A stretch of DNA of 63,869 nt from a virus (Duplodnaviria > Caudoviricetes): positions 1 through 63,869 of the IMG/VR virus record IMGVR_UViG_3300017967_000018; one strand, written 5' to 3'. The notes beneath the pieces are model-generated. The model was given only the letters and a program-made list of their open reading frames with translations, ran no database searches and was not told the DNA's origin. This document shows, one piece after another, positions 1-63,869 of the stretch (position 1 is its first letter; every line of letters starts with the position of its first letter). The position numbers and the translations under genes were made by a program.

Positions 1-169
1 CATGTTCTGATATTGAGAACAATCCTAGCAAAACCATTTGCCTGAAGTTTCTGGATTTTTTGACTAAATTTAAAGAAATATCCTGAGGAGATAAGTCCTC
101 AAGATAAGTCACGTTTAAATCTACATCTGTTAGATGTACCGATTGCCCTGTATGATTAATGAATTTCAT
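1..169 (-). CDS. Hypothetical protein, truncated by left window edge (MKFINHTGQSVHL...)
   Basis: Open frame read manually from ATG at 169 to the window edge; not in the ORF track. Confidence 0.6.
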   Translation of the reverse strand, partial: MKFINHTGQSVHLTDVDLNVTYLEDLSPQDISLNLVKKSRNFRQMVLLGLFSISEH

Positions 170-270
170 ACATTATAATCGGAAACTGTTTATATTATGT
201 TTTTAAATTAATAAAAATGAATGCCTTTCCCCCCAGGCCATTTGATCCTGTTCCCAAATTGTTGGATTTG

Positions 271-1038
271 TTAGCTCCAGTAGAATTGTTTGCGAGCATT
301 AGGGACAAGCTTTTGGTCTACATTGGTATTCCAGATTGTAACTGCTTGATCGTATGCTCCAAGTTCTCTTAACTCTTCCGCCAACTGTCTTATTTGGTTA
401 TAAGAATTGCTTCCTGCGCTGTAATATCTGTGGTCATCAGAATACTGATATGTTAAGTCATGACTAGATACCATTCTAGAAAACTGATCTAGCTTTTGAG
501 CTAAGTCATCGTCGTGCATTTCTTCTTGGGCAGCTTTGAACAAAACAGTTCTCTTTGAAGCTCTCTGTTCAAATTGACCTTCCCATCTATCTTGGGCTCT
601 ATCAATTTCGTAATCGCTTGGATCTGGCTCTACGCCATAATAATCATCATCAGTAAAATCTATATCTTCGTTTTCTTCGTCTTCAATTTCATCATCTTCT
701 GGGTCTTCTTGGGCAGATTTAAAAATACTAACACCTTCTTGAGCAGACTTAAATACATCAAATAAAAAGTTGCTTTTCTTTTCAGGCACACAATTAGGAA
801 CTTCTTTACCGTTCTTGTCCTTCATGCCTACCATTTCATAACCCTTCCAGCAAGGATCTCCGTCTTTCATGTCTTTGGAGTCTTCTTTGACTTTTTCTAC
901 GCATCTGTCAAACTTATCTTCTGCGTGTTCATCCCAATCAGCCTTTGGGCCTTCTGTCCCTTGAATAGAATCCATGCAGATAGGATAGGCCTTATCTGGT
1001 CCTTTTGTTTTAGATTTTTTTGAGAATATTTTTTTCAT
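271..1038 (-). CDS. Putative head/internal protein built of micro-modules (Cys motif PCWKGYEMVGMK...VPNCVP; repeated FK[SA]AQE)
   Basis: 255-aa ORF with three FKxAQE repeats and an acidic linker. Confidence 0.7.
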   Translation of the reverse strand: MKKIFSKKSKTKGPDKAYPICMDSIQGTEGPKADWDEHAEDKFDRCVEKVKEDSKDMKDGDPCWKGYEMVGMKDKNGKEVPNCVPEKKSNFLFDVFKSAQEGVSIFKSAQEDPEDDEIEDEENEDIDFTDDDYYGVEPDPSDYEIDRAQDRWEGQFEQRASKRTVLFKAAQEEMHDDDLAQKLDQFSRMVSSHDLTYQYSDDHRYYSAGSNSYNQIRQLAEELRELGAYDQAVTIWNTNVDQKLVPNARKQFYWS

Positions 1039-1041
1039 TAT

Positions 1042-1407
1042 TTATCCTAAAATTTCAAGTAGACCAGGATCACTTGTATCTACTCCGTTCATTTTACAAT
1101 AAGCTCGGAGCTGGCCTTTTGCTTGCTCATTTCCTAGTCTAGCAGAGTTGTACAGATTAGCGAACTCTGGATCTCGCATCCAGTATCCAAGAGTTTTCTT
1201 TCCTTCTCCTCTATCATTGACTTGATCTATGGCAAATTGCGTTTCATTAGCCTGAGCATCAGAAGGGTTAACTGATACTCCTTGTGCTTCCTTCAGCCAT
1301 CCAGCTTGTTTGCCAATTCTCTTCCACTCTTGTTCAGAGATTTTAAACTTATAGCCATTGGCTGTTTTAATTAACTGCGAACCTTGTTTGCTTGAGTATT
1401 TTTTCAT
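1042..1407 (-). CDS. Putative internal head protein with shared 41-aa N-terminal leader
   Basis: Start reassigned to ATG 1407 (SD AAGGA); leader MKKYSSKQGSQLIKTA...WLKEA|Q almost identical to the neighbouring gene. Confidence 0.75.
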   Translation of the reverse strand: MKKYSSKQGSQLIKTANGYKFKISEQEWKRIGKQAGWLKEAQGVSVNPSDAQANETQFAIDQVNDRGEGKKTLGYWMRDPEFANLYNSARLGNEQAKGQLRAYCKMNGVDTSDPGLLEILG

Positions 1408-1424
1408 AATTGTATCCTTTTTAT

Positions 1425-1844
1425 TTACCAATTACCTTTGTTTTCTTTTTCTTCATATATATATCCATCTCCCGTAAATCGATCAGGAGAATCTTGGATG
1501 GTGCTTTCGTCTGCTATAATTACCCAATAACCGTCTGTGTCTCTTTGATTATGACTAAACGCATTGAGTTCTGTCCATCCTTTTGCACTTTCATAAGATT
1601 TAAAAGGCCCTGTTCTATCGCCTTCTCTTCCATCTGGGAACAAATAGTCTACTGCTATAACTTTCCCTGGGGGCAATTCTCCTGGTTCTGATTCTATAAC
1701 TGTAAAATCATCAAAGTTAGATGCAGATTTAAGCCAACCAGCCTGTTTTCCAATTCTCTTCCATTCATCTTGAGAGATTTGAAATTTGTAACCATTGGCT
1801 GTTTTGATTAATTGCGATCCTTGTTTGCTTGAGTATTTTTTCAT
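1425..1844 (-). CDS. Putative internal head protein with the same leader; body homologous to the N-domain of 50427..51074
   Basis: Start reassigned to ATG 1844 (SD TAAGGA); GPF.SY..A..W motif. Confidence 0.75.
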   Translation of the reverse strand: MKKYSSKQGSQLIKTANGYKFQISQDEWKRIGKQAGWLKSASNFDDFTVIESEPGELPPGKVIAVDYLFPDGREGDRTGPFKSYESAKGWTELNAFSHNQRDTDGYWVIIADESTIQDSPDRFTGDGYIYEEKENKGNW

Positions 1845-1869
1845 AATATATTCCTTATGTTTTAAAATA

Positions 1870-1903
1870 TTAAAATGAACTCGCCAAGCGTTAACTTGAC
1901 GAG
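1870..1903 (-). terminator. Intrinsic terminator candidate
   Basis: Minus-strand hairpin CUCGUCAAG-UUAACG-CUUGGCGAG followed by UUCAUUUU. Confidence 0.5.
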
Positions 1904-1910
1904 CCATGTA

Positions 1911-2018
1911 TTATTTCTTTTTGTTTAGCTTTGCAATTTGAGCAAGTAGCATGTCTTTAAAAGCCATTCCTAATGCTACTCCTAATGCAAAGCAGAGTAT
2001 TCCAACTAATAAAGCCAT
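1911..2018 (-). CDS. 35-aa single-TM membrane peptide (MALLVGILCFALGVALGMAFKDMLLAQIAKLNKKK)
   Basis: Strong SD TAAGGAGG, hydrophobic helix and basic tail; below the ORF-track size cutoff. Confidence 0.7.
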   Translation of the reverse strand: MALLVGILCFALGVALGMAFKDMLLAQIAKLNKKK

Positions 2019-2036
2019 AACAGGCCTCCTTATAAA

Positions 2037-2648
2037 TTACCCCTTAGACGGGTCAGCAATAACCCTTTCACTGTTACCAGCATTCTTGACATCAGTTAGG
2101 ACTAGGTCAGTTGCTTTTGCTATCTTAAGTCTTATGGTTGTAGCATCGCTCCATCTTCCTCTATAGTAGGTTCTAGCCTTAAGAACAGTTTCTGAGCTAC
2201 CAGTTTTGTCCATTTGAAGTCTAATTGCTTCTGCGCTACTGTCAATTCCCCATCTGTAATACTTGGTTCTGGAAGGGTCTTTTCCATTTACTGTGTAACG
2301 GATTTCAGCGGCATCAGTCTGAGGGCTGTCATTAAGAACACCAGCAAGATCGCCGTAGAAGGTTGGCCTGCTGCTTGGTGGGAATGTATTTGCTCTAGTT
2401 CTCATAGGAACGCCTGCTGATGTCATGGTAAGGTCAACATATCCAGAAAAGACCATAGACTGCTCTATGCTGCCATCTTCGATGGAAAAAGTCTTTGTAG
2501 AAGCGTTGTTTGGATCAGTAGAGTCAAGAACTCTAGCTCTAACGGACCATGTGCCGTCTGTTACGTTTTTTCTGCTGTCGTTGCTCAACCTTGGGCCTGT
2601 TAAGCCAATGGTTGGGGCTACTAGTTTAGCTACTCTTTGATTTGCCAT
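2037..2648 (-). CDS. Protein with Fn3-associated/chitobiase C-terminal-like Ig domain (probable virion protein)
   Basis: Motif A.IRYTVNG.DP followed by a V.LKAR strand; SD GGAG. Confidence 0.6.
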   Translation of the reverse strand: MANQRVAKLVAPTIGLTGPRLSNDSRKNVTDGTWSVRARVLDSTDPNNASTKTFSIEDGSIEQSMVFSGYVDLTMTSAGVPMRTRANTFPPSSRPTFYGDLAGVLNDSPQTDAAEIRYTVNGKDPSRTKYYRWGIDSSAEAIRLQMDKTGSSETVLKARTYYRGRWSDATTIRLKIAKATDLVLTDVKNAGNSERVIADPSKG

Positions 2649-2739
2649 GTTTGTATCTCCAATTATATCTTAAAAATAAGAACTTAATTTATAATTACTA
2701 ATTTATATAGTATTTCCTTTATTCCTGTATGAAATTTTC

Positions 2740-3198
2740 CTATTCTAAATCAATTTCTTGTATATTATTTTCTTTTCTAGCTTTTAATACCTCTTGTCTG
2801 ATTTTTTCAGCTATATTTTTATAGTTTTTTATGTATCTCATTTCTACTTTTGGACATGTTTTGTCATTGGTTATTAGCGTTATTTTTCCTATTTTAAACC
2901 AATTAAATAGAAAAAAAGAAGAAGTAGATATGTCTTGAACTCTAAATAATTCAATAAATTCTTCTTTTTTTAACCATGTTCCATCTTCAATCTTTAGCTG
3001 TCCATCTGATATGATATATATAGGGCTTGTACTGCTCATAGATTTAAATACAATGCATATGGCAGATACTACGGCTAAGACTGCAAAAGTAGTAGAAGAA
3101 AAGAATAAAGATATTCCTATGGTCACAACGGTGGCAAGAGACAGCCCCAATATAGACCAAAAATCTATTATTTTTGAAGGCTTTAATTTGTTGTTCAT
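2740..3198 (-). CDS. Membrane protein with bacterial PH (bPH_2-like) domain
   Basis: Two N-terminal TM helices, then IELFRVQDI...FKIGKITL typical of YdbS/YdbT-like PH domains. Confidence 0.6.
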   Translation of the reverse strand: MNNKLKPSKIIDFWSILGLSLATVVTIGISLFFSSTTFAVLAVVSAICIVFKSMSSTSPIYIISDGQLKIEDGTWLKKEEFIELFRVQDISTSSFFLFNWFKIGKITLITNDKTCPKVEMRYIKNYKNIAEKIRQEVLKARKENNIQEIDLE

Positions 3199-3200
3199 TG

Positions 3201-3959
3201 TCAAGGTCCTATCTTCTGTATTTCTTCTATAAACATTTTTGCTATCTTTTTATTGCCAGTAGAATTAGGATGAATTTCATCCTGCCACTCATCTTCTCCA
3301 ACAACGCCCCTAGTGTCTATTAGAACAAATCTTTCATGCTCTTGACTTAGCTCGTATAGCATGTCTGCAAAAGAATCAATTAAATATTGAACCACTGCTT
3401 TCTGCTCGTTTTTATCATGGCAATTGTGAGCTTCTAATATAGGTTTGACCCAGGGGCCAGATACGGGAATTACTCTAAACAATTTTGCAGCAACATCAGA
3501 TGGCACAACATAATCATAACAATCAACCATAATAGTAGTATATGGAGAATAATCATCTCTTATTGCTATCAGGTCTTTGTAGACACACTTTAAGAGATTT
3601 ATTTTGTTTTCTACTCTTTCTTTAATAATATAGTCTTGATTTTCAACTGGAACCCTAAGAAGCTCATCCATATCTGGGCCAATAATATCATTCCCGCCTG
3701 CGCTAAAAAGCAAAGCGTCAAAATTATAATTAGAAAGATAACTTCTAAGTTTGACCTTCTGTTTGCCAGACATTATTTGCAAGAGTTCATCGCCGCTGTT
3801 CTCTACTCTAAGCAAATTATAATTAGTTAAATCTTCGATGTGATCTACTATATTTGTTCCTATTGGTAAGTGAAACCATGAGTCCCCTTCTGTCAATACT
3901 CGTTTAACATTTGGTTTTCTTTTAATGTTCTTTTTAAATTTCCTTAATCTTGCTGACAT
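3201..3959 (-). CDS. SGNH/GDSL hydrolase
   Basis: Blocks EGDSW, SAGGND, DEIHP; start at 3959 has SD GAGG. Confidence 0.85.
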   Translation of the reverse strand: MSARLRKFKKNIKRKPNVKRVLTEGDSWFHLPIGTNIVDHIEDLTNYNLLRVENSGDELLQIMSGKQKVKLRSYLSNYNFDALLFSAGGNDIIGPDMDELLRVPVENQDYIIKERVENKINLLKCVYKDLIAIRDDYSPYTTIMVDCYDYVVPSDVAAKLFRVIPVSGPWVKPILEAHNCHDKNEQKAVVQYLIDSFADMLYELSQEHERFVLIDTRGVVGEDEWQDEIHPNSTGNKKIAKMFIEEIQKIGP

Positions 3960-3988
3960 AAAAATCCTCACTAACAAGGGTTCAACAG

Positions 3989-4294
3989 TTATCTTGACCT
4001 AAATTTCCTCTTAATTTTTTCTATTGCCGTCTTCTGTTGACCATTCAATCCAACAATGTTTTTGACATCTACAAAACCATTGTTCCCTATAGTAATTAAA
4101 ACTAGACCGTTTCTAAGAACCTCTTCTGCATATGCGTTAGAGTTAACGTTTTGATTTTTAACTAATATACCATGTTTGGCGGCAACGTGCGGAAGGCAGT
4201 CTCTGAATTGCTTTTTAGGACAAGGAAATAATTGTCCGTTAGTGCCCATTATATACTTTCCTATTCCTAAGCCTGCTTTCTTGTACCAACTCAT
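3989..4294 (-). CDS. Hypothetical protein with WYK leader (MSWYKKA|G)
   Basis: Overlapping stop/start in operon; N-terminal motif. Confidence 0.7.
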   Translation of the reverse strand: MSWYKKAGLGIGKYIMGTNGQLFPCPKKQFRDCLPHVAAKHGILVKNQNVNSNAYAEEVLRNGLVLITIGNNGFVDVKNIVGLNGQQKTAIEKIKRKFRSR

Positions 4295-4515
4295 CTTTTT
4301 AGCTCCTGTCTTTCACAGGGCCAGTTTCTTATTATATTAGCAGCCTTGCCCCACGCTTTAACTTTAATTAACTGATTCAATAGACTGAGATTCTTAGGGT
4401 CATATCCTGGACAGAAATATCTTTTTCCGTCTATGTATGCAACAACGCCTTCGTTGCTCCAAGAAGATACGACTACTGATTGAGCTTCAGACTGTTTGAA
4501 CAAATACCAGTTCAT
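4291..4515 (-). CDS. Hypothetical protein with WY leader (MNWYLFKQSEA|Q)
   Basis: Coupled ORF; N-terminal motif. Confidence 0.7.
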   Translation of the reverse strand: MNWYLFKQSEAQSVVVSSWSNEGVVAYIDGKRYFCPGYDPKNLSLLNQLIKVKAWGKAANIIRNWPCERQELKR

Positions 4516-4841
4516 TATTCTCCTATTTCTTCAATGATGTCTAAGAACAATCCCGCCTGAGGTACGTCTTCTGGATTTCTGCCTGCTCTATGCAATGCGT
4601 CAAGTAGTTCGTTCACGGTAAATAGCATATTAACTTCACCATTTTTAAATGCGTTGTCTGCTGCTAGCTTTCCAAACTTTTCTGTCATCTTAGCCTTAAG
4701 ATATTCTTTCTCTTCTGTAGATTGTATTCTAACAGCAAAGTAGAATTTATTAGCAGCTTGATGCGCGTCTTGGTTGATAACAGTCTTTAGTTTAGTAGTT
4801 CTTTCTGCTTTTGCTTCTTTTCCATTTAAATCTTTTGCCAT
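4515..4841 (-). CDS. Hypothetical protein
   Basis: SD AAGGAG, coupled to the downstream gene. Confidence 0.7.
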   Translation of the reverse strand: MAKDLNGKEAKAERTTKLKTVINQDAHQAANKFYFAVRIQSTEEKEYLKAKMTEKFGKLAADNAFKNGEVNMLFTVNELLDALHRAGRNPEDVPQAGLFLDIIEEIGE

Positions 4842-4852
4842 AATATTTCTCC

Positions 4853-5176
4853 TTAAAAATATTTAATGTTAATGTCTTGTCCAAATCTTTCATATAATTT
4901 GTTTTCTAATTGTTTCTTTTGATAATCAGCGTCAGTTGACACAAAACTAGGATGAGCAACTACTGAAACCAGCTTAGACTGAGGGTTAAATCTTCCTTTA
5001 AAAAAGTGACGCCCACTTCCTGGTCCAAATGACTTATTATGTGTCATTCTAGAAGTTTCACTCTCTGCTTCATCAACAATTAAATTTACACCATCATATA
5101 TCCAGACCGTATCTCCAGGCCTATGCATGGTATGGTAATTATAGTTTACAGATTGTGCAATTCTATACCAGTTCAT
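4853..5176 (-). CDS. Hypothetical protein with WY leader (MNWYRIA|Q); homologous to the C-terminal module of 32777..34033
   Basis: Shared WI....L...TH...F.G..[ND]P...L.SVV...L...FG.D..IK.F pattern. Confidence 0.75.
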   Translation of the reverse strand: MNWYRIAQSVNYNYHTMHRPGDTVWIYDGVNLIVDEAESETSRMTHNKSFGPGSGRHFFKGRFNPQSKLVSVVAHPSFVSTDADYQKKQLENKLYERFGQDINIKYF

Positions 5177-5360
5177 CTTTAATCTCTTCTAATTTTCTTT
5201 TAAGAGCCTTATACTCTCTAATTTTTTGATTGTGATTCTCTAAAATCATTTCCCTTAATTCTGGTTCAATATCCTCTCTTTTTAAAAATTGATAGCTTTT
5301 TCTCAAGCTTTTCTCTAGACTATCTAGTCGTTTAATTTCTTCGCTCTTATACCAGTTCAT
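5163..5360 (-). CDS. Small coiled-coil protein with WYK leader (MNWYKSE)
   Basis: 65-aa ORF, first gene of the operon, no SD. Confidence 0.65.
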   Translation of the reverse strand: MNWYKSEEIKRLDSLEKSLRKSYQFLKREDIEPELREMILENHNQKIREYKALKRKLEEIKDELV

Positions 5361-5394
5361 ATAACATTATTCTAGATTTAATAATAAAAACCTT

Positions 5395-5434
5395 TAATAT
5401 AAAAGACGAGGATTCATCCTCGTCTTTTATATTA
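5395..5434. terminator. Bidirectional intrinsic terminator (perfect palindrome)
   Basis: TAATATAAAAGACGAGGAT-TC-ATCCTCGTCTTTTATATTA. Confidence 0.85.
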
Positions 5435-5464
5435 TTATGCGATTATTGATATGATTAAATTAAG

Positions 5465-7021
5465 TCACAATTCATACACCCAACGCTTCTTGCCGCAATC
5501 CCAGATGCGATACAAGCCCCTCTCAATACACCAGTCTCGCTCTGTCATTCCTTCAGGACAACCAGTCGCTTTCTTTTGCTGAGACTGCTTTGTCTTGTAG
5601 CATTTGTTCGCCATGTCCCAGTAGAAGTAATCTGGGCTCATTTCTTCTTCCATAATGAACCCAAGCGTCTCATAGATACGCCCCTCAGTCCACGCATTAT
5701 CTGACCAACTGATAATTTTGTTGTATCCCTCTTCTTTAGCCCACTGCGTCATTGCCTTGAACATCTTGTTAGCCCCACCAGCGATATTGACGCCGCTCTT
5801 GAAACACATTCTACTCAAGACAATTGACGATTCATTGCTCTTGCGATGGTGTCCCGCAGCGAGCGTACTGGCTACAACCTCGCCGCCATAAATGAGGTTG
5901 AAGTATTTTCCATTTGGAGGATTCCTTTTCAGCCCCTGTATGTGGTTGTTCTCTATGAATTCTTTGGCATCTGAGTTATCAACAGAGCATTTGCGAGCCA
6001 TGATCTTATTTTGATTGCATCCTAAAGAGTTTCTTATAAATGAAACAAATTGCTTCTCTCTTGCATACCATTGGTGTTCAAAGATATGAATAAGACGAAT
6101 ACCTTTGGACTGACACTTGCGAGTCTTACGAAGGTGCTTTAGCTTTGCTTTCTCAGGCTCGCACATGACTTCAGAATGCCAATGACTTCCATTGAACTCA
6201 ATTGCCAATTGCTTTTCAGGATAATAGATGTCAAGTTCTAAAGGCGTAATGATTTGTCTTGTGTTTTGCTCTGTCTTTCCGTCAAACCCTATGGCATCTA
6301 CAACCTTCTTTTGAGCCTGATACTTGGGGAAGTTGTACGTTTCATAGTATTTGTCTTTGAACTCATCTTTTATTAATGTTGCTGTGAGGCTATTGTATGG
6401 AACATCAAACTTCTTAGAGACATCATCGAGCGTAACATCTTGCTGGCCAAGATAGTCCCAAAACTCGTCGCCTCGCATGAGATTGATAAGTTTGTATCTA
6501 TCATTTTCATCAATTTGAACTGTTTTATCAAAGACCTTTGCTGCTCGCTTGACGCGCTCAGGATCTTTCATATGGTGGTCAACGCCTATCTCTTGCAGAT
6601 TCTTTTTACGTATTTTCTCTTTTATTTCTTCAGATTGAAATGGATTTCTTACACCATACTTTTTCAAGTTTGTCTTTTCAATCTTAGATTGAGCTTTCTT
6701 TCTGCCAACAGATATGCGATTGTTAAGCGTCTCTTGCGAAATGTTCTTAGTTCTATTCTCTTGAGCTTTCTTCCTAATCTCTTTGTTGGCAAACGGAGAG
6801 CCTGAGATAGACTGCTCTTTTAACCTACAAGCCTTATGACATGCTGAGCCAGATTTCTTGAGGTTAGCCCCATATACCCTGTGAGGCTCGCCACAGAAGC
6901 GGCAGGTCGCCCAAACATGCTTCTTTTGATATCCAACCTCATTGGGATTGAAGCCCTCTTCTTCTAACGTCTTTTCAGCGAGGACTACGGAGTCATAATT
7001 ATGTATCTTTCTTTCAGCCAT
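5465..7021 (-). CDS. Free-standing Hef-like/PD-(D/E)XK (Vsr/DUF559-like) homing endonuclease with KYG..NP.Q repeats and a C-terminal GNAT-like region
   Basis: ELDIYYPEKQLAIEFNGSHWHS...KGIRLIHIFE nuclease motif; KYGVRNPFQSEEIKEKI repeat; C-terminal RIWDCGKKRW. Confidence 0.75.
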   Translation of the reverse strand: MAERKIHNYDSVVLAEKTLEEEGFNPNEVGYQKKHVWATCRFCGEPHRVYGANLKKSGSACHKACRLKEQSISGSPFANKEIRKKAQENRTKNISQETLNNRISVGRKKAQSKIEKTNLKKYGVRNPFQSEEIKEKIRKKNLQEIGVDHHMKDPERVKRAAKVFDKTVQIDENDRYKLINLMRGDEFWDYLGQQDVTLDDVSKKFDVPYNSLTATLIKDEFKDKYYETYNFPKYQAQKKVVDAIGFDGKTEQNTRQIITPLELDIYYPEKQLAIEFNGSHWHSEVMCEPEKAKLKHLRKTRKCQSKGIRLIHIFEHQWYAREKQFVSFIRNSLGCNQNKIMARKCSVDNSDAKEFIENNHIQGLKRNPPNGKYFNLIYGGEVVASTLAAGHHRKSNESSIVLSRMCFKSGVNIAGGANKMFKAMTQWAKEEGYNKIISWSDNAWTEGRIYETLGFIMEEEMSPDYFYWDMANKCYKTKQSQQKKATGCPEGMTERDWCIERGLYRIWDCGKKRWVYEL

Positions 7022-7065
7022 AAAGGTAATATACGAACAAATTATTCACTTTCCTTTTAATATGA

Positions 7066-7105
7066 AAAATAAAAAAGAGGGCTTAAAAGCCCTCTTTTTT
7101 ATTTT
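7066..7105 (-). terminator. Intrinsic terminator after the major capsid gene
   Basis: AAAATAAAAAAGAGGGCTT-AA-AAGCCCTCTTTTTTATTTT. Confidence 0.9.
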
Positions 7106-7125
7106 GTTTTAAGCTAATCTAAAGA

Positions 7126-7998
7126 TTAGGTTGCAGCAGTTACTTCAATTTTGGCAACTGCGTAGTCGTTAACGACTACAACACCAACTTCTTCGTAGAT
7201 AACCCAGCCCAAGCGAAGCTTTTTGGGATCATCTGCTGGAAGAACAGTGATGTCCTGACGGATTGGGAATGCACCCACGGTGTCAGGGGAAGCAACTACA
7301 AGAACAACATCAGGATCCATTCTGGAAGAAACGTGGATGTTTGCAGTCCAGATGTGGCCGTAAAGACCAGTGGTGATGATTTCTCTTTGGGTTGCTTCAT
7401 CATAGAAGTCCTTACCGAAGATTCTAACAGCGGCGAACTGTCTTGCGTGCATGACAACCTTGGTGGTTACCAAGTCGTGCTGCTCTACAAGAGAGAATGC
7501 AGAGTTAAGAGCCTGAGGGGTAAGAGTACCAACGTTAGTAACGATCTGGTCGTTACGGTTGTCAGCGGCAGCGATAAGAGCGCCGAAGATGTTGGAGTCT
7601 TCTTCTTTTTGGATTGCTTCCTTAGCCTTGATTTGGGCTCTGTCTACGATGTAGAATCTACGAGCTTTGATCTCGGAAAGTCTCACGGTTGGGTGAGCAG
7701 CAATTTCGAAGGTTGGAACAAGAATTTCTTCGCCTTCTACGATTTGGTCAGGTACAGCACCTCTACGTGCGATTACGTATCCAACAGAAGCAACATCTCT
7801 CTCGTAACGAGCAAGAGCGCCTTGTGGAAGTTCATCGACAAGAAGTAGCTTTCTACCAACGGCTTGGTATTCAAGCGATCTTCTGATTGGCTCAACCATT
7901 GCTTGGGCCAATACGACACGACCTTCGTCGGTCTGTAGTGCAGCAGCTAGTACTGCTTCCTTTTCATTTTCGGTTAATCCGTTTTTTGCAAAAGCCAT
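7126..7998 (-). CDS. Major capsid protein, compact HK97 fold
   Basis: Last gene of the protease-decoration operon, strong SD AAGGAG, strong terminator; HK97-like layout (RKLLLVDELPQG E-loop region, spine helix IVDRAQIKAKEAIQKEED, C-terminal GWVIYEEVGVVVVN). Confidence 0.85.
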   Translation of the reverse strand: MAFAKNGLTENEKEAVLAAALQTDEGRVVLAQAMVEPIRRSLEYQAVGRKLLLVDELPQGALARYERDVASVGYVIARRGAVPDQIVEGEEILVPTFEIAAHPTVRLSEIKARRFYIVDRAQIKAKEAIQKEEDSNIFGALIAAADNRNDQIVTNVGTLTPQALNSAFSLVEQHDLVTTKVVMHARQFAAVRIFGKDFYDEATQREIITTGLYGHIWTANIHVSSRMDPDVVLVVASPDTVGAFPIRQDITVLPADDPKKLRLGWVIYEEVGVVVVNDYAVAKIEVTAAT

Positions 7999-8073
7999 AG
8001 CTTTATCTCCTTTGTTTTTATAGCACCTTTATAGGTTCTAGTTGTTTCCTAAAAATTGTGAATAAACGTTAAA

Positions 8074-8640
8074 TTACACGGTTAGCTTGAAGGTTAGGTA
8101 GTTACCTAGGCTCAAGGAACCGTCAGTTGTGTCAGTTCCTGGGACACCACTTGGGTATGCCTTAGGAGCTTCAACGATTACACCAAGGGCGTCACCGCCG
8201 CCACCAGTGGTTACGATACCAGCAGTTGCAGATACGTTTACGGTTCCACCTACGGTGTAGGTTTGGCCAGTATCATACTGGTCAGTTGCGAACTTACCGC
8301 CGCCTGTGTAGACAGTGATAAGGCCAGAGGCTAGAGTTTCATCGAACAGGTCGGAAACTCTGTTGCCAGTAGAACGAGTTCTAGCAACTGGGTTGGTTAC
8401 TGGTCCGTTAGCGCCAATGACTAGGTCAGATGCGTAAGGGGTGCCAGCCTGAGTGTTAGACTGTGTATCACCAGCAAGGCCATAGGCATTGGTGGTTCCA
8501 CCTGTAGCAGATGGAGCGGCAACAGTCTTGGTTCCGCTTGTAGTTAGGCCTACTACCATACCTTCTACGATATCGGTAGTAAAGTCTGGATCGACTTCAA
8601 TCTGGTCGGCTACTACGTGGTAAATTTCGATTAGTCCCAT
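8074..8640 (-). CDS. Capsid decoration/cement protein
   Basis: Gly/Thr-rich beta protein directly upstream of the MCP; SD AAGGAG. Confidence 0.65.
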   Translation of the reverse strand: MGLIEIYHVVADQIEVDPDFTTDIVEGMVVGLTTSGTKTVAAPSATGGTTNAYGLAGDTQSNTQAGTPYASDLVIGANGPVTNPVARTRSTGNRVSDLFDETLASGLITVYTGGGKFATDQYDTGQTYTVGGTVNVSATAGIVTTGGGGDALGVIVEAPKAYPSGVPGTDTTDGSLSLGNYLTFKLTV

Positions 8641-8657
8641 AATATTATCTCCTTAGA

Positions 8658-11600
8658 TTATTTGAACTTTCTGAATAAATCTTCGTTTGTTAATGCTGCT
8701 TCTTCCGATTGAGTATGTAGTTTGAACATTCCCATGATTTGCTCTTTCAAGCCTGGTTCTTGCTGTTCATTTACACTTGCAGTCTTTTCCATGACTATGG
8801 CTTTCTCGAAGCCATCAGGCCCTGATGGTAACCCAGGCTGAGGAGCTAGAGCTAATGTTTCAATTGCTTCTAGTGCCTCGGTAGTGAATCCAGAAAGTTC
8901 AGCGATCTTGGCTGGAAGGTCACCAACTTGGATCTTTCCAGCTTGAAGAAGCTTGCCAGCAACCTTAGTTGCCTTTTCTGAACCAGCTACCTTGGGTTCT
9001 GAACTGCCACTAGCAGTTACAGAGCTATTATTGCTTGAAATGCCTTGCATTTCATCTGTCTTTTCAGACTTAATTTTATCATTGTCCTTTTCATGTCCCA
9101 TTCTTGCATCAGCAGTAGGAACATCAGGAGTGTCTTTTTCAGTTGGTCTGTCACCAATGCTGTCTTTTTCGTTTCCTAGGAATTGGTCTGCATCTTTAGC
9201 AGTTCCTTCTGGGTACTTTTCTGCCTTTGGAACAGATCCGATGCTATCTTTTTCTCCACCCATCATGGATGAGTCGCCAGCACTATGAGGCTTAGTGTCT
9301 TCATCGTCTTGGTTTTGCTTTACTTCAACCTTGGATTCATTTGCTTCTTTGATCTTTAGAATGTTTTCTGCAAGAGCAGTTAGTCTATCCTTAGTAGAAG
9401 CAGACTTGCCTTGTCCATCAGTTCCGCCAGTTGCCTTGTCAGTTAATTCGCTGTCAAGTTCTTCTTCTCCCATCTTTGCATCGCCAGTGTGAACATCTGC
9501 ATGCTCTTCCTTAGTCAACTCTTTGTTGTCTTTTTCGTGCTTGATGGTAGCGTCTCCGCTTGGAACCTTTGGGCTATCTGCTGAGAATGATTCTTCAGCA
9601 CCCATTGAACTGTTTTTCCAGTCAGCGGCACCAGCATCTTTAGCAGCATCTTGTGCTGTTTCGACGCTAACTTTGCCTGCTTGCTTTTGAAGAGCAGCCA
9701 TTACCGTAGAAAGATCTAGGTTAACTTCTCCAACTTTTCCTACTCTGCCTCTTCTCAAGTTGCTTGCCTCCTGGTACATTTTCATTTCCTGTTCGTCTTC
9801 ATCCTCTTCGCCGACCTTTTCGACGCGCCCTTCTTCGTTTTCAAGATCATGGACTCCTGGGATTGAATCGGTTGTATCTTCTTTATTGTCATCATCTTCT
9901 GAATTTCCTTCTTTTTCTTCCATATTTTCTTCAATTTTTTCTCTTCTGTTGCCAAGATATTCATCAGAGTCATCTACATCGCCATCGTTGTCGATGTCAT
10001 CATCTTCTTCTCCAACTGGATCTAAAGCATCTTTCTCACCGCATTCCATGGCTTTTTCTTCTTCTGGAGCGTCCATCATTTCTTTTTCTTCTGGATCACA
10101 GCATCCTTCCATAGACTTGTCTTCGATGACTTCGTCTACGATTTCTGCTGCGCCAACTTCTGGACTTTCAGGAGTTTCTTCTACAAGAGTTTCTCCGTCT
10201 AACTCTCCATCAGCAAGAATATCTTCTGCAACTTCATCAGCATCATGATGCTCTTCTGCTGCAATTTCTTCTGCCGAATCGCCTAGTTCTGCGTCTAGGG
10301 CTCTGTCTACTTCTTCGACCTTGCCAAGATTCTTGACTAGAGTTACTAGAGCATCAGTTACTTCCTCTCCGCTCTTGTCATCATCAAATGGATCGGTGTC
10401 ATCAGATGGATCATTGTCTGGACCCATTGGGCCTTCTTCGATTTCAATTATAGCAACTTCATCAGCTAGATTGTCATCAAACTGGGCGTAAAGATCACGC
10501 AGCTTGTCGCAAGCAAATTCTGCCTGCTTCATTGTGAAGCCTTCTCTGATTCTGTCTTCTTTGCATTCTTCGCAACCATCTTTTTCTGACCAAATATCTG
10601 CAACTTTCATCACAGCTATTGTAGAATTAATTCCTGCGGTCTTCATTCTTTCGCATACACATTCTGCAAGAGGCTTGCCTTCACAAGGTCCGCTTAGAGC
10701 AAGTGCGTTCTCGCCATATCTTCTAGCGATCTTTTCCATGCACTCTTCAGTTGGGAACTTGTCTTCGCTTTGTACTTGAGCAGTCTTAACGATAGACTCA
10801 ACAATACTTTCTTGGGCAGAAGCAGTCTTAACAGTTTCTAGAAGATTCTTTTCCTTAAGATCAATTACAACCTTAGCCTTTTCAGACCAATCCATGCTTT
10901 CGAATGCTTCGGTTTCAATTCCAGCCTTCTTAAGAACGCTAGCAAATGCCTTCTTGCTTCTGCTGCAAGAATCGCATCCAGCACTAGTTAGAGGGCTTAC
11001 TGGATTCCAAGATAACTGAGCATAGATGTTCTTAGGGTCTTTGGAATCAGCTAGGATTTCGTAGTCATAAGTAATATTTGTGTCTTTGCAAAGCATAGTT
11101 CCTTCTAGAGCATTGCCAGCAACTCTTACAGTGTTAGTAGAGCCAGTAATTGGGCTTACAGAAGCAGGAGCCTTGCCAGCCTTCTTGGCAATTTCAGGAG
11201 TGATCTTTACAGTGGTAGCAAACTTGGTGAATTTGATTCCTTCTTCGCTTGCTGCTGCGGCTGGCATTCCGCCACCCATTCCAGCATCCATTCCAGGACC
11301 CATGGTTGGGGCTTCTTCTGGAAGCTCTACTCCTTCACCAGCAAAATCTTCTTCTTTGTCTTCACCATCTTCAGATTCTTCAATAAGACCTGGGTACTTA
11401 GTGATTTCCAAAAGAACCTTGTAGTTGAATTCAGCGCCACAATTGTTGCACTTGCCCTTCCCGTCAACAATGTCAACATCTTCAGATCCACAAACTGGGC
11501 ATACAGCACCAGGAGGCTTAGGCATCTTGTCATCGTCTTCCATAGAGGCGTCTTGCTCTTCCATAGGGGAGTCTTCAAAACTTTCTACTGGACTTCCCAT

Positions 11601-14396
11601 TCCCATGCCCATACCGTCAGCTCCAGGAGCTGCTGCTCCCATGCCAGCACCAGGAGCCTGAGAAGCACCTGCTTGTCCACCCATTTCTCCACCGAACAAC
11701 TGAGCTTCTCTAAGCATCTTTTCTCTCTTAGCTGCTCTTACTTCTTTTTCGCTAGAAGCAGTCTTGGTAATTTTGCCTTCTTTTGCTGCTTCTTTATTAA
11801 GAGAATTGTTAAGGCTAGCAAGAGCAACCTTTTCGTCTTCTGTAAGCTTAGAAGTTTCTTTTACAAACGCAAAGGCCATATCGTTGTCATCAGTTTCAAT
11901 CTTTAGAAGAGAAAGATCAACGTCATCGCCAATTTCTCCTCTAACTCCTGCAAAAGCAAGAGCGCGAGCCTGCTTTACAAACTGTTCTTTATTATCAGTG
12001 CTTGCCGAAACTTCGGAAAGAGGGAATACAAACTCGTATTCGCCATCTGGATCACGATCTAGAACTTCAAGAGCCTTCTCAATTTGAGCCTTCTTGCTTA
12101 GAGTAGTTTCTTCTTTCTTGGATTCTTTCTTCTGCTTAGATAATTCTTCAGCCTTCTTAAAGGACTTGTCATTGTCTAGAACAGAAGCAACAGTATCAAT
12201 AAGGTCAGAAGCAGACATGTCTTCTAGGTTTCCAGCCATAGATAGCATAAGAGCGTCTACAGGAGAAATTTGAGAAGCAGTCTTAATTCCAAAGTAGTTA
12301 AATCTTTCGCTTTCAGATGCAAGAGACTCTTTCTTATAAGGAGCAGCGTTAACAAGAACGCCAGCGGTTGCTTTGTCCTTTTCTGCGCTGATTGTTGCAA
12401 TTGCCTTCTTTAATTCATTAGGGGTTTTGCCGTAGTTACGGATAGTATCTGCTACAGATTCCATAGCAGACTTAATTAGTCTATCAATATTATCTTGGAA
12501 AGCCCATCTTTCTAGGGTCATTGGTTGATCTTCGAACTGCTTCTCAGTAATTACTTCAGGAAGGATATATCTGTGGTGAGAAAGAAAATCTCCAAGTTGC
12601 TTCTCAGTAATATGTTCACTTTGGTCAGTGTTTAACTGTGCGCCAACTGCTCTAGAAATGTCAGTCCATTGCTTTTCGGTGATAACGTCAGGAAGCTGGT
12701 CCCATCTGCAAATGCATCCACTTTGAATGGTTTCAAGCTGTTTCTCAGTAATAACTTCGTAAGCTTCTGTTCTCTTAAGAGGAGTTTCAGTTGTAGTGCG
12801 ATTTACATCTGGGGTATCTGATAGCTGTTTCTCAACAATTACTTCAGGAGAATATACATCTCTAGAACCTGCGTAATCGTCACCAGATTTCTCTGCTAAC
12901 TGCTTTTCAGTAATGTGGTCCGTACTTTGATGTCCTTCAACACCATAAGCGGCCTCTTTAACTTGTTCGCCTTCTGTATTTCCTTGTTTTTCTGCCATTT
13001 TTTGGGACTCCATTTCTGATTGTGTTGTTAAAGTTTTATTTTCAGCGTTGTTAGCAGACAACCCTGCTTCTCGTTGTTTTCTACTCTCTGTAGAAAAATC
13101 CTTTATTTTTTTCTCATTTTCGGCAAACTTAGGCTTCGTCACACTTCCTATTCCCTGCTCTAAACCACCAGACTCAAAGGATGTGGGTTGTGGAGGAGCG
13201 GTCTGTTTCTGCTGCTGTTCTGGTGTAACTCCTGATTCTACAGATGTTTCTGATCCTTCTAGTGTAGAAACATTTGCATTATTTATTGATTGAATATCTG
13301 GAGATGGCAACTGGGCATATCCATTATCGATTAGTTCATCAGTTACAGATTGAATGTCAGATAGAGATTTAACTAGATCAGACACATATTCCATGGAAAC
13401 ATGCTCTTTTTGTGCCATCATAGACTTGGCTACTTTTTCAAGCTTATCCATTGCAGCAGTTAGCTCATTAAGCTCGTCTTTGCCAGCGTATTTTTTCAAA
13501 TTGCAAGCCCCAGTGCTGCAAGAGGCAACTTTCTTAAAATTGCCAAATACTTCAACTGCACTAGCGACTTTCTGTTGAATTGTGCCAGTATTAAGAACTT
13601 CTTGAACTAAGCACTCAGGGCAAGCTGGGTTTACTACGAAAGAATCTTCGATAAATCTAATGCCAAAGTTGTGTTCATAAACTTTCTGAGATTCGTGAAC
13701 AATGTTTCCATCAGAGTCTGTAGCTACTTTGATTGGACATTTGTCATAGCCCTTAAGAGTAACGCCGTTTTCGCCGTATGCATTCTTTACTTTTCCAGAG
13801 AATGTTCTATTCTTTTGATTTCTAACGTGTGTGCAGTAGTGGTCTGGAGTTTCTGCAACATTAAGGCAAACAGAGCATACAGAAGCTTCTACAGAGCATC
13901 CCATAGATGTTCCAATGATGTAACCTTCTTCGATTCCTCTTGCCAGAGAAGGATAAGCAATAGAATCTACCATGTTAATAGTGTAGATTCCGCCAACCTC
14001 TTCGTCGTACCAAGCGTGTACAACTTTGCCTCTGGCGTTTTCAATATTATCGTTTTGGTGGTTGCAGAAGACAGGGACGCCAATGAAGGTATGAGCAGAC
14101 TTCTTTAGTTCCTCTTCTGGGAATGCGTCACCATTTTCGTTGACTTCATTCTTTTTGATTGCTAATACTTTTGTGTATAAGAAATCTGGATTTTTGTTTA
14201 TTTCGGCTTCAATATCAAAGCCGTTTAAATCGATTTCACCTTTGTAAAGTTTTGCTGACTTTTCTAGTGGTTTTTTAAATTCATCAGAGAATACATCCCA
14301 TCCATTGCCGCTGGGTACGTTCAGGGCTGCAATATCATGTTTCGTTTCATGTTCAAAGCCGTGAACTTCACCGCTTGCTTTTTTAATAAAACCCAT
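8658..14396 (-). CDS. 1912-aa prohead maturation protease-scaffold polyprotein
   Basis: N-terminal HK97/herpes-like (clan SH) protease motifs FCNHQ, GTSMG, IEDSFVVNPA; long acidic C-terminal region; lies between portal and MCP. Confidence 0.8.
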   Translation of the reverse strand: MGFIKKASGEVHGFEHETKHDIAALNVPSGNGWDVFSDEFKKPLEKSAKLYKGEIDLNGFDIEAEINKNPDFLYTKVLAIKKNEVNENGDAFPEEELKKSAHTFIGVPVFCNHQNDNIENARGKVVHAWYDEEVGGIYTINMVDSIAYPSLARGIEEGYIIGTSMGCSVEASVCSVCLNVAETPDHYCTHVRNQKNRTFSGKVKNAYGENGVTLKGYDKCPIKVATDSDGNIVHESQKVYEHNFGIRFIEDSFVVNPACPECLVQEVLNTGTIQQKVASAVEVFGNFKKVASCSTGACNLKKYAGKDELNELTAAMDKLEKVAKSMMAQKEHVSMEYVSDLVKSLSDIQSVTDELIDNGYAQLPSPDIQSINNANVSTLEGSETSVESGVTPEQQQKQTAPPQPTSFESGGLEQGIGSVTKPKFAENEKKIKDFSTESRKQREAGLSANNAENKTLTTQSEMESQKMAEKQGNTEGEQVKEAAYGVEGHQSTDHITEKQLAEKSGDDYAGSRDVYSPEVIVEKQLSDTPDVNRTTTETPLKRTEAYEVITEKQLETIQSGCICRWDQLPDVITEKQWTDISRAVGAQLNTDQSEHITEKQLGDFLSHHRYILPEVITEKQFEDQPMTLERWAFQDNIDRLIKSAMESVADTIRNYGKTPNELKKAIATISAEKDKATAGVLVNAAPYKKESLASESERFNYFGIKTASQISPVDALMLSMAGNLEDMSASDLIDTVASVLDNDKSFKKAEELSKQKKESKKEETTLSKKAQIEKALEVLDRDPDGEYEFVFPLSEVSASTDNKEQFVKQARALAFAGVRGEIGDDVDLSLLKIETDDNDMAFAFVKETSKLTEDEKVALASLNNSLNKEAAKEGKITKTASSEKEVRAAKREKMLREAQLFGGEMGGQAGASQAPGAGMGAAAPGADGMGMGMGSPVESFEDSPMEEQDASMEDDDKMPKPPGAVCPVCGSEDVDIVDGKGKCNNCGAEFNYKVLLEITKYPGLIEESEDGEDKEEDFAGEGVELPEEAPTMGPGMDAGMGGGMPAAAASEEGIKFTKFATTVKITPEIAKKAGKAPASVSPITGSTNTVRVAGNALEGTMLCKDTNITYDYEILADSKDPKNIYAQLSWNPVSPLTSAGCDSCSRSKKAFASVLKKAGIETEAFESMDWSEKAKVVIDLKEKNLLETVKTASAQESIVESIVKTAQVQSEDKFPTEECMEKIARRYGENALALSGPCEGKPLAECVCERMKTAGINSTIAVMKVADIWSEKDGCEECKEDRIREGFTMKQAEFACDKLRDLYAQFDDNLADEVAIIEIEEGPMGPDNDPSDDTDPFDDDKSGEEVTDALVTLVKNLGKVEEVDRALDAELGDSAEEIAAEEHHDADEVAEDILADGELDGETLVEETPESPEVGAAEIVDEVIEDKSMEGCCDPEEKEMMDAPEEEKAMECGEKDALDPVGEEDDDIDNDGDVDDSDEYLGNRREKIEENMEEKEGNSEDDDNKEDTTDSIPGVHDLENEEGRVEKVGEEDEDEQEMKMYQEASNLRRGRVGKVGEVNLDLSTVMAALQKQAGKVSVETAQDAAKDAGAADWKNSSMGAEESFSADSPKVPSGDATIKHEKDNKELTKEEHADVHTGDAKMGEEELDSELTDKATGGTDGQGKSASTKDRLTALAENILKIKEANESKVEVKQNQDDEDTKPHSAGDSSMMGGEKDSIGSVPKAEKYPEGTAKDADQFLGNEKDSIGDRPTEKDTPDVPTADARMGHEKDNDKIKSEKTDEMQGISSNNSSVTASGSSEPKVAGSEKATKVAGKLLQAGKIQVGDLPAKIAELSGFTTEALEAIETLALAPQPGLPSGPDGFEKAIVMEKTASVNEQQEPGLKEQIMGMFKLHTQSEEAALTNEDLFRKFK
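12530..12925 (-). repeat. Six [HV]I[TV]EKQ[LWF] peptide repeats within the polyprotein
   Basis: HITEKQL, VIVEKQL, VITEKQL, VITEKQW, HITEKQL, VITEKQF; DNA TTCTCAGTAA recurs near 12541, 12601, 12742. Confidence 0.85.
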
Positions 14397-14475
14397 AATT
14401 TCATCCTTATGTTAAAAGTATACAACTGCTCATTTATCTACATTGGAAATAAAGAGTTAAAAATCCTTTATTTAA

Positions 14476-15321
14476 TTAGCCTTTTATGAAGGGCTTTTTA
14501 GTTAAATATTTAATAGCTCTTTCTAGAACAGAGATGTCATCGTCAAATATCCCAAGTCCCCAGTTGCAATTTTTACACAAAAGCCCTCTTACTTTTCCAC
14601 TTTCATGATTGTGGTCTACATATAAAAAGTCTGTTTTAGAACTATGTAAGCCACAGATTGCACAAGAGCCCTTTTGAAGTTTAAATAATTTTTTATATTC
14701 TATTGCAGAAATGTTATAATTTATAGATAGCCTTTCTATTTTTGCACATTCTTTGCACCTTGGCTTCCTACCTAAAACACCTATTTTTGACTTGCTAAAT
14801 AAATCTATATTTTTTCTTTCTTTACATAGTGTACATACTTTGGAATCTTTATTTAAAATAAAACTATTTTTCTTATTAGTAACTATATTTAAATCAAATT
14901 CTGAACTAACACTGTCTATATTGTCGAATTTAGGATATAAAAGATAATTAATTGCGGCACGGACGCCTTGTATGTTATCTCCAAATTTACCTAGCCCCCT
15001 ATTACAGGGCTTGCATAACAAGCCTCGTATATTAATTTTTCCATAACTATCTGTATGATCTACACATAAATCTTCTTTGTGTGGTTTTGTTTTACATATT
15101 TCACAAGAATGGTTGCATGATTTTAATAAAGAATTATACTCTTCTTGAGAGATATTATAAAGTCTCTTTCTATTATAGTGTTTATTGGCAGCATTGTAAC
15201 AATCTTTACATTGGCCTCTACGATTGTATTTGCCTCTTTTGGAATATCCAAATTCATTCAGAGGTTTCTCTTGTTTACATTTTCCATTACACTTTTTTAA
15301 TATATCATTGCTTATTGCCAT
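14476..15321 (-). CDS. Tandem endonuclease VII-domain protein (probable homing endonuclease)
   Basis: Two copies of CxxC...VDH...RGLLCxxCN.GLG.F.D; AT-rich relative to neighbours. Confidence 0.85.
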   Translation of the reverse strand: MAISNDILKKCNGKCKQEKPLNEFGYSKRGKYNRRGQCKDCYNAANKHYNRKRLYNISQEEYNSLLKSCNHSCEICKTKPHKEDLCVDHTDSYGKINIRGLLCKPCNRGLGKFGDNIQGVRAAINYLLYPKFDNIDSVSSEFDLNIVTNKKNSFILNKDSKVCTLCKERKNIDLFSKSKIGVLGRKPRCKECAKIERLSINYNISAIEYKKLFKLQKGSCAICGLHSSKTDFLYVDHNHESGKVRGLLCKNCNWGLGIFDDDISVLERAIKYLTKKPFIKG

Positions 15322-15754
15322 ATTTATATTCTTTATTTTGACTGCCTTTTATGTGCCTAGGTATGTTAACACCATGCAGCGCAGATACGTCGTAATTAAC
15401 TTGATTTCTGTCAATAGGAGTTCCCCACATCTCATTGGCGTAGCTTAAAGCGCCAATGATACTGGTAAAATACTTACCAGAAGGAGCGTAAATCTTTTTT
15501 CTGTTCTCTTTTGGAGGGAGTCTTTTAATTCCTGCGAAAAACTGTTTTTGACCTTCTTTTGTTACGGCAGGGCCTACAATCACGAAATAATCACCGTTTG
15601 TAGAATAATCGTGACCTTCCCATCTTTGATACGCCCCATGTCCAATCTTTTTATCAAATCTTTTCTTTAGAGGTTCAGTCTTTTCGCCGTAATGCTCTTT
15701 CCAGTCAATGCCTCTTTCTCTAATTCTTTTTCTTCCAGCGTATATAATTCTCAT
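15305..15754 (-). CDS. Hypothetical head-module protein
   Basis: 149-aa ORF directly after the portal. Confidence 0.7.
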   Translation of the reverse strand: MRIIYAGRKRIRERGIDWKEHYGEKTEPLKKRFDKKIGHGAYQRWEGHDYSTNGDYFVIVGPAVTKEGQKQFFAGIKRLPPKENRKKIYAPSGKYFTSIIGALSYANEMWGTPIDRNQVNYDVSALHGVNIPRHIKGSQNKEYKYGNKQ

Positions 15755-15757
15755 TTA

Positions 15758-17992
15758 TTAAACCCCGATATACAAGCAATCGCCAATATTGACCCCATTA
15801 TAAGTTACAGGTTCAATCTTAAATTTGAGATTTTTATCATCAATTTCCTTTAAGTTTTTGAAATTATTGGTTGATTGAGCTAGTTTAATAAAGGCTTCAT
15901 CATTGTCTGCTTTCTTTTTCTTTCTTTGATTGGCAGCATCTAAAACATTGTCATATATAACTTTTTGAACTAAGTCCATATGTTCGTTTATGGCATTTTC
16001 ATTAAACCTTAAAATTCTCCATCCAATGTTAGCTAGCTTTTGATCTCTTTCGGCGTCTTTAGCCTTCAAGTCAGCAGCGGCATGCCACTTGTCCCCGTCA
16101 GCTTCAATGCCAACGCCAATTTGAGGGTATGCAAAATCAATTAAGAATGGCCTCTGTTGACCAGGAACCATAACCTCATATTGCAAGAATGCTTGATAAG
16201 GAATTTCAAGACTGTTTAATGAATTGGCTACTTTTATTTCTAGAGAAGTTAAAGGCACAGTTTTTTGCATAGGAGCCATCTGTTGAGGTTCTTCTTTCTT
16301 GCCAGATCCACCCTTCCCAACTTTAAATCCAGGAGGTACAGATCCAGCAGCAGCACCCATGCCGCCACCCATGTCGCCGCCCATGCCGCCGCCTAGATCT
16401 CCACCCATGCCGCCCATAGCACCGCCCATGCCACCACCCATGCCTCCTGGCATCATTTGCCCAAGGGCACCAGTGATAACGCTTTCTTCTCTAATCTCTT
16501 CAATCATTTGATCATAGTCAATGTCAAAGCCCTGAAGAAGCCTTCTGGCAGATATAAGTTTTTTATCAAATAGCTGTATGTCAAGCTGTCTTTGATTAGA
16601 ATCATCTCTAAGGTTCATGTCGTTCCACTTAATAGTAGGGCAAAGCCATTCAGTAACAGTGTTGTCGCCAAGCAATTCTCTCATTTCTTTTGTTTGCTCT
16701 TCATCAACAAATCCTTGCATCATAGAGATGGGTAAGAATATTTCATTTTCAATCCAGTCTTTAAGTTCTCTTCTCCAAGACTCAAGCCTCTGAGCCATAG
16801 CCTCGATACCAACCTGAGCCGAGCCATAACTAGGACCTTCTCCGTTAAGAAGAGATTGGTTAAGCATAAGACCGTCAAGTATTTCCTTGCCGATAATTTC
16901 CATTTCTTGAGCTATGTTATGAATCTTACCTGTAGCTCCGTGCCAATCGTAATCAATAGCGTGGTGAGTAACTAGCGTAAGGTTAGGGTCGTTTGCAACC
17001 TGTGCGAACTGAGCAGATACAGTTGCAAGGTCTTCTTCTCTAGCAGGACGATCACTGTCTCCAACCTTAACAAGCCTAACGGGAAGAATCAATCTTTCAG
17101 AAACGATCCAGTTCGCAGTCATAAGCTTTTGCTTATATGCAAGCATCATGAACAGTCTTCTCAGCATTGTCATGCCGTAAGTAGCATAATCTTTCTCATT
17201 AAATTTAATATGAGAAACGCATCTGTTAGAAAGTTGGATAGGAATTCCAGAAAGAACTTGTGCAATAAACTTCTGGTCCATCTTTTCAATAAGAGGTTTG
17301 TTTTGAGGGTTAGAAATTGTAGCTCTAAGTTCTTCATCTGGAACTAAGGAAATAACAGGCTCACTAGCAAGAGGATTTCTTCTTACATCAATAGATTCTG
17401 GGTTTAGAATAATAACTCTTTTAATGTTACCGCCAGGGTGAGAGCATGGCTGTCCATTGGGCAAGTATCCACTTCCTCCGCAATGTGCGCATTCAATCTC
17501 TTTGAAAGGAAATACATCTCCTAAAAGATTTCTTTCAAAAGAGATCATTGTGGCAATAGTTTCTATTCTAAGCCTCTTAACTACCTTCTCAAAATACTTA
17601 AGAACTTTCTTTGATTTACACTCTAACTTGAAACCGTTGATTGGGAATTGTGACAAAAAGTCAATGCCAGCGGCTACTTTTGGTTCATTTTCATACCAAA
17701 ATCTAGCCCACTGATAAATTTCACGACGTTTAGCAGCAATTTGCCAGTTTTGCGGAGTGTGCAAAGGCGAGAAGAACATAGGGTTAGCTTGAGTAACTCC
17801 ACCGCCAGACATAACTTGTGCCATTTTTCTTAGGCCTGGATCTACACTACTATGGGTGTGAGGAGTGGCTCTGACAGTGCTTGCAACAACTCCCTGAGGA
17901 GGTTGTTGAGGAGAGCTGTCTCCTGTTAGGGTTTTCATACCAGATAGTTTTTGTTTGGTATTATTGTCAGGTATATTGAATTTTATAGTCAT
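15758..17992 (-). CDS. Portal protein with Zn-knuckle insertion, GGM linker and C-terminal DUF559/Vsr-like domain
   Basis: Portal-like succession (R.WYENEP.V...ID, GDVF, HIKF...YG...L, P.IKW..MNLRD); CAHCGGSG insertion; C-terminal IDFAYP..GIEADG..WH...D.ERD..L...GWRILRF. Confidence 0.75.
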   Translation of the reverse strand: MTIKFNIPDNNTKQKLSGMKTLTGDSSPQQPPQGVVASTVRATPHTHSSVDPGLRKMAQVMSGGGVTQANPMFFSPLHTPQNWQIAAKRREIYQWARFWYENEPKVAAGIDFLSQFPINGFKLECKSKKVLKYFEKVVKRLRIETIATMISFERNLLGDVFPFKEIECAHCGGSGYLPNGQPCSHPGGNIKRVIILNPESIDVRRNPLASEPVISLVPDEELRATISNPQNKPLIEKMDQKFIAQVLSGIPIQLSNRCVSHIKFNEKDYATYGMTMLRRLFMMLAYKQKLMTANWIVSERLILPVRLVKVGDSDRPAREEDLATVSAQFAQVANDPNLTLVTHHAIDYDWHGATGKIHNIAQEMEIIGKEILDGLMLNQSLLNGEGPSYGSAQVGIEAMAQRLESWRRELKDWIENEIFLPISMMQGFVDEEQTKEMRELLGDNTVTEWLCPTIKWNDMNLRDDSNQRQLDIQLFDKKLISARRLLQGFDIDYDQMIEEIREESVITGALGQMMPGGMGGGMGGAMGGMGGDLGGGMGGDMGGGMGAAAGSVPPGFKVGKGGSGKKEEPQQMAPMQKTVPLTSLEIKVANSLNSLEIPYQAFLQYEVMVPGQQRPFLIDFAYPQIGVGIEADGDKWHAAADLKAKDAERDQKLANIGWRILRFNENAINEHMDLVQKVIYDNVLDAANQRKKKKADNDEAFIKLAQSTNNFKNLKEIDDKNLKFKIEPVTYNGVNIGDCLYIGV
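16355..16450 (-). repeat. Gly-Gly-Met tandem repeats in the portal linker
   Basis: MPGGMGGGMGGAMGGMGGDLGGGMGGDMGGGMG; CCGCCCATG-type DNA repeats. Confidence 0.85.
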
Positions 17993-17995
17993 TAA

Positions 17996-18421
17996 TTATT
18001 CTCCAGACAAATCTTTCCAAGTTTGATCTACAGACTCGTTATGATTTTTATCGGAATTTTCTTCAACTTCAGGATCGCTAAAACTTTTTTCTTCAGTTGG
18101 CTCTCCACCTATGTCTACCCTCCAAGGTTGCAATTTGTTATTAAACGGCTCTTTATCATCTTTAGATTTATTATCTAACAAAGCAGCCATTAGAGGAACG
18201 TTTCTCATTTGAGTAGGTGCTGAAGTAGATTTTTCATCTCTCTTTGTTTTCGGGTCGCCTTGAACGAAGCTATTGGAATTAGCATTGCAATTAGGACAGG
18301 CTGCACCTTTGCAGTCAACTCCACTTCCACAAATTCCGCAAGTGCAATATGGGCTTACATTGATATCATTGTGTAGCTGATGATAACCAGGAGGTTTTCT
18401 AGGCCCCTTGTTCGGGCTCAT
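17996..18421 (-). CDS. Zn-ribbon domain; probably the -1 frameshift extension of 18526..20361
   Basis: CTCGIC...CPNC; frame stays open upstream to the A10 run; ATG 18421 lacks an SD. Confidence 0.65.
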   Translation of the reverse strand: MSPNKGPRKPPGYHQLHNDINVSPYCTCGICGSGVDCKGAACPNCNANSNSFVQGDPKTKRDEKSTSAPTQMRNVPLMAALLDNKSKDDKEPFNNKLQPWRVDIGGEPTEEKSFSDPEVEENSDKNHNESVDQTWKDLSGE

Positions 18422-18525
18422 TGGCTTTAGTGCTGTTTTTGTTTTTGCTAGATTAAAAATGCCCTCATCAGAAGCTAAATCGTTATTGTCTTCTGAATGG
18501 CTCGATGGAGCATCCGCAATCGCAG

Positions 18526-20361
18526 TTACATTCTTTTTTTTTTAGAAGAAGCCATACGGTCTACAAAGTTATTTGGATCGTTTTGTACCATGTCATCTAT
18601 CTCGTTAACTGCGCCTTCTAGCGTTGGAGAGCTACCGTACCTTTTATCCCAAGGTTGATCGTCTTCGCTAAATTCTGGAGTTCCGTCAAAGTCTTCTGAT
18701 TGGAATTGATATCCAACAAATTTATCTTTACGAATAACATAACCTTTGTATCTCCATTCGTCTGGTTCTACTTGTTCTAACCCAAGATTAGAAGTTTTAA
18801 TCATCTTCTTAGAATTGGCTCTTATTGAACTCGTATCATCTTGCATAAGATTTATAATATTTTGTGTTATGGCTGGAAGTTGAGGCTTTAGACGCTCTAC
18901 ATCTTCACTATTAAAATAAGGACTTTGCTCTAACAAAGAAAGGGTAATAGCGTCTAATTCTTGACGTGGTCGCCCTGGTTTTGTGTACCACATTTTCTTT
19001 ACCGACAAAGGAGCATCTTCGGTATCATAGTAAAGTGTTTTTGCTATTTCCTCTGGTGTTTTATGCTCACGAACCCTTACCTCTTGTGCGGTTTTAATTC
19101 TTTTCTTACCGCTAGCTTCTGTCCAGTTATACACGCCATCCTTATTGCCACGGTAGGCTTCCATCCTAGCTTCGTAGTTGCCCAGTTCAGCAGGACGAGG
19201 CTTCCTCTTTTCTCCTGGCTTAAGCATATAGGTATTTTCTTCTGGTTGCCATCTGTCAACTTCAAATCTCTTTTCAATGTATCCGCCAACCCAGTTCCCG
19301 TCAGCGTCACGATATGGACGAGAATATTTGTCCATAATATTTCCACGCCAGAACGCTTCAAAATCAATATCCCATCTGTCGCCAATTCTCCAGTTCCATC
19401 CCTTGTTTCTTTCAAATACGTGCCAGTCAGAAGTTGGCTGGCCAGTGAAAGGGTCTACGTTATTTCTAGACTCTGGCCCCCAAAGAATGACATTCTCATA
19501 AGACTTGTGTTGAGCTTGCTTCTTAAAATTGTAGCTCTTTGCACTTTCTTTTTGAGCTAGCTTTCTAACTTCTTCATTAGAAGCTTCTACTATTTTCTTG
19601 ATGTTTTCTAAATTTGCCATAGTTTGTTGTTCCTGATTGTTTACGTAGTCACCTTCAATTGAAGTAAGTTGTTCAGAGCTTATTTTCAAAGCATCAGGGA
19701 GATAGTCCCAAACTTGAGACATTGCCTCCAATCGTTCCTGAGGTCCTATTTCGTATTCAAAAACGATTTCCATTGTTTTCCTACAAACTTCTTGTCCTTC
19801 TGGATCGGAAATGTAGGATAATAATTTATTTTCGGCATCGACGCGATCCATTCCTTCTAATTTTTGCAATAAATCTGAAGTGTCATTAAAAGGTCCAAAA
19901 TCATCAGCCGCAAATTCTGACATAGGACTTTGCATTTGATCGTTGGCTAATTGAGCCTTTTTCCAATTAAATGCACCGCTAGCAATAAGAGGTCCAGCAT
20001 CTGCAGCCTGCTGGCTATTAGGGGCAGTGTTTTGAGCTGTTTGCTGTACGGCCTGCATGCTTTGTAGGGCAATGTTTAATTGCTCAACTGATCCTTGAAC
20101 TTGGTCTAAAGATGAATTTATTTGAGTTTTTGCACTATTTATTATAGATGGTATATTGCTAACATTAACGGTGGCTTGTTGTACCATGGCAGTAAAAGAA
20201 GGGTCTGTGCCTGCGCCAGACACAACAGATGATGCTTGAGTAACTTGAGTGTTAATAGCGCCTATCGCTTGCAAATATTGCATAGATGCTTCTTCGATAG
20301 CTGAGGGAGCCCTATCGATAGTATCTACTGCTTGTTGAACATTTGCTGCGCTAATTGCCAA
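18526..20361 (-). CDS. Multi-module head protein (internal FNWKKA|Q, YNFKKQA|Q, YNWTEA|S, IKTA|Q sites)
   Basis: 611-aa ORF with TTG start and SD GGGGAG. Confidence 0.75.
   Translation of the reverse strand: MAISAANVQQAVDTIDRAPSAIEEASMQYLQAIGAINTQVTQASSVVSGAGTDPSFTAMVQQATVNVSNIPSIINSAKTQINSSLDQVQGSVEQLNIALQSMQAVQQTAQNTAPNSQQAADAGPLIASGAFNWKKAQLANDQMQSPMSEFAADDFGPFNDTSDLLQKLEGMDRVDAENKLLSYISDPEGQEVCRKTMEIVFEYEIGPQERLEAMSQVWDYLPDALKISSEQLTSIEGDYVNNQEQQTMANLENIKKIVEASNEEVRKLAQKESAKSYNFKKQAQHKSYENVILWGPESRNNVDPFTGQPTSDWHVFERNKGWNWRIGDRWDIDFEAFWRGNIMDKYSRPYRDADGNWVGGYIEKRFEVDRWQPEENTYMLKPGEKRKPRPAELGNYEARMEAYRGNKDGVYNWTEASGKKRIKTAQEVRVREHKTPEEIAKTLYYDTEDAPLSVKKMWYTKPGRPRQELDAITLSLLEQSPYFNSEDVERLKPQLPAITQNIINLMQDDTSSIRANSKKMIKTSNLGLEQVEPDEWRYKGYVIRKDKFVGYQFQSEDFDGTPEFSEDDQPWDKRYGSSPTLEGAVNEIDDMVQNDPNNFVDRMASSKKKRM
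18534..18543 (-). other. Candidate programmed -1 frameshift / transcriptional slippage site (A10)
   Basis: TCT AAA AAA AAA AGA ATG TAA; the -1 frame continues AAG AAT GTA... into the 17996 ORF. Confidence 0.6.
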
Positions 20362-20367
20362 TTTAAA

Positions 20368-21051
20368 TTACTCCCCACTTTTATTCTCTTGTAATCTATT
20401 TATAAGATTATCAAAGAAATTGGTGGAGTCTAATTTAGTAGATGCGCCAGTTGTTTTCCAAGATTCATCTTTAGCTTGCACTGGCTTGTCTTTTAGCTTC
20501 TCACCAGCAGTTTTCTCTGGTACTCTTTGGAAGTCGCTATCATCAAAAATGCTTATTCCATTTGTTGGCAAGTCTCTTTTGCCAGCAGATGCATCTTTGG
20601 TCGATACATTCTTCACACCGCTATCTAGTGCGTTTTCAATAACGCTTTCTGCCATTTGAGTGAGACGATCTTCTTCCCATCCTGCTCTGACTTTTTTAAT
20701 TCTGTCTTTTTCTTGTGCTGTCTTTTCATCGTCAGATGGAGTATTAGATAAAGATTGAAGCTTGCCAGAGTCCCAAATAGAATTCTGATTAGACATTCCC
20801 ATGTTGTTAAGGCTATTAGATTCATTCTTTTCGCCGCCGACTCCAGAGTTAAGGACTCTATTTGCCCCAAGATCTCCTTCAGCGCTTCTTGTCATTGCCT
20901 TTTGGTTTTCTAGGCTTCTCCAAGACTGATCTTTTGTCTTGGCTTCTTTTTGAACGTTTTTCTTTAGTTCTGGAACATGATCTTCAAAAGCCCCGTCTGG
21001 AACGTTAGAGCTAAAAAGACTATCAAAATTGTTTGATTTTTGTATTTTCAT
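20368..21051 (-). CDS. Hypothetical head-module protein
   Basis: Coupled ORF; KEA motif. Confidence 0.7.
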   Translation of the reverse strand: MKIQKSNNFDSLFSSNVPDGAFEDHVPELKKNVQKEAKTKDQSWRSLENQKAMTRSAEGDLGANRVLNSGVGGEKNESNSLNNMGMSNQNSIWDSGKLQSLSNTPSDDEKTAQEKDRIKKVRAGWEEDRLTQMAESVIENALDSGVKNVSTKDASAGKRDLPTNGISIFDDSDFQRVPEKTAGEKLKDKPVQAKDESWKTTGASTKLDSTNFFDNLINRLQENKSGE

Positions 21052-21053
21052 TA

Positions 21054-21707
21054 TTAACCTCTTTTATTTAATTTGCCAAAGGCATCAGACATAGAAGATT
21101 TCATCATTTCTGTTTGAGTTTGAGCGGCCTTCTTCTTTTTAGACTTAGGCTTTTCTGCTCCTCCACCAAAAGCAACGTCCAACTCGTCTCCCATGCCCTG
21201 TTCTTCTTCTTCATTGCCACCTGCTTGGCCCTGAGAAATAAAGTTCAAGAATACTTTCTTGTCTTTTCTTTCTCCGTCTTTGAAAGCCAGGCCAAATTGG
21301 TTTTGAACTTCTTCGATAATACTATTAACGTCATCCTTCTTAAGTCTCTTTCCCTTTCCATAATACATGTCTGGAAAAACTAAAGAAACATCTCTAGCAT
21401 CACCTGGAAGTAATTTTTCGCTAACAAATTCATCTTTAAATTCTTGCAATCTTCTTGGAGGATATCCAAATCCTTCAAGCTTATTCATAATGTAGTCTAG
21501 GATATCAGTGTCAATGTCTCCACCTTCATCCTGTTGCTCCATTGCGGATTCTGGATCAAATAAAGATCCCAATTCGCTTCCAATCCCCTGAGGAGTTTGT
21601 GGCTCCTCAGGAGTAATTTCTGTAAAGAAAGAATCTTCAGAAGTATAGTTATCCATACCCTGTGCTTTAACGTATTTTCTTTTGCCATTCGGCTGCAATA
21701 GACTCAT
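21054..21707 (-). CDS. Hypothetical acidic head-module protein
   Basis: Core flanked by YVKA|Q and KKAA|Q sites. Confidence 0.7.
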   Translation of the reverse strand: MSLLQPNGKRKYVKAQGMDNYTSEDSFFTEITPEEPQTPQGIGSELGSLFDPESAMEQQDEGGDIDTDILDYIMNKLEGFGYPPRRLQEFKDEFVSEKLLPGDARDVSLVFPDMYYGKGKRLKKDDVNSIIEEVQNQFGLAFKDGERKDKKVFLNFISQGQAGGNEEEEQGMGDELDVAFGGGAEKPKSKKKKAAQTQTEMMKSSMSDAFGKLNKRG

Positions 21708-21731
21708 TCTTATTTTCCTAGTTTTAGGGGA

Positions 21732-22400
21732 TTATTTTTCTTTAACAAGCGCTTCAACATATTCTGCTGGGTAGTACATCTTGTAGTACTCAACAAGCAT
21801 ATTCTTAGTCTTAGCGTCTAGTTTAGAAATCTTAACTAGTCTGCTACTAACAGTAGCTTCTTTCTTGTTATCGTCGTTTACCTTAGAGGCTTCTTCGCTT
21901 TCGCCCTTTTGGTGAAGAGGCTCAACTTCAAGTTGCCCAGAAGATTGCTCTCCCTTCTCGTCCTTTTTGTCTTCTTCGGCAGTCTTTTCGACTTTAGCTT
22001 CGCCTTCAGCGCACTTAGCGTCTTTGTCATCATCTTCAGACTTGTCTTCGTCATCTTCAGACTTGTCATCATCAGAATCGTCATCATCGTCTTTCTTGTC
22101 GCCCTTTTCGAAGTTCCATTCTGCTTCCTTTTCTACCTTTGCTTCGCCTTCAGCATAGCAGTCTTTGTCTTCAGACTTGTCTTCGCCTTGGCTAGCTAGT
22201 TCGGCTTCAGCCTTGCCAGCGTCGGTAGTTTCGCATTCTTCCTTTTCTTCCTTTTCAGCAGTCTTAACAATTTCTTCGGCAGAAGCGGTCTTTACGATCT
22301 CTTCAGACTCAGCAGTTTTGTTAAGAATCTTAGCTGCGAATTCTTCAAGGCTTGGAGTTTGATCTCCTTGTAGAGGCACAGTATTTTGATAAAATCTCAT
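21732..22400 (-). CDS. Highly acidic scaffold/core-like protein
   Basis: D/E/K-rich; repeats EEIVKTA x2, AEGEAKVEK x2, DKSED; SD AAGGAG. Confidence 0.7.
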   Translation of the reverse strand: MRFYQNTVPLQGDQTPSLEEFAAKILNKTAESEEIVKTASAEEIVKTAEKEEKEECETTDAGKAEAELASQGEDKSEDKDCYAEGEAKVEKEAEWNFEKGDKKDDDDDSDDDKSEDDEDKSEDDDKDAKCAEGEAKVEKTAEEDKKDEKGEQSSGQLEVEPLHQKGESEEASKVNDDNKKEATVSSRLVKISKLDAKTKNMLVEYYKMYYPAEYVEALVKEK

Positions 22401-22481
22401 TTTTATTGCTCCTTTGTATTAAAAAGTGGTTTTAACCATCTTATTTTATTGGTGTTTTGTGTAAAATTTCCTTTTTTTAAA

Positions 22482-23825
22482 TTAGTATATTCTTTTTCTC
22501 TTGCTATCTGCGAAAGACATTTGTCCCGATCCTGGCATTGGAGTGGATGGATTCATGGAAATTCCTCCCATGTTTCCAGCGTCTGATTTATCGCCAGACT
22601 GCCCCTCTGGTCCTCCTCCAAATTGGATTCCCATCATTGCTGCAGCCGAATCTCTTGCGGCAGGAAGTTTTTGAACAACACCCGCTGCAATAAGTCCTTG
22701 AGCAACTGCGTCTATGAAGGATGGATCTTTAGGAAGATTAGATACATACTGTTTTGCTTGAGAGAACATTTGCTGAACTTGGCTGCTAGCAGTAGCAATA
22801 TCAGCTTGTGTCGGATCAGGAACGCCATCGTTATTGTCATCTGGATCAGTAGCATCAGGCTGGCCATCGCCGTCACTATCTGCTCCTTGCTCCGCTTGAC
22901 TTGCGTCTGGTTGATTGGGGTTTGGATCAACTATATCAGGGTTTCCATCTTGATCTTTGTCTTCTTGTGATGGTACTTCAATCCCCTTATTGGCAAAGTC
23001 TATAAGTTGACCTGTTGTTTGAGCAGCCTGCTGCAATACTTGGCCCAAAGAGGCGGCGTCTGCACCTTGAACTTGACCTTGCATCTGACCTAGAGACTGG
23101 GAAATTTGTTGAATAGCAGCTTTAGCTCTTGGGTGTACAATACTTCTATAATCTGGATTAGTAGTGAAATCTCTTACATAACGCTGAAGACCTCTTAATA
23201 CACCCGCTTTTAATTTTTCAGCTACTTGAGTATTTCCTTGATTTGTCTCCATCTGTTGGGCAACATTGGATAGCTGGTTTTGAAGTTGCTCTAGGTTTCT
23301 TCTAATATTTCTAATAGAAGGGGATAGTTTTCCCATCAAATTTCCCATCCACCTTCCAAGCTGTGCCTCTCTAATAATTTCATTGGCAACTGCAACTATC
23401 TCTGCTGAGTCATTCGGGTCTTCAACCTTATCGGACAGGTCAAGAAGACTGTCTGCGGTCTTGATAAGTTCTCTTTGTAAGTTTGGAACATTCTTGTCTT
23501 CTGCGCTCGCATATTTGTTCCATGTATCATAAGAATCATTGTTCATGGAATTTAAGTATTCTTCATGGCATTCTGCCCATAGTTCATCATAAGGCTTATC
23601 AGAACTTGCTCTTTTTTGTCTAAGACAGTTATCAAAGCATCTTTTATTTCTAATAGCATATCCTTGAACGCCTACATATTGAGCTTCTTTCATGATAGAA
23701 AGATAGCTTTCATTTAAGTTGTCTAGTTCAGAAGAAAGCTCTGGATTGCTGCCTTCTATTTTAGAAGCTATTTTAGCTAATCTCTTAACATTTTGTGCTA
23801 CTGATGTCTTATATTCTTTGTCCAT
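22482..23825 (-). CDS. Head-module protein with TSP3-like Ca-binding repeats
   Basis: DKDQDGNPDIVD, DSDGDGQPDATDPDDNNDGVPD; KEA|Q, KYA|S, REA|Q sites. Confidence 0.7.
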   Translation of the reverse strand: MDKEYKTSVAQNVKRLAKIASKIEGSNPELSSELDNLNESYLSIMKEAQYVGVQGYAIRNKRCFDNCLRQKRASSDKPYDELWAECHEEYLNSMNNDSYDTWNKYASAEDKNVPNLQRELIKTADSLLDLSDKVEDPNDSAEIVAVANEIIREAQLGRWMGNLMGKLSPSIRNIRRNLEQLQNQLSNVAQQMETNQGNTQVAEKLKAGVLRGLQRYVRDFTTNPDYRSIVHPRAKAAIQQISQSLGQMQGQVQGADAASLGQVLQQAAQTTGQLIDFANKGIEVPSQEDKDQDGNPDIVDPNPNQPDASQAEQGADSDGDGQPDATDPDDNNDGVPDPTQADIATASSQVQQMFSQAKQYVSNLPKDPSFIDAVAQGLIAAGVVQKLPAARDSAAAMMGIQFGGGPEGQSGDKSDAGNMGGISMNPSTPMPGSGQMSFADSKRKRIY

Positions 23826-23836
23826 AATTGTCTCTT

Positions 23837-24775
23837 TTATTTTGGGTTAAAAACAAACTTATCCTTAAATGTTCTATCTAAAAACTGAAAATCTTTTATT
23901 TTTTCTAAAATAAATGCACGAATGTCATTTACTGTTTCGTCAAATGCCACTAAAATAGTATTTCCAGTACTTGCATTATAAATACCATGCGGTTCTACAT
24001 TTCTTTGTATATTTTTGCCACTTCTACTATCGTAGTCTATCCACATGGTTTGCCTAGCCTCTTTTGCCCATTGAGCTGCAGAAATGGCATTGCTAAATTG
24101 TGGGAAGTCCTTTGCTGGTTCTTTTGGTTCGTTTTTTTCTTTTTCTATATCCATGAAGTCGTATGGATCAAAACCTTCCATTTCTTCATCAAAATCGTCA
24201 GCAAAACCTATGTCTTCAATGCTATATTCAGGCAACTGATCTTCCTCTTGAGGGAATTCCTGAAAACCCTCTAAATTCTCTCGTTCATCGAAACTTCCCT
24301 CAAATTGAGGCTCTTGTTCATACTCGTCTATAATAAAGTCTTCTTCTGGAAGATCAATTTTTTCTGCATCATCAACTGAAATTTCTTCTGTATAAGAAGT
24401 TTGAGCCAGTTTGCTTATTTTTTTAAACTTAACACATGGGCCCTCCATGATATCATCGATAAGATCAATCGTATCGCCTACTGAAATATTATTATTTTTA
24501 AAATAATCAATATTTGCCTCAATGGCAATGGGGCAATCTTTGTCACAGGAAACTCCTCTTTGATCTAAAGGGTGAATTTCTTTAATGTCAACTATTTTAT
24601 GATTTGAGTCTACAAATGCGATATCAAGAGGGATATAGGTGTTAACTCCCCAAAAAGAAAGTTTTCTGGGTTGAGGAAATTGAAAAAGCATGCCATAATC
24701 ATGGGGCATTTCCTTTACGAACATTAGACCTCTTTCTTGTTTTGAGGGTGTATCAGCAATATTTACTCTTAGCAT
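23837..24775 (-). CDS. DUF192 domain fused to a C-terminal WYL domain
   Basis: N-terminal ADT...ERGLMF...GMLF.F......FW..NT.IPLDIAF (DUF192); C-terminal IDY....G....R.VEP....L.A.D.....IRAF...KI (WYL). Confidence 0.8.
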   Translation of the reverse strand: MLRVNIADTPSKQERGLMFVKEMPHDYGMLFQFPQPRKLSFWGVNTYIPLDIAFVDSNHKIVDIKEIHPLDQRGVSCDKDCPIAIEANIDYFKNNNISVGDTIDLIDDIMEGPCVKFKKISKLAQTSYTEEISVDDAEKIDLPEEDFIIDEYEQEPQFEGSFDERENLEGFQEFPQEEDQLPEYSIEDIGFADDFDEEMEGFDPYDFMDIEKEKNEPKEPAKDFPQFSNAISAAQWAKEARQTMWIDYDSRSGKNIQRNVEPHGIYNASTGNTILVAFDETVNDIRAFILEKIKDFQFLDRTFKDKFVFNPK

Positions 24776-25263
24776 TAGCTTTCTCTATACTTGTATTTTA
24801 AACTTATTTCTTTAAGAAAATCCTCTATGGAATCTTCTACTCTATCATTTTCTTCTATTTCTATAGTAATTCCTTCGTTATTTTGATTCAAAATAACGAA
24901 TTCTATCTCAAGATTTTTTAATATTCTTGACAAGTTATTAACATCAATATCAGAAAAATCATTATTTTTATTAGAATTATAAACCTCTGGTTCTTGTATA
25001 TATTCATAAAAAACTAAATTGCTTCCCTTCATTAGGCTTATGATTGACTCATCAGAATAGTTAATATTATTGTGTTCTTTGAATAATGTAATGGCTTTGT
25101 CGATTTTAATGGGCTTGTCATTAAATATGCAGTAAGGTGTATATTTAGTCTTAATAGTATACCCTTCGCAATCTAGGGTCACAGATTCTTGAAAAAATGG
25201 GTCATACCAAATAAATGATTGACCCTTATTCTTATTTAGCTTTTTATTTATTACTAAAATCAT
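24775..25263 (-). CDS. Hypothetical protein
   Basis: Coupled ORF. Confidence 0.6.
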   Translation of the reverse strand: MILVINKKLNKNKGQSFIWYDPFFQESVTLDCEGYTIKTKYTPYCIFNDKPIKIDKAITLFKEHNNINYSDESIISLMKGSNLVFYEYIQEPEVYNSNKNNDFSDIDVNNLSRILKNLEIEFVILNQNNEGITIEIEENDRVEDSIEDFLKEISLKYKYRES

Positions 25264-25697
25264 ATATAATCTGCACTGGCGGGCATATTGCCATGTATCC
25301 AGTATTCTTGTATTTTTTCCATAAGCGCTGCGTAATCATTATATATAATCGGCTTAACAAGGTAACTGTTAGCATTCTCTTGATAGCAGTTCTTAATGTC
25401 AGTGTTTGAATTTGAAGTTGTTAAAATAACAACTGGCAAAACTTTAAGTATGTCATCATTTTTAATTATTTTCAAAACTTCCACCCCATTTATAATAGGG
25501 ATATTTAAATCTAACAAGATAAGTCTTGGTAAATCTTTCAAGTCTTTAGACTTTACGTCTTCAAGCCATGCAAGCGCTTCCTTTCCATCTTTGACATGAA
25601 CAATCTCGCATCCTGTGCAATTCTTACTGAAAGCAATTTTCATTAGCTTAGCATGAGCATCGTCATCTTCTATAAATAATATTTTTCTATTGTCCAT
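25260..25697 (-). CDS. Single-domain response regulator (Rcp1-like REC)
   Basis: ILFIEDD, LILLDLNIP..NG.EVL, VVILTTS, ANSYLVKP. Confidence 0.92.
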   Translation of the reverse strand: MDNRKILFIEDDDAHAKLMKIAFSKNCTGCEIVHVKDGKEALAWLEDVKSKDLKDLPRLILLDLNIPIINGVEVLKIIKNDDILKVLPVVILTTSNSNTDIKNCYQENANSYLVKPIIYNDYAALMEKIQEYWIHGNMPASADYI

Positions 25698-27141
25698 TTT
25701 TATTGAATCTAATCCTATATGAAGTTCCCTTGTTAAGTTCCGATTTTATCTCAATATTTCCTCCATGAAAGTCAATTCCTTCTTTAATAATCATCATTCC
25801 AAAGCCCTTTGCATATTGTCTACTTTCATAAGAAAAAAGATTTTCTAACTGTTCTTGTGACATTCCTTTGCCGTTGTCTTTACAATATAGGAAAAATTCA
25901 TTTTCTGTTTCTTCAAAATCAATAGTGATATCAAGTAATTGATCCTTAATTGCGGCATGATCTATGGCATTAACAATCATGTTTTGCACTATAGAAGTAA
26001 ATATTTCGCGCTGAACAAAAATACTTATGTTCTTTTCATTTATTATATTGACATTAGAGTTCTTAATTTTAATTGAATTCAGATTTATTATTTCGTCTAC
26101 CATTTCTTTCGTATCTACATGCGATTCTTCAATATATATTCTTCCCATTCTAGAAAGATGAAGTATTGAATCAATTGTTGACGATAGTTGCTGGGTTGCT
26201 TTCTGAATCTCATTGGAAGAGTCTTTAATAAGCTCCCAGTCTATCGACCCCTCATTAAGCTCGTGAGATATGATTGAAGAGAATCCAGATAGAGTCACTA
26301 GAGGGGCTTTTAAATCATGAGAAACAGAATAGGTGAAATACTCAAGTTCTTTATGGTTCTTTTCTATTTCATCTTGCATTTCTGTAAAATCTGTAACATC
26401 TATATTGGATCCAATAAAAACAGAATCTGATTCTGAGCCGAATCTTTCTCCTTTGGCTCTTATGTATTTTTGACCATCTTTTGTGTTTATTTTAAAATAA
26501 CTTTCAAATTTTTTTCCGCTTTTTAAAGACTCTTTTAACTCTCTTTCTACCCTTTTTTTATCTTCTTTAGCTAGTGCGCTAGACCAAGTTTCATAATTTA
26601 TTTCTTCATTTTTACCAATCGCAAATATTTTATACATTTCTTTGTTCCATGCTAGACGGCCCTTGTCTACGTGCCATATCCAAATCCCCACATCTCCAGA
26701 GGCAGAGGCAAAATCGGTGATCGCTTCTTGAATTTTTTTGTTGTTTATGTCTATGGCGCGAATAACAAAGTGTTGAAAATTTTCGTCCTTATCAAAGATG
26801 GCATTAATATAAACATGTACCCAAATAGATTCTCCATTTTTTTTAATATATCTTTTTTCAATGTCATAAGACAATATTTCACGTTTAAGCACTGCCTTAG
26901 CTTGCTTTTCGCATTTTATTATATCTTTTTTGTGATTAACATCTTTGTATGTCATTTTGCTTAATTCTGACATTTCATAATCTAATAGTTTAGCAAAGGC
27001 CTTGTTAACCATAGCAAACCGACCATCTGCATCTACAAATGCCTCTCCAATAGGAGATTCTTCAAAGGCCTTATTTAAGGCAACATCTTTAGAGCAGCCA
27101 AGCTCATTGTGAAATTTTTCGCATTTTTTTTTAGCGCTCAT
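25687..27141 (-). CDS. Cytoplasmic PAS-PAS sensor histidine kinase
   Basis: Two PAS/PAC domains; H-box SVSHDLKAPL, N-box QNMIVNAIDH, DNGKG, GGNIEIKSELNKGT. Confidence 0.9.
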   Translation of the reverse strand: MSAKKKCEKFHNELGCSKDVALNKAFEESPIGEAFVDADGRFAMVNKAFAKLLDYEMSELSKMTYKDVNHKKDIIKCEKQAKAVLKREILSYDIEKRYIKKNGESIWVHVYINAIFDKDENFQHFVIRAIDINNKKIQEAITDFASASGDVGIWIWHVDKGRLAWNKEMYKIFAIGKNEEINYETWSSALAKEDKKRVERELKESLKSGKKFESYFKINTKDGQKYIRAKGERFGSESDSVFIGSNIDVTDFTEMQDEIEKNHKELEYFTYSVSHDLKAPLVTLSGFSSIISHELNEGSIDWELIKDSSNEIQKATQQLSSTIDSILHLSRMGRIYIEESHVDTKEMVDEIINLNSIKIKNSNVNIINEKNISIFVQREIFTSIVQNMIVNAIDHAAIKDQLLDITIDFEETENEFFLYCKDNGKGMSQEQLENLFSYESRQYAKGFGMMIIKEGIDFHGGNIEIKSELNKGTSYRIRFNKNGQ

Positions 27142-27808
27142 TACCAGTGATGTCCCGCGAGTATCTAATAAATTTAGTAGAAATTTGATTTCTTTTTAAT
27201 CCTTTTGTTTTTAACCATTTTCTACCTATATCTTTCAATATTATTTGAGACTTATCCTCTGGATAATGTATGTTAAAAAAATCTTTATTAACCTTCACAT
27301 ATGATCTAAGTTGGTTTTCAGGATTTCTATAATAGTCTAATTTCTCTACAAACTTTCTACAAAAACTTTTCCTATATAAGGCTGGCAAAAGACAAGCTCT
27401 AGGACCTGCAAATTTGTAAGCTCTTAGATTGACAGCAAAAACGTTCTTGTTGTTAAAATATGGCATAATTTCTTCTATGCTTACTTCCTCTTCTAACACC
27501 CAGTCATCCTCAAGGTGAAAGAAGATTTCATCTTCAACGCTATTCCAGCACCACTGGAGGGCTCTGGTAAAATTAGGCTCTTCTGTCTTGTTAAATACAA
27601 CTTCTCCAAATACTGAATTTAAAAAATCAATTGTCTTATCACTACCGTCTTTTAAGGTAGGGTAGTCGGGGGCGAAATCAATGTTGATAAATATTTTACT
27701 GTTAGAAAAATCAATATCTATTAAATTAGATTGAAAAGATTCTATGGTTCTACGCAGAATGTCAGGTCTTTGCGCAACGTGAGTGGTTGTAAACTGTAGT
27801 GTTCTCAT
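27131..27808 (-). CDS. Glycosyltransferase, GT-A/family 2-like
   Basis: RPDIL.RT..SF start and FFHLEDDW motif. Confidence 0.7.
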   Translation of the reverse strand: MRTLQFTTTHVAQRPDILRRTIESFQSNLIDIDFSNSKIFINIDFAPDYPTLKDGSDKTIDFLNSVFGEVVFNKTEEPNFTRALQWCWNSVEDEIFFHLEDDWVLEEEVSIEEIMPYFNNKNVFAVNLRAYKFAGPRACLLPALYRKSFCRKFVEKLDYYRNPENQLRSYVKVNKDFFNIHYPEDKSQIILKDIGRKWLKTKGLKRNQISTKFIRYSRDITGNER

Positions 27809-27847
27809 ATATTTTAATCGGCAAAATATATTTTTTAAGAAATCCTC

Positions 27848-27876
27848 TTGACTTTCGAGTCAAACTAGACTATAAT
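27848..27876 (+). promoter_or_regulatory. Sigma70-type promoter
   Basis: TTGACT-N17-TATAAT. Confidence 0.85.
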
Positions 27877-27884
27877 AGGGTACT

Positions 27885-27938
27885 ATGAAAAATAGCAATC
27901 TACAACTCGCATCTCAACTCTTACTTTTGCTCCGTTAA
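27885..27938 (+). CDS. Leucine-rich leader peptide MKNSNLQLASQLLLLLR
   Basis: ATG 8 nt after the -10 box; 7 Leu codons, 5 consecutive; overlaps a 13-bp hairpin at 27921-27953; precedes tRNA-Leu. Confidence 0.55.
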   Translation: MKNSNLQLASQLLLLLR

Positions 27939-27975
27939 CAGGAGCAAAAGTAAACCGATATATATTTAAATATAT

Positions 27976-28050
27976 GCTGGGCTAGCCCAATTGGCAGGAG
28001 GCGACAGTTTTAGGTACTGTACAGTGTGGGTTCGAATCCCTCGCCCAGTA
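27976..28050 (+). tRNA. tRNA-Leu(TAG), short variable loop, no encoded CCA
   Basis: GCTGGGC/GCCCAGT acceptor stem, ACAGT-TTTAGGT-ACTGT anticodon arm, GGTTCGAATCC T-arm, A73. Confidence 0.9.
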
Positions 28051-28055
28051 TTCTC

Positions 28056-28084
28056 TTGACAAATTATTAATTGCAGGATATAAT
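28056..28084 (+). promoter_or_regulatory. Sigma70-type promoter
   Basis: TTGACA-N17-TATAAT. Confidence 0.9.
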
Positions 28085-28108
28085 CTAGTTTCAATCGAAA
28101 GGAAGACT

Positions 28109-28243
28109 ATGACAAAAGGCAATAAAAAAGCTCAAGATCGTAGACTGCAACGCCACCGAGAAAAAAATAGTACAGCCAAAGACGATAAACTAATTGGCAA
28201 GTGTACCAAAAGATGCTGGGGCGCTGGCGTTGTTAAGAAATAA
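28109..28243 (+). CDS. 44-aa basic protein (MTKGNKKAQDRRLQRHREK...)
   Basis: Own consensus promoter and SD AAGGA. Confidence 0.6.
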   Translation: MTKGNKKAQDRRLQRHREKNSTAKDDKLIGKCTKRCWGAGVVKK

Positions 28244-28246
28244 TAC

Positions 28247-28275
28247 TTGACAAGACATCTCCATTGTGATATACT
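28247..28275 (+). promoter_or_regulatory. Sigma70-type promoter
   Basis: TTGACA-N17-TATACT. Confidence 0.8.
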
Positions 28276-28360
28276 ATCTCCATGAGACAATAATTCCACT
28301 AGGAGATAGATATGTTATTTTTATCCGAACTATGCAACAGAATTAATAGGGAATATTACC

Positions 28361-28741
28361 ATGGCCGATATGCATCCCAATAGATATGAGACTGAACCTT
28401 CTCTAACAGTAAGGCAAAAGCTTCTGAAAGAGATATCTTCGCTTAGCGAAGAACTTAAAAAGTCACAGTTGCAAGAAATTTCTACGACAGCTCAACTTCA
28501 GTCTGTGCTTGAAGAGCTTGACGCAGAAAGGGCCAAAGTCAAACTGCTTGTGGAAGCAGTTCAAAAACAGTCCTTATCAGTTTATGAATATAATAAGGGC
28601 AACGCCGACCCGCAGGTTCCACAGGAAATTGTTGAGAATTTACTTTTCGACAATATGGTGGTTGCTAGCGAATCTTTGTTCCTCCTTGCCGATAGATTTT
28701 CCGAAGATATTAGACAAGGAAAAAGGAACAAAGAAAAATGA
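28361..28741 (+). CDS. Hypothetical coiled-coil protein
   Basis: 126-aa ORF coupled to the epimerase gene. Confidence 0.65.
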   Translation: MADMHPNRYETEPSLTVRQKLLKEISSLSEELKKSQLQEISTTAQLQSVLEELDAERAKVKLLVEAVQKQSLSVYEYNKGNADPQVPQEIVENLLFDNMVVASESLFLLADRFSEDIRQGKRNKEK

Positions 28742-29673
28742 AAGCATTAGTTACAGGCGGTGCAGGTTTTATTGGTTCACAATTAACCAATAAACTATTA
28801 GAGTTGGGACATGAAGTTTTTGTCATGGATGATTTGTCCAATGGCTCATTAGATAATATTCCTAATTTGCCCGAAGAAAATTTTTATCATAGAAGTATAA
28901 TTACTCCTTGTGAGAGCATTTTTAGCATTGAGAAATTTGATACAGTTTTCCATTTAGCAGCACTTCCTAGAGTACAATTCTCTATTGCCTATCCTATTGA
29001 TTCTAATACCGCCAATATTCATGGCACACTTAATATCTTAGATACAGCAAGAAGACATGGAGTAAAAAGATTTGTTTATTCTTCTAGTTCATCTGCGTAT
29101 GGCGATCAACCCACGCTTCCCTTGAAAGAAGATATGAAACCTAATCCTCTGTCTCCATACGCTCTGCAAAAGCTGACAGGTGAGCAGTATGCTGTAATGT
29201 ACAATGACATTCATGGTATTGAAACAGTCAGCTTAAGATACTTCAATGTATATGGGCCTACCCAAAAAGCTGATTCTGCTTATGCCGCTGCCATTCCTAA
29301 ATTTACTCAGCAGGCATTAAAAGGTCAAAAAATTACTATTTTTGGCGATGGATCACAAACTCGTGATTTTACTATGGTTGATGACGTTGTTAATGCCAAT
29401 ATTCAGGCTGCAACAATAAAGGCAGAAGAATATGGTAAGGTTGTAAATGTCGGATGCGGCAATCAAACTTCAGTTAATCAAATTGTAGACAAAATTGAAG
29501 AAATTCTAGGGATTGAGCTAAAAAGAGAGCATTTGCCTCCTGTTGTTGAATCTAAGCATACAAGGGCAGATATATCTGTGCTAAAAGAATATTTGCAATA
29601 TGTTCCTAAGGTTAGTTTTGACGAAGGCATTAAAATTACCGTAGAAGGCATAAAAGAAAAATTTGACTTTTGA
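28738..29673 (+). CDS. NAD-dependent nucleotide-sugar epimerase/dehydratase (GalE/WbpP-like extended SDR)
   Basis: TGGAGFIGS, HLAA, YxxxK (YALQK), LRYFNVYGP, GDGSQTRDF. Confidence 0.93.
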   Translation: MKALVTGGAGFIGSQLTNKLLELGHEVFVMDDLSNGSLDNIPNLPEENFYHRSIITPCESIFSIEKFDTVFHLAALPRVQFSIAYPIDSNTANIHGTLNILDTARRHGVKRFVYSSSSSAYGDQPTLPLKEDMKPNPLSPYALQKLTGEQYAVMYNDIHGIETVSLRYFNVYGPTQKADSAYAAAIPKFTQQALKGQKITIFGDGSQTRDFTMVDDVVNANIQAATIKAEEYGKVVNVGCGNQTSVNQIVDKIEEILGIELKREHLPPVVESKHTRADISVLKEYLQYVPKVSFDEGIKITVEGIKEKFDF

Positions 29674-29690
29674 AAAGAACAAGATATAAT
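29663..29690 (+). promoter_or_regulatory. Sigma70-type promoter for tRNA-Leu(AAG)
   Basis: TTGACT-N16-TATAAT. Confidence 0.75.
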
Positions 29691-29701
29691 ACAATGTTCA
29701 T

Positions 29702-29785
29702 GCTCAGGTGGCGGAATCGGCATACGCGCTAGTTTAAGGTACTAGTTTCCGAAAGGAATTGAGGGTTCGAGTCCCTCTCTGAGTA
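29702..29785 (+). tRNA. tRNA-Leu(AAG), long variable arm, no encoded CCA
   Basis: GCTCAGG/TCTGAGT acceptor stem; CTAGT-TTAAGGT-ACTAG anticodon arm; TTCC-GAAA-GGAA variable arm; GAGGG-TTCGAGT-CCCTC; A73. Confidence 0.92.
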
Positions 29786-29851
29786 TTAAAATTTACTAAC
29801 AAGAAATAAGGCCTTTAATCGGGCTTTATTTAATTTTTAAGGAGAATTAAC

Positions 29852-30184
29852 ATGAGTTGGGCAGAAAGAGCAAAAGAAGTCTTACAAAGAGGCGAAAAAA
29901 CAGTTATTTATTCAAAGTTTGATTCTATTAATAATAGAATTAGTGCAGGTGACGCAGTTCATTTGCGTCCAGTAAGAAAGAAATTTCCTAAAGAAAATGA
30001 TTTAGTCCTAGTAAATATTTTAGGAAAAGATTATTTTGGAGAAGTTGCAAGAGTAGAAAGAACAAGATATTACGTTGGAAATGTAGAGAAAAACAAGCTC
30101 TACTGGGTCCCAGCGGCAAATATTTTTGGAATTGTAACAAATGTTGATAAAAGTGATAAATCAACTTCTACAATAATAAGGTAA
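29852..30184 (+). CDS. Hypothetical protein, S24/S26 peptidase-like fold apparently lacking catalytic residues
   Basis: RISAGD.V.L.P...DLVLV...IFGIVT pattern; SD AAGGAG. Confidence 0.5.
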   Translation: MSWAERAKEVLQRGEKTVIYSKFDSINNRISAGDAVHLRPVRKKFPKENDLVLVNILGKDYFGEVARVERTRYYVGNVEKNKLYWVPAANIFGIVTNVDKSDKSTSTIIR

Positions 30185-30221
30185 TTTAATTAACCCCCAT
30201 ATTCTTATAAGGAGCATAAAC

Positions 30222-30437
30222 ATGAGGATTACAAAGAGAGTTGCAAACGTCAAGGGTCACACAACTGGTTTTATCGTCAACAACAACAAGCGAATGACTC
30301 GCGGAGAGGTAGCTAAGCTAGCTCGTCGTGGCAAGATTGCTAACGCAGTCGCTCGCAAGGGTCGTGACGGTTGGTATGTTCAAGCCCCAGCGGGTTCTGA
30401 TCGCACTCTTTACGACCTACCAGTCGTAACCAGATGA
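30222..30437 (+). CDS. DUF3892-like small basic protein
   Basis: MRITK......G...GKI.N.....G..YV.....LYDLP pattern; SD AAGGAG. Confidence 0.55.
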   Translation: MRITKRVANVKGHTTGFIVNNNKRMTRGEVAKLARRGKIANAVARKGRDGWYVQAPAGSDRTLYDLPVVTR

Positions 30438-30460
30438 GATCTGAGAAACTAGACGGAATT

Positions 30461-30491
30461 AGCAGGCTTAATAGCCTGCTTTTCTTTTTTT
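30461..30491 (+). terminator. Intrinsic terminator
   Basis: AGCAGGCT-TAAT-AGCCTGCT followed by a T-run. Confidence 0.85.
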
Positions 30492-30510
30492 ATAATTTAG
30501 GTAGTTACTA

Positions 30511-30972
30511 TTGTACTCATTAATAACTGGAAATTTATTAGAACACAATGCTCAATACATTGCTCATCAATGTAATTGTGTTTCTAGCGGCTCTGCTGGA
30601 CTAGCTAGAGCCATATATGGCAAGTATCCATATTCTAACATTTATGCTACTAGAAAAGAACCTAGTAAAATGGGATCGATAGACATAGCAGGTAATGGCG
30701 AAGATAAAAGATATGTCATTAATATGTTTAGTCAATATTATCCTGGTAAATGCAAGTATCCTGGAAACATAGACAACGCCTATTTAAGGGCCAACGCATT
30801 TCAGAGTTGTTTAAATAAAATATCAAAAATTGACAATCTAGAAAGCATTGCATTTCCTTATGAGATAGGATGCGGCTTGGCAGGTGGAGACTGGAAAGAA
30901 TATGAAAAAATGATTTCAGACTTCGCAAAGAATAACTTTTTAACCGATGTATATGTAGTGAGGTTGCCATGA
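30511..30972 (+). CDS. Macrodomain protein (Poa1p/TARG1/DarG-like ADP-ribose hydrolase)
   Basis: GNLL, IAHQCNC....AGLA, VINMFSQ, IAFPYEIGCGLAGGDW. Confidence 0.9.
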   Translation: MYSLITGNLLEHNAQYIAHQCNCVSSGSAGLARAIYGKYPYSNIYATRKEPSKMGSIDIAGNGEDKRYVINMFSQYYPGKCKYPGNIDNAYLRANAFQSCLNKISKIDNLESIAFPYEIGCGLAGGDWKEYEKMISDFAKNNFLTDVYVVRLP

Positions 30973-31253
30973 GAATAGAAACTGGAGCAGTACAATTTGG
31001 AGATGACTGGCCATGCGTATCTATTCGTGGCGACAACGCCATGTGGTATAATATGCAATTAGAATTGCTACTTAATAAAGTTGAAGAAACAGAATTGGCA
31101 AAAGATTACGCTATGGTAATTTCTACACTAAGAGGTCTACAGGGCACTTTGTCTGGTTGCAATGCAAGATCAGTAGATCAGGGCAAATCAGAATGTCAAT
31201 TTTTAAAACCATTTGAAGAGTGTGTAAAACCTCAGGAGAAAAATAATGAGTAA
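30969..31253 (+). CDS. Hypothetical protein
   Basis: Coupled ORF. Confidence 0.65.
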   Translation: MRIETGAVQFGDDWPCVSIRGDNAMWYNMQLELLLNKVEETELAKDYAMVISTLRGLQGTLSGCNARSVDQGKSECQFLKPFEECVKPQEKNNE

Positions 31254-31452
31254 AATAGACGGTGTTCGTTTTGGAAGAAGAGATAAGCAAGACAGGATTA
31301 GAGTAATTATTGCCAAAAATACCCAATTAAACATAAATGGTGTAGATGTTACTTTTAAAGACTCTGCCGTAGTTTTCGTAGATTCTCACGAAGATGCCAG
31401 TAAATTATTAGGTGTTGAAGAAGAAAAATCCGAAGAAGGAGTTGACAAATAG
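31246..31452 (+). CDS. Hypothetical protein
   Basis: SD AGGAG. Confidence 0.65.
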   Translation: MSKIDGVRFGRRDKQDRIRVIIAKNTQLNINGVDVTFKDSAVVFVDSHEDASKLLGVEEEKSEEGVDK

Positions 31453-31474
31453 GGCTAGAAATAGCCCTTTTTAT
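31450..31474. terminator. Terminator between convergent genes
   Basis: AGGGCTA-GAAA-TAGCCCT-TTTT. Confidence 0.8.
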
Positions 31475-32517
31475 CTTTCTTGGAGTGGACCTTCTGGCCC
31501 ATATATGTATTCCAATATACTCATTGGAAGGCCGTACTGCCTTAAAAGGTCTGGGACGTTTCTTCGAGGAATATTTTTAGTTATTATGTAATGATAAACA
31601 AGCTGAGAAGCGTTTTTTTCCATTCTAGGAATGATACCTCTGATTCCAAGCTCTTCTGCATTTATATACTGTTGATGGTTCAGGTATTCTTTCGCAGCTT
31701 CCATCCACTGGCCTTGCATGATTAAGTCAGATGCTAAGGGCCCTAAATCTCCTCTGAACACGGCGTCAACAGCCATGTGCTGAATATGTTCAGGTTGTTG
31801 ATCTAAGTTTGGAATAAGATTTCTGGCTCTTGGAACGTGTTTTTCAATATCATATCTTGCTAATTGTTGCACTTGTTCTTCTGTTAGTTCTGTTTTTCCG
31901 TAATATATATCATCCCAGTTTACAGAATCACCAAATAGTTCTTGGAACACCCTTCTACTTCTAGGTGCGTGATTGTCCGTGTCTGTAGGATTAGCACCCA
32001 TAGCGTGACCTATTCCAACTGTAATAACCCCTTTTCTGGGGCCTCCGTTATATTCTCGTCCTGTTCTATCGTCGTAGGCATGAGTCCAGCTACCTTCTCT
32101 TTCTTCTAGAGTATCTATGTAAATTTCATAATAATCTTTCTTTTTTTCGTTTGCGTTTTCAGGAGGCTCCCCTGCTTCTTCTGGATTTGCCTCTGCCTGT
32201 TCTTCTTCTTCTGGAGTTGGTCGTGTTGGTGCTGGTTGAGCTACTTCTGTTCCGTCTGGGTTTTCCGAAACTTCGGAAGGATTCTGTTGCATAAGCTGTT
32301 GCGGGTCGCCACCTTGATTTCTGACTTCTTCTTCTAACGCTTGAATTACGGCCTGATCATCCCCATTTAACTGAGAATGCATTTGTTGCAATTCTATCTC
32401 GCTCATACCCAGCCATAGAGCTAGTCCAACGGCAGCACCAAAACCCACTCCCTTTTGGAACTTATCCCAATTCCAAGCTTCTTTTTGAATCTTAGATTGT
32501 TGTTTATACCAGTTCAA
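31471..32517 (-). CDS. T4-lysozyme-like (GH24) muramidase with WYK leader and an N-terminal hydrophobic helix
   Basis: LEEREG....AYDD...ITVGIGH catalytic signature; GQW.EAAKEYL...R C-lobe; leader [M/L]NWYK...KEA|W. Confidence 0.7.
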   Translation of the reverse strand: MNWYKQQSKIQKEAWNWDKFQKGVGFGAAVGLALWLGMSEIELQQMHSQLNGDDQAVIQALEEEVRNQGGDPQQLMQQNPSEVSENPDGTEVAQPAPTRPTPEEEEQAEANPEEAGEPPENANEKKKDYYEIYIDTLEEREGSWTHAYDDRTGREYNGGPRKGVITVGIGHAMGANPTDTDNHAPRSRRVFQELFGDSVNWDDIYYGKTELTEEQVQQLARYDIEKHVPRARNLIPNLDQQPEHIQHMAVDAVFRGDLGPLASDLIMQGQWMEAAKEYLNHQQYINAEELGIRGIIPRMEKNASQLVYHYIITKNIPRRNVPDLLRQYGLPMSILEYIYGPEGPLQER

Positions 32518-32777
32518 GTCATAGCCTCTTGTTTTTCAATTATTTGCTCTTTACTAGATCGCATTTTTTCAAGCTCTTGTTTAACATATTCTTCAAGTTT
32601 TTTCATAACAGCTTTTTCGTCACCTTTTTTTATTTGCCAAAGATATTCCAACTGCGATTCTGTTATTCCTGATATTTGTGCCAAACTTTTTATGTACTCC
32701 CACATCTCACCTTTGTTTGAAGCTAAAAAATCCTTATATCTTAATTGGGCTTGAGTATGTCTTTTATACCAATTCAT
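32514..32777 (-). CDS. Hypothetical protein with WYK leader (MNWYKRHTQA|Q)
   Basis: Coupled ORF. Confidence 0.7.
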   Translation of the reverse strand: MNWYKRHTQAQLRYKDFLASNKGEMWEYIKSLAQISGITESQLEYLWQIKKGDEKAVMKKLEEYVKQELEKMRSSKEQIIEKQEAMT

Positions 32778-34033
32778 TAAAACACCTTTATATCAAAATC
32801 ATCACCAAATTCATTCGTCAATTGCCTAATTAAAACTTTTGGAACATCAGATATATCAAATTTTCTTCTGTCTCCAGGTTTTCTTCTAGCCACAACACTT
32901 ATTAGTTCTTGATTTGGGTCGTACCATCCTCTAAAATATTCATTACTTCCATCTATCCATGTATTTTTCATTAAATGTGGCCAATTCATATTGTGTGTTC
33001 CGCCCACTGCTGTATCAAGATGTCCATTGGCGAATATCCAACAAATTCCAGGTTCTGGTTCTTCGCCTTCAGCATAGTCTCCTTCGTGAAAATCATGCTG
33101 ACCAATAGAAAAATATTGGTCAGCCTCGAACATTTCGTCACCTTCACGACCTTCATCGTAGTGTTCTCTACTGACATCTTCATAATATCTTATAGCTTTT
33201 TTGTACCAGCTAGCATAACGAGGACGATATCCTTTATCTATGCCTGCACTTGTATCATACTCTCTTAACTTAGCTGGGTTTCCATGCTCAATAGCTTGAT
33301 AGGGAACATTCATGTAGTATTTCGCAGGATTCCGAACTTCTATATTATAAAGAGCCTTTTCAGCTTCTTCGTTATATGCATCCCACAATCCAGAAGCTAT
33401 AGATTGCAAATCTCCTCTGCTCAAAGTCCAAGTCTCAACATGTTTGCCTTCAACTCTTTTCCATCCATAGTTTTTCATCCCATACAATCTTGGATCACCC
33501 TGACCATTTGCAATCATTAAAAGTTCTGGATCACCGCCCATTTCTTTGATTTCTTCTTCTATTAATTCATCGGCATAATAATCTGGGTCTTGCTTCATCT
33601 CAAATAGTCTATATTCTTCGCCCTCTGGATCGTCCCCTTCATAATATCCCCCTTTAAGGTTGTCTGCCTTTTCTTCGATCAGTTCAAGGGCCTTTTGTCT
33701 TTTCCAATCTTCCCAGTCCCAAACTTCATCGTCTGCCAACTGGCTTTGAGCTTGTTGAATGACATATGCTTCGTGATTCATATCGCCTACATTGCCATCA
33801 GCAAAATAAGCAGACCCATCTTGAATCCACCATTCTCCGTTGAGTTGTGCTTTTTTAACTAAATTTTTTGAGGAAAAACGCTTGTTCCTACTAAAAAAAT
33901 CTGAATTAGTTTCAGAAAAACTAGATTTCCCCTCAAAAGATGAGCCCTCAGATCGATCCTTGTGTTCTTCTGAGTGAGCAAAGTCCACATAGGTTGGACC
34001 ATATTCAGTATTTCCCTTATACCAGTTAGCCAT
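32777..34033 (-). CDS. Modular polyprotein with WYK leader, VKKA|Q site and internal SWYKKA
   Basis: Start reassigned to MANWYK at 34033; last module homologous to 4853..5176. Confidence 0.75.
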   Translation of the reverse strand: MANWYKGNTEYGPTYVDFAHSEEHKDRSEGSSFEGKSSFSETNSDFFSRNKRFSSKNLVKKAQLNGEWWIQDGSAYFADGNVGDMNHEAYVIQQAQSQLADDEVWDWEDWKRQKALELIEEKADNLKGGYYEGDDPEGEEYRLFEMKQDPDYYADELIEEEIKEMGGDPELLMIANGQGDPRLYGMKNYGWKRVEGKHVETWTLSRGDLQSIASGLWDAYNEEAEKALYNIEVRNPAKYYMNVPYQAIEHGNPAKLREYDTSAGIDKGYRPRYASWYKKAIRYYEDVSREHYDEGREGDEMFEADQYFSIGQHDFHEGDYAEGEEPEPGICWIFANGHLDTAVGGTHNMNWPHLMKNTWIDGSNEYFRGWYDPNQELISVVARRKPGDRRKFDISDVPKVLIRQLTNEFGDDFDIKVF

Positions 34034-34067
34034 ATAAATAAATTGCAATTTTATTGCTGATATCCTT

Positions 34068-34598
34068 TTAGCAAATCTCAAATATGTATTTGTAGTGTTG
34101 TCTGGCTAAAATTGGGAAAAACCACTTTTTAGCGTCTTTCAAGCTCTGTTTAGTTTTTTTACTTTTTTTCATTAAATCATAATTGTGAAAAATCAGAGTA
34201 TCTACATTTTCTCTCTTCTTTAAATCACTTGATGAAACAGAAGTAATTAATATGTCACTATGTTCTCTCATGTCACTATCAATCTGCAATTCAAGAGTTC
34301 GTGCCATTTGTAAGTTTGGGCATAAAACAACTGTATTTGAATAATAAGCTACTTCACTTTCTATAAATTGAGCTAAACCCCGATCCCATCCAGCCTGCCT
34401 TGGGCCTCCAATCTTAATCTTGCAAATTTCATTTAATGCTGATTTAGCATCGTAATGCCTCAACTCATCTTGCATAAAAGTTGAATAGCGATAAAGTTGA
34501 GTTAAAGTAGAATAAATTACATGCCCACAAACTGGTCTGCTGTGTTGTTCTTTTCTCATTTTTACATTTTGTGAATATTCTTTAGAATATGCTTGCAT
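34068..34598 (-). CDS. Hypothetical protein
   Basis: SD AGGAG. Confidence 0.65.
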   Translation of the reverse strand: MQAYSKEYSQNVKMRKEQHSRPVCGHVIYSTLTQLYRYSTFMQDELRHYDAKSALNEICKIKIGGPRQAGWDRGLAQFIESEVAYYSNTVVLCPNLQMARTLELQIDSDMREHSDILITSVSSSDLKKRENVDTLIFHNYDLMKKSKKTKQSLKDAKKWFFPILARQHYKYIFEIC

Positions 34599-34672
34599 AG
34601 GAACGTCTCCTGTTGTTGGGGAATAAACGCCTTATTCCGATAATAATTAAGTCGGTTTAATGGAGAAATATT

Positions 34673-35038
34673 ATGTTCAGCTATTTTTTTATTGTAGTTT
34701 TACTAGCTGTATCTTTGGCTATATTAACTATTCAAAAAGGTCATGAATGGCCCATTAAAAAACCTCGAATTTATTTGCAATTATTAATGCGTAAAATACA
34801 TTGGAAATTGCCCCAGGCTCTGTATTGCGTGGTTTGTGCAAGTTTTTGGTTTGGATTAATTTCAGATTTAATGATGTTAGGTTTATCATTTTTATGGTAT
34901 TTTATTAATTCGCCCGAAAATTATACCTTTTATTGGTTCTGGCCTGTTTCTGGGTTTGTGGCTGCAGGAATTTCATGGACAATCTATGAAGTAATAAATG
35001 CTCTTGATGGCGATCCTGTCATCAACATAAACAATTAA
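34673..35038 (+). CDS. Multi-TM membrane protein with CxxC-S-x-W (DUF1360-like); possible lysis accessory
   Basis: Three hydrophobic helices; YCVVCASFWFG. Confidence 0.55.
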   Translation: MFSYFFIVVLLAVSLAILTIQKGHEWPIKKPRIYLQLLMRKIHWKLPQALYCVVCASFWFGLISDLMMLGLSFLWYFINSPENYTFYWFWPVSGFVAAGISWTIYEVINALDGDPVININN

Positions 35039-35050
35039 AGTAGGTTAGTC

Positions 35051-36160
35051 ATGAAAAAAAATACTGCATTGCTTATCGTATTAATGTTGGTCTTTGGTAG
35101 TTTTATTGGATGCAAAAACAAGCCAAGCTTTAACAATCCTAATAGCAATCCTGTTGTTGAATCTCTAGTCATTGAGAATGAGCAGATACATGAAAATGTG
35201 GATGAGTCCCAAGAGAAAATTGGGGAAGAAACAGAAAACATTGATGAACAAACACAAATCATTGAAGATAACATAACATCCATTAATACCAACTCTAATT
35301 CACTTAGGGGAAATCTAAATACATTAGAAGCGTTAATCTCTCAACTTAAAGGCAAAAATGTAGACAAGAGTGTAATCGACGCTCTTTACGACGCAGAAAT
35401 TTCTATTAGTGAGTCTGCGTCAACAATTGATAAAGCTAATGAGTCTATTAGGCAAAGCAATGAAGCGATTAAAGCCGAAAGGCAAGAGCTACAAAATGCA
35501 CTAAGAGATATAGAGCTAAATAATAAAAGAGCAGAAAGATTGCAAAAAGACTTGGATGCCAAAGACAATGTTATTGCTTCTCAAACAAAAAGAATAGATG
35601 AGTTAGAAGACGCAGCAGAACAGGCTAGCACAAAATATCTGGGCATGCTGATTGCATTTGGCGTTGTGATTATGGTGCTTGGAGTTTTAGGTTTCTTCTA
35701 TAATTTCAAGGTTGGATTGGCTATGCTTGGAATTGGTGGTATCACTGTTGCTGTCACCGCTGGAGTGATGTATTACATGGGATGGTTCGCAATTATAGGT
35801 CTTATTATAATGGGAGTAGGATTGCTTGGACTAATTGGGTATTTAGCATGGGCCATGATGAGAGGAAGAACATTTGCTAAAGCTACAGAAGAAAACGCCG
35901 AGCTTATCGAAACAATTAAGCAAGAACTTCCTGACACTAAAGCTTATGAGATTTTTGGAGACAGAATACGACCAGGGCTAGCCCATACAATGCAAAGTAA
36001 GTCTACTCAAAGAGAAATTGATAAAATTAGAAGAAGAGTTATTAAGCCTAAAATGGAAAACACTATTCCTCGCTCGCCTGCGGGTGGAGTTATCGTAAAA
36101 GATGGGGTGATATACCAGCCAGTTGCGCCAGCGCCATCTGCGGACCAAAATGGTCAGTAA
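35051..36160 (+). CDS. Lipoprotein with a long coiled coil and C-terminal TM helices (spanin-like topology)
   Basis: Signal MKK..hydrophobic..FIG|C; about 170-aa coiled coil; three Gly-rich TM segments. Confidence 0.6.
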   Translation: MKKNTALLIVLMLVFGSFIGCKNKPSFNNPNSNPVVESLVIENEQIHENVDESQEKIGEETENIDEQTQIIEDNITSINTNSNSLRGNLNTLEALISQLKGKNVDKSVIDALYDAEISISESASTIDKANESIRQSNEAIKAERQELQNALRDIELNNKRAERLQKDLDAKDNVIASQTKRIDELEDAAEQASTKYLGMLIAFGVVIMVLGVLGFFYNFKVGLAMLGIGGITVAVTAGVMYYMGWFAIIGLIIMGVGLLGLIGYLAWAMMRGRTFAKATEENAELIETIKQELPDTKAYEIFGDRIRPGLAHTMQSKSTQREIDKIRRRVIKPKMENTIPRSPAGGVIVKDGVIYQPVAPAPSADQNGQ

Positions 36161-36299
36161 GGTTGCCAAAATCTTTAATCTAAATTTTAAAATATAATTA
36201 AATTAAAAAAATCATTCAATTAAAGTGATAAAATTTCGTATTATTATGTGCGTTTGTACTACACCACGTTGTACACATATATATCACTAGGAGTTATTT

Positions 36300-37088
36300 A
36301 TGATTAAAAATTCACCAGAAGTAGATGCAGCATGGGAAAGGTTCTTGAAGAAACAAAATGAAGAAGATAGAAATATCTTAATTGAACATTATTTTCCTTA
36401 CGTTCAAAACATTTCAAAGAAAGTAGCAAAAAAAATGAAAGGTAAAGTAGAAGCTCAAGAGCTAGCATCTCATGGGGTAGATGGTCTAATCAAGGCATTA
36501 GAAAGGTTCGATGCAAACAGGGAAGCAAAATTTGAAACATATGCATACGCAAGAATTAGAGGAGCAATGCTAGATGGACTGAGAACTGAAGACTGGGTCC
36601 CCAGAAGCGTAAGGCAAAGGCAAGACAAAATTGAAGGAGCTAGAAATAGACTTAGAGAATCAATGGGAAGAGAGCCTTCTGAAGAAGAAGTTCTAGAAGA
36701 ATTAGGGATTAGCGGGACAGACTATTTTAAAAATCCCAATAAGTTTAAAGCCGCTTCCACTCCCTCTCTTGACACTTGTACAAGCGATACTGTAGAGGGC
36801 GATTACAACAAGCTGGATTTTAACAAAAACCTAATCTCTAAAATAGACGATCCAGATAGCAATATGGCCAGAAATGAATTCTTTCAAAAAATTTCTGATT
36901 GCAATCTAGATTCAATAGAGAAAAAAATAATTATTTATTATTACTATAAGAACTTGACAATCAAACAGATTTCTGCTAAGATAGATATATCAGAGTCTAG
37001 AATTAGCCAAATTCATCAAAAAGCTTTGAGAAAACTAAAAGATTTGCTTGATAAAAATGAGTCTCAAGTATTAATAGGAAAATCTTAA
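36300..37088 (+). CDS. fliA: RNA polymerase sigma factor, FliA/WhiG (sigma28) family
   Basis: GL..A.ERFD..R..KFETYA..RIRGAMLD.LR..DWVPRSVR; region 4 ISESRISQIH.KAL. Confidence 0.9.
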   Translation: MIKNSPEVDAAWERFLKKQNEEDRNILIEHYFPYVQNISKKVAKKMKGKVEAQELASHGVDGLIKALERFDANREAKFETYAYARIRGAMLDGLRTEDWVPRSVRQRQDKIEGARNRLRESMGREPSEEEVLEELGISGTDYFKNPNKFKAASTPSLDTCTSDTVEGDYNKLDFNKNLISKIDDPDSNMARNEFFQKISDCNLDSIEKKIIIYYYYKNLTIKQISAKIDISESRISQIHQKALRKLKDLLDKNESQVLIGKS

Positions 37089-37174
37089 AAAAAGTTTTTA
37101 CTTATTAGTAGGAAGATACTACAATATTATTGAAGATAGATATATTACTATCATTCGTAAGAAAGGAAAGCATT

Positions 37175-37804
37175 ATGACAGCTTTAAACAACCAAGTTTT
37201 AGTACTAAACAGAGGCTATGTCCCCGTAGACGTTATATGCGTCAGAGACGCTATCTCTGATACATATAAAGATTCTGCACTAATCGTAGATTCTGACTAT
37301 GCAGAGTACACCTGGGAAGATTGGTATGGTCTCTTCTCTATTCCTTTAGGTGAAGATATAGATCCCAAAATCAAGTATGTGACTGACAAGCACGCTAGAA
37401 TTAGAGTGCCTGAGGTTATCATCTTGAATGAATTTAAGAATGTTCCCAAGAGGAGCGTTAAGCTGACTAGAAGGCACCTATATGTCCGTGACAAAGGTAG
37501 GTGTCAGTATACTGGCAAGAAGCTATCTACTAGAGAGGCTACCCTTGACCATGTTATGCCTCGTTCTCGTGGCGGCAAGAACACTTGGGAAAACCTTGTT
37601 CTTTGTGACCCAAAGGTCAACAGGCTAAAGGACAACAGGACTCCTGAAGAGGCAGGATTAAAGCTGCTAAGGAAGCCTGTAAAACCTAAGTGGACTCCTG
37701 CCTTTGCTTCTTACTTGAAGAAGCGCCCAGAAAGCTGGAAGAAATTCTTGAAGGAACAGGATTGGAGCGTCTGCTATTGGGATGTTGAATTGCAAGATGA
37801 TTAG
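37175..37804 (+). CDS. HNH endonuclease (McrA-like)
   Basis: VLVLN..Y.P, RD..RCQYTG, TLDHVMPRSRGG..TWENLV...N..K; SD AAGGA. Confidence 0.9.
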   Translation: MTALNNQVLVLNRGYVPVDVICVRDAISDTYKDSALIVDSDYAEYTWEDWYGLFSIPLGEDIDPKIKYVTDKHARIRVPEVIILNEFKNVPKRSVKLTRRHLYVRDKGRCQYTGKKLSTREATLDHVMPRSRGGKNTWENLVLCDPKVNRLKDNRTPEEAGLKLLRKPVKPKWTPAFASYLKKRPESWKKFLKEQDWSVCYWDVELQDD

Positions 37805-37823
37805 TTAAACCTCCGTTAGTGAT

Positions 37824-37861
37824 AAAGCCTATGCTATTGTGCATAGGCTTTATTTTTTTTT
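37824..37861 (+). terminator. Intrinsic terminator
   Basis: AAAGCCTATGC-TATTGT-GCATAGGCTTT followed by a T-run. Confidence 0.85.
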
Positions 37862-37875
37862 ACTGACACTTAATT

Positions 37876-38580
37876 ATGGCTATAAGAAAAAGATTTAGAC
37901 AATACAAAAGAAGCACGGCTTTGTCTGTGAACAACTGGAAAGGTTCTCTTCCAAACGTTCCAGTTTTCATTGTCGGCAACGCGCCCTCTCTTTGCAGAAA
38001 TCCAGTTCAAGGATTACAACCATTCTTTACAATTGGCATAAATAAAACATACAAACTAATTGATCCCAATATTCTTATTTGGCAAGACATTCAATTTTGG
38101 CTAACTGATAGATATAAGATCGCAAGAACAGAATGTATTAAATATTGCAGGAATCACGCTGACCCTAAAGGCAAATTCTATAATTTCACCCTTGAAGGAG
38201 GGCCTTTCAAAATGCCTAGCTCTCCAGATTTGCTCTATGGAGGCGGGGCTTCTGGGCCTCTAGCATTTCAGCTAGCTTATTTACTGGGTTGTAGCCCTAT
38301 ATTTTTAGTTGGAATGGACTGCAAATACGATAGGAGTGGAAAGACTAACTTTTATGGCAAGAATAAATTTCATTCTTCTCACACTCTTAAGAACTGCAAC
38401 AGGGGAATTAGATGGATTGAAAAAATGTCTGTCGATCACAACATCAAAATTATTAATTGTTCTGACAACAATCATTTTTCTGATAGCCAAATGACATTGA
38501 AAGATGCAATAGAATACGTTGATCAAAATTTTCCTAAATATACGAGAGAAGAATATAGCAGGATGCTTTGGAATAAGTAA
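37876..38580 (+). CDS. DUF115/MAF-MptE-like (sialyltransferase-like fold) protein
   Basis: FIVGNAPSL, IGIN, A.QLAYLLGC.PI.LVGMD. Confidence 0.7.
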   Translation: MAIRKRFRQYKRSTALSVNNWKGSLPNVPVFIVGNAPSLCRNPVQGLQPFFTIGINKTYKLIDPNILIWQDIQFWLTDRYKIARTECIKYCRNHADPKGKFYNFTLEGGPFKMPSSPDLLYGGGASGPLAFQLAYLLGCSPIFLVGMDCKYDRSGKTNFYGKNKFHSSHTLKNCNRGIRWIEKMSVDHNIKIINCSDNNHFSDSQMTLKDAIEYVDQNFPKYTREEYSRMLWNK

Positions 38581-39239
38581 TGCCATTAATTAATCAACCA
38601 TTGTGCGATTTGAGACAATGCAAAGACAGGCTTAAGAATGAGCCTTGTTTTGTCTTGGGGAATGGACCCTCTGTTAAGAGGAGCGATTTAAATAAAATAG
38701 ATAATTTCTTTTCTATAGGGGTTAATAGAATATTCAAAATTTATGATCCGACTATTTTATTTTGGCAAGATTTAAATGTATGGAGAGATGATGCTTCGGC
38801 AATAGAAAAATCGCCATCTATGAAAGTTTGTGCCACGAGATCGGGTCCGTCTTATTTTTATAATTTTAATTTTGAAGAAGACAGGGGAAAATGGATGGCA
38901 GATGATTTTACTTTTTATGGACCAATGAATTCAGGGGGAAATGCAATTCAATTGGCTTGTTTTTTAGGATGCAATCCAATTATATTACTAGGCTTTGATT
39001 GTAAAGGAAAAAATGGGAAAACCAATTTTTACGGCAACAACACTGATTATTGGGGCAGGGAATTTGCTTGGTGCGAAAGGCACCTGGAGTGGATAAAAGC
39101 AAAATGCGACAGAGAAATTGTTAACTGCGGAGAAAATGAAGCTTGGCAAAAAAGTGACTGGGATGAAACTATTATTAAAAATAAAGAACATATGAAAGGC
39201 AGAGAGCAGTTCCTTAAACTGCTCGGTAAAAAAAAATAA
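38580..39239 (+). CDS. Tandem paralog of the preceding DUF115/MAF-like protein
   Basis: FVLGNGPS, IGVNR, NSG..AIQLA..LGC.PI.LLGFD, GKTNFYG shared. Confidence 0.7.
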   Translation: MPLINQPLCDLRQCKDRLKNEPCFVLGNGPSVKRSDLNKIDNFFSIGVNRIFKIYDPTILFWQDLNVWRDDASAIEKSPSMKVCATRSGPSYFYNFNFEEDRGKWMADDFTFYGPMNSGGNAIQLACFLGCNPIILLGFDCKGKNGKTNFYGNNTDYWGREFAWCERHLEWIKAKCDREIVNCGENEAWQKSDWDETIIKNKEHMKGREQFLKLLGKKK

Positions 39240-39555
39240 GATTGTAACCGCCTGATATTTCTTGACGTTTAGATGTCAGACAGAATAAGTTAGAAGAAGC
39301 AAAAAGGAAAAAGACTTCACACCAAGAACAATATTAACTAACGTGATTTTTTAGACCTAGAGGAATTAAAGATAATGATCTATTTTACGGAAACAGTATG
39401 CATCAAATTGACTCGATTACCAAACATAGCTCATATCCCACTAGGCCCATAAAAACATAAAACAAATAACATAAAAACAACGTAAGTGCTAACTTTTTAT
39501 TTAAGATAGCGCGGTATACTCTTCGCAAAAAATATTATCAAATTAGGAGATTTGA

Positions 39556-42126
39556 ATGTCAAAGGATATCAATGTCAAAAAAAGAAATGGAAGATTAGAG
39601 CCCTTCATCGCTGACAAAATTAACAAGTGTGTAGAAAGAGCTTGTGAGGGACTAGAAGGAGTATCAGCATCTGAGGTTGTATTGGATGCACAAATTACTT
39701 TTAATGATAAAGTAAAGACATCTGAAATAGATCGAGGCCTTATTCTTACTGCTCGCTCAAAGATATACAAGAACCCAGCCTATGCATATGTTGGAGCAAG
39801 AATTCTGCTTAATTGCTTATATAAAGAAGTTTTCAAAGAATCTGTTGACTGTGATACTTTTGAAGAAGATTACCGTGGAGCATTTATTAAAAACATTAAA
39901 CGAGGAGTAAAAGAAGGCATCTATAGCGAAAAGCTTTTAGAGTATGACTTGAAAGAACTTGCCTCACACATTGTTCCTTGTAGAGATAAGCTGTATAAGT
40001 ATCAAGGCATTCAAAACCTCTATGATAGATACTTTCAAAGAATAGATGACAAGGTAATAGAGACTCCTCAGCATTTTCATATGCGAGTTGCAATGGGTCT
40101 TTGCTATAACGAAGAAAACAAAGAAGAAATGGTAAAAGAACTATACGATGTTTATAGCCAACACCTTGCTTCTCCTTCTACTCCAACGTTGTTTAACTCT
40201 GGAACGCCAAATAATCAGTTGTCATCTTGCTATCTTTCAGAAATTCACGACTCAGTCAATGGCATCTTTGACGGCCTATGGCAAGAAGCGAGAAAATCTA
40301 AGCATGCAGGTGGTCTTGGATTCCATGTTTCTAAGATCAGGGGCACTAACGCCAAAGTTAGAGGGACCAATGGCAAATCTAGCGGCCTTATTCCTTGGCT
40401 GAAAATTTACGGCGATATGCTGATAGCCTGCGATCAGGGTGGAAGAAGAAAAGGTAGCGGTTGCGCCTATGTAGAGCCATGGCACATCGACATCGAAGAC
40501 TTCATTGACCTTAGAAAGGCCAATGGAGAAGAGCGCCGCCGATCTCATGACATCAATACTGCTCTTTGGATCTGTGACTTGTTCATGGAAAGAGTAGAGA
40601 CAGAAGGAGCAACTTGGACATTATTCTGCCCAGATGAAGCAGAGGGTCTAGTTGACGCTTATGGCGATGAATTTAACAAGCTATACAAGAAGTATGAAAA
40701 GATGGCTGAGAATGGTGAAATAAAAAACTTTAGAGTAATTGAAGCCAAAACCTTGTGGAAGAAAATTCTAAAAATGCTTTTTGAAACAAGTCACCCTTGG
40801 CCTACTTTCAAAGACAATGCAAACTTTAGATATTCTAATATACATTGTGGCAAACTTCACGGCTCCAATCTTTGCACTGAAATTTTCTTGCATACTATCT
40901 CGTCTAAATACGGCGGAAATGATGTATTCGGTGAAAAGACTGAAACTGGAGAAACGGCTGTTTGCAACCTAGCTTCTGTGTGCCTTCCTAATCACCTGAT
41001 TAAGAAAGAAGATGGAACATATGAAATTGATTATGACAAATTGAAGAAAACAATTAAAAGCCTTGTTCGCGGATTGGACAATGTTATTGATATCAACTTC
41101 TACCCAACACGCGAGGCCTACAATGCGAACTCTAGACATAGACCTGTAGGTATGGGCACAATGGGATGGGCAGACGTTTATGCTAAACTAGGCATCGTGC
41201 AAGACTCTGACGAAGGCATCGCTCTTGCTGATGAGTTGATGGAATTTGTTTCCTATCAAGCAATTATGACATCTAGTGAACTTGCCAAAGAACGAGGTCG
41301 TTATAGCACTTTTGAAGGTTCCCTTTGGGACCAGGACATTCTTCCTATTGATACATATAACAATCTTATGGACTGGAAGAAAAATGGAATTAAAGTCGGA
41401 GGTGGCGGCAAGCTGGACTGGGCTCCAGTAAGAGAGCATATCAAAGCTCACGGCATGAGAAACTCTAACACAATGGCTATTGCCCCTAATGCGTCTATTG
41501 CATACATTCTTGGCTGTGAGCAGTCTATTGAACCGTTCTTCCGTATGTTATTCAGATATGAAAACCTTTCTGGCAACTATATGATTGCAAATGAGTTTTT
41601 TGTAGAAAAGATGGTAGAAGCTGGACTATGGTGTGAAGATTTTGCAGAGGCTCTTGCTGAAGCGGATGGAGATGTAACTCTCTTGAATATACCAGATGAA
41701 TATAAAGAGCTATTTAAGCCTGCGCCAGAAAGAGATCAGTTAAAGCTAATTGAGGCTAATGCTGCAAGACAGAAGTGGGTTGATCAAGGAATCTCGTTCA
41801 ATCTTTACAATGGAGGTCAGCAGAGCTTGACTGCTAAGGGCACTCCATCTTTGAAATTCTTGAATGACATATACGCTCATGCATGGTCCTGCGGATTAAA
41901 GTCTACTTACTATCTAAGAAACAAAGCTGCGTCTAAGGTGCAAAAGGTTACAGGTAAGCAAGTAAACGAAGAAAAGCCTAAATATGATGTTAAAAAATTA
42001 CAAGAAATGCTTATGAATGGCGAAACTCTTTCTGATGAAGAATATGCTTTCTTGAACGAACAGGCAGCAGCTTGTAGTATAAATGCCGCTGAAAACGGCG
42101 AAGCGTGTGAGATGTGTCAAGGTTAA
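39556..42126 (+). CDS. nrdA: Ribonucleotide reductase class Ia alpha subunit with ATP-cone
   Basis: VKKRNG ATP-cone, SPSTPTLFNSG, LSSCY, SNLCTEI, VCNLAS, AIAPNAS, KSTYYLR, terminal CEMC. Confidence 0.97.
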   Translation: MSKDINVKKRNGRLEPFIADKINKCVERACEGLEGVSASEVVLDAQITFNDKVKTSEIDRGLILTARSKIYKNPAYAYVGARILLNCLYKEVFKESVDCDTFEEDYRGAFIKNIKRGVKEGIYSEKLLEYDLKELASHIVPCRDKLYKYQGIQNLYDRYFQRIDDKVIETPQHFHMRVAMGLCYNEENKEEMVKELYDVYSQHLASPSTPTLFNSGTPNNQLSSCYLSEIHDSVNGIFDGLWQEARKSKHAGGLGFHVSKIRGTNAKVRGTNGKSSGLIPWLKIYGDMLIACDQGGRRKGSGCAYVEPWHIDIEDFIDLRKANGEERRRSHDINTALWICDLFMERVETEGATWTLFCPDEAEGLVDAYGDEFNKLYKKYEKMAENGEIKNFRVIEAKTLWKKILKMLFETSHPWPTFKDNANFRYSNIHCGKLHGSNLCTEIFLHTISSKYGGNDVFGEKTETGETAVCNLASVCLPNHLIKKEDGTYEIDYDKLKKTIKSLVRGLDNVIDINFYPTREAYNANSRHRPVGMGTMGWADVYAKLGIVQDSDEGIALADELMEFVSYQAIMTSSELAKERGRYSTFEGSLWDQDILPIDTYNNLMDWKKNGIKVGGGGKLDWAPVREHIKAHGMRNSNTMAIAPNASIAYILGCEQSIEPFFRMLFRYENLSGNYMIANEFFVEKMVEAGLWCEDFAEALAEADGDVTLLNIPDEYKELFKPAPERDQLKLIEANAARQKWVDQGISFNLYNGGQQSLTAKGTPSLKFLNDIYAHAWSCGLKSTYYLRNKAASKVQKVTGKQVNEEKPKYDVKKLQEMLMNGETLSDEEYAFLNEQAAACSINAAENGEACEMCQG

Positions 42127-42142
42127 TTAAAGGAGAATTATT

Positions 42143-43147
42143 ATGAGTAAACTTTTCGATCCGAATCCAAGCGGAGTAGCACAATTAATTAATAGTCCTA
42201 ATCAGTGGGCTAAAGATATGTGGCGTGATGGTTGTGCAAATCACTGGATGCCACAAGAAGTAGATATGAGCAAAGATGGAAAGCAATGGAAGGATGGGGA
42301 GACATTAGATGACTCTGAAAAACTTCTTATTAAAAGAACATTAGGATTGTTCGCCGCTGGTGAAAGCCTAGTTAACAATAGCATTGCTTCTGTGGAAAGA
42401 GTATATATTACCGATGGTGCCTGCCGTCAATATATGTCAAGAAAAGACTTTGAAGAATCTCTTCACAACTGGACTGTGGAAACATGCTGTGAAGCATATG
42501 GTCTAGACGTAAAAGAAGTAGCTGAGGCATACAAAAACATTCCTACCATTAAGGCTAAGGATGAATTTCTAATGAAATCTCTAGACTCTTTTGACAAAGA
42601 CTTCAATATCAATTCCAATGAAGGAAGACAGCAGTTTATCAAGAACATGTTTGTATTTTATATGATTTGTGAGGGAACATGGTTCTTTACTAATTTTGCT
42701 CTTATCTTAAGCCTGGGCAGACAAAACAAGCTTCCTGGTCTTTGTGATCAAATACAATACACACTTAGAGATGAATCTCTTCACGTTAAATTTGGCGAAA
42801 CCGTAATCAATCAAGCCAGAGAAGAATATCCTGGCATTTGGACCAAGAAGTTCCAAGAAGAACTGGTTGACATTATGAAGGAAGGTGTAGGCATTGAAGT
42901 AGAATACGCAAAAGACATTCTGCCCAATGGGGTTCTTGGAGTAAATGCAGAAATGCTAGAACACTATGTTAAGTTCCTGGCTAATACCAGATTGAAATCT
43001 GTAGGTCTTGACTTTAAGTATGAAGAAGGAGCATCCAATCCATTTACTTGGCTTAAAGAACAGCAAGACTCTACTGGCATGACCGCCTTCTTCGAAAGAA
43101 GAGAAAAGAATTACCAGCAAGCTGGTGTTATGGAAGATGACTTTTAA
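42143..43147 (+). CDS. nrdB: Ribonucleotide reductase class I beta subunit
   Basis: HWMPQEVDM, EESLH, EGTWFF, RDESLH, FFE.R...Y. Confidence 0.95.
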   Translation: MSKLFDPNPSGVAQLINSPNQWAKDMWRDGCANHWMPQEVDMSKDGKQWKDGETLDDSEKLLIKRTLGLFAAGESLVNNSIASVERVYITDGACRQYMSRKDFEESLHNWTVETCCEAYGLDVKEVAEAYKNIPTIKAKDEFLMKSLDSFDKDFNINSNEGRQQFIKNMFVFYMICEGTWFFTNFALILSLGRQNKLPGLCDQIQYTLRDESLHVKFGETVINQAREEYPGIWTKKFQEELVDIMKEGVGIEVEYAKDILPNGVLGVNAEMLEHYVKFLANTRLKSVGLDFKYEEGASNPFTWLKEQQDSTGMTAFFERREKNYQQAGVMEDDF

Positions 43148-43159
43148 TAAGGAGATATT

Positions 43160-43759
43160 ATGTCATTAAAAAAATATGCCTCAGAATATGTAGAAGGAGC
43201 TATCAAAACTAAAAGCTCTAATTATGATAGTGACTCTTTAAGCCCCGATTTAATACATGCCATACTGGGTATCGTTACTGAGTCGGCAGAATTCATGGCA
43301 GGAGTAGGAGGCAAAGATACCTTCTACGCAGACAGAACAAACCTAAAGGAAGAAATTGGAGACATATGCTGGTATCTTGCAATCGCTCAAAAGCATTACG
43401 ATGACAACGGAGAAGACGTTGACATATTTGGAGCAGAAGCATATGATATTGAATTTAAGAAAGTAGATGCCTTCTGCGAACTGCTTGTAGTTACCGCTGG
43501 CGAGTTGACAGATGTTGTAAAAAGATCATTTTATTACGGCAAAGGCAGTAGTACCCCGTCTATTTCTGATTTGCCCTGTTTGTTTGAAAAAACGTTTATG
43601 ATCTGCCAAGCTCTAGCTAAGATGCTTAATGCAGATATTGAATCTATTATGAAGACTAATCTAGAAAAACTTCAAGCCCGATTCCCAGACAAGTTTGATA
43701 CCGAACAGGTGTTTAACAGAGATTTACAAAAAGAAAGAAAAGTACTTGAGCAACAATAG
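43160..43759 (+). CDS. MazG-like NTP pyrophosphohydrolase
   Basis: HAILGIVTESAE, EEIGDICWYLA, N.EKL.ARFPD.F. Confidence 0.85.
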   Translation: MSLKKYASEYVEGAIKTKSSNYDSDSLSPDLIHAILGIVTESAEFMAGVGGKDTFYADRTNLKEEIGDICWYLAIAQKHYDDNGEDVDIFGAEAYDIEFKKVDAFCELLVVTAGELTDVVKRSFYYGKGSSTPSISDLPCLFEKTFMICQALAKMLNADIESIMKTNLEKLQARFPDKFDTEQVFNRDLQKERKVLEQQ

Positions 43760-43770
43760 GAGCCATTGCC

Positions 43771-43968
43771 ATGTTAAATAAAAACGGAGCGTCAAAACAG
43801 TATCACTTAAAATTTGGTATCAATCAGCCAATTCCATCTGATAAAGAAGTTCAAGAGTTTTTAGATGAAATGAGAAGAAGAGCAAATGATAAGGGGATAG
43901 TAATTTCCGAATTCGATCAGGAATGCTTAATGGAAGTTGACCCCAATCAAATGAGTCTTTTTGAATAG
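43771..43968 (+). CDS. Hypothetical protein ending in QMSLF (beta-clamp-binding-like motif)
   Basis: SD AGGAG; C-terminal NQMSLFE. Confidence 0.6.
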   Translation: MLNKNGASKQYHLKFGINQPIPSDKEVQEFLDEMRRRANDKGIVISEFDQECLMEVDPNQMSLFE

Positions 43969-44099
43969 GACATTTGAGTCATTATTAACTTGTTAGTGCA
44001 GACTTCTAAAAAAGAAGTCTAATCCATTAAAACAAAGGAAAATAGAATAAAACCGATAATTAATAACTATCGGTTTTATTTTATTTTACGGCGATAATA

Positions 44100-45890
44100 A
44101 TGGCAATAAACAATTCAAATACTATTTTTGTCTACAATCAAAACGATCCTGAAAGTCTAGATATAGCCTTGCAATATCAAAATATTCATGATCTTGATTT
44201 GTCGCATCTAATACCTATTAATTGTTCTTCAAATGAGATCCTGTCTAATTATTCTATATTTCAATCTGAGGTAGAAAACCCAATACTATCAGCAATATCA
44301 GGCCTAAGTGATATATGGGTAATTGTTCTTGGATACAACGTGCCTGGGGGCTTCTATGATGGTTCTGATATCATCTCAGCTACATCAAGGCTTTCTAGAA
44401 TAAATCATGTTTATTCAAAAGAAGAGAGAAATCCGCTATTCGACAGGAAGGTATTTAAAAGATATAATGAGCAAGATGATTCCGCAGACAGGCTCGACTC
44501 AGATGTAGCTCTTATTTGCTCAAGAATTGACGGGCCAAATAAAGAATTTGTAGAAAAAATATTATTTAAATCAAAATGTGCATTCAATACAAATGAAGTT
44601 AATGGCAGATTCTATATCGATCCATATTCTGATTTAAACGGAACTCTAGCCGATCAATATCAAACGACAATAACTGATTTTCAAAGTGGAATACTGCCCA
44701 GTTTAAATCTAGAAATTTGTGCTACTTTTTTTATTGATCCTTATATAGACTCCGTTCATCATCAGCTTGTAGAAGACTCTTTTTATTGGGGTTGGTTTAC
44801 AGACAGGGGGTCAGAATATTTTTTCAGAAGTACAGATACTACTAGGCTGTTTTTTTATAACGCCGATTATGACGGCGCAGAATCCATTAGATATGCAAAT
44901 CCTGATAGATGGCCACAATTAGCTTTGGCGAATGGATATGTGTCAACTGCTGGTGCTATGAGCAATCCTGGAATTGATGGATTTTTAACCCCTGAGCCAT
45001 TCTTTGTGGCCCTTAGAGAACAGGCGAGGCTAGGGGAAGCAATGTTATTTTCTATGCCATATTTTAATTGGACAATATCTTTCTTCGGAGATCCTCTATT
45101 GCAGATGGTGTTCCCTGCCACATATCAAGAAGAGCTTCTTGAGGATAGAGATATTGCTCTTGTTACAAATAGAGAATTGCTGAACGAAATATTGCTTGAA
45201 GACTTTGCCAGACTCATAGCCTACGGCATTTATAGAGATTCAAGAAAAGAAGACATAAGAGATTCAGTCGCGTTCAGTTTAGACATACCTCTTGAAGTAG
45301 ATCTTTTAGTTTTGTCTCAAAATCTTCTTGATGGAAATGATTTCTATGACATTCAAATAAATGACTTGTCAGACAAAATAAATCTTTACTTAAGAGAAAA
45401 AGTTGTTAAAGATGTTAAGGTAGAAAATAATCTGGAATTATCAGAAATGAGTAATATTCAAGACTATCTTTCTTATTATTCTATAAAAATCAGTTCTATA
45501 TTGTCTGAGTATTTAAACGTAACAGATTCTACTCTTTTTTACACTGAAGGCTCTTGGACTGTAGAGCTTCCAATATTAGAAGAAAGTTCAAGTTATGAAG
45601 ATTATCATTTTGAAATACAAGTAAGCTCAGAAGAAGACTTTTCAACAATTATACATACGATTGACTCGGAGGCAGACCAAACTAACTGGACATATGAAGA
45701 AAATGAAAATAGCTACTCTGGAATTCCCACTGAAGGAGTAGGCTCCAATTTTGCTAATAGAAATATTAGATATTTAAGTAAAAACTCAGAGCTTTTAACT
45801 ACTGCAGAGCTTTATTATTTTAGATTAAGACAAAAAAGTTCTCTGGGGACTTATGACTGGAGAACATTTGAGGACATTATTTGGACATGA
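44100..45890 (+). CDS. TIGR03790-like protein with C-terminal Fn3-like extension
   Basis: VYN.ND.ES..IA..Y, SRIDGP, FYWGW, L.NG...TAG....P, LGEA..............FGDPL. Confidence 0.65.
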   Translation: MAINNSNTIFVYNQNDPESLDIALQYQNIHDLDLSHLIPINCSSNEILSNYSIFQSEVENPILSAISGLSDIWVIVLGYNVPGGFYDGSDIISATSRLSRINHVYSKEERNPLFDRKVFKRYNEQDDSADRLDSDVALICSRIDGPNKEFVEKILFKSKCAFNTNEVNGRFYIDPYSDLNGTLADQYQTTITDFQSGILPSLNLEICATFFIDPYIDSVHHQLVEDSFYWGWFTDRGSEYFFRSTDTTRLFFYNADYDGAESIRYANPDRWPQLALANGYVSTAGAMSNPGIDGFLTPEPFFVALREQARLGEAMLFSMPYFNWTISFFGDPLLQMVFPATYQEELLEDRDIALVTNRELLNEILLEDFARLIAYGIYRDSRKEDIRDSVAFSLDIPLEVDLLVLSQNLLDGNDFYDIQINDLSDKINLYLREKVVKDVKVENNLELSEMSNIQDYLSYYSIKISSILSEYLNVTDSTLFYTEGSWTVELPILEESSSYEDYHFEIQVSSEEDFSTIIHTIDSEADQTNWTYEENENSYSGIPTEGVGSNFANRNIRYLSKNSELLTTAELYYFRLRQKSSLGTYDWRTFEDIIWT

Positions 45891-46291
45891 TAAGTAGCTC
45901 AGAATACAAAGTTATATCAGACAAAATACACGAAATGCAAGATATTCTTGTAAATACAGCTAGCGTGGCCGTAGACATGCAGGCAACAACCAATGCATTG
46001 TCTTTGGCATACATAGCAGCAACGCCAGCAACAGATTTTCAAAACTCTGCAAACGAAGTAGATTATTTTGCAGACATTAACGCCCCCTTAGTTGGGATAG
46101 AATCAGCGGGCACTGAATTAACCGCTGGTTCCAGGCTAATCCCAATAGTAAGGGAACTGCAGTTGCACATTCTCGCTAGATATGATTCTATTGATGAATG
46201 GCTAGGCGAGTCTGGCATACTTGTTAAGCAAAGATTTTATGATCTTTCTAATGATTTAGGGTATGAAATCAGCCCAACATACTTGGAGTAA
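45887..46291 (+). CDS. Hypothetical protein
   Basis: Coupled ORF upstream of terminase. Confidence 0.65.
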   Translation: MISSSEYKVISDKIHEMQDILVNTASVAVDMQATTNALSLAYIAATPATDFQNSANEVDYFADINAPLVGIESAGTELTAGSRLIPIVRELQLHILARYDSIDEWLGESGILVKQRFYDLSNDLGYEISPTYLE

Positions 46292-46294
46292 AAA

Positions 46295-48214
46295 ATGGGA
46301 CGTAAAAAGAAATTAGATATCGGTGGAATTGTTAAAGATATGAAGCAAGGAATTGTTTCTTCTAGTTCCTCCTCAAGTAGATATATACCTAGCATTGTCG
46401 AGTTTATCGAATCTCCAAAATACCTAGGTTTTTCTAAAGAAGCTGATCCAAAAGCAATTGTTTTGCACCCAGCACAGATGATTGCCTTGAAGATATTTTA
46501 TAGAAACTCTCCTGGCAATGAAAACATAACTCTTACAGAGAAAGAAATAAAATTCTTGAAAGATAAAGGCCTCTATAAAGATAGCGAACTAAACAAGGGA
46601 AGTGTTCTAGAAAAATGGGAAAGTGGGGTCATATTTAATGAACTAGTACTTGTATGGGGCAGACGTTCAGGAAAAGATTTTATCACTGGCATCATTGCTC
46701 TTTATGAGGCATGTAGGCTTCTTGAAATGTCTGACGGCGACCCTTACGCATTTTATGGAATTGGTGCTGCTAACGAAATTACTATTCTTACTGTGGCTGG
46801 CGCGGCTGATCAGGCTGGAACTGCCTTTAGAGAAATTGAAGGAAAATTCTTTGATTGCAAATATTTTGAAGACAAATATATTACAGAGGGTATTACTGGA
46901 AAAGAAATACATATTCTTACAAAGAGAGATAAAATAGAAAACGCCAAAAGAAAAGAGAAAGGACTGGGCCCTAAGAAAGGTTCTATTTCTATTGAGGTGG
47001 GTCACTCTAACTCTGCATCTCTTCGTGGTAAGCAAATTTACGTTTGTATTTTGGACGAAGTCGCGTTTTACAAAACTACATCTGGATCAAGTTCTGGAGA
47101 TCAAATCTATCAGGGTCTTGCTCCCGCTGTTAAAACATTCATTAGAAAAAAGCCAATGTTCGATGAAAATGGCAACCCTGTTCTAGATGAAGACGGCAAT
47201 CAAAAAGAGCAAAAATTCTTCGATGGTAAGATTATTGCTATTTCTTCGCCGTGCGGCGAAGAAGGGTTGCTTTGGAACTTATTTTCCAAGGCAGACTCTG
47301 CGCCTCAGAGACTAGCCTTTAGAATGCCAACTTGGGAAGTAAACTTGTTTTTTACTAGGGATGATCTTAAGAAAGAATTTCCTGACCGAAGTGAAGAAGA
47401 ATTTAACATGGAATTTGGTTCTGAATTTTCGGGATCAGCAGGTGCAACATTCTTTACTAGAGAAATGGTCGATGCAGCCTTTAGTCCTGGCTTAAAAACA
47501 AGAGAAGTCAGTCAGCCAGGATGGTCCCACTTTTTTCACCTTGATCCAGCTACAAGCTCTCACAATTACGCCCTCGCTGGGGTTCATAAAGAGGTTTTCA
47601 TAAAAGACAATAAACAAGATTTTAGAATTGTGGTTGACATGCTAAAATTTTGGCATCCAGAAGGAAAGGCCATACCAGTCAATGTTATAGATAATTATGT
47701 ATTGAGCTTAAGAGGTAGATTTCATATAGCCAAAATAACTTACGATCAACACAGATCAGAAAATAGCATTAATCTTATGAGAAAGCATGGTCTTCCTGCT
47801 ATTTTGACTACTTTTCATACAAAATTTAAAATGAAGATATATCAAGAGCTTTATAACTTATTGGCTGAGGGCAAGATCTTGATACCCGATGATGGAAGTG
47901 AGGGGTCTAAGCTTTTAAAACAGGAGCTGTATAATCTTCAAAGAAAAGACACATATCAAGGATGGAAGGTCTTCCCAAGTAAGGATGCCGATACAAAAAC
48001 TGATGATTTATGTGACGCACTAGCTGCTGCAGTGTTTCAGTGCCGACATTCTATGATAGAGGCAATGCCTCAGGGTGTCTTGATCAATTCTCCTCAGGCT
48101 GGGGGTAGTAATATGGTCTGGAATGGTCCTCAAGGGCCAATAGGAATGGGTTCTGGTCAACAAATCACAGATTGGCGAGAAAATATCAATTCTTGGCCAC
48201 AAAGATTGAGATAA
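46295..48214 (+). CDS. terL: Terminase large subunit
   Basis: Walker A WGRRSGKD, Walker B CILDEVAF, ISSP motif, RNase H-like HLDPA and DDLCDALA. Confidence 0.9.
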   Translation: MGRKKKLDIGGIVKDMKQGIVSSSSSSSRYIPSIVEFIESPKYLGFSKEADPKAIVLHPAQMIALKIFYRNSPGNENITLTEKEIKFLKDKGLYKDSELNKGSVLEKWESGVIFNELVLVWGRRSGKDFITGIIALYEACRLLEMSDGDPYAFYGIGAANEITILTVAGAADQAGTAFREIEGKFFDCKYFEDKYITEGITGKEIHILTKRDKIENAKRKEKGLGPKKGSISIEVGHSNSASLRGKQIYVCILDEVAFYKTTSGSSSGDQIYQGLAPAVKTFIRKKPMFDENGNPVLDEDGNQKEQKFFDGKIIAISSPCGEEGLLWNLFSKADSAPQRLAFRMPTWEVNLFFTRDDLKKEFPDRSEEEFNMEFGSEFSGSAGATFFTREMVDAAFSPGLKTREVSQPGWSHFFHLDPATSSHNYALAGVHKEVFIKDNKQDFRIVVDMLKFWHPEGKAIPVNVIDNYVLSLRGRFHIAKITYDQHRSENSINLMRKHGLPAILTTFHTKFKMKIYQELYNLLAEGKILIPDDGSEGSKLLKQELYNLQRKDTYQGWKVFPSKDADTKTDDLCDALAAAVFQCRHSMIEAMPQGVLINSPQAGGSNMVWNGPQGPIGMGSGQQITDWRENINSWPQRLR

Positions 48215-48273
48215 TAAAAGGAATTACAATATTTTTGCAGAAAATAATTAATGCACTAGGAGGCAATAATAAA

Positions 48274-49221
48274 ATGGCTTATAATCATAAAACAGCACAG
48301 CAGAAACCATACTCTAAATTACTTTTAGACCAAGTAGATGAGTACGATACCAGCAATCATGGTTGTAAAAACTATGACAAAATGCTTGAAGAAGAAAGAA
48401 AAGATGATGCCGATCACACCGATAAAGGCTCTCTTGTCATGGAAAAGCAATTAGAAAAAGAGCAAAAAACTGCTGATTACGAGATATTAGAGAAAAAATT
48501 AAATACTCAAAAAACTGATCTAAATGAATACTCAAGTTCATTTAGAAACGACAAAGGCGCTCATCCTATGGATTATTTCCAAGAAGGTGAAAAGGCTGAG
48601 AAGAAGGCCTACAATGCTGCTGAAGAGAAGAAAAAAGACAAAAGAAAGATGGATGAAATCGCTGGAGAGCAAATGATCGGCGAGAAAACTACGATTGTAG
48701 GCAATGAGTATAAAAGCCAATTGCTTTCTAATTATGATAGCAGAGAAGATTTTGAAAAGAAAAACAAAGCCATCAAAGAGGCATCTACCACACTTTTAGA
48801 AGCCGATGCATACTTGTTTGCCATTTACAAAACTGCCAATGAAGCTGGAAGGCCACTTTCTGAAAAAGAGCAACTAGCAGTAGACAGTGTTACTGAAGCT
48901 AAGATAAAAGTTTTAGCACAATTAGAGGGCTGGACTGAAGATTTAGAAGATGAGTCTACTCCAATTGAAATAGAAGGAGATAGGCTAGAAGAGCAACTAG
49001 AGTTTAATTCTATGTCTGAAGATACAGGCTTAGAACAAGAAATGACCTCTGAGCCAGTTAACATGTTTCAATGGGCTGAAAAGGCCAAGGCTGAAATAAA
49101 CGCTGCAGAAACTGGACAATATGGAGAAATCATCGACAGGCTTCTTGGAGAAGCTAAAAATAAGTTTGACATGAACTTCAGAGAAGCAGAAGAATTCATT
49201 AGAGATGAAGTTCTTTCTTGA
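48274..49221 (+). CDS. Acidic putative head protein (HKTA|Q leader, MEKQL motifs)
   Basis: Start reassigned to 48274 (SD AGGAGG); KTA, KEA and VLA|Q sites. Confidence 0.7.
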   Translation: MAYNHKTAQQKPYSKLLLDQVDEYDTSNHGCKNYDKMLEEERKDDADHTDKGSLVMEKQLEKEQKTADYEILEKKLNTQKTDLNEYSSSFRNDKGAHPMDYFQEGEKAEKKAYNAAEEKKKDKRKMDEIAGEQMIGEKTTIVGNEYKSQLLSNYDSREDFEKKNKAIKEASTTLLEADAYLFAIYKTANEAGRPLSEKEQLAVDSVTEAKIKVLAQLEGWTEDLEDESTPIEIEGDRLEEQLEFNSMSEDTGLEQEMTSEPVNMFQWAEKAKAEINAAETGQYGEIIDRLLGEAKNKFDMNFREAEEFIRDEVLS

Positions 49222-49382
49222 TGAATTGGTATAAGAAAAAAGACAAATCTAAGAAAAAAGACAAATCTAAAGATCAGGAAAAATCTAAAGATTTTATGTC
49301 TATATCTGAATATGGGATGGACGCCACGCAGCGTCCCACTGGAAGTACAATGGATTCTAACGATGAAGTAAGACTATATTAG
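49221..49382 (+). CDS. 53-aa protein with WYK leader (MNWYKKKDKSKKKDKSKD...)
   Basis: TGATG overlap with the previous stop; not in the ORF track. Confidence 0.6.
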   Translation: MNWYKKKDKSKKKDKSKDQEKSKDFMSISEYGMDATQRPTGSTMDSNDEVRLY

Positions 49383-50083
49383 TGCAGTCTTTCTTTCCCT
49401 ATAAAATCTAAAATCTTCTGTTTATATTGTTGTCTTAATTTCTCGGCTGTAGCCGAATCGACTCCGAATTCATCATCAAAAGCCATAAAGAAATTGTGAG
49501 AATACTTCTCTGCCACCCCATCGTAGTCTGGAGCTTCATTTTTATCTCTTGTTCTCTCCGCTAGCATTTTTAACGACATAGCTGTGGCCCTAATCTCTTC
49601 TTCTTTCATTAGATGCGACAATATGTCATCTCCCCAGTAGGTGTCAAAGTCTTGTGTTCTTTCTTTGTATTCCTTTAGATGTTCAAGTTCGTGCCTTATG
49701 CCAATTAATAGTTTTTCTCTAATAGCCTGCATATTCTGTAAGTTGAATTCAGAATAGGGAATATCTAAATTCAATTGAATTTTAAAATCAGAACCCCATA
49801 ATCCTAAAAATTCCCCGTCAATTCTAAGAAAGCTATCTGGCTCAACATTAACTAAAAGATTAAGTACCAATCCAACATCTGACTGGCCAAACACGCCATG
49901 AGGTTGCTTGTACTCATAGACGTTGTAGTGCTTGCGGTATTTTCTTCTGGCTGCGTCTGGCCCTTTTCGCTCAACGGCTCGATCTCGCTGTATTATGCTT
50001 TGCTTAATTTTATCAACAAAAAAGTCCAAGATTTTTCTAGACAAGATATCATACTTACTAGTAGCTTCTTTGTACCAATTCAT
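49379..50083 (-). CDS. WYK-leader protein with HExxH zincin-like motif
   Basis: MNWYKEA|T; IRHELEHL and a downstream EEEIRA. Confidence 0.65.
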   Translation of the reverse strand: MNWYKEATSKYDILSRKILDFFVDKIKQSIIQRDRAVERKGPDAARRKYRKHYNVYEYKQPHGVFGQSDVGLVLNLLVNVEPDSFLRIDGEFLGLWGSDFKIQLNLDIPYSEFNLQNMQAIREKLLIGIRHELEHLKEYKERTQDFDTYWGDDILSHLMKEEEIRATAMSLKMLAERTRDKNEAPDYDGVAEKYSHNFFMAFDDEFGVDSATAEKLRQQYKQKILDFIGKERLH

Positions 50084-50089
50084 TTGCTT

Positions 50090-50416
50090 TTACCACATGC
50101 TTCCATCTTCAAAAAGCCAAACTTCAAAATAACTCTTGCCGTCATAAATTGGTGTCATCTCGCCATGGTCTTCAAGCCAGTCAGAAAGAAGAAGTTCATA
50201 CATTCCAGCTTTATCAAATTGACTTTCATTGATAGCTTTCGTGTATAATTTTTTTAGCTCATCTGCTTTTGCAGCCATTCCTTGAAAGGTTCTGCTTTTG
50301 TTGCTCACCCAGTCTTCATATAGGCCTAAGTTTACATCGTCTGGCTGAGCCACTTCAAGCTCAGGCCAGCCGTATATATCTGCATTAGGATTTCTAGCTT
50401 TCTTATACCAGTTCAT
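50090..50416 (-). CDS. Hypothetical protein with WYK leader (MNWYKKA|R)
   Basis: Start reassigned to 50416, 10 nt after the upstream gene's stop. Confidence 0.7.
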   Translation of the reverse strand: MNWYKKARNPNADIYGWPELEVAQPDDVNLGLYEDWVSNKSRTFQGMAAKADELKKLYTKAINESQFDKAGMYELLLSDWLEDHGEMTPIYDGKSYFEVWLFEDGSMW

Positions 50417-50426
50417 GTTATTAACG

Positions 50427-51074
50427 CTAGCAGTTCCATCTACGACGAGACTTGCATATTGGCTTGTCTGGTGTTTTTCTGCAATTGATGTTATGATCTT
50501 CCATTTGACCTTTGCTTCTTGCACAATAGCTATCTTGTCTCTTCTTTCTTTTTCCTGTAGGTTTGGATTCTGTAACAGGAGGCTTAAGGTCAGACCCAGG
50601 ATTTGCTTTTTCATAAGATTTACGTCCTTTTTCATTTAGACCACCTTTATCAGACTTTCCTTCACTTCGCTGCCAAGCTGGAGATTTTTTGCCTTTTTTG
50701 GCTTCAATAATAACTTTTCTATTAGAAGCTACGTGGACATCGCCGCCAGGACTGCCATGGCCTCCACCAGAACTCCTAACATCTACGTCAATGAGAGATT
50801 CTGGCCCCATGACAACCCAGTACCTGTCCATCGCATCAGGTTGATCATCGTCTAGAATGCCTCTCTCACCCACATCGGTAGCTATCCAATTTTCCGCATC
50901 TGCATAAGAAGAGAACGGACCATGCAAGTCGCCTCGACTTCCTGCGTAGCCTTCTCCTTCTACCATGATTGCCATGCCAGCGGGGATTCCACCCTGAGGT
51001 TCTCTGTCAAGTTCTATTAGTTGGTCGTAGCCGTCTGATTGTGCAATTGTCTTTTTGCTATATATTCTTTTCAT
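50427..51074 (-). CDS. Two-module protein: domain shared with 1425..1844 plus a C-terminal DUF6321-like module
   Basis: SPAWQRSEGK...GGLNEKGR.SY...LKPPV...SYCARSKG...RRRWNC; SD AGGAG at the reassigned start. Confidence 0.65.
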   Translation of the reverse strand: MKRIYSKKTIAQSDGYDQLIELDREPQGGIPAGMAIMVEGEGYAGSRGDLHGPFSSYADAENWIATDVGERGILDDDQPDAMDRYWVVMGPESLIDVDVRSSGGGHGSPGGDVHVASNRKVIIEAKKGKKSPAWQRSEGKSDKGGLNEKGRKSYEKANPGSDLKPPVTESKPTGKRKKRQDSYCARSKGQMEDHNINCRKTPDKPICKSRRRWNC

Positions 51075-51409
51075 TTCATTTCTCCTGTGTCCGTAGGCCA
51101 TTCTTCCTCGTACATTGTTCTTGCTCCACGAGCTTCTTGTAGCTGTAACTTTTTAAATAATTCCTTGTCACTTTCGTCTTCAGATTTCATTAACGCATTC
51201 CTTACTTCTGAATCATTGCTTCCAGAACCATATGGTTTAACATCTATTTCATATATTAATCCGTCTTCATGCTGAATCCACATTGAGGAACCTGAAGCGT
51301 GAAAAATGGAATGGATAGAAGGGATTACAGTATTTATTTTCCTTAAAATTCCGCTGGTGTCCGTGGGTATAAGGTCAGCTTGAACTTTTTTATGGGCTAT
51401 TCTTTTCAT
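51071..51409 (-). CDS. Hypothetical protein (MKRIAHKKVQA|D)
   Basis: Start reassigned to 51409, overlapping the upstream stop. Confidence 0.65.
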   Translation of the reverse strand: MKRIAHKKVQADLIPTDTSGILRKINTVIPSIHSIFHASGSSMWIQHEDGLIYEIDVKPYGSGSNDSEVRNALMKSEDESDKELFKKLQLQEARGARTMYEEEWPTDTGEMK

Positions 51410-52578
51410 TAATACCACCCGCTTTCGCTGTCTTGAATAGTAATTTGGAAAGGGCTGTCTTGCCAAATTTTCTTAGGGTTCCATCTTCTTCTGGCTGCTT
51501 CAACAATTTCTTCTGCTTCAGTATCGGTGAAATTTCTATCTTTAAAGAATCGTTGAAATGTTTTTACTGCGCCTTTGAATGTAACTGAGTTAGCTATCCT
51601 TTTAAGAGCTTCATTTTCAGTAAATGTTTTAGGAATGCTTTCGACTCGAACTGGAGGTTTGTTTTTCCTTACGCCAGAGCGAGGATCAAAAGATCCTCCT
51701 CTACTTGGATCATTAATGTCTGGATTGCTAGAGCGGTAGGATGGTTCTGGCTTCTTATCGTATTGAATGCTATTTAGGGCATGTAGAACTTTAACCCAAG
51801 CATTAAATGCCATTTGTATATTGTTTGTATTTTTTACAGCATAATCTAATTGTGCCAAATCATTTATTAGTGCCAAAGAGCCTCTATTTTGAGCATACTT
51901 TTTCATAAAAGTATTATGATCATTAATTGATGCTAATATCCCTTTAAGAATATCTTCGTTTGGCACGCTAGGGTCTGAGACAGAAGGCTTCTGGGATGAA
52001 GTTTGACTATTTGGTTCGGACTCAGGAGTAGAGGTGTCATCTTGAGATTCTTGATCAATTTGTGCATCAAATAACTGCAAGTCTCCGTATGCTGATTTTA
52101 ATACACTCAGCATGTCATTGATATCACCAGACATGATCTCCTGAGCTTGCTTTTCTCCTTCTTCGCCCGAAACAATTAAACTTCTAATATGTTCCAAATT
52201 TTTCATTGATTTATCAAGTGATCTTTTTAGCTTGCCACCCAAAGCTAAATCTCTGAAGTAATTGCCAACAGAAGAAAATGGCACTTTAACTATTTCTCCA
52301 AGTCCACCTAGAAAATCTCCGAAACCAGCAGTCTTGATTTCTTCTAGTAAATTTTCACTTTCTTTTGTATGCATGCAAATAAGAAGTGATTCTAAGTCTT
52401 TGGCTAATTTTATGAATTCAGAGTTGTTTCTGGCAAATGTTTGAATATTTTCATCTGATAGTTTGTCAAATTTCTTATGAAAAGAAATTATTTTAGGAAG
52501 CATTTCATCTAATTGGTCTGCTTCTTTGAACATGCTTTTCTTGTCCAAATCATTAGCTAACTGTGCTATTTTAATCAT
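51409..52578 (-). CDS. Putative head/ejection protein with several K-x-A sites
   Basis: IKIA|Q, FKEA|D, IKTA|G, KKYA|Q. Confidence 0.65.
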   Translation of the reverse strand: MIKIAQLANDLDKKSMFKEADQLDEMLPKIISFHKKFDKLSDENIQTFARNNSEFIKLAKDLESLLICMHTKESENLLEEIKTAGFGDFLGGLGEIVKVPFSSVGNYFRDLALGGKLKRSLDKSMKNLEHIRSLIVSGEEGEKQAQEIMSGDINDMLSVLKSAYGDLQLFDAQIDQESQDDTSTPESEPNSQTSSQKPSVSDPSVPNEDILKGILASINDHNTFMKKYAQNRGSLALINDLAQLDYAVKNTNNIQMAFNAWVKVLHALNSIQYDKKPEPSYRSSNPDINDPSRGGSFDPRSGVRKNKPPVRVESIPKTFTENEALKRIANSVTFKGAVKTFQRFFKDRNFTDTEAEEIVEAARRRWNPKKIWQDSPFQITIQDSESGWY

Positions 52579-52649
52579 TTTACATGCATCCTAAGGGGGT
52601 GTACACATTATATTATTGGGCGATTTTAAAAATTTTCCTTCAAGAACAT

Positions 52650-52678
52650 TTGACTTTTTGGGGGTTGTTGACTATAAT
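52650..52678 (+). promoter_or_regulatory. Sigma70-type promoter of the Y RNA/rsr operon
   Basis: TTGACT-N17-TATAAT, 3 nt before the first RNA. Confidence 0.85.
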
Positions 52679-52681
52679 AGG

Positions 52682-52750
52682 TTCAGCAGGCCGAAGAATA
52701 AAGGTTATCTACCGTTTATAGAATCCCCTTTAATCGCTAACTCGTCTGAA
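52682..52750 (+). ncRNA. Y RNA-like #1
   Basis: CAGGC(C)GA pairs with TCGTCTG; upper stem TAAAGG/CCTTTA followed by TTATCT; upstream of Ro60. Confidence 0.75.
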
Positions 52751-52754
52751 TTTT

Positions 52755-52844
52755 TCGCAGTATAAAATCGAATAAGAAACTTTATAGTGGAGTTCTTTAG
52801 TAGATCATGCTGGCTAACGGAGGTTCAATTCCTTCTACTGCGAC
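52755..52844 (+). ncRNA. tRNA-like RNA #1 (8-bp acceptor stem plus T-arm; degenerate D/anticodon arms)
   Basis: TCGCAGTA/TACTGCGA; GGAGG-TTCAATT-CCTTC. Confidence 0.65.
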
Positions 52845-52882
52845 TTTTTGATACGCAGGGTATCAAAAATAATCGCCTCTAT

Positions 52883-52995
52883 TTGAGCCGAAATAATTGG
52901 ATTATCTACAGATGACAAGTTCAGATGTGGCGTCCCAGAGGCGTCCAAGTAGGACACTGCTTTATTTTCTTCCAATTATAATAAAAATTGCTCAA
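52883..52995 (+). ncRNA. Y RNA-like #2
   Basis: TTGAGC(C)GA pairs with TTGCTCAA; upper stem ATAATTGGA/TCCAATTAT followed by TTATCT. Confidence 0.75.
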
Positions 52996-53091
52996 GCGAA
53001 AAGAGATGGTCAACTCTTGACACCAAAAAACCAAAGCAGTGTTATGTATTATTCGCGCGATATATTTCCCAATAAGAGATAAATCGCTTTA

Positions 53092-53176
53092 ACAGACCGA
53101 ATGGATTGAACGTTATCTTCAAATGCTATATGAAACTGCGGCTACATGCCGCTCTCGTTCGCCGCAACTTGTCTGT
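53092..53176 (+). ncRNA. Y RNA-like #3
   Basis: ACAGAC(C)GA pairs with TTGTCTGT; upper stem TGAACG/CGTTCG followed by TTATCT; GCGGC/GCCGC hairpin in the loop. Confidence 0.8.
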
Positions 53177-53182
53177 AATTTT

Positions 53183-53255
53183 GATTGGTTAGCTTAACAG
53201 GAAAAGCACCTGTCAGATCGACAGGATGAATACGGTTCGAGGCCGTGACCGATCT
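53183..53255 (+). ncRNA. tRNA-like RNA #2 (full cloverleaf, non-canonical anticodon loop)
   Basis: GATTGGT/ACCGATC, GCTT/AAGC D-arm with GG, CCTGT-CAGATCG-ACAGG, TACGG-TTCGAGG-CCGTG; no U33 and no purine 37. Confidence 0.75.
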
Positions 53256-53361
53256 TTTAAAAACGCTTTAGCAGGGCGAAAAACTGAAATATAGACTAAG
53301 AAAATAACCTTGTGGTTATGGTGTGTCTATACTCGTTTTAACATAAAAAGGAGCAATCGTT

Positions 53362-55044
53362 ATGGCTAAGAACTACGCACAATTATCGGGCAAGACTAAG
53401 GCTGCTGCAATGTTAACTCCACAGAAGGAGAAGGCGGTAAAGGGTCAGGTCAAGAATAACGAGGGTGGATATGTCTTCAAGGTCGATGACTGGACAAGGC
53501 TTAATAGATTCTTGATTCTTGGTAGTGAAGGTCCAACCTATTACCAGTCTGCTGAGAAGCTGACTAAGCAGAATGCCAAGGCTGTTACTCGTTTGATCGA
53601 GAGCGGCGAGGGCATCAAAGTTGTTGACACTGTAGTTGAAATCAGCGATCAAGGCAGGGCATACAAGAATGGTCCAGCACTATTCGTTCTTGCTCTTTGT
53701 GCTTCTTACACTGCTAAGAAGTCCAAGGCAGAATATGCAACCGAGTTAAGAAGGTACGCTTTTGCTAACCTGAATAAGGTTGCAAGAATTGGTACTCACT
53801 TGTTTGAGTTCGTTCACTACGCAGACTCCCTTCGTGGCTGGGGCAAGGCCTTTCAAAAGGCTGTTGCTAACTGGTATAATGAAAAGACCGCTGACAAGGT
53901 TGCTTATCAGGTCTGTAAGTACGCAAGCAGAAGGCTTGAAGGCGAATTGGCTTGGAGTCACCGCGACTTGCTAAGAAAGACACACCTAAGGCCAGCTACT
54001 GCGGCTCACGACACTGTGTTCCGTTATGTAACTAAGGGCAAAAAGGCCTTCAGTGACGCTGAGTGGGCTGAACTTAAGGATTCCAAGGAATTGGGATATG
54101 TTTGGGCCCACGAAGAAGTTAAGAACGCAGAGAAGGCTTCCGAAGTTAAGGCTTTGGTTAAGAACTATAATCTTGCACAAGAATCCATTCCAACCGAATG
54201 GAAGAAGGATGTAACTGTTGGTAGGGCATTGCTTGAAAACATGCCAATTACTGCTACTATTAGGGGCGTGGGCAAGCTCACTGCAAACGATGTTATTAAG
54301 CCGCTTAGCAAGGAGGCCTCTATTGTTTGCGATAGAATCACTAACGAAGAACTTATCAGAAAGGGCAGGGTTCACCCATTGCAATTCCTGATTGCTTTGA
54401 AGACCTATCAGTCTGGCGGTGGTTTCAGAGGAAGCTTGAACTGGACTCCAATTCCTCAGGTGTGCGATGCACTGGAAGAGGGTTTCTATAAGGCATTTAA
54501 CTATGTAGAGCCAACTGGCAAGAACTACATGTTAGGAATTGACGTTAGTGGTTCTATGGGCAGCTATAGATGTGGCGGGGCAGACTGTCTTACTGCTGCC
54601 CAAGGTGCAGCAGCAATGGCAATGACTATTGCTAGAACTGAAAAGAATTATGACATGAAGGGCTTCCATCATGGTCTGGTTGATTTGAAGATTAAGGCTA
54701 CTGACTCTTTGGAAACTGTCTTGAAGAAGACAGGCATCAACAACTGGGGTGGCACTGACTGTTCTGTGCCAATGCAGTATGCCATTGACAACAAGCTAGA
54801 TGTTGATGTGTTCGTTGTTATCACTGACAATGATACTCACTCTGGAAAAAGCGGTCACCCGTTCCAGGTTCTGGAGAGATATAGAAAGGAGAGAAACAAG
54901 CCAGAAGCTAAGTTGATTGTTATGGCTATGACTCCAACTAACTTCTCCATTGCAAACCCTGAAGACCCAGGAATGTTCGATGTTGTTGGCTTTGACGCTA
55001 GTGTGCCAAGGGTCATTAGCGAATTTGTCAAGGGTAATATTTAA
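53362..55044 (+). CDS. rsr: Ro60-related TROVE + vWA RNA-binding protein
   Basis: N.EGGYVF......RL.RFLILGSEG.TYY, WSHRDLLR..H, GRVHP, MIDAS DVSGSM, GGTDC..P, ITDND, D.VGFD; SD AAGGAG. Confidence 0.95.
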   Translation: MAKNYAQLSGKTKAAAMLTPQKEKAVKGQVKNNEGGYVFKVDDWTRLNRFLILGSEGPTYYQSAEKLTKQNAKAVTRLIESGEGIKVVDTVVEISDQGRAYKNGPALFVLALCASYTAKKSKAEYATELRRYAFANLNKVARIGTHLFEFVHYADSLRGWGKAFQKAVANWYNEKTADKVAYQVCKYASRRLEGELAWSHRDLLRKTHLRPATAAHDTVFRYVTKGKKAFSDAEWAELKDSKELGYVWAHEEVKNAEKASEVKALVKNYNLAQESIPTEWKKDVTVGRALLENMPITATIRGVGKLTANDVIKPLSKEASIVCDRITNEELIRKGRVHPLQFLIALKTYQSGGGFRGSLNWTPIPQVCDALEEGFYKAFNYVEPTGKNYMLGIDVSGSMGSYRCGGADCLTAAQGAAAMAMTIARTEKNYDMKGFHHGLVDLKIKATDSLETVLKKTGINNWGGTDCSVPMQYAIDNKLDVDVFVVITDNDTHSGKSGHPFQVLERYRKERNKPEAKLIVMAMTPTNFSIANPEDPGMFDVVGFDASVPRVISEFVKGNI

Positions 55045-55051
55045 GTCCTAC

Positions 55052-55085
55052 ACAGGTGAGGCCTCGGCCTTGCCTGTTTTCTTTA
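55052..55085 (+). terminator. Intrinsic terminator candidate after rsr
   Basis: ACAGGTGAGGC-CTCG-GCCTTGCCTGT followed by TTTCTTT. Confidence 0.65.
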
Positions 55086-55170
55086 TGCAAACCCTTACGT
55101 TCAAATAGGGGGTTTTTGCATGCCCTGCTAAAAAGCCAATAACATTATATGGATAATAATTTGGCTTTGT

Positions 55171-55208
55171 ATGAGACTGGCCTGTAGGCACCAGTCTCAT
55201 ATTTTTTT
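55171..55208 (+). terminator. Second intrinsic terminator
   Basis: ATGAGACTGG...CCAGTCTCAT followed by ATTTTTTT. Confidence 0.75.
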
Positions 55209-55243
55209 AGAGGTATTTTCATATTTTAATGCAATTATAATGC

Positions 55244-56410
55244 ATGACATGGTATCTAAAACAAATTAAAATTGCTGCTCCGAAAGATAAGATCAGAAGA
55301 TTTAACGTCACTGATCCTGTTTTGCAAGTATTTATTCAGCAATATGAAAAACTTGTAGATTGGAATACGGTCAAAAACGAAGAAGAAATTCAAGATTATA
55401 TTTACGACATTTTGATGCCATCAGTAATTTCTCAAATAGAAAGAGACTCTTCAAATAATGTCTATATTAAAGATGTAGACCTAGAAGCGCAAGCTCAGCA
55501 ATTAGAGAATGACCCCACCTTTATTCATCACCCACAATATCAGCAGGCAATGCAGGCAATGCAATGGTACCGAATGTATCCAGAGCAAGCCAAGCAACAA
55601 GCAATGGCGATTGTTAATGATGAGAAAGAACAGGTGTTTGATAAGTGGTGGAATTATCTTACAGAGGTTAACGAGGAATATAGTGACAATCCAGCTTGGC
55701 AGTATATAATAATGAATTCTTTAGTTAAATCTTCTCCTGATACTTCTCAAACAATGCCAATGACACTAAATGCAGAAGCGCTGGCTGAAATATGGTATGG
55801 ACTAAAAGAAAATCCTGTGCCATTTAACTTTATGAAAAAATATCAAGAAGTATCTGCTAGAATTGATGCTAAAAATGCAGAATTTATTGCAACCGATGAA
55901 ACTGGAACAAACGGGTGGATTTCAATTCCTGGCCAAAAAAATGATCCTCAAAACTTTGAAGAAAATGTAGAGAAACTTATTAGATTCTCTCATGGAAATG
56001 ATTGGTGTACGGCAGCAGGAGGAGCAGGTGGTTTCCTAAAGCAAGGGAACTTCTGGCTATACCTTGAGGGTGGAAGGGCAGTTGTTGCAATAAGAACATT
56101 GGACACTGGAAGTCAAGAGATGGCAGCAGAAATACAAGGGCCAGGAAACAATCCGCCCCTAGGTCAAGTCCAGCAAATTAAACAATTTATAGATTCTAAT
56201 CCAAACATTATTTGGGACAAGGCTATACACTACCAAACTTTAATGGAATCTCTGTCTCAACAGCAGCCTCAACAGCAATTTACTGAAGAGCCTGAAGAAG
56301 ACGAAGAAGATTGGGAGGCATTGCAAGCTGAATGGGATGCATTTGACCAAATACACGGAACCGAAGAAAAGCAGGCTTCTAATAATTGGTATAAAAAAAT
56401 AACAATCTGA
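55244..56410 (+). CDS. Hypothetical protein with an N-terminal WY leader (MTWYLKQIKIA|A) and a C-terminal KQA|SNNWYKK tag
   Basis: 388-aa ORF; WCTA...VAIR...AEIQG core. Confidence 0.75.
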   Translation: MTWYLKQIKIAAPKDKIRRFNVTDPVLQVFIQQYEKLVDWNTVKNEEEIQDYIYDILMPSVISQIERDSSNNVYIKDVDLEAQAQQLENDPTFIHHPQYQQAMQAMQWYRMYPEQAKQQAMAIVNDEKEQVFDKWWNYLTEVNEEYSDNPAWQYIIMNSLVKSSPDTSQTMPMTLNAEALAEIWYGLKENPVPFNFMKKYQEVSARIDAKNAEFIATDETGTNGWISIPGQKNDPQNFEENVEKLIRFSHGNDWCTAAGGAGGFLKQGNFWLYLEGGRAVVAIRTLDTGSQEMAAEIQGPGNNPPLGQVQQIKQFIDSNPNIIWDKAIHYQTLMESLSQQQPQQQFTEEPEEDEEDWEALQAEWDAFDQIHGTEEKQASNNWYKKITI

Positions 56411-56421
56411 TAAAAATAGAC

Positions 56422-56450
56422 TTGACAAAATGCTTAAAATCAAGTATTCT
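56422..56450 (+). promoter_or_regulatory. Sigma70-type promoter
   Basis: TTGACA-N17-TATTCT. Confidence 0.65.
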
Positions 56451-56487
56451 ATGGCAGAAATGCACTGGTTTTAATAGGAAAAATATC

Positions 56488-56988
56488 ATGAAAAGAATAG
56501 AGCCTCAAAACATTGAGGGCAAGACCCTTTATATCTTGCGTGGACCATCTGGTGTTGGCAAAAGCACTTTAGCGAAAGAGCTAGGGGCTAAAGAGACTTT
56601 TTCTGCTGATGACTATTTCATGAAGGGTGACAGTTACGAATTTGACCCCAACGGCCTTGCCTCTGCTCATGGAACTTGTCAAAGATTGACAGAAGAAGCC
56701 ATGCAAAAGGGAGTTTCTCCTGTTGCTGTTGACAATACTTTTACTACTAGGCGAGAAATTAAGCCATATGCTATTCTTGCAAAAAACTATGGCTATAAAT
56801 TAGAATTTGTTGAGCCTGACTGGACACCTGATCTTAGAAATGAAGATGGTACTTGGAATGCTGATTTCATCGAGCAAATGCAGAAAAACCCAGATAGGGC
56901 TAGAATGAACAAAAGTCTTCCAAGGAATGTTGTTGACAAAATGGTAAATAGATATCAGTACGACCTTGATCCTAATGACATCGTGTAA
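56488..56988 (+). CDS. AAA_33/N4BP2-like P-loop (polynucleotide) kinase
   Basis: ILRGPSGVGKSTLA, SADDYF, AHG.CQ, VDNT. Confidence 0.8.
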   Translation: MKRIEPQNIEGKTLYILRGPSGVGKSTLAKELGAKETFSADDYFMKGDSYEFDPNGLASAHGTCQRLTEEAMQKGVSPVAVDNTFTTRREIKPYAILAKNYGYKLEFVEPDWTPDLRNEDGTWNADFIEQMQKNPDRARMNKSLPRNVVDKMVNRYQYDLDPNDIV

Positions 56989-56990
56989 CC

Positions 56991-57323
56991 ATGGGCTATA
57001 CAGAATACAACGCGCAACTCACTCCTGAATTAAAAGGTCTTATATTAGAATTTGTACAAACTAATAACGCAAGTCCTACAGGCATATGGAGAGACTTTCA
57101 ATGCGTCCATCGTTCTTGGAGGAACTTGCAAAATTTTGTTGACGCAGGATTGCTCATAGAGTCAGATGTGCCCGACGAGCCTGATGCCACAGATTATCCT
57201 GATACATCGTCTGATGCAACAGTTCAATGTCCAGAAAGCTGCTGTAAAAACTGCATGCCCGTTCGAGGTTGTCAGTGTGCATTTTGTCACGACAAAACTT
57301 ACGAGCCACCACCTACAGGCTAA
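56991..57323 (+). CDS. Hypothetical protein with Cys-rich C-terminus
   Basis: CPESCCKNC...GCQCAFC. Confidence 0.6.
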   Translation: MGYTEYNAQLTPELKGLILEFVQTNNASPTGIWRDFQCVHRSWRNLQNFVDAGLLIESDVPDEPDATDYPDTSSDATVQCPESCCKNCMPVRGCQCAFCHDKTYEPPPTG

Positions 57324-57324
57324 T

Positions 57325-57516
57325 TTATTCTGAGATATTATTCTGTGAACTGGCCTGATCTGACCCTTTAAGCTTATCAAAGAAATTGGAGAATGGAGAC
57401 TTTCCTTTCTCAGCGCCAGTATCTAGCTGTTGCTTTAATTGTTCAAAGTCTATGTGGTTGGGATTTGCTCCCACTCCCTTTAGTTCGCCTCTTCTAATCG
57501 GTTCTGGCTTTGGCAT
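57325..57516 (-). CDS. Hypothetical small protein
   Basis: SD AAGGAG, coupled to the upstream gene. Confidence 0.6.
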   Translation of the reverse strand: MPKPEPIRRGELKGVGANPNHIDFEQLKQQLDTGAEKGKSPFSNFFDKLKGSDQASSQNNISE

Positions 57517-58149
57517 TTAGTTCTCCTTGAGTTCTATTAGTTGGTCTTTGATTTCTTTCAATTTACAATTATATGGATACCATCCTTTAGGCATATCAGA
57601 TAGATATTTATTGATAGTATGATCATATATCATAGCCCATTTATTCTGTAGTTCAATAGACTGTGTTTTTATTTTATCTTTCGATGAACTAGTTGAGATT
57701 TCAGCATATTCTTCTGCTTCTTTTTTTATTTCATGCCATTCTTCTACGGACTCAGGAATACCGCCCCAATGGAGAATTTTATTGTCAGAAGAAATAACCC
57801 ACTTCTTGAATTTAAATGGGTTATTGCTTTTAGCTATTAGTTTCTTGGTAAAATTAACAGTATTTAGGTCGTATCCCAAATCCTCTAGTTCATCAAGCGG
57901 CATGTAAAGAGGCGAATCGTCTGAGTCGTTTACCGACATTAGGTCTTCTGAAAAATATATTGTTTTAAGAACAATATCTACTTCTTTAATGCTTGCCTTC
58001 TCATTGTTGTAGTTGTCGGCAAGCTGGCCCCATGCATAGGCCTTCTTGACTCCATGAATAGCTGTTAAATTAGCTACCAGTTGGCCCAAGTCATCTTTAA
58101 CCTCTGAAATTTGAGGCATACTTTTTTTATACCAAGACTTTGTTTTCAT
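57517..58149 (-). CDS. WYK-leader protein with a degenerate Pol-beta nucleotidyltransferase-like N-terminal domain
   Basis: MKTKSWYKKS; GVKKAYAWGQ.A......EVDIVL resembles hG[GS]...DhDh. Confidence 0.5.
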   Translation of the reverse strand: MKTKSWYKKSMPQISEVKDDLGQLVANLTAIHGVKKAYAWGQLADNYNNEKASIKEVDIVLKTIYFSEDLMSVNDSDDSPLYMPLDELEDLGYDLNTVNFTKKLIAKSNNPFKFKKWVISSDNKILHWGGIPESVEEWHEIKKEAEEYAEISTSSSKDKIKTQSIELQNKWAMIYDHTINKYLSDMPKGWYPYNCKLKEIKDQLIELKEN

Positions 58150-58246
58150 AGTGTTATATATTTTTTATTTATTAAAAATCCTTCTTTATTATTGTGACGA
58201 AGGCGTAATAGACGATAATAGTATAAACGGATTTTGAGGAAAATTT

Positions 58247-59239
58247 ATGTACAAGTATCAAATAATCGGATCATTTTTAGGGACCGCTGTAGGCGATGCT
58301 CTTGGCATGACTGTAGAGATGAAAACTCCAGAATTTATTAAAGATAAATATGGCAGGATAACAGACTACATACAGGTTGAGGGAGAAGTTAAATCTAAAG
58401 GCGAATGGACCGATGACACACAACTTATGCTTGCGACAGCAGAGGCTATGATTGAAGCAAAAGGCTTTGATATGGATGCAATAGCCGAACATCACAAAAA
58501 AGCATATAAAGAATCAACCTTCGGCTGGGGCGCAAGCACTAAAAGTGCCGTAAAAAACATGACAGAAGGCACAGCTTGGCACAAAGCAACAGAAGTAGCC
58601 TACTTTGGCCAAGGATCGGGAAATGGCGTTGTCATGAAGCTCCTGCCAGTGGCAGCGTATTGCGCCAAGAAAAAGATAGATTTTAAGGAAGCATCTAAGA
58701 TACTTTGGAATTTTACTGCAATGACCCACACTAGCACAGTGGCGCAGCAAGCCACTTTTGCTCACTACACTGCACTACGAGATATCTTTGACTCTGGGCA
58801 AAGTAAATTTGATTCTGCTACATTTATAAACAAAATACATAAAGATTTAACAGAATATTCTTCTTTTGCTTTTTATAGTGTAGACAAAGAAGAAAACTTG
58901 ATAAAACAATACGATAGAATCAAAGATCTTCCCCTGATGCTTGATGAATCTAATGATGCAGAACAATTTAGAAGCACTATAGGAAAGGGTGGGTGCTATG
59001 TCTATGAAAGCATACCCTTGGTTCATGCTATATTTTTAACTGATCCTATGAATTTTGAATGTGTAATTAATACTGTTAATTATGGCGGGGACACAGGCAG
59101 CAATGCTTCTATGGTTGCTGGATTGCATGGGGGACTAGTAGGAGAAAAACAGATACCAAAGAATTTGATTAAGGAATTAGAGGGCAAAGACAGGACTATT
59201 GATGTGGCAAACAAATTTTGGGAGTTATTAAATGATTGA
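58247..59239 (+). CDS. ADP-ribosylglycohydrolase (ARH/DraG family)
   Basis: G.AVGDALG, WTDDTQ, GNG..MK, MTH, GGDTGSN. Confidence 0.9.
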   Translation: MYKYQIIGSFLGTAVGDALGMTVEMKTPEFIKDKYGRITDYIQVEGEVKSKGEWTDDTQLMLATAEAMIEAKGFDMDAIAEHHKKAYKESTFGWGASTKSAVKNMTEGTAWHKATEVAYFGQGSGNGVVMKLLPVAAYCAKKKIDFKEASKILWNFTAMTHTSTVAQQATFAHYTALRDIFDSGQSKFDSATFINKIHKDLTEYSSFAFYSVDKEENLIKQYDRIKDLPLMLDESNDAEQFRSTIGKGGCYVYESIPLVHAIFLTDPMNFECVINTVNYGGDTGSNASMVAGLHGGLVGEKQIPKNLIKELEGKDRTIDVANKFWELLND

Positions 59240-59426
59240 TGAAACTCACATCTGCATTAATGGAAACTATCTTGAACCCTTAGAAAACCTAAGAGCAAGC
59301 CCTACTCCAGGAAAAAAGATTGCAATTCAGGGAGAGCCTCTTGAAATAAGATGTGCCTTCAGGTACCATGACGAAGAGAGAACAATTCTATATATTGATT
59401 TAATGAGAGATATCAAAAAGCAATGA
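59232..59426 (+). CDS. Hypothetical protein
   Basis: Coupled ORF. Confidence 0.55.
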   Translation: MIDETHICINGNYLEPLENLRASPTPGKKIAIQGEPLEIRCAFRYHDEERTILYIDLMRDIKKQ

Positions 59427-60715
59427 ATAAAACAATAGTTACAATAACGAATAAAGACTATCTAATAGGAACATATGTAATGTTCTATAGTCTTTTAAAA
59501 AATGGCAATATCAACAATTTTACATTTCATGTCATGACTGATGGTGATGTAGATTTATTAAAGCTTAAGGGAACGCTATACAATATATCATCAAAACTCA
59601 AAAAAGAAGTTGAGGTAAATATTAGCTTGCTAGATTTTGATGTCAAGGGAAATACTTTAGAGTTTTACAAAAACGCTCTTGCTAAATTTAATGTGTTCAA
59701 GCTAGATTATGAAGAATTGGTTTTTTTAGATTCGGACTTATTAATACTTGGTGACATATCTGAATTATTTAATATAGAAGCGGATTTTGCTGCCTGCAAA
59801 GACATGGGGACTACTAGTGAATTTAATACAGGGGTCATGCATATTAAAAAGAGTTGGCTGAAAGAAGAATTTTATCATTGGCTTCTTAACTCTGCTGAAA
59901 AAAGATTTTCATACAGAGGAGATCAAGAACACATTAATGATCTAGTTAAAAATAACTACGAAGTTATTTCTCCTTACTACAATACCCTAAAAGATCAACA
60001 TAGACATCTGGGCAGTTGGATACATAATGTAAAAATATTGCATTATATTTCTAAAAAACCATGGCAACCATATAACCCCAATTTACACAAATCTGGCAAT
60101 CTGGAATATTTAGGAATAGAAAAATTATGGTTTGAATATTTTCATGAATTAAACTTGAAAAACTATTATCTATTTAAAGACAGAACTGAACTCATTAAAT
60201 ATGTTGCAGATCAATATCCAAAAGGGTACGGAGTAGAAGTAGGAGTTCAGGAAGGAAAATTCTCAAAGACAATCTTGGAAAATTGGGATTGTGAAACTCT
60301 ATTTTTAATTGATCCATGGGAAGAGTTTGAAGAATATAAAAATGACTTAGGAGCAGTTTCTCAAGAGCAGCATGAACATAATCTTAATAAAACTATAGCA
60401 AATACATTTGGGTATGATGATAAAGTAGAGATCATAAGAGACTATAGTGTTAACGCTGCCAAAGAATTTCACGATGAAAGCCTAGACTTTGTTTACCTTG
60501 ACGCTCGACATGATAAAAAAGGCATTAAAGAGGATATTGAGGCCTGGTGGCCCAAGGTGGCCAAGGGTGGGATTTTAGCGGGGCACGACTATGCTAACTA
60601 TAATAATCCCAATAACTTGATCGAAGTCAAAGAAGTAGTAGATGATTTTTGTCCAGAAGTAAATTGTACTCTTGACGGACCATTCCCCTCTTGGTGGATA
60701 AAAAAAACTCAATAA
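59423..60715 (+). CDS. GT8 glycosyltransferase fused to a class I SAM methyltransferase (Methyltransf_24-like)
   Basis: FLDSD, FNTGV, GDQ..IN, ILHY..KKPW; then VEVGV..G, LDFVYLDARH, GGILAGHDY. Confidence 0.88.
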   Translation: MNKTIVTITNKDYLIGTYVMFYSLLKNGNINNFTFHVMTDGDVDLLKLKGTLYNISSKLKKEVEVNISLLDFDVKGNTLEFYKNALAKFNVFKLDYEELVFLDSDLLILGDISELFNIEADFAACKDMGTTSEFNTGVMHIKKSWLKEEFYHWLLNSAEKRFSYRGDQEHINDLVKNNYEVISPYYNTLKDQHRHLGSWIHNVKILHYISKKPWQPYNPNLHKSGNLEYLGIEKLWFEYFHELNLKNYYLFKDRTELIKYVADQYPKGYGVEVGVQEGKFSKTILENWDCETLFLIDPWEEFEEYKNDLGAVSQEQHEHNLNKTIANTFGYDDKVEIIRDYSVNAAKEFHDESLDFVYLDARHDKKGIKEDIEAWWPKVAKGGILAGHDYANYNNPNNLIEVKEVVDDFCPEVNCTLDGPFPSWWIKKTQ

Positions 60716-60776
60716 AGCATAATCTAATGTCATTCTTTAAAGGAAAAAATCATGAACATTTGAAATAAAAAGTGCC

Positions 60777-62429
60777 ATGAGTAGAAAGTTTTCCAATAAA
60801 AGAATAGTTAAAGTTAGGTCCAAAAAATCTAGAAAGTCCAAGAAAAATAAAAGCAATCCAACTACACCTTCGACCAGTAGCTTGCAGTTGTTTTTAATGA
60901 CTAAAAACGAAGACAATTTAATAGATGATTGGTTAACATATCATTCTCATCTTGTGGGGCCAGAAAATATTTATGTTATTGATTCTTCTGACTCTAAAAA
61001 AGTATTAGAAATTTATGATAAACATCCAAAAATAAATCTGTTTAAAACAAATGAGAATCTTAATGGACTTAGTAATTATATAACATACTTGATTCATAAA
61101 TATAAAAAAGATTTTGTTATTAAAATGGACACTGATGAATTTTTGGCCTATGAAGAAAATGGGCAAATTAAAAACTCAAATTTTTTAGAACAAATAAATA
61201 AATTGCCCAAAACTCAAATGAGATACAGGGCAAAGGGACAATATGTCAGCATTCCCATAGAAAATTGCCAAAGACCCTGCTTTGATTTGCTGGATTTTTT
61301 CCCTTTTGATTATAATCTAAGATACAAAGCTTTTTTTCACTCATCAGGATTTGTTGGCATGGACCTAGGAGGGCATCATGGTCAAGCAAAAATTGCTGGC
61401 GACATAGAAACTAATTTAGTAGTTATCCATTATCACTTCAAGAGTTTTGATGAATATATTAAACAAACAAAAAAAGTTCTTTTATCACATGGATATATTA
61501 AGGAGGAAGACAACGACAATGTTGCATTAAAGAAACTAAAAGAACACAGAGGCAGTGTGTCCCACCACCGAAAAGATTTTTATATAAACTACTTAAAGTC
61601 TGGGAAAGAAAAATTTGGAGTATTTTGCGATAAACACCAGGGTACACAAGAAATAGATTTAATAAAAGAAACTCTTATAGGCCAGAATAGACCTCTAGTT
61701 AATCCAATAATATCGAAAATGATTGAAATCTATGGCCAAGAAGGATTTGAATTTGTCTTTGAAGATCAATCTAGAGGTCTATTAATGAGACATCCTAGTG
61801 ACCCTATTACCGATCTACTGAATGATCCAATGGTTAAAAATTTGGAATTCTTGCCCTGGGGAATGGCATGTTCAACAAATGATATAGAACTCTTTCATCG
61901 CATGACTAGGAATGTTGATGCACGGAACATATTTATCGTTGGCAACGCATGGGGGTTTAGCGCTATGTGTTTTGCGGCAATGTGCCCTTTAGCAAATATT
62001 GATGTTATTGATGCCGAAGATGCTTGCAACCCTGATGTTCAACCTATTTTTGGACCTAGACTTAAAGAATTTACTGCAACGGCAAGAAAAGTTGCAGGCA
62101 AACACTATCCAGGAAGAGTCAATATCACAACAGGTTACTCGCCTCAAGATACTCTAAATGCAATTAGGGAAGGTGTGAAATATGATGTAGTATTCATTGA
62201 TGGAGAACATACCAATGATGCAATGAAAGCAGATTATTATGGTATTAAAAATTATCTATCCGAAAAATGCATCATATTTTTTCATGACATTAGAATTGGT
62301 AATTTACATAGTGGCATGAAAGATATTATTGAAAATGCTAAAAAGGACGGGTTTGACTATTTTCAAGTAGATGTTCCTGAATCCAGCTTTGGAATGGGAG
62401 TGATTGCAAGAGGAATAAGCCCTTTGTAA
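60777..62429 (+). CDS. GT2/GT92-like glycosyltransferase fused to a SAM methyltransferase
   Basis: KNED..I..W..YH, MDTDEF, IHYHFKS; C-terminal YDVVFIDGEH...IFFHD. Confidence 0.8.
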   Translation: MSRKFSNKRIVKVRSKKSRKSKKNKSNPTTPSTSSLQLFLMTKNEDNLIDDWLTYHSHLVGPENIYVIDSSDSKKVLEIYDKHPKINLFKTNENLNGLSNYITYLIHKYKKDFVIKMDTDEFLAYEENGQIKNSNFLEQINKLPKTQMRYRAKGQYVSIPIENCQRPCFDLLDFFPFDYNLRYKAFFHSSGFVGMDLGGHHGQAKIAGDIETNLVVIHYHFKSFDEYIKQTKKVLLSHGYIKEEDNDNVALKKLKEHRGSVSHHRKDFYINYLKSGKEKFGVFCDKHQGTQEIDLIKETLIGQNRPLVNPIISKMIEIYGQEGFEFVFEDQSRGLLMRHPSDPITDLLNDPMVKNLEFLPWGMACSTNDIELFHRMTRNVDARNIFIVGNAWGFSAMCFAAMCPLANIDVIDAEDACNPDVQPIFGPRLKEFTATARKVAGKHYPGRVNITTGYSPQDTLNAIREGVKYDVVFIDGEHTNDAMKADYYGIKNYLSEKCIIFFHDIRIGNLHSGMKDIIENAKKDGFDYFQVDVPESSFGMGVIARGISPL

Positions 62430-62441
62430 GGTGTATGTAAA

Positions 62442-63191
62442 ATGAAAGTACTATACTTAACTCAAGTCCATTCAAGTATCCCCGACCGCTATAAAAACCT
62501 TTCTAACATAGTGGCATTGTCCTACAAGGAAAGAAGTAACCAGACAGCCTTCTTTGCTCCCAACACAAGCTGGACAGAAGGCAGAAATCTACTTATCTAT
62601 TATGCTCACAATACTCCATCTTTGAAAAAGTATGACTATTATTGCTTGTTAGATGAAGACTTAGAATTAGATGACTGGTCAGGGCTAGAGAAAGAAATAG
62701 AGACTTTAAAGCCAGAAATTGCTACTCCTCGTTGTTGGGACTATAGTTCAGGTAAACAAACATTCGGCGGGATAACATCACAAAACTTTAAGGTTAATTC
62801 TGAAAATTACAAATATCAAACCGTTGATTTTTATGACGCTGCCTGCAACTACTTTTCTCGCAAGGTGTTTTTTGACTCAAGGATATTTCCATATGTTGAA
62901 AAGTACGATAAAGATAGCTGGTGGACATCTCAATTTATTCACTTCACTAGAACAAACAAATACTATGCAAATGAGATAGTTCAGTTCAACATGTTTAATA
63001 TAAGTAATGTTCAGCACAGGCCCTACCCTAGAGGACTTAAATCCTTTAGTGTTGCGGCTCAAGAACAAAGACAAGAACTAGGAAATATTTCTATGTCCGA
63101 AACATTAGGTTTTAATTGGCCACTGGAGTTAAGAGTGCATGCATCTAAAAGGAAAATAAAAAATGCCTACAGCAGTAATCACAACCATTAA
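62442..63191 (+). CDS. Glycosyltransferase-like protein (GT-A)
   Basis: SWTEGRN.L, YDYY.LLDED. Confidence 0.6.
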   Translation: MKVLYLTQVHSSIPDRYKNLSNIVALSYKERSNQTAFFAPNTSWTEGRNLLIYYAHNTPSLKKYDYYCLLDEDLELDDWSGLEKEIETLKPEIATPRCWDYSSGKQTFGGITSQNFKVNSENYKYQTVDFYDAACNYFSRKVFFDSRIFPYVEKYDKDSWWTSQFIHFTRTNKYYANEIVQFNMFNISNVQHRPYPRGLKSFSVAAQEQRQELGNISMSETLGFNWPLELRVHASKRKIKNAYSSNHNH

Positions 63192-63869
63192 TGATTTTCA
63201 AAACACCTTGATATCAAAAATCAAATATCCTGCTATAATAGTAGGAGACTTGAAAACCAATCAAGAAACTTATTGTGGATTTAATTACATCGAAGCGGAT
63301 TATGATAGCAAACTATCTAGACTTTTACCCTTTAATCATTACGCAAGAAAAAATCTAGGGTACATTGCAGTAAAGAAATCTGATTGCATAATAGATACTG
63401 ATGATGATACTTTTCCAAGCAAAGATATATTTAGTTGGAAAAATTTTAAACGAGACATAGTAACTTCGCCTGCAACGCCAAATGTTTTAAGACTATTTAC
63501 AGATCAAAAAATATGGCCAAGAGGATTTCCTTTGGAAGAAATAAATAACAAGCAGGCAATCGAGGCGCGCCCAACAAACTTAGAGCCATCTGTTGTACAG
63601 AGTTTGGTAGCTGGCAATCCAGACGTTGATGCTATTTGGAGGTTGACAAGAGAACAAAAAGTGCAATTCGCAGATAACAAATGCTTTGTTCTTGATAACA
63701 ATGTTTTTACCCAAGGGAACACTCAGGCTACATTATGGATCGATCCTAGTATTTATTATTTACTTTACATTCCTTCAACAGTTTCATTTAGATTCTGCGA
63801 TATTTTGAAAATGTACGTGGCACAACGATGTCTGTGGGAGCTAGGAAAAAATATGGCGGTATGCTCTCC
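63163..63869 (+). CDS. STELLO/DUF288-like glycosyltransferase, truncated at right edge
   Basis: Read manually: VITTIN, VGD.KT, LPFNHYARKNLGY, DTDDD, WPRGFPL, Q.L..GNPDVDAI, FRFCDI. Confidence 0.8.
   Translation, partial: MPTAVITTINDFQNTLISKIKYPAIIVGDLKTNQETYCGFNYIEADYDSKLSRLLPFNHYARKNLGYIAVKKSDCIIDTDDDTFPSKDIFSWKNFKRDIVTSPATPNVLRLFTDQKIWPRGFPLEEINNKQAIEARPTNLEPSVVQSLVAGNPDVDAIWRLTREQKVQFADNKCFVLDNNVFTQGNTQATLWIDPSIYYLLYIPSTVSFRFCDILKMYVAQRCLWELGKNMAVCS

What the first reader, a model, noticed from the sequence alone, without database searches (positions are those of the whole stretch)
52755..53255. Two tRNA mimics interleaved with the Y RNAs
Seen: the order is Y1 - tRNA-like1 - Y2 - structured spacer - Y3 - tRNA-like2 - rsr. 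Mimic 2 is a full cloverleaf with canonical D-loop GG and TTCGA T-loop, but its anticodon loop CAGATCG lacks U33 and purine 37 and can close to 5 nt. Mimic 1 keeps only an 8-bp acceptor stem and a 5-bp T-arm. Inference: not decoding tRNAs. They could be a split YrlA (Ro stem and tRNA domain as separate molecules), RNase P/Z punctuation marks that cut out the Y RNAs, or decoys for anticodon nucleases and tRNA-sensing defences.
Basis: partly seen in the sequence, partly recalled or inferred. Interest (0 to 1): 0.75.

Follow-up and report, generated by a model that had tools for sequence, protein, structure and literature searches.

The report
tRNA-like punctuation in phage Y-RNA operon
A large phage carries, in front of its Ro60-like gene, three Y RNAs separated by two tRNA-shaped elements that cannot decode; these probably act as cutting signals that release the Y RNAs, a new twist on a known RNA family.

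Summary
One sigma-70-type promoter (52650-52678) precedes Y1, tRNA-like 1, a hairpin, Y2, a spacer, Y3, tRNA-like 2, a leader and rsr (TROVE + vWA_Ro60), with no + strand terminator before 55052. A covariance model built from 110 phage tRNAs gives four hits in the window: two real tRNAs, mimic 2 (37.4 bits) and mimic 1 (24.2 bits, acceptor and T arm only); the next hit scores 9.2 bits. ARAGORN made 0 calls in 2.55 Mb of simulated sequence.

Mimic 2 does not decode. It has A33 and C37, and a natural strain variant carries an 8-nt duplication in the anticodon loop while its acceptor, D and T arms are unchanged.

Both mimics begin 6-7 nt after a Y RNA's Ro-binding helix. A related phage locus, L024, shows the same junction. 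In at least 10 of 69 phage rsr loci a genuine tRNA ends 2-5 nt before a Y RNA.

Best reading: tRNA-derived RNase P/3'-processing handles that release the Y RNAs. Mimic 1 also carries a Y-type CGAA-N9-UUAU motif and may bind Rsr.

This is a new variant of a known kind. No RNA ends were mapped.

The parts
52650..52678 (+). sigma-70-type promoter TTGACT-17-TATAAT; implied start about 52685, at the base of the Y1 helix
   Evidence: 11 of 12 matches; sequence
52685..52755 (+). Y1: 5' helix strand CAGGC, bulged C, GAAG, N9, UUAUC; 3' strand UC-GUCUG (52742-52748); A/U tail up to 52755
   Evidence: strain changes keep the pairing or lie in loops
52755..52844 (+). tRNA-like 1: 7-8-bp acceptor stem, 5-bp T arm (loop UUCAAUU), 56-nt interior with two hairpins and a CGAA-N9-UUAU motif at 52769-52785; discriminator A, no encoded CCA
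   Evidence: R1 24.2 bits; ARAGORN -ps; fold; motif; variants
52845..52869 (+). perfect 10-bp hairpin with a 5-nt loop between mimic 1 and Y2; no U run follows it, so it is not called a terminator
   Evidence: I11; one search lists no + strand terminator here
52871..53010 (+). Y2: 5' UUGAGC, bulged C, GAA, N9, UUAUC (52883-); 3' UU-GCUCAA (52988-52995); outer CUCU/AGAG pairing; large branched interior
53011..53080 (+). spacer; weak fold. It contains TTGACA (53018-53023), 17 nt, then TGTTAT, a possible weak internal promoter. 53033-53042 is perfectly complementary to 52954-52963 inside Y2
   Evidence: (I2)
53081..53182 (+). Y3: 5' ACAGAC, bulged C, GAA, N11, UUAUC (53092-); 3' UU-GUCUGU (53169-53176); tail AAUUUU (53177-53182)
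   Evidence: no change listed at 53084-53182 in run X12's covering contig
53183..53255 (+). tRNA-like 2: full cloverleaf (7/4/5/5 bp), D loop with GG, T loop UUCGAGG, anticodon loop CAGAUCG (A33, C37), discriminator U, no encoded CCA
   Evidence: variant with an 8-nt loop duplication
53256..53361 (+). rsr leader: a Y-like 5' half (53260-53280, 81% identical to the Y3 5' segment, GGCGAA) without UUAUC or a clear 3' partner; stable hairpin 53290-53331; ribosome-binding site
   Evidence: D1, D3; z -2.81
53362..55044 (+). rsr (Ro60-related protein, 560 aa)
   Evidence: relatives
55052..55077 (+). first + strand intrinsic-terminator-like site after the promoter

Best explanation
The two elements are tRNA-derived, non-decoding tRNA-like modules that punctuate a polycistronic Y RNA-rsr transcript.

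Inferred mechanism. The host's tRNA-processing enzymes recognise the acceptor/T-arm minihelix. RNase P cuts at 52755/52756 and at 53182/53183. This creates the 3' ends of Y1 and Y3, each a Ro-binding helix plus a 6-7-nt A/U tail, and the 5' ends of the tRNA-like RNAs. tRNA 3' processing after the discriminators (A52843, U53255) frees the downstream parts: the hairpin with Y2, and the rsr leader.

The elements descend from the genuine tRNAs that flank Y RNAs in other phage rsr loci and have lost the anticodon function.

Shown: the structures, their statistical significance, the junction geometry, the recurrence in other phages, and strain variation that spares the acceptor, D and T arms.

Inferred: co-transcription, the cleavages, and any fate of the released tRNA-like RNAs.
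For: (1) tRNA-likeness far above chance: R1 gives 37.4 and 24.2 bits against 9.2 for the next hit. ARAGORN made 0 calls in 2.55 Mb of simulated sequence.

(2) One strong promoter, and no + strand terminator before 55052.

(3) Both mimics start 6-7 nt after the last pair of a Y helix. L024 (Rsr 44% identical) has promoter, Y, a 6-nt tail, then a 98-nt normal-order tRNA-like (R1 40.5 bits, RF00005 43 bits) with 31 nt in place of the anticodon loop.

(4) Genuine tRNAs end 2-5 nt before a Y 5' helix in at least 10 of 69 phage rsr loci. L025 alternates three tRNA-Pro genes with Y elements.

(5) Precedent (PMC4201824, results section read): D. radiodurans Yrn2, tRNA-Asp and Yrn1 are made as one precursor. 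M. smegmatis YrlA, with a 7-bp acceptor stem, is cut by RNase P and receives CCA. The bioRxiv paper 10.1101/312249 (passages) recalls that RNase P cleavage at tRNA-like structures forms the 3' ends of mammalian lncRNAs.

(6) Loss of decoding: A33 and C37. In run X12, a strain variant has an 8-nt duplication in the anticodon loop. None of the 7 substitutions within the two mimics falls in an acceptor, D or T stem. By my arithmetic these stems are 56 of 162 nt, so the chance of 0 of 7 is about 0.05.

(7) The phage's two real tRNAs also lack an encoded CCA, so CCA-less 3' processing is the norm here.
Against: No RNA ends were seen. The only RNA-library contig (run X20, 241 nt, 53224-53462) runs across the proposed cut at 53255/53256 and may be DNA or precursor.

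RNase P sites explain only the 3' ends of Y1 and Y3. The 5' ends of Y2 and Y3 and the 3' end of Y2 have no tRNA-like signal.

In most other loci the tRNA lies before the Y RNA, not after it. A Y helix ending within 12 nt before a tRNA or tRNA-like was called in 2 of 69 loci, the window and L049. L024 was read by hand.

A minihelix would be enough for RNase P, yet mimic 2 keeps a complete D arm and anticodon stem, which hints at a further role.

RF00005 does not list mimic 2.

The closest Rsr relative, L016 (50% identical), has only a weak candidate (acceptor 6 of 7 pairs, T loop UGCAAAU) that R1 does not list at E<=5.

The Y detector used for the 69-locus survey is permissive and called at least one 'Y' in 68 of 69 loci.
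Confidence: 0.5

Rival explanations
1. The tRNA-like modules are working parts of the Ro ribonucleoprotein, the normal-order counterpart of the permuted tRNA-like domain of YrlA. Mimic 1 would itself be an Rsr-binding Y RNA built on a tRNA scaffold (terminal stem in the acceptor position, as described for D. radiodurans Yrn1). Mimic 2 would be a tRNA-shaped effector-binding module made next to Y3. This can hold together with the processing role.
For: The window has no permuted YrlA: no RF02553 hit at E<=10, and neither T arm is followed by an acceptor-like hairpin and a D arm.

Mimic 1 carries CGAA-N9-TTAT at 52769-52785, in register with Y1 and Y2. Four such sites cluster on the + strand at 52692-53116; the whole window has 13 against 7.26 expected.

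In run X12, two adjacent changes turn the AUCGAA of mimic 1 into GCCGAA, the letters found in Y1 and Y2.

L025 (1291-1417, 1437-1565) and L023 (1221-1316, 1326-1450) hold normal-order tRNA scaffolds with a Y motif in place of the anticodon arm.

The tRNA-like in L024 has the same D-arm letters as a permuted YrlA in the same cluster (read by eye).

Mimic 2 keeps all four arms, more than RNase P needs.
Against: Mimic 1 has no bulged Ro-binding helix around its CGAA (read by eye), and its UUAU is followed by A, not C.

Mimic 2 has no CGAA motif.

The motif count is post hoc. No binding data exist.

Good 7-bp acceptor stems should be cut from the Y RNAs by RNase P, so the parts would not stay tethered.
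Confidence: 0.25
2. They are decaying pseudo-tRNAs, remnants of tRNA genes that once sat among the Y RNAs, with no present role.
For: Both have lost the anticodon features. Mimic 1 has lost recognisable D and anticodon arms. The anticodon loop varies in length between strains. Phage rsr genes often lie in tRNA clusters.
Against: Acceptor and T arms are intact in both. All 21 pairs of mimic 2 are standard. Strain variants spare the acceptor, D and T stems, and one change in mimic 1 turns a G-U into an A-U pair. The same Y, 6-nt tail, tRNA-like junction occurs twice here and again in L024, whose Rsr is only 44% identical.
Confidence: 0.12
3. They are decoys for anticodon nucleases or tRNA-sensing defences.
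For: Only context. A P-loop kinase with polynucleotide-kinase and RNA-ligase PHROG matches lies two genes downstream. A review reads phage TROVE proteins as part of RNA repair (PMC7824862, passage).
Against: The anticodon loop of mimic 2 lacks U33 and R37, so it copies no real tRNA loop. The loop tolerates an 8-nt duplication in a natural strain. Mimic 1 has no anticodon arm that R1 can align. No nuclease or defence partner was identified.
Confidence: 0.05
4. Mimic 2 is a working tRNA-Ile(GAU).
For: ARAGORN default call. Regular cloverleaf with standard pairs. Like the phage's real tRNAs, it lacks an encoded CCA.
Against: A33 and C37 together occur in 1 of 145 ARAGORN tRNAs near phage rsr genes, the window's own. 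A strain variant has an 8-nt loop duplication. The discriminator is U. RF00005 gives no hit.
Confidence: 0.03

Closest known systems
YrlA (Rfam RF02553), the tRNA-mimicking bacterial and phage Y RNA (Chen et al. 2014, PMC4201824)
   Same: Lies within 4 kb of rsr on the same strand. Has a tRNA-type T arm, a D arm (mimic 2) and an acceptor-type stem. A CGAA motif is nearby. M. smegmatis YrlA has a 7-bp acceptor stem, is cut by RNase P and receives CCA.
   Different: YrlA is one molecule with permuted order (Ro motif, V, T, closed acceptor-like hairpin, D). Here the tRNA-like parts have normal tRNA order and open acceptor stems, and they sit beside the Ro-binding helices rather than inside them. 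RF02553 gives no hit at E<=10.
D. radiodurans Yrn2 - tRNA-Asp - Yrn1 polycistronic precursor (PMC4201824)
   Same: Y RNAs and a tRNA-shaped element are made from one transcript upstream of rsr. tRNA processing would set the Y RNA ends. Many phage loci here show a tRNA, often tRNA-Asp, 2-5 nt before a Y RNA.
   Different: There the tRNA is genuine. Here the elements cannot decode (A33 and C37; D and anticodon arms lost) and lie after the Y RNA.
[quoted passage not shown]
   Same: A non-decoding tRNA-like element directly downstream of a noncoding RNA, where RNase P cleavage forms that RNA's 3' end and releases a small tRNA-like RNA.
   Different: Eukaryotic nuclear system with no known relation by descent. 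Cleavage is not shown here.
Thermus phage phiLo Yrl1 and Yrl2 with phage Ro60 (PMC12135203, passages)
   Same: Phage-encoded Ro60 with CGAA-bearing Y-like RNAs upstream of the gene.
   Different: The passages I read mention no tRNA-like elements there. I did not read the whole paper.

Membership tests
decoding tRNA (RF00005 / ARAGORN) | cloverleaf with 7/4/5/5-bp stems and a T loop of the UUCRANY type | tested here: met
   Met for mimic 2: ARAGORN default, R1 37.4 bits with all pairs standard. Mimic 1 meets only the acceptor and T arm.
decoding tRNA (RF00005 / ARAGORN) | 7-nt anticodon loop with U33 and purine 37 | tested here: not met
   The loop is CAGAUCG (A33, C37). A strain variant has 8 extra nt in the loop.
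decoding tRNA (RF00005 / ARAGORN) | reaches Rfam's gathering score (29 bits) | tested here: not met
   No RF00005 hit over mimic 2 at E<=10. Only the T arm of mimic 1 is listed, at 11.2 bits. The same model lists L024:1218-1314 at 43 bits, so the miss is specific. The cause was not resolved and may be the speed filters.
decoding tRNA (RF00005 / ARAGORN) | aminoacylation and use in translation | not testable with these tools
   Needs acid-gel northern blots or charging assays.
YrlA (RF02553) | permuted order: 5' Ro motif, V, T arm, closed acceptor-like hairpin, D arm, 3' strand | tested here: not met
   Both T arms pair their following 7 nt with a strand upstream, 56 and 41 nt away, which is normal order. 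The definition comes from PMC4201824.
YrlA (RF02553) | GNCGAAN0-1G motif near the 5' end | tested here: inconclusive
   Mimic 1 has AUCGAAU in the window and GCCGAAU in the run X12 variant. Mimic 2 has none. Y1 has GCCGAAG.
YrlA (RF02553) | Rfam score | tested here: not met
   No RF02553 hit in 52400-55400 at E<=10. Related loci L023 and L021 score 37.4 and 35.5 bits against a cut-off of 69.
YrlA (RF02553) | within 4 kb of rsr, same strand | tested here: met
   The mimics lie 107 and 518 nt upstream of rsr on the + strand.
Y RNA (Ro-binding module), for Y1-Y3 | terminal helix with a bulged C followed by GA paired to UU or UC, and a conserved 5' strand | tested here: met
   Three sites found with a 3' partner (5, 6 and 6 of 6 pairs), all at 52686-53176. 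The MFE folds keep the helices. The motif was defined post hoc.
Y RNA (Ro-binding module), for Y1-Y3 | bound and stabilised by Rsr | not testable with these tools
   Needs co-immunoprecipitation or EMSA.
tRNA-like 3'-end processing element / tRNA punctuation | tRNA-like element directly downstream of the mature end of another RNA on one transcript | tested here: met
   The junctions lie 6-7 nt after the Y1 and Y3 helices. There is one promoter and no terminator between. Co-transcription itself is inferred.
tRNA-like 3'-end processing element / tRNA punctuation | cleavage by RNase P at the 5' end of the element | not testable with these tools
   Only contigs of public runs were available, and these show no ends.

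The most novel reading that the evidence does not exclude
Mimic 1 is itself an Rsr-binding Y RNA built on an unpermuted tRNA scaffold. Together with the capped-Y, open-acceptor chimeras of L025 and L023 and the tRNA-like of L024, the window would then show how tRNA-mimicking Y RNAs arise. tRNA-Y dicistrons would fuse or degenerate into every possible way of joining a tRNA fold to a Ro-binding helix: side by side, inserted in the anticodon arm, or permuted as in YrlA. The tRNA fold would be an obligatory, modular partner of phage Ro60 RNPs, not only a processing signal.
Probability: 0.25. Interest if true: 0.7.

Novelty: new variant of a known kind. Interest (0 to 1): 0.55.

Why it matters
Bacterial Y RNAs are known to mimic tRNA, but what the tRNA-like module does is still unknown (PMC4201824; bioRxiv 10.1101/312249).

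This operon separates the two modules physically. The Ro-binding helices and the tRNA folds lie side by side, with the tRNA folds stripped of decoding features. That makes two questions directly testable:
- Is the tRNA fold needed only to make Y RNA ends through RNase P and 3' processing?
- Or does the released tRNA-like RNA, or a tethered one, act in the Ro RNP?

The survey of 69 phage rsr loci also suggests that tRNA-Y adjacency is a general design in phages and a plausible evolutionary source of YrlA.

The element is conserved across several salt-marsh and marine metagenomes, so natural variants are available for covariation analysis.

Tried and rejected
Rfam scans of the region gave no Y_RNA, YrlA or tRNA hit for mimic 2 (RF00005 on the whole record). 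I could not explain why RF00005 misses mimic 2 when R1 and ARAGORN find it.

Close relatives were sought with the Rsr protein. Viral contigs gave 1 locus. Metagenome contigs gave 8 loci at no more than 47% identity. Genome contigs gave none. Of these loci, only L006 shows simple Y RNAs upstream of rsr; the others show none, and none of the eight loci scanned has a tRNA by ARAGORN. Profile queries then gave 8 loci and 58 loci.

Exact patterns from mimic 1 and mimic 2 found nothing in viral contigs.

My first Y detector was too permissive: 62 and 65 hits per strand against 81 in simulations. I replaced it.

The candidate tRNA-like in L016 (1794-1896) folds well (z -4.12) but is not listed by R1 at E<=5, so I count it only as possible.

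Public runs. All four runs laid were contigs, so no ends, strand or expression level can be read. The RNA-library contig (X20) covers 53224-53462 only, and I draw no conclusion from it. Gaps in cover at 52910-53064 in some runs are not evidence.

The 388-aa neighbour gave no Pfam, PHROG or PDB sequence match. The Atlas pointed to viral clusters in which a minority of members carry PcfJ. I did not pursue it.

A decoy role and a working tRNA-Ile were considered and rated low, for the reasons given under the rivals.

Papers. Chen 2014 (PMC4201824): outline and the whole results section read. bioRxiv 10.1101/312249, PMC7824862, PMC12135203 and PMC12282133: passages only. Two reviews (PMC10870794, PMC6047535) are not held. 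Chen 2014's supplementary tables of phage YrlA hits could bear on novelty and could not be seen. My statement that separate normal-order tRNA-like elements beside Y RNAs are not in print rests on searches only.
Full report
WHAT IS THERE. The window is a 63.9-kb fragment of a viral record (CheckV completeness 13%), so probably part of a very large phage. It also encodes a sigma factor, ribonucleotide reductase and glycosyltransferases.

The ORF at 53362-55044 is a Ro60-related protein (vWA_Ro60 3.7e-56, TROVE 5.2e-34). Upstream lies a 680-nt non-coding stretch. It starts at a strong sigma-70-type promoter (TTGACT-17-TATAAT, 52650-52678). No + strand terminator-like site occurs before 55052. A single transcript from about 52685 through rsr is therefore the simplest reading, but it is inferred.

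THE Y RNAs. Three elements carry the Ro-binding design described for Y RNAs. Each has a 5' strand of six helix bases, a bulged C, GAA, 9-11 nt and UUAUC. Each 3' strand is UU or UC followed by the complement of the helix bases. They are Y1 (52686- / 52742-52748), Y2 (52883- / 52988-52995) and Y3 (53092- / 53169-53176).

A strict scan finds exactly these three in the whole window. Simulated strands give a mean of 0.59 per 63.9 kb, although I defined the motif after seeing the sites. The CGAA core matches the GNCGAA motif of Chen et al. 2014 and the 'CGAA motif' used for Thermus phage phiLo. The MFE folds keep the helices. Rfam lists no Y_RNA or YrlA hit.

THE tRNA-LIKE ELEMENTS. ARAGORN at default settings calls 53183-53255 tRNA-Ile(gat). 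With -ps it also draws 52756-52844 as an 89-nt type II cloverleaf. It made 0 calls in 2.55 Mb of simulated sequence at either setting.

I built a covariance model (R1) from 110 ARAGORN tRNAs taken from other phage rsr loci. I searched the window with filters off. It gave four significant hits:
- The two genuine tRNAs, at 48.6 and 34.9 bits.
- Mimic 2, at 37.4 bits (E 8.5e-8), with every pair standard.
- Mimic 1, at 24.2 bits (E 3e-4), aligned through the acceptor stem, U8-A9, the end of the variable region and the T arm, with the D and anticodon arms skipped.
The next hit scores 9.2 bits.

Rfam's own tRNA model never lists mimic 2, although it lists comparable elements in L024 and L025. I could not resolve this discrepancy, and the speed filters may be the cause.

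NOT DECODING. Mimic 2 has the loop CAGAUCG (A33, C37). Among 145 ARAGORN tRNAs in 69 rsr loci, seven break U33 or R37, and only the window's breaks both.

Contigs of public metagenomes give natural variants. In run X12 (contigs of 5.5 and 8.1 kb, depth about 14), mimic 2 carries these changes:
- A53208C (position 26).
- T53213A together with an 8-nt insertion that duplicates the loop sequence.
- T53227C (variable loop).
It has no change in the acceptor, D or T arms.

In the same run, mimic 1 carries these changes:
- A52767G and T52768C, in the linker after the acceptor strand.
- G52789A, which turns a predicted G-U into an A-U pair.
- A52804G, in a hairpin loop.
It has no change in the acceptor or T arm.

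So 0 of 7 substitutions hit acceptor, D or T stems. By my arithmetic the chance of that is about 0.05. Runs X10 and X7 show no differences in the parts of the two mimics that they cover.

An anticodon loop that tolerates eight extra bases is not used for decoding. The real tRNAs of this phage also lack an encoded CCA, so the missing CCA says nothing either way.

JUNCTION GEOMETRY AND RELATIVES. Both mimics begin 6-7 nt after the last pair of a Y helix. The tail is AAUUUUU before 52756 and AAUUUU before 53183.

No close relative of the locus is available. The best Rsr identity is 50%, in L016. Across 69 phage or metagenome rsr loci, however, the theme recurs:
- (a) L024 (Rsr 44% identical) has a promoter, a Y RNA, a 6-nt tail, and then a 98-nt normal-order tRNA-like. 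That element has canonical acceptor, D and T arms and 31 nt in place of the anticodon loop. R1 scores it 40.5 bits and RF00005 43 bits; ARAGORN does not call it.
- (b) Genuine tRNAs end 2-5 nt before a Y 5' helix in at least 10 of 69 loci. Many of these are related Streptomyces-phage-like contigs with tRNA-Asp. Four more loci qualify on the 5' motif alone.
- (c) L025 (a 498-kb contig, Rsr 47% identical) alternates three tRNA-Pro genes with Y elements.
- (d) L016 has a possible acceptor-plus-T-arm element ending 3-4 nt before a Y RNA. R1 does not support it.
- (e) Many loci carry canonical permuted YrlA, in which the T arm is followed by a closed acceptor-like hairpin. The window has none.

The Ro-like gene of Streptomyces phage WhereRU sits inside a tRNA cluster.

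MECHANISM. The published precedents are as follows. D. radiodurans makes Yrn2, tRNA-Asp and Yrn1 as one precursor. M. smegmatis YrlA, with a 7-bp acceptor stem, is cut by RNase P and gains CCA. RNase P cleavage at tRNA-like structures forms the 3' ends of mammalian lncRNAs.

On this basis I favour (0.5) that the two elements are tRNA-derived processing handles. RNase P would cut at their 5' ends and make the 3' ends of Y1 and Y3. tRNA 3' processing would free what follows.

The weak points are these. No ends were observed. The other Y ends remain unexplained. Most relatives place the tRNA before the Y RNA, not after it. Mimic 2 keeps more structure than RNase P needs.

RIVAL READINGS. The main rival (0.25) is not exclusive of the processing role. 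It holds that the tRNA folds are functional modules of the Ro RNP. Three observations support it:
- Mimic 1 carries CGAA-N9-UUAU in register with Y1 and Y2. Four such sites cluster at 52692-53116 on the + strand.
- The X12 variant changes its AUCGAA to GCCGAA, as in Y1 and Y2.
- L025 and L023 contain normal-order tRNA scaffolds with a Y motif, its helix capped by a small hairpin, in place of the anticodon arm.
Such chimeras are the reciprocal of YrlA's permutation.

The remaining rivals are relic pseudo-tRNAs (0.12), decoys (0.05) and a working tRNA-Ile (0.03).

COMPARISON AND NOVELTY. The elements work like tRNA punctuation or an RNase P-processed tRNA-like 3'-end element. They belong to the wider world of tRNA-mimicking Y RNA loci. 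They are not members of YrlA, because order, closed acceptor and Rfam score all fail. They are not decoding tRNAs, because the anticodon loop and RF00005 fail.

Three literature searches found no description of separate, normal-order, non-decoding tRNA-like elements abutting Y RNAs. Two reviews and the supplements of Chen 2014 could not be seen.

Noticed in passing
L025:1291-1417 and 1437-1565; L023:1221-1316 and 1326-1450: Normal-order tRNA scaffolds (open 7-bp acceptor, D arm, T arm) whose anticodon arm is replaced by a Y module. In three of the four the Ro-type helix is closed by a small hairpin directly before the C-GAA or C-G motif and is followed by UUAUC. This is the reciprocal of YrlA's permutation. 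RF00005 scores L025:1437-1564 at 50.9 bits.
   Followed up: partly
L046, L050-L052, L054-L057, L071 (about 1500-1880 in each locus): In Streptomyces-phage-like contigs a tRNA-Asp(gtc) ends 2-3 nt before a Y RNA 5' helix upstream of rsr. D. radiodurans has the same tRNA identity in front of Yrn1.
   Followed up: partly
window 53260-53345: The rsr leader begins with a segment 81% identical to the 5' part of Y3 (GGCGAA). It lacks UUAUC and a clear 3' partner and is followed by a stable hairpin (z -2.81). It could be an Rsr-binding site on the gene's own mRNA, or a degenerate fourth Y.
   Followed up: no
window 52954-52963 and 53033-53042: A perfect 10-nt complementarity links the interior of Y2 with the spacer (18 nt at 83% overall). 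It competes with the Y2 terminal helix and might be an alternative fold.
   Followed up: no
window 53018-53046: TTGACA, 17 nt, then TGTTAT in the spacer: a possible weak second promoter for Y3, mimic 2 and rsr. The scan's rule did not call it.
   Followed up: no
window 27975-28051: A well-scoring tRNA (48.6 bits) with anticodon UAG (Leu) has a short variable region and is 75-77 nt long, whereas the second Leu tRNA (29701-29786) has the long arm. The second has its own TTGACT-17-TATAAT promoter, and neither encodes CCA.
   Followed up: no
window 53183-53255: Rfam's tRNA model does not list this element even at E<=10 in a 101-nt search, while ARAGORN and a purpose-built tRNA model score it clearly. 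Unexplained.
   Followed up: partly
window 55244-59239: Downstream of rsr lie a 388-aa protein with no Pfam, PHROG or PDB match (Atlas lead: viral clusters with a minority of PcfJ members), a 188-aa P-loop kinase with polynucleotide-kinase and RNA-ligase PHROG matches, and an ADP-ribosylglycohydrolase.
   Followed up: partly
window 52836-52858: The 3' acceptor strand of mimic 1 can also pair (5-6 bp) with CGCAG in the downstream hairpin region. That would give a closed acceptor-like hairpin after the T arm, as in YrlA, but no D arm follows it.
   Followed up: no
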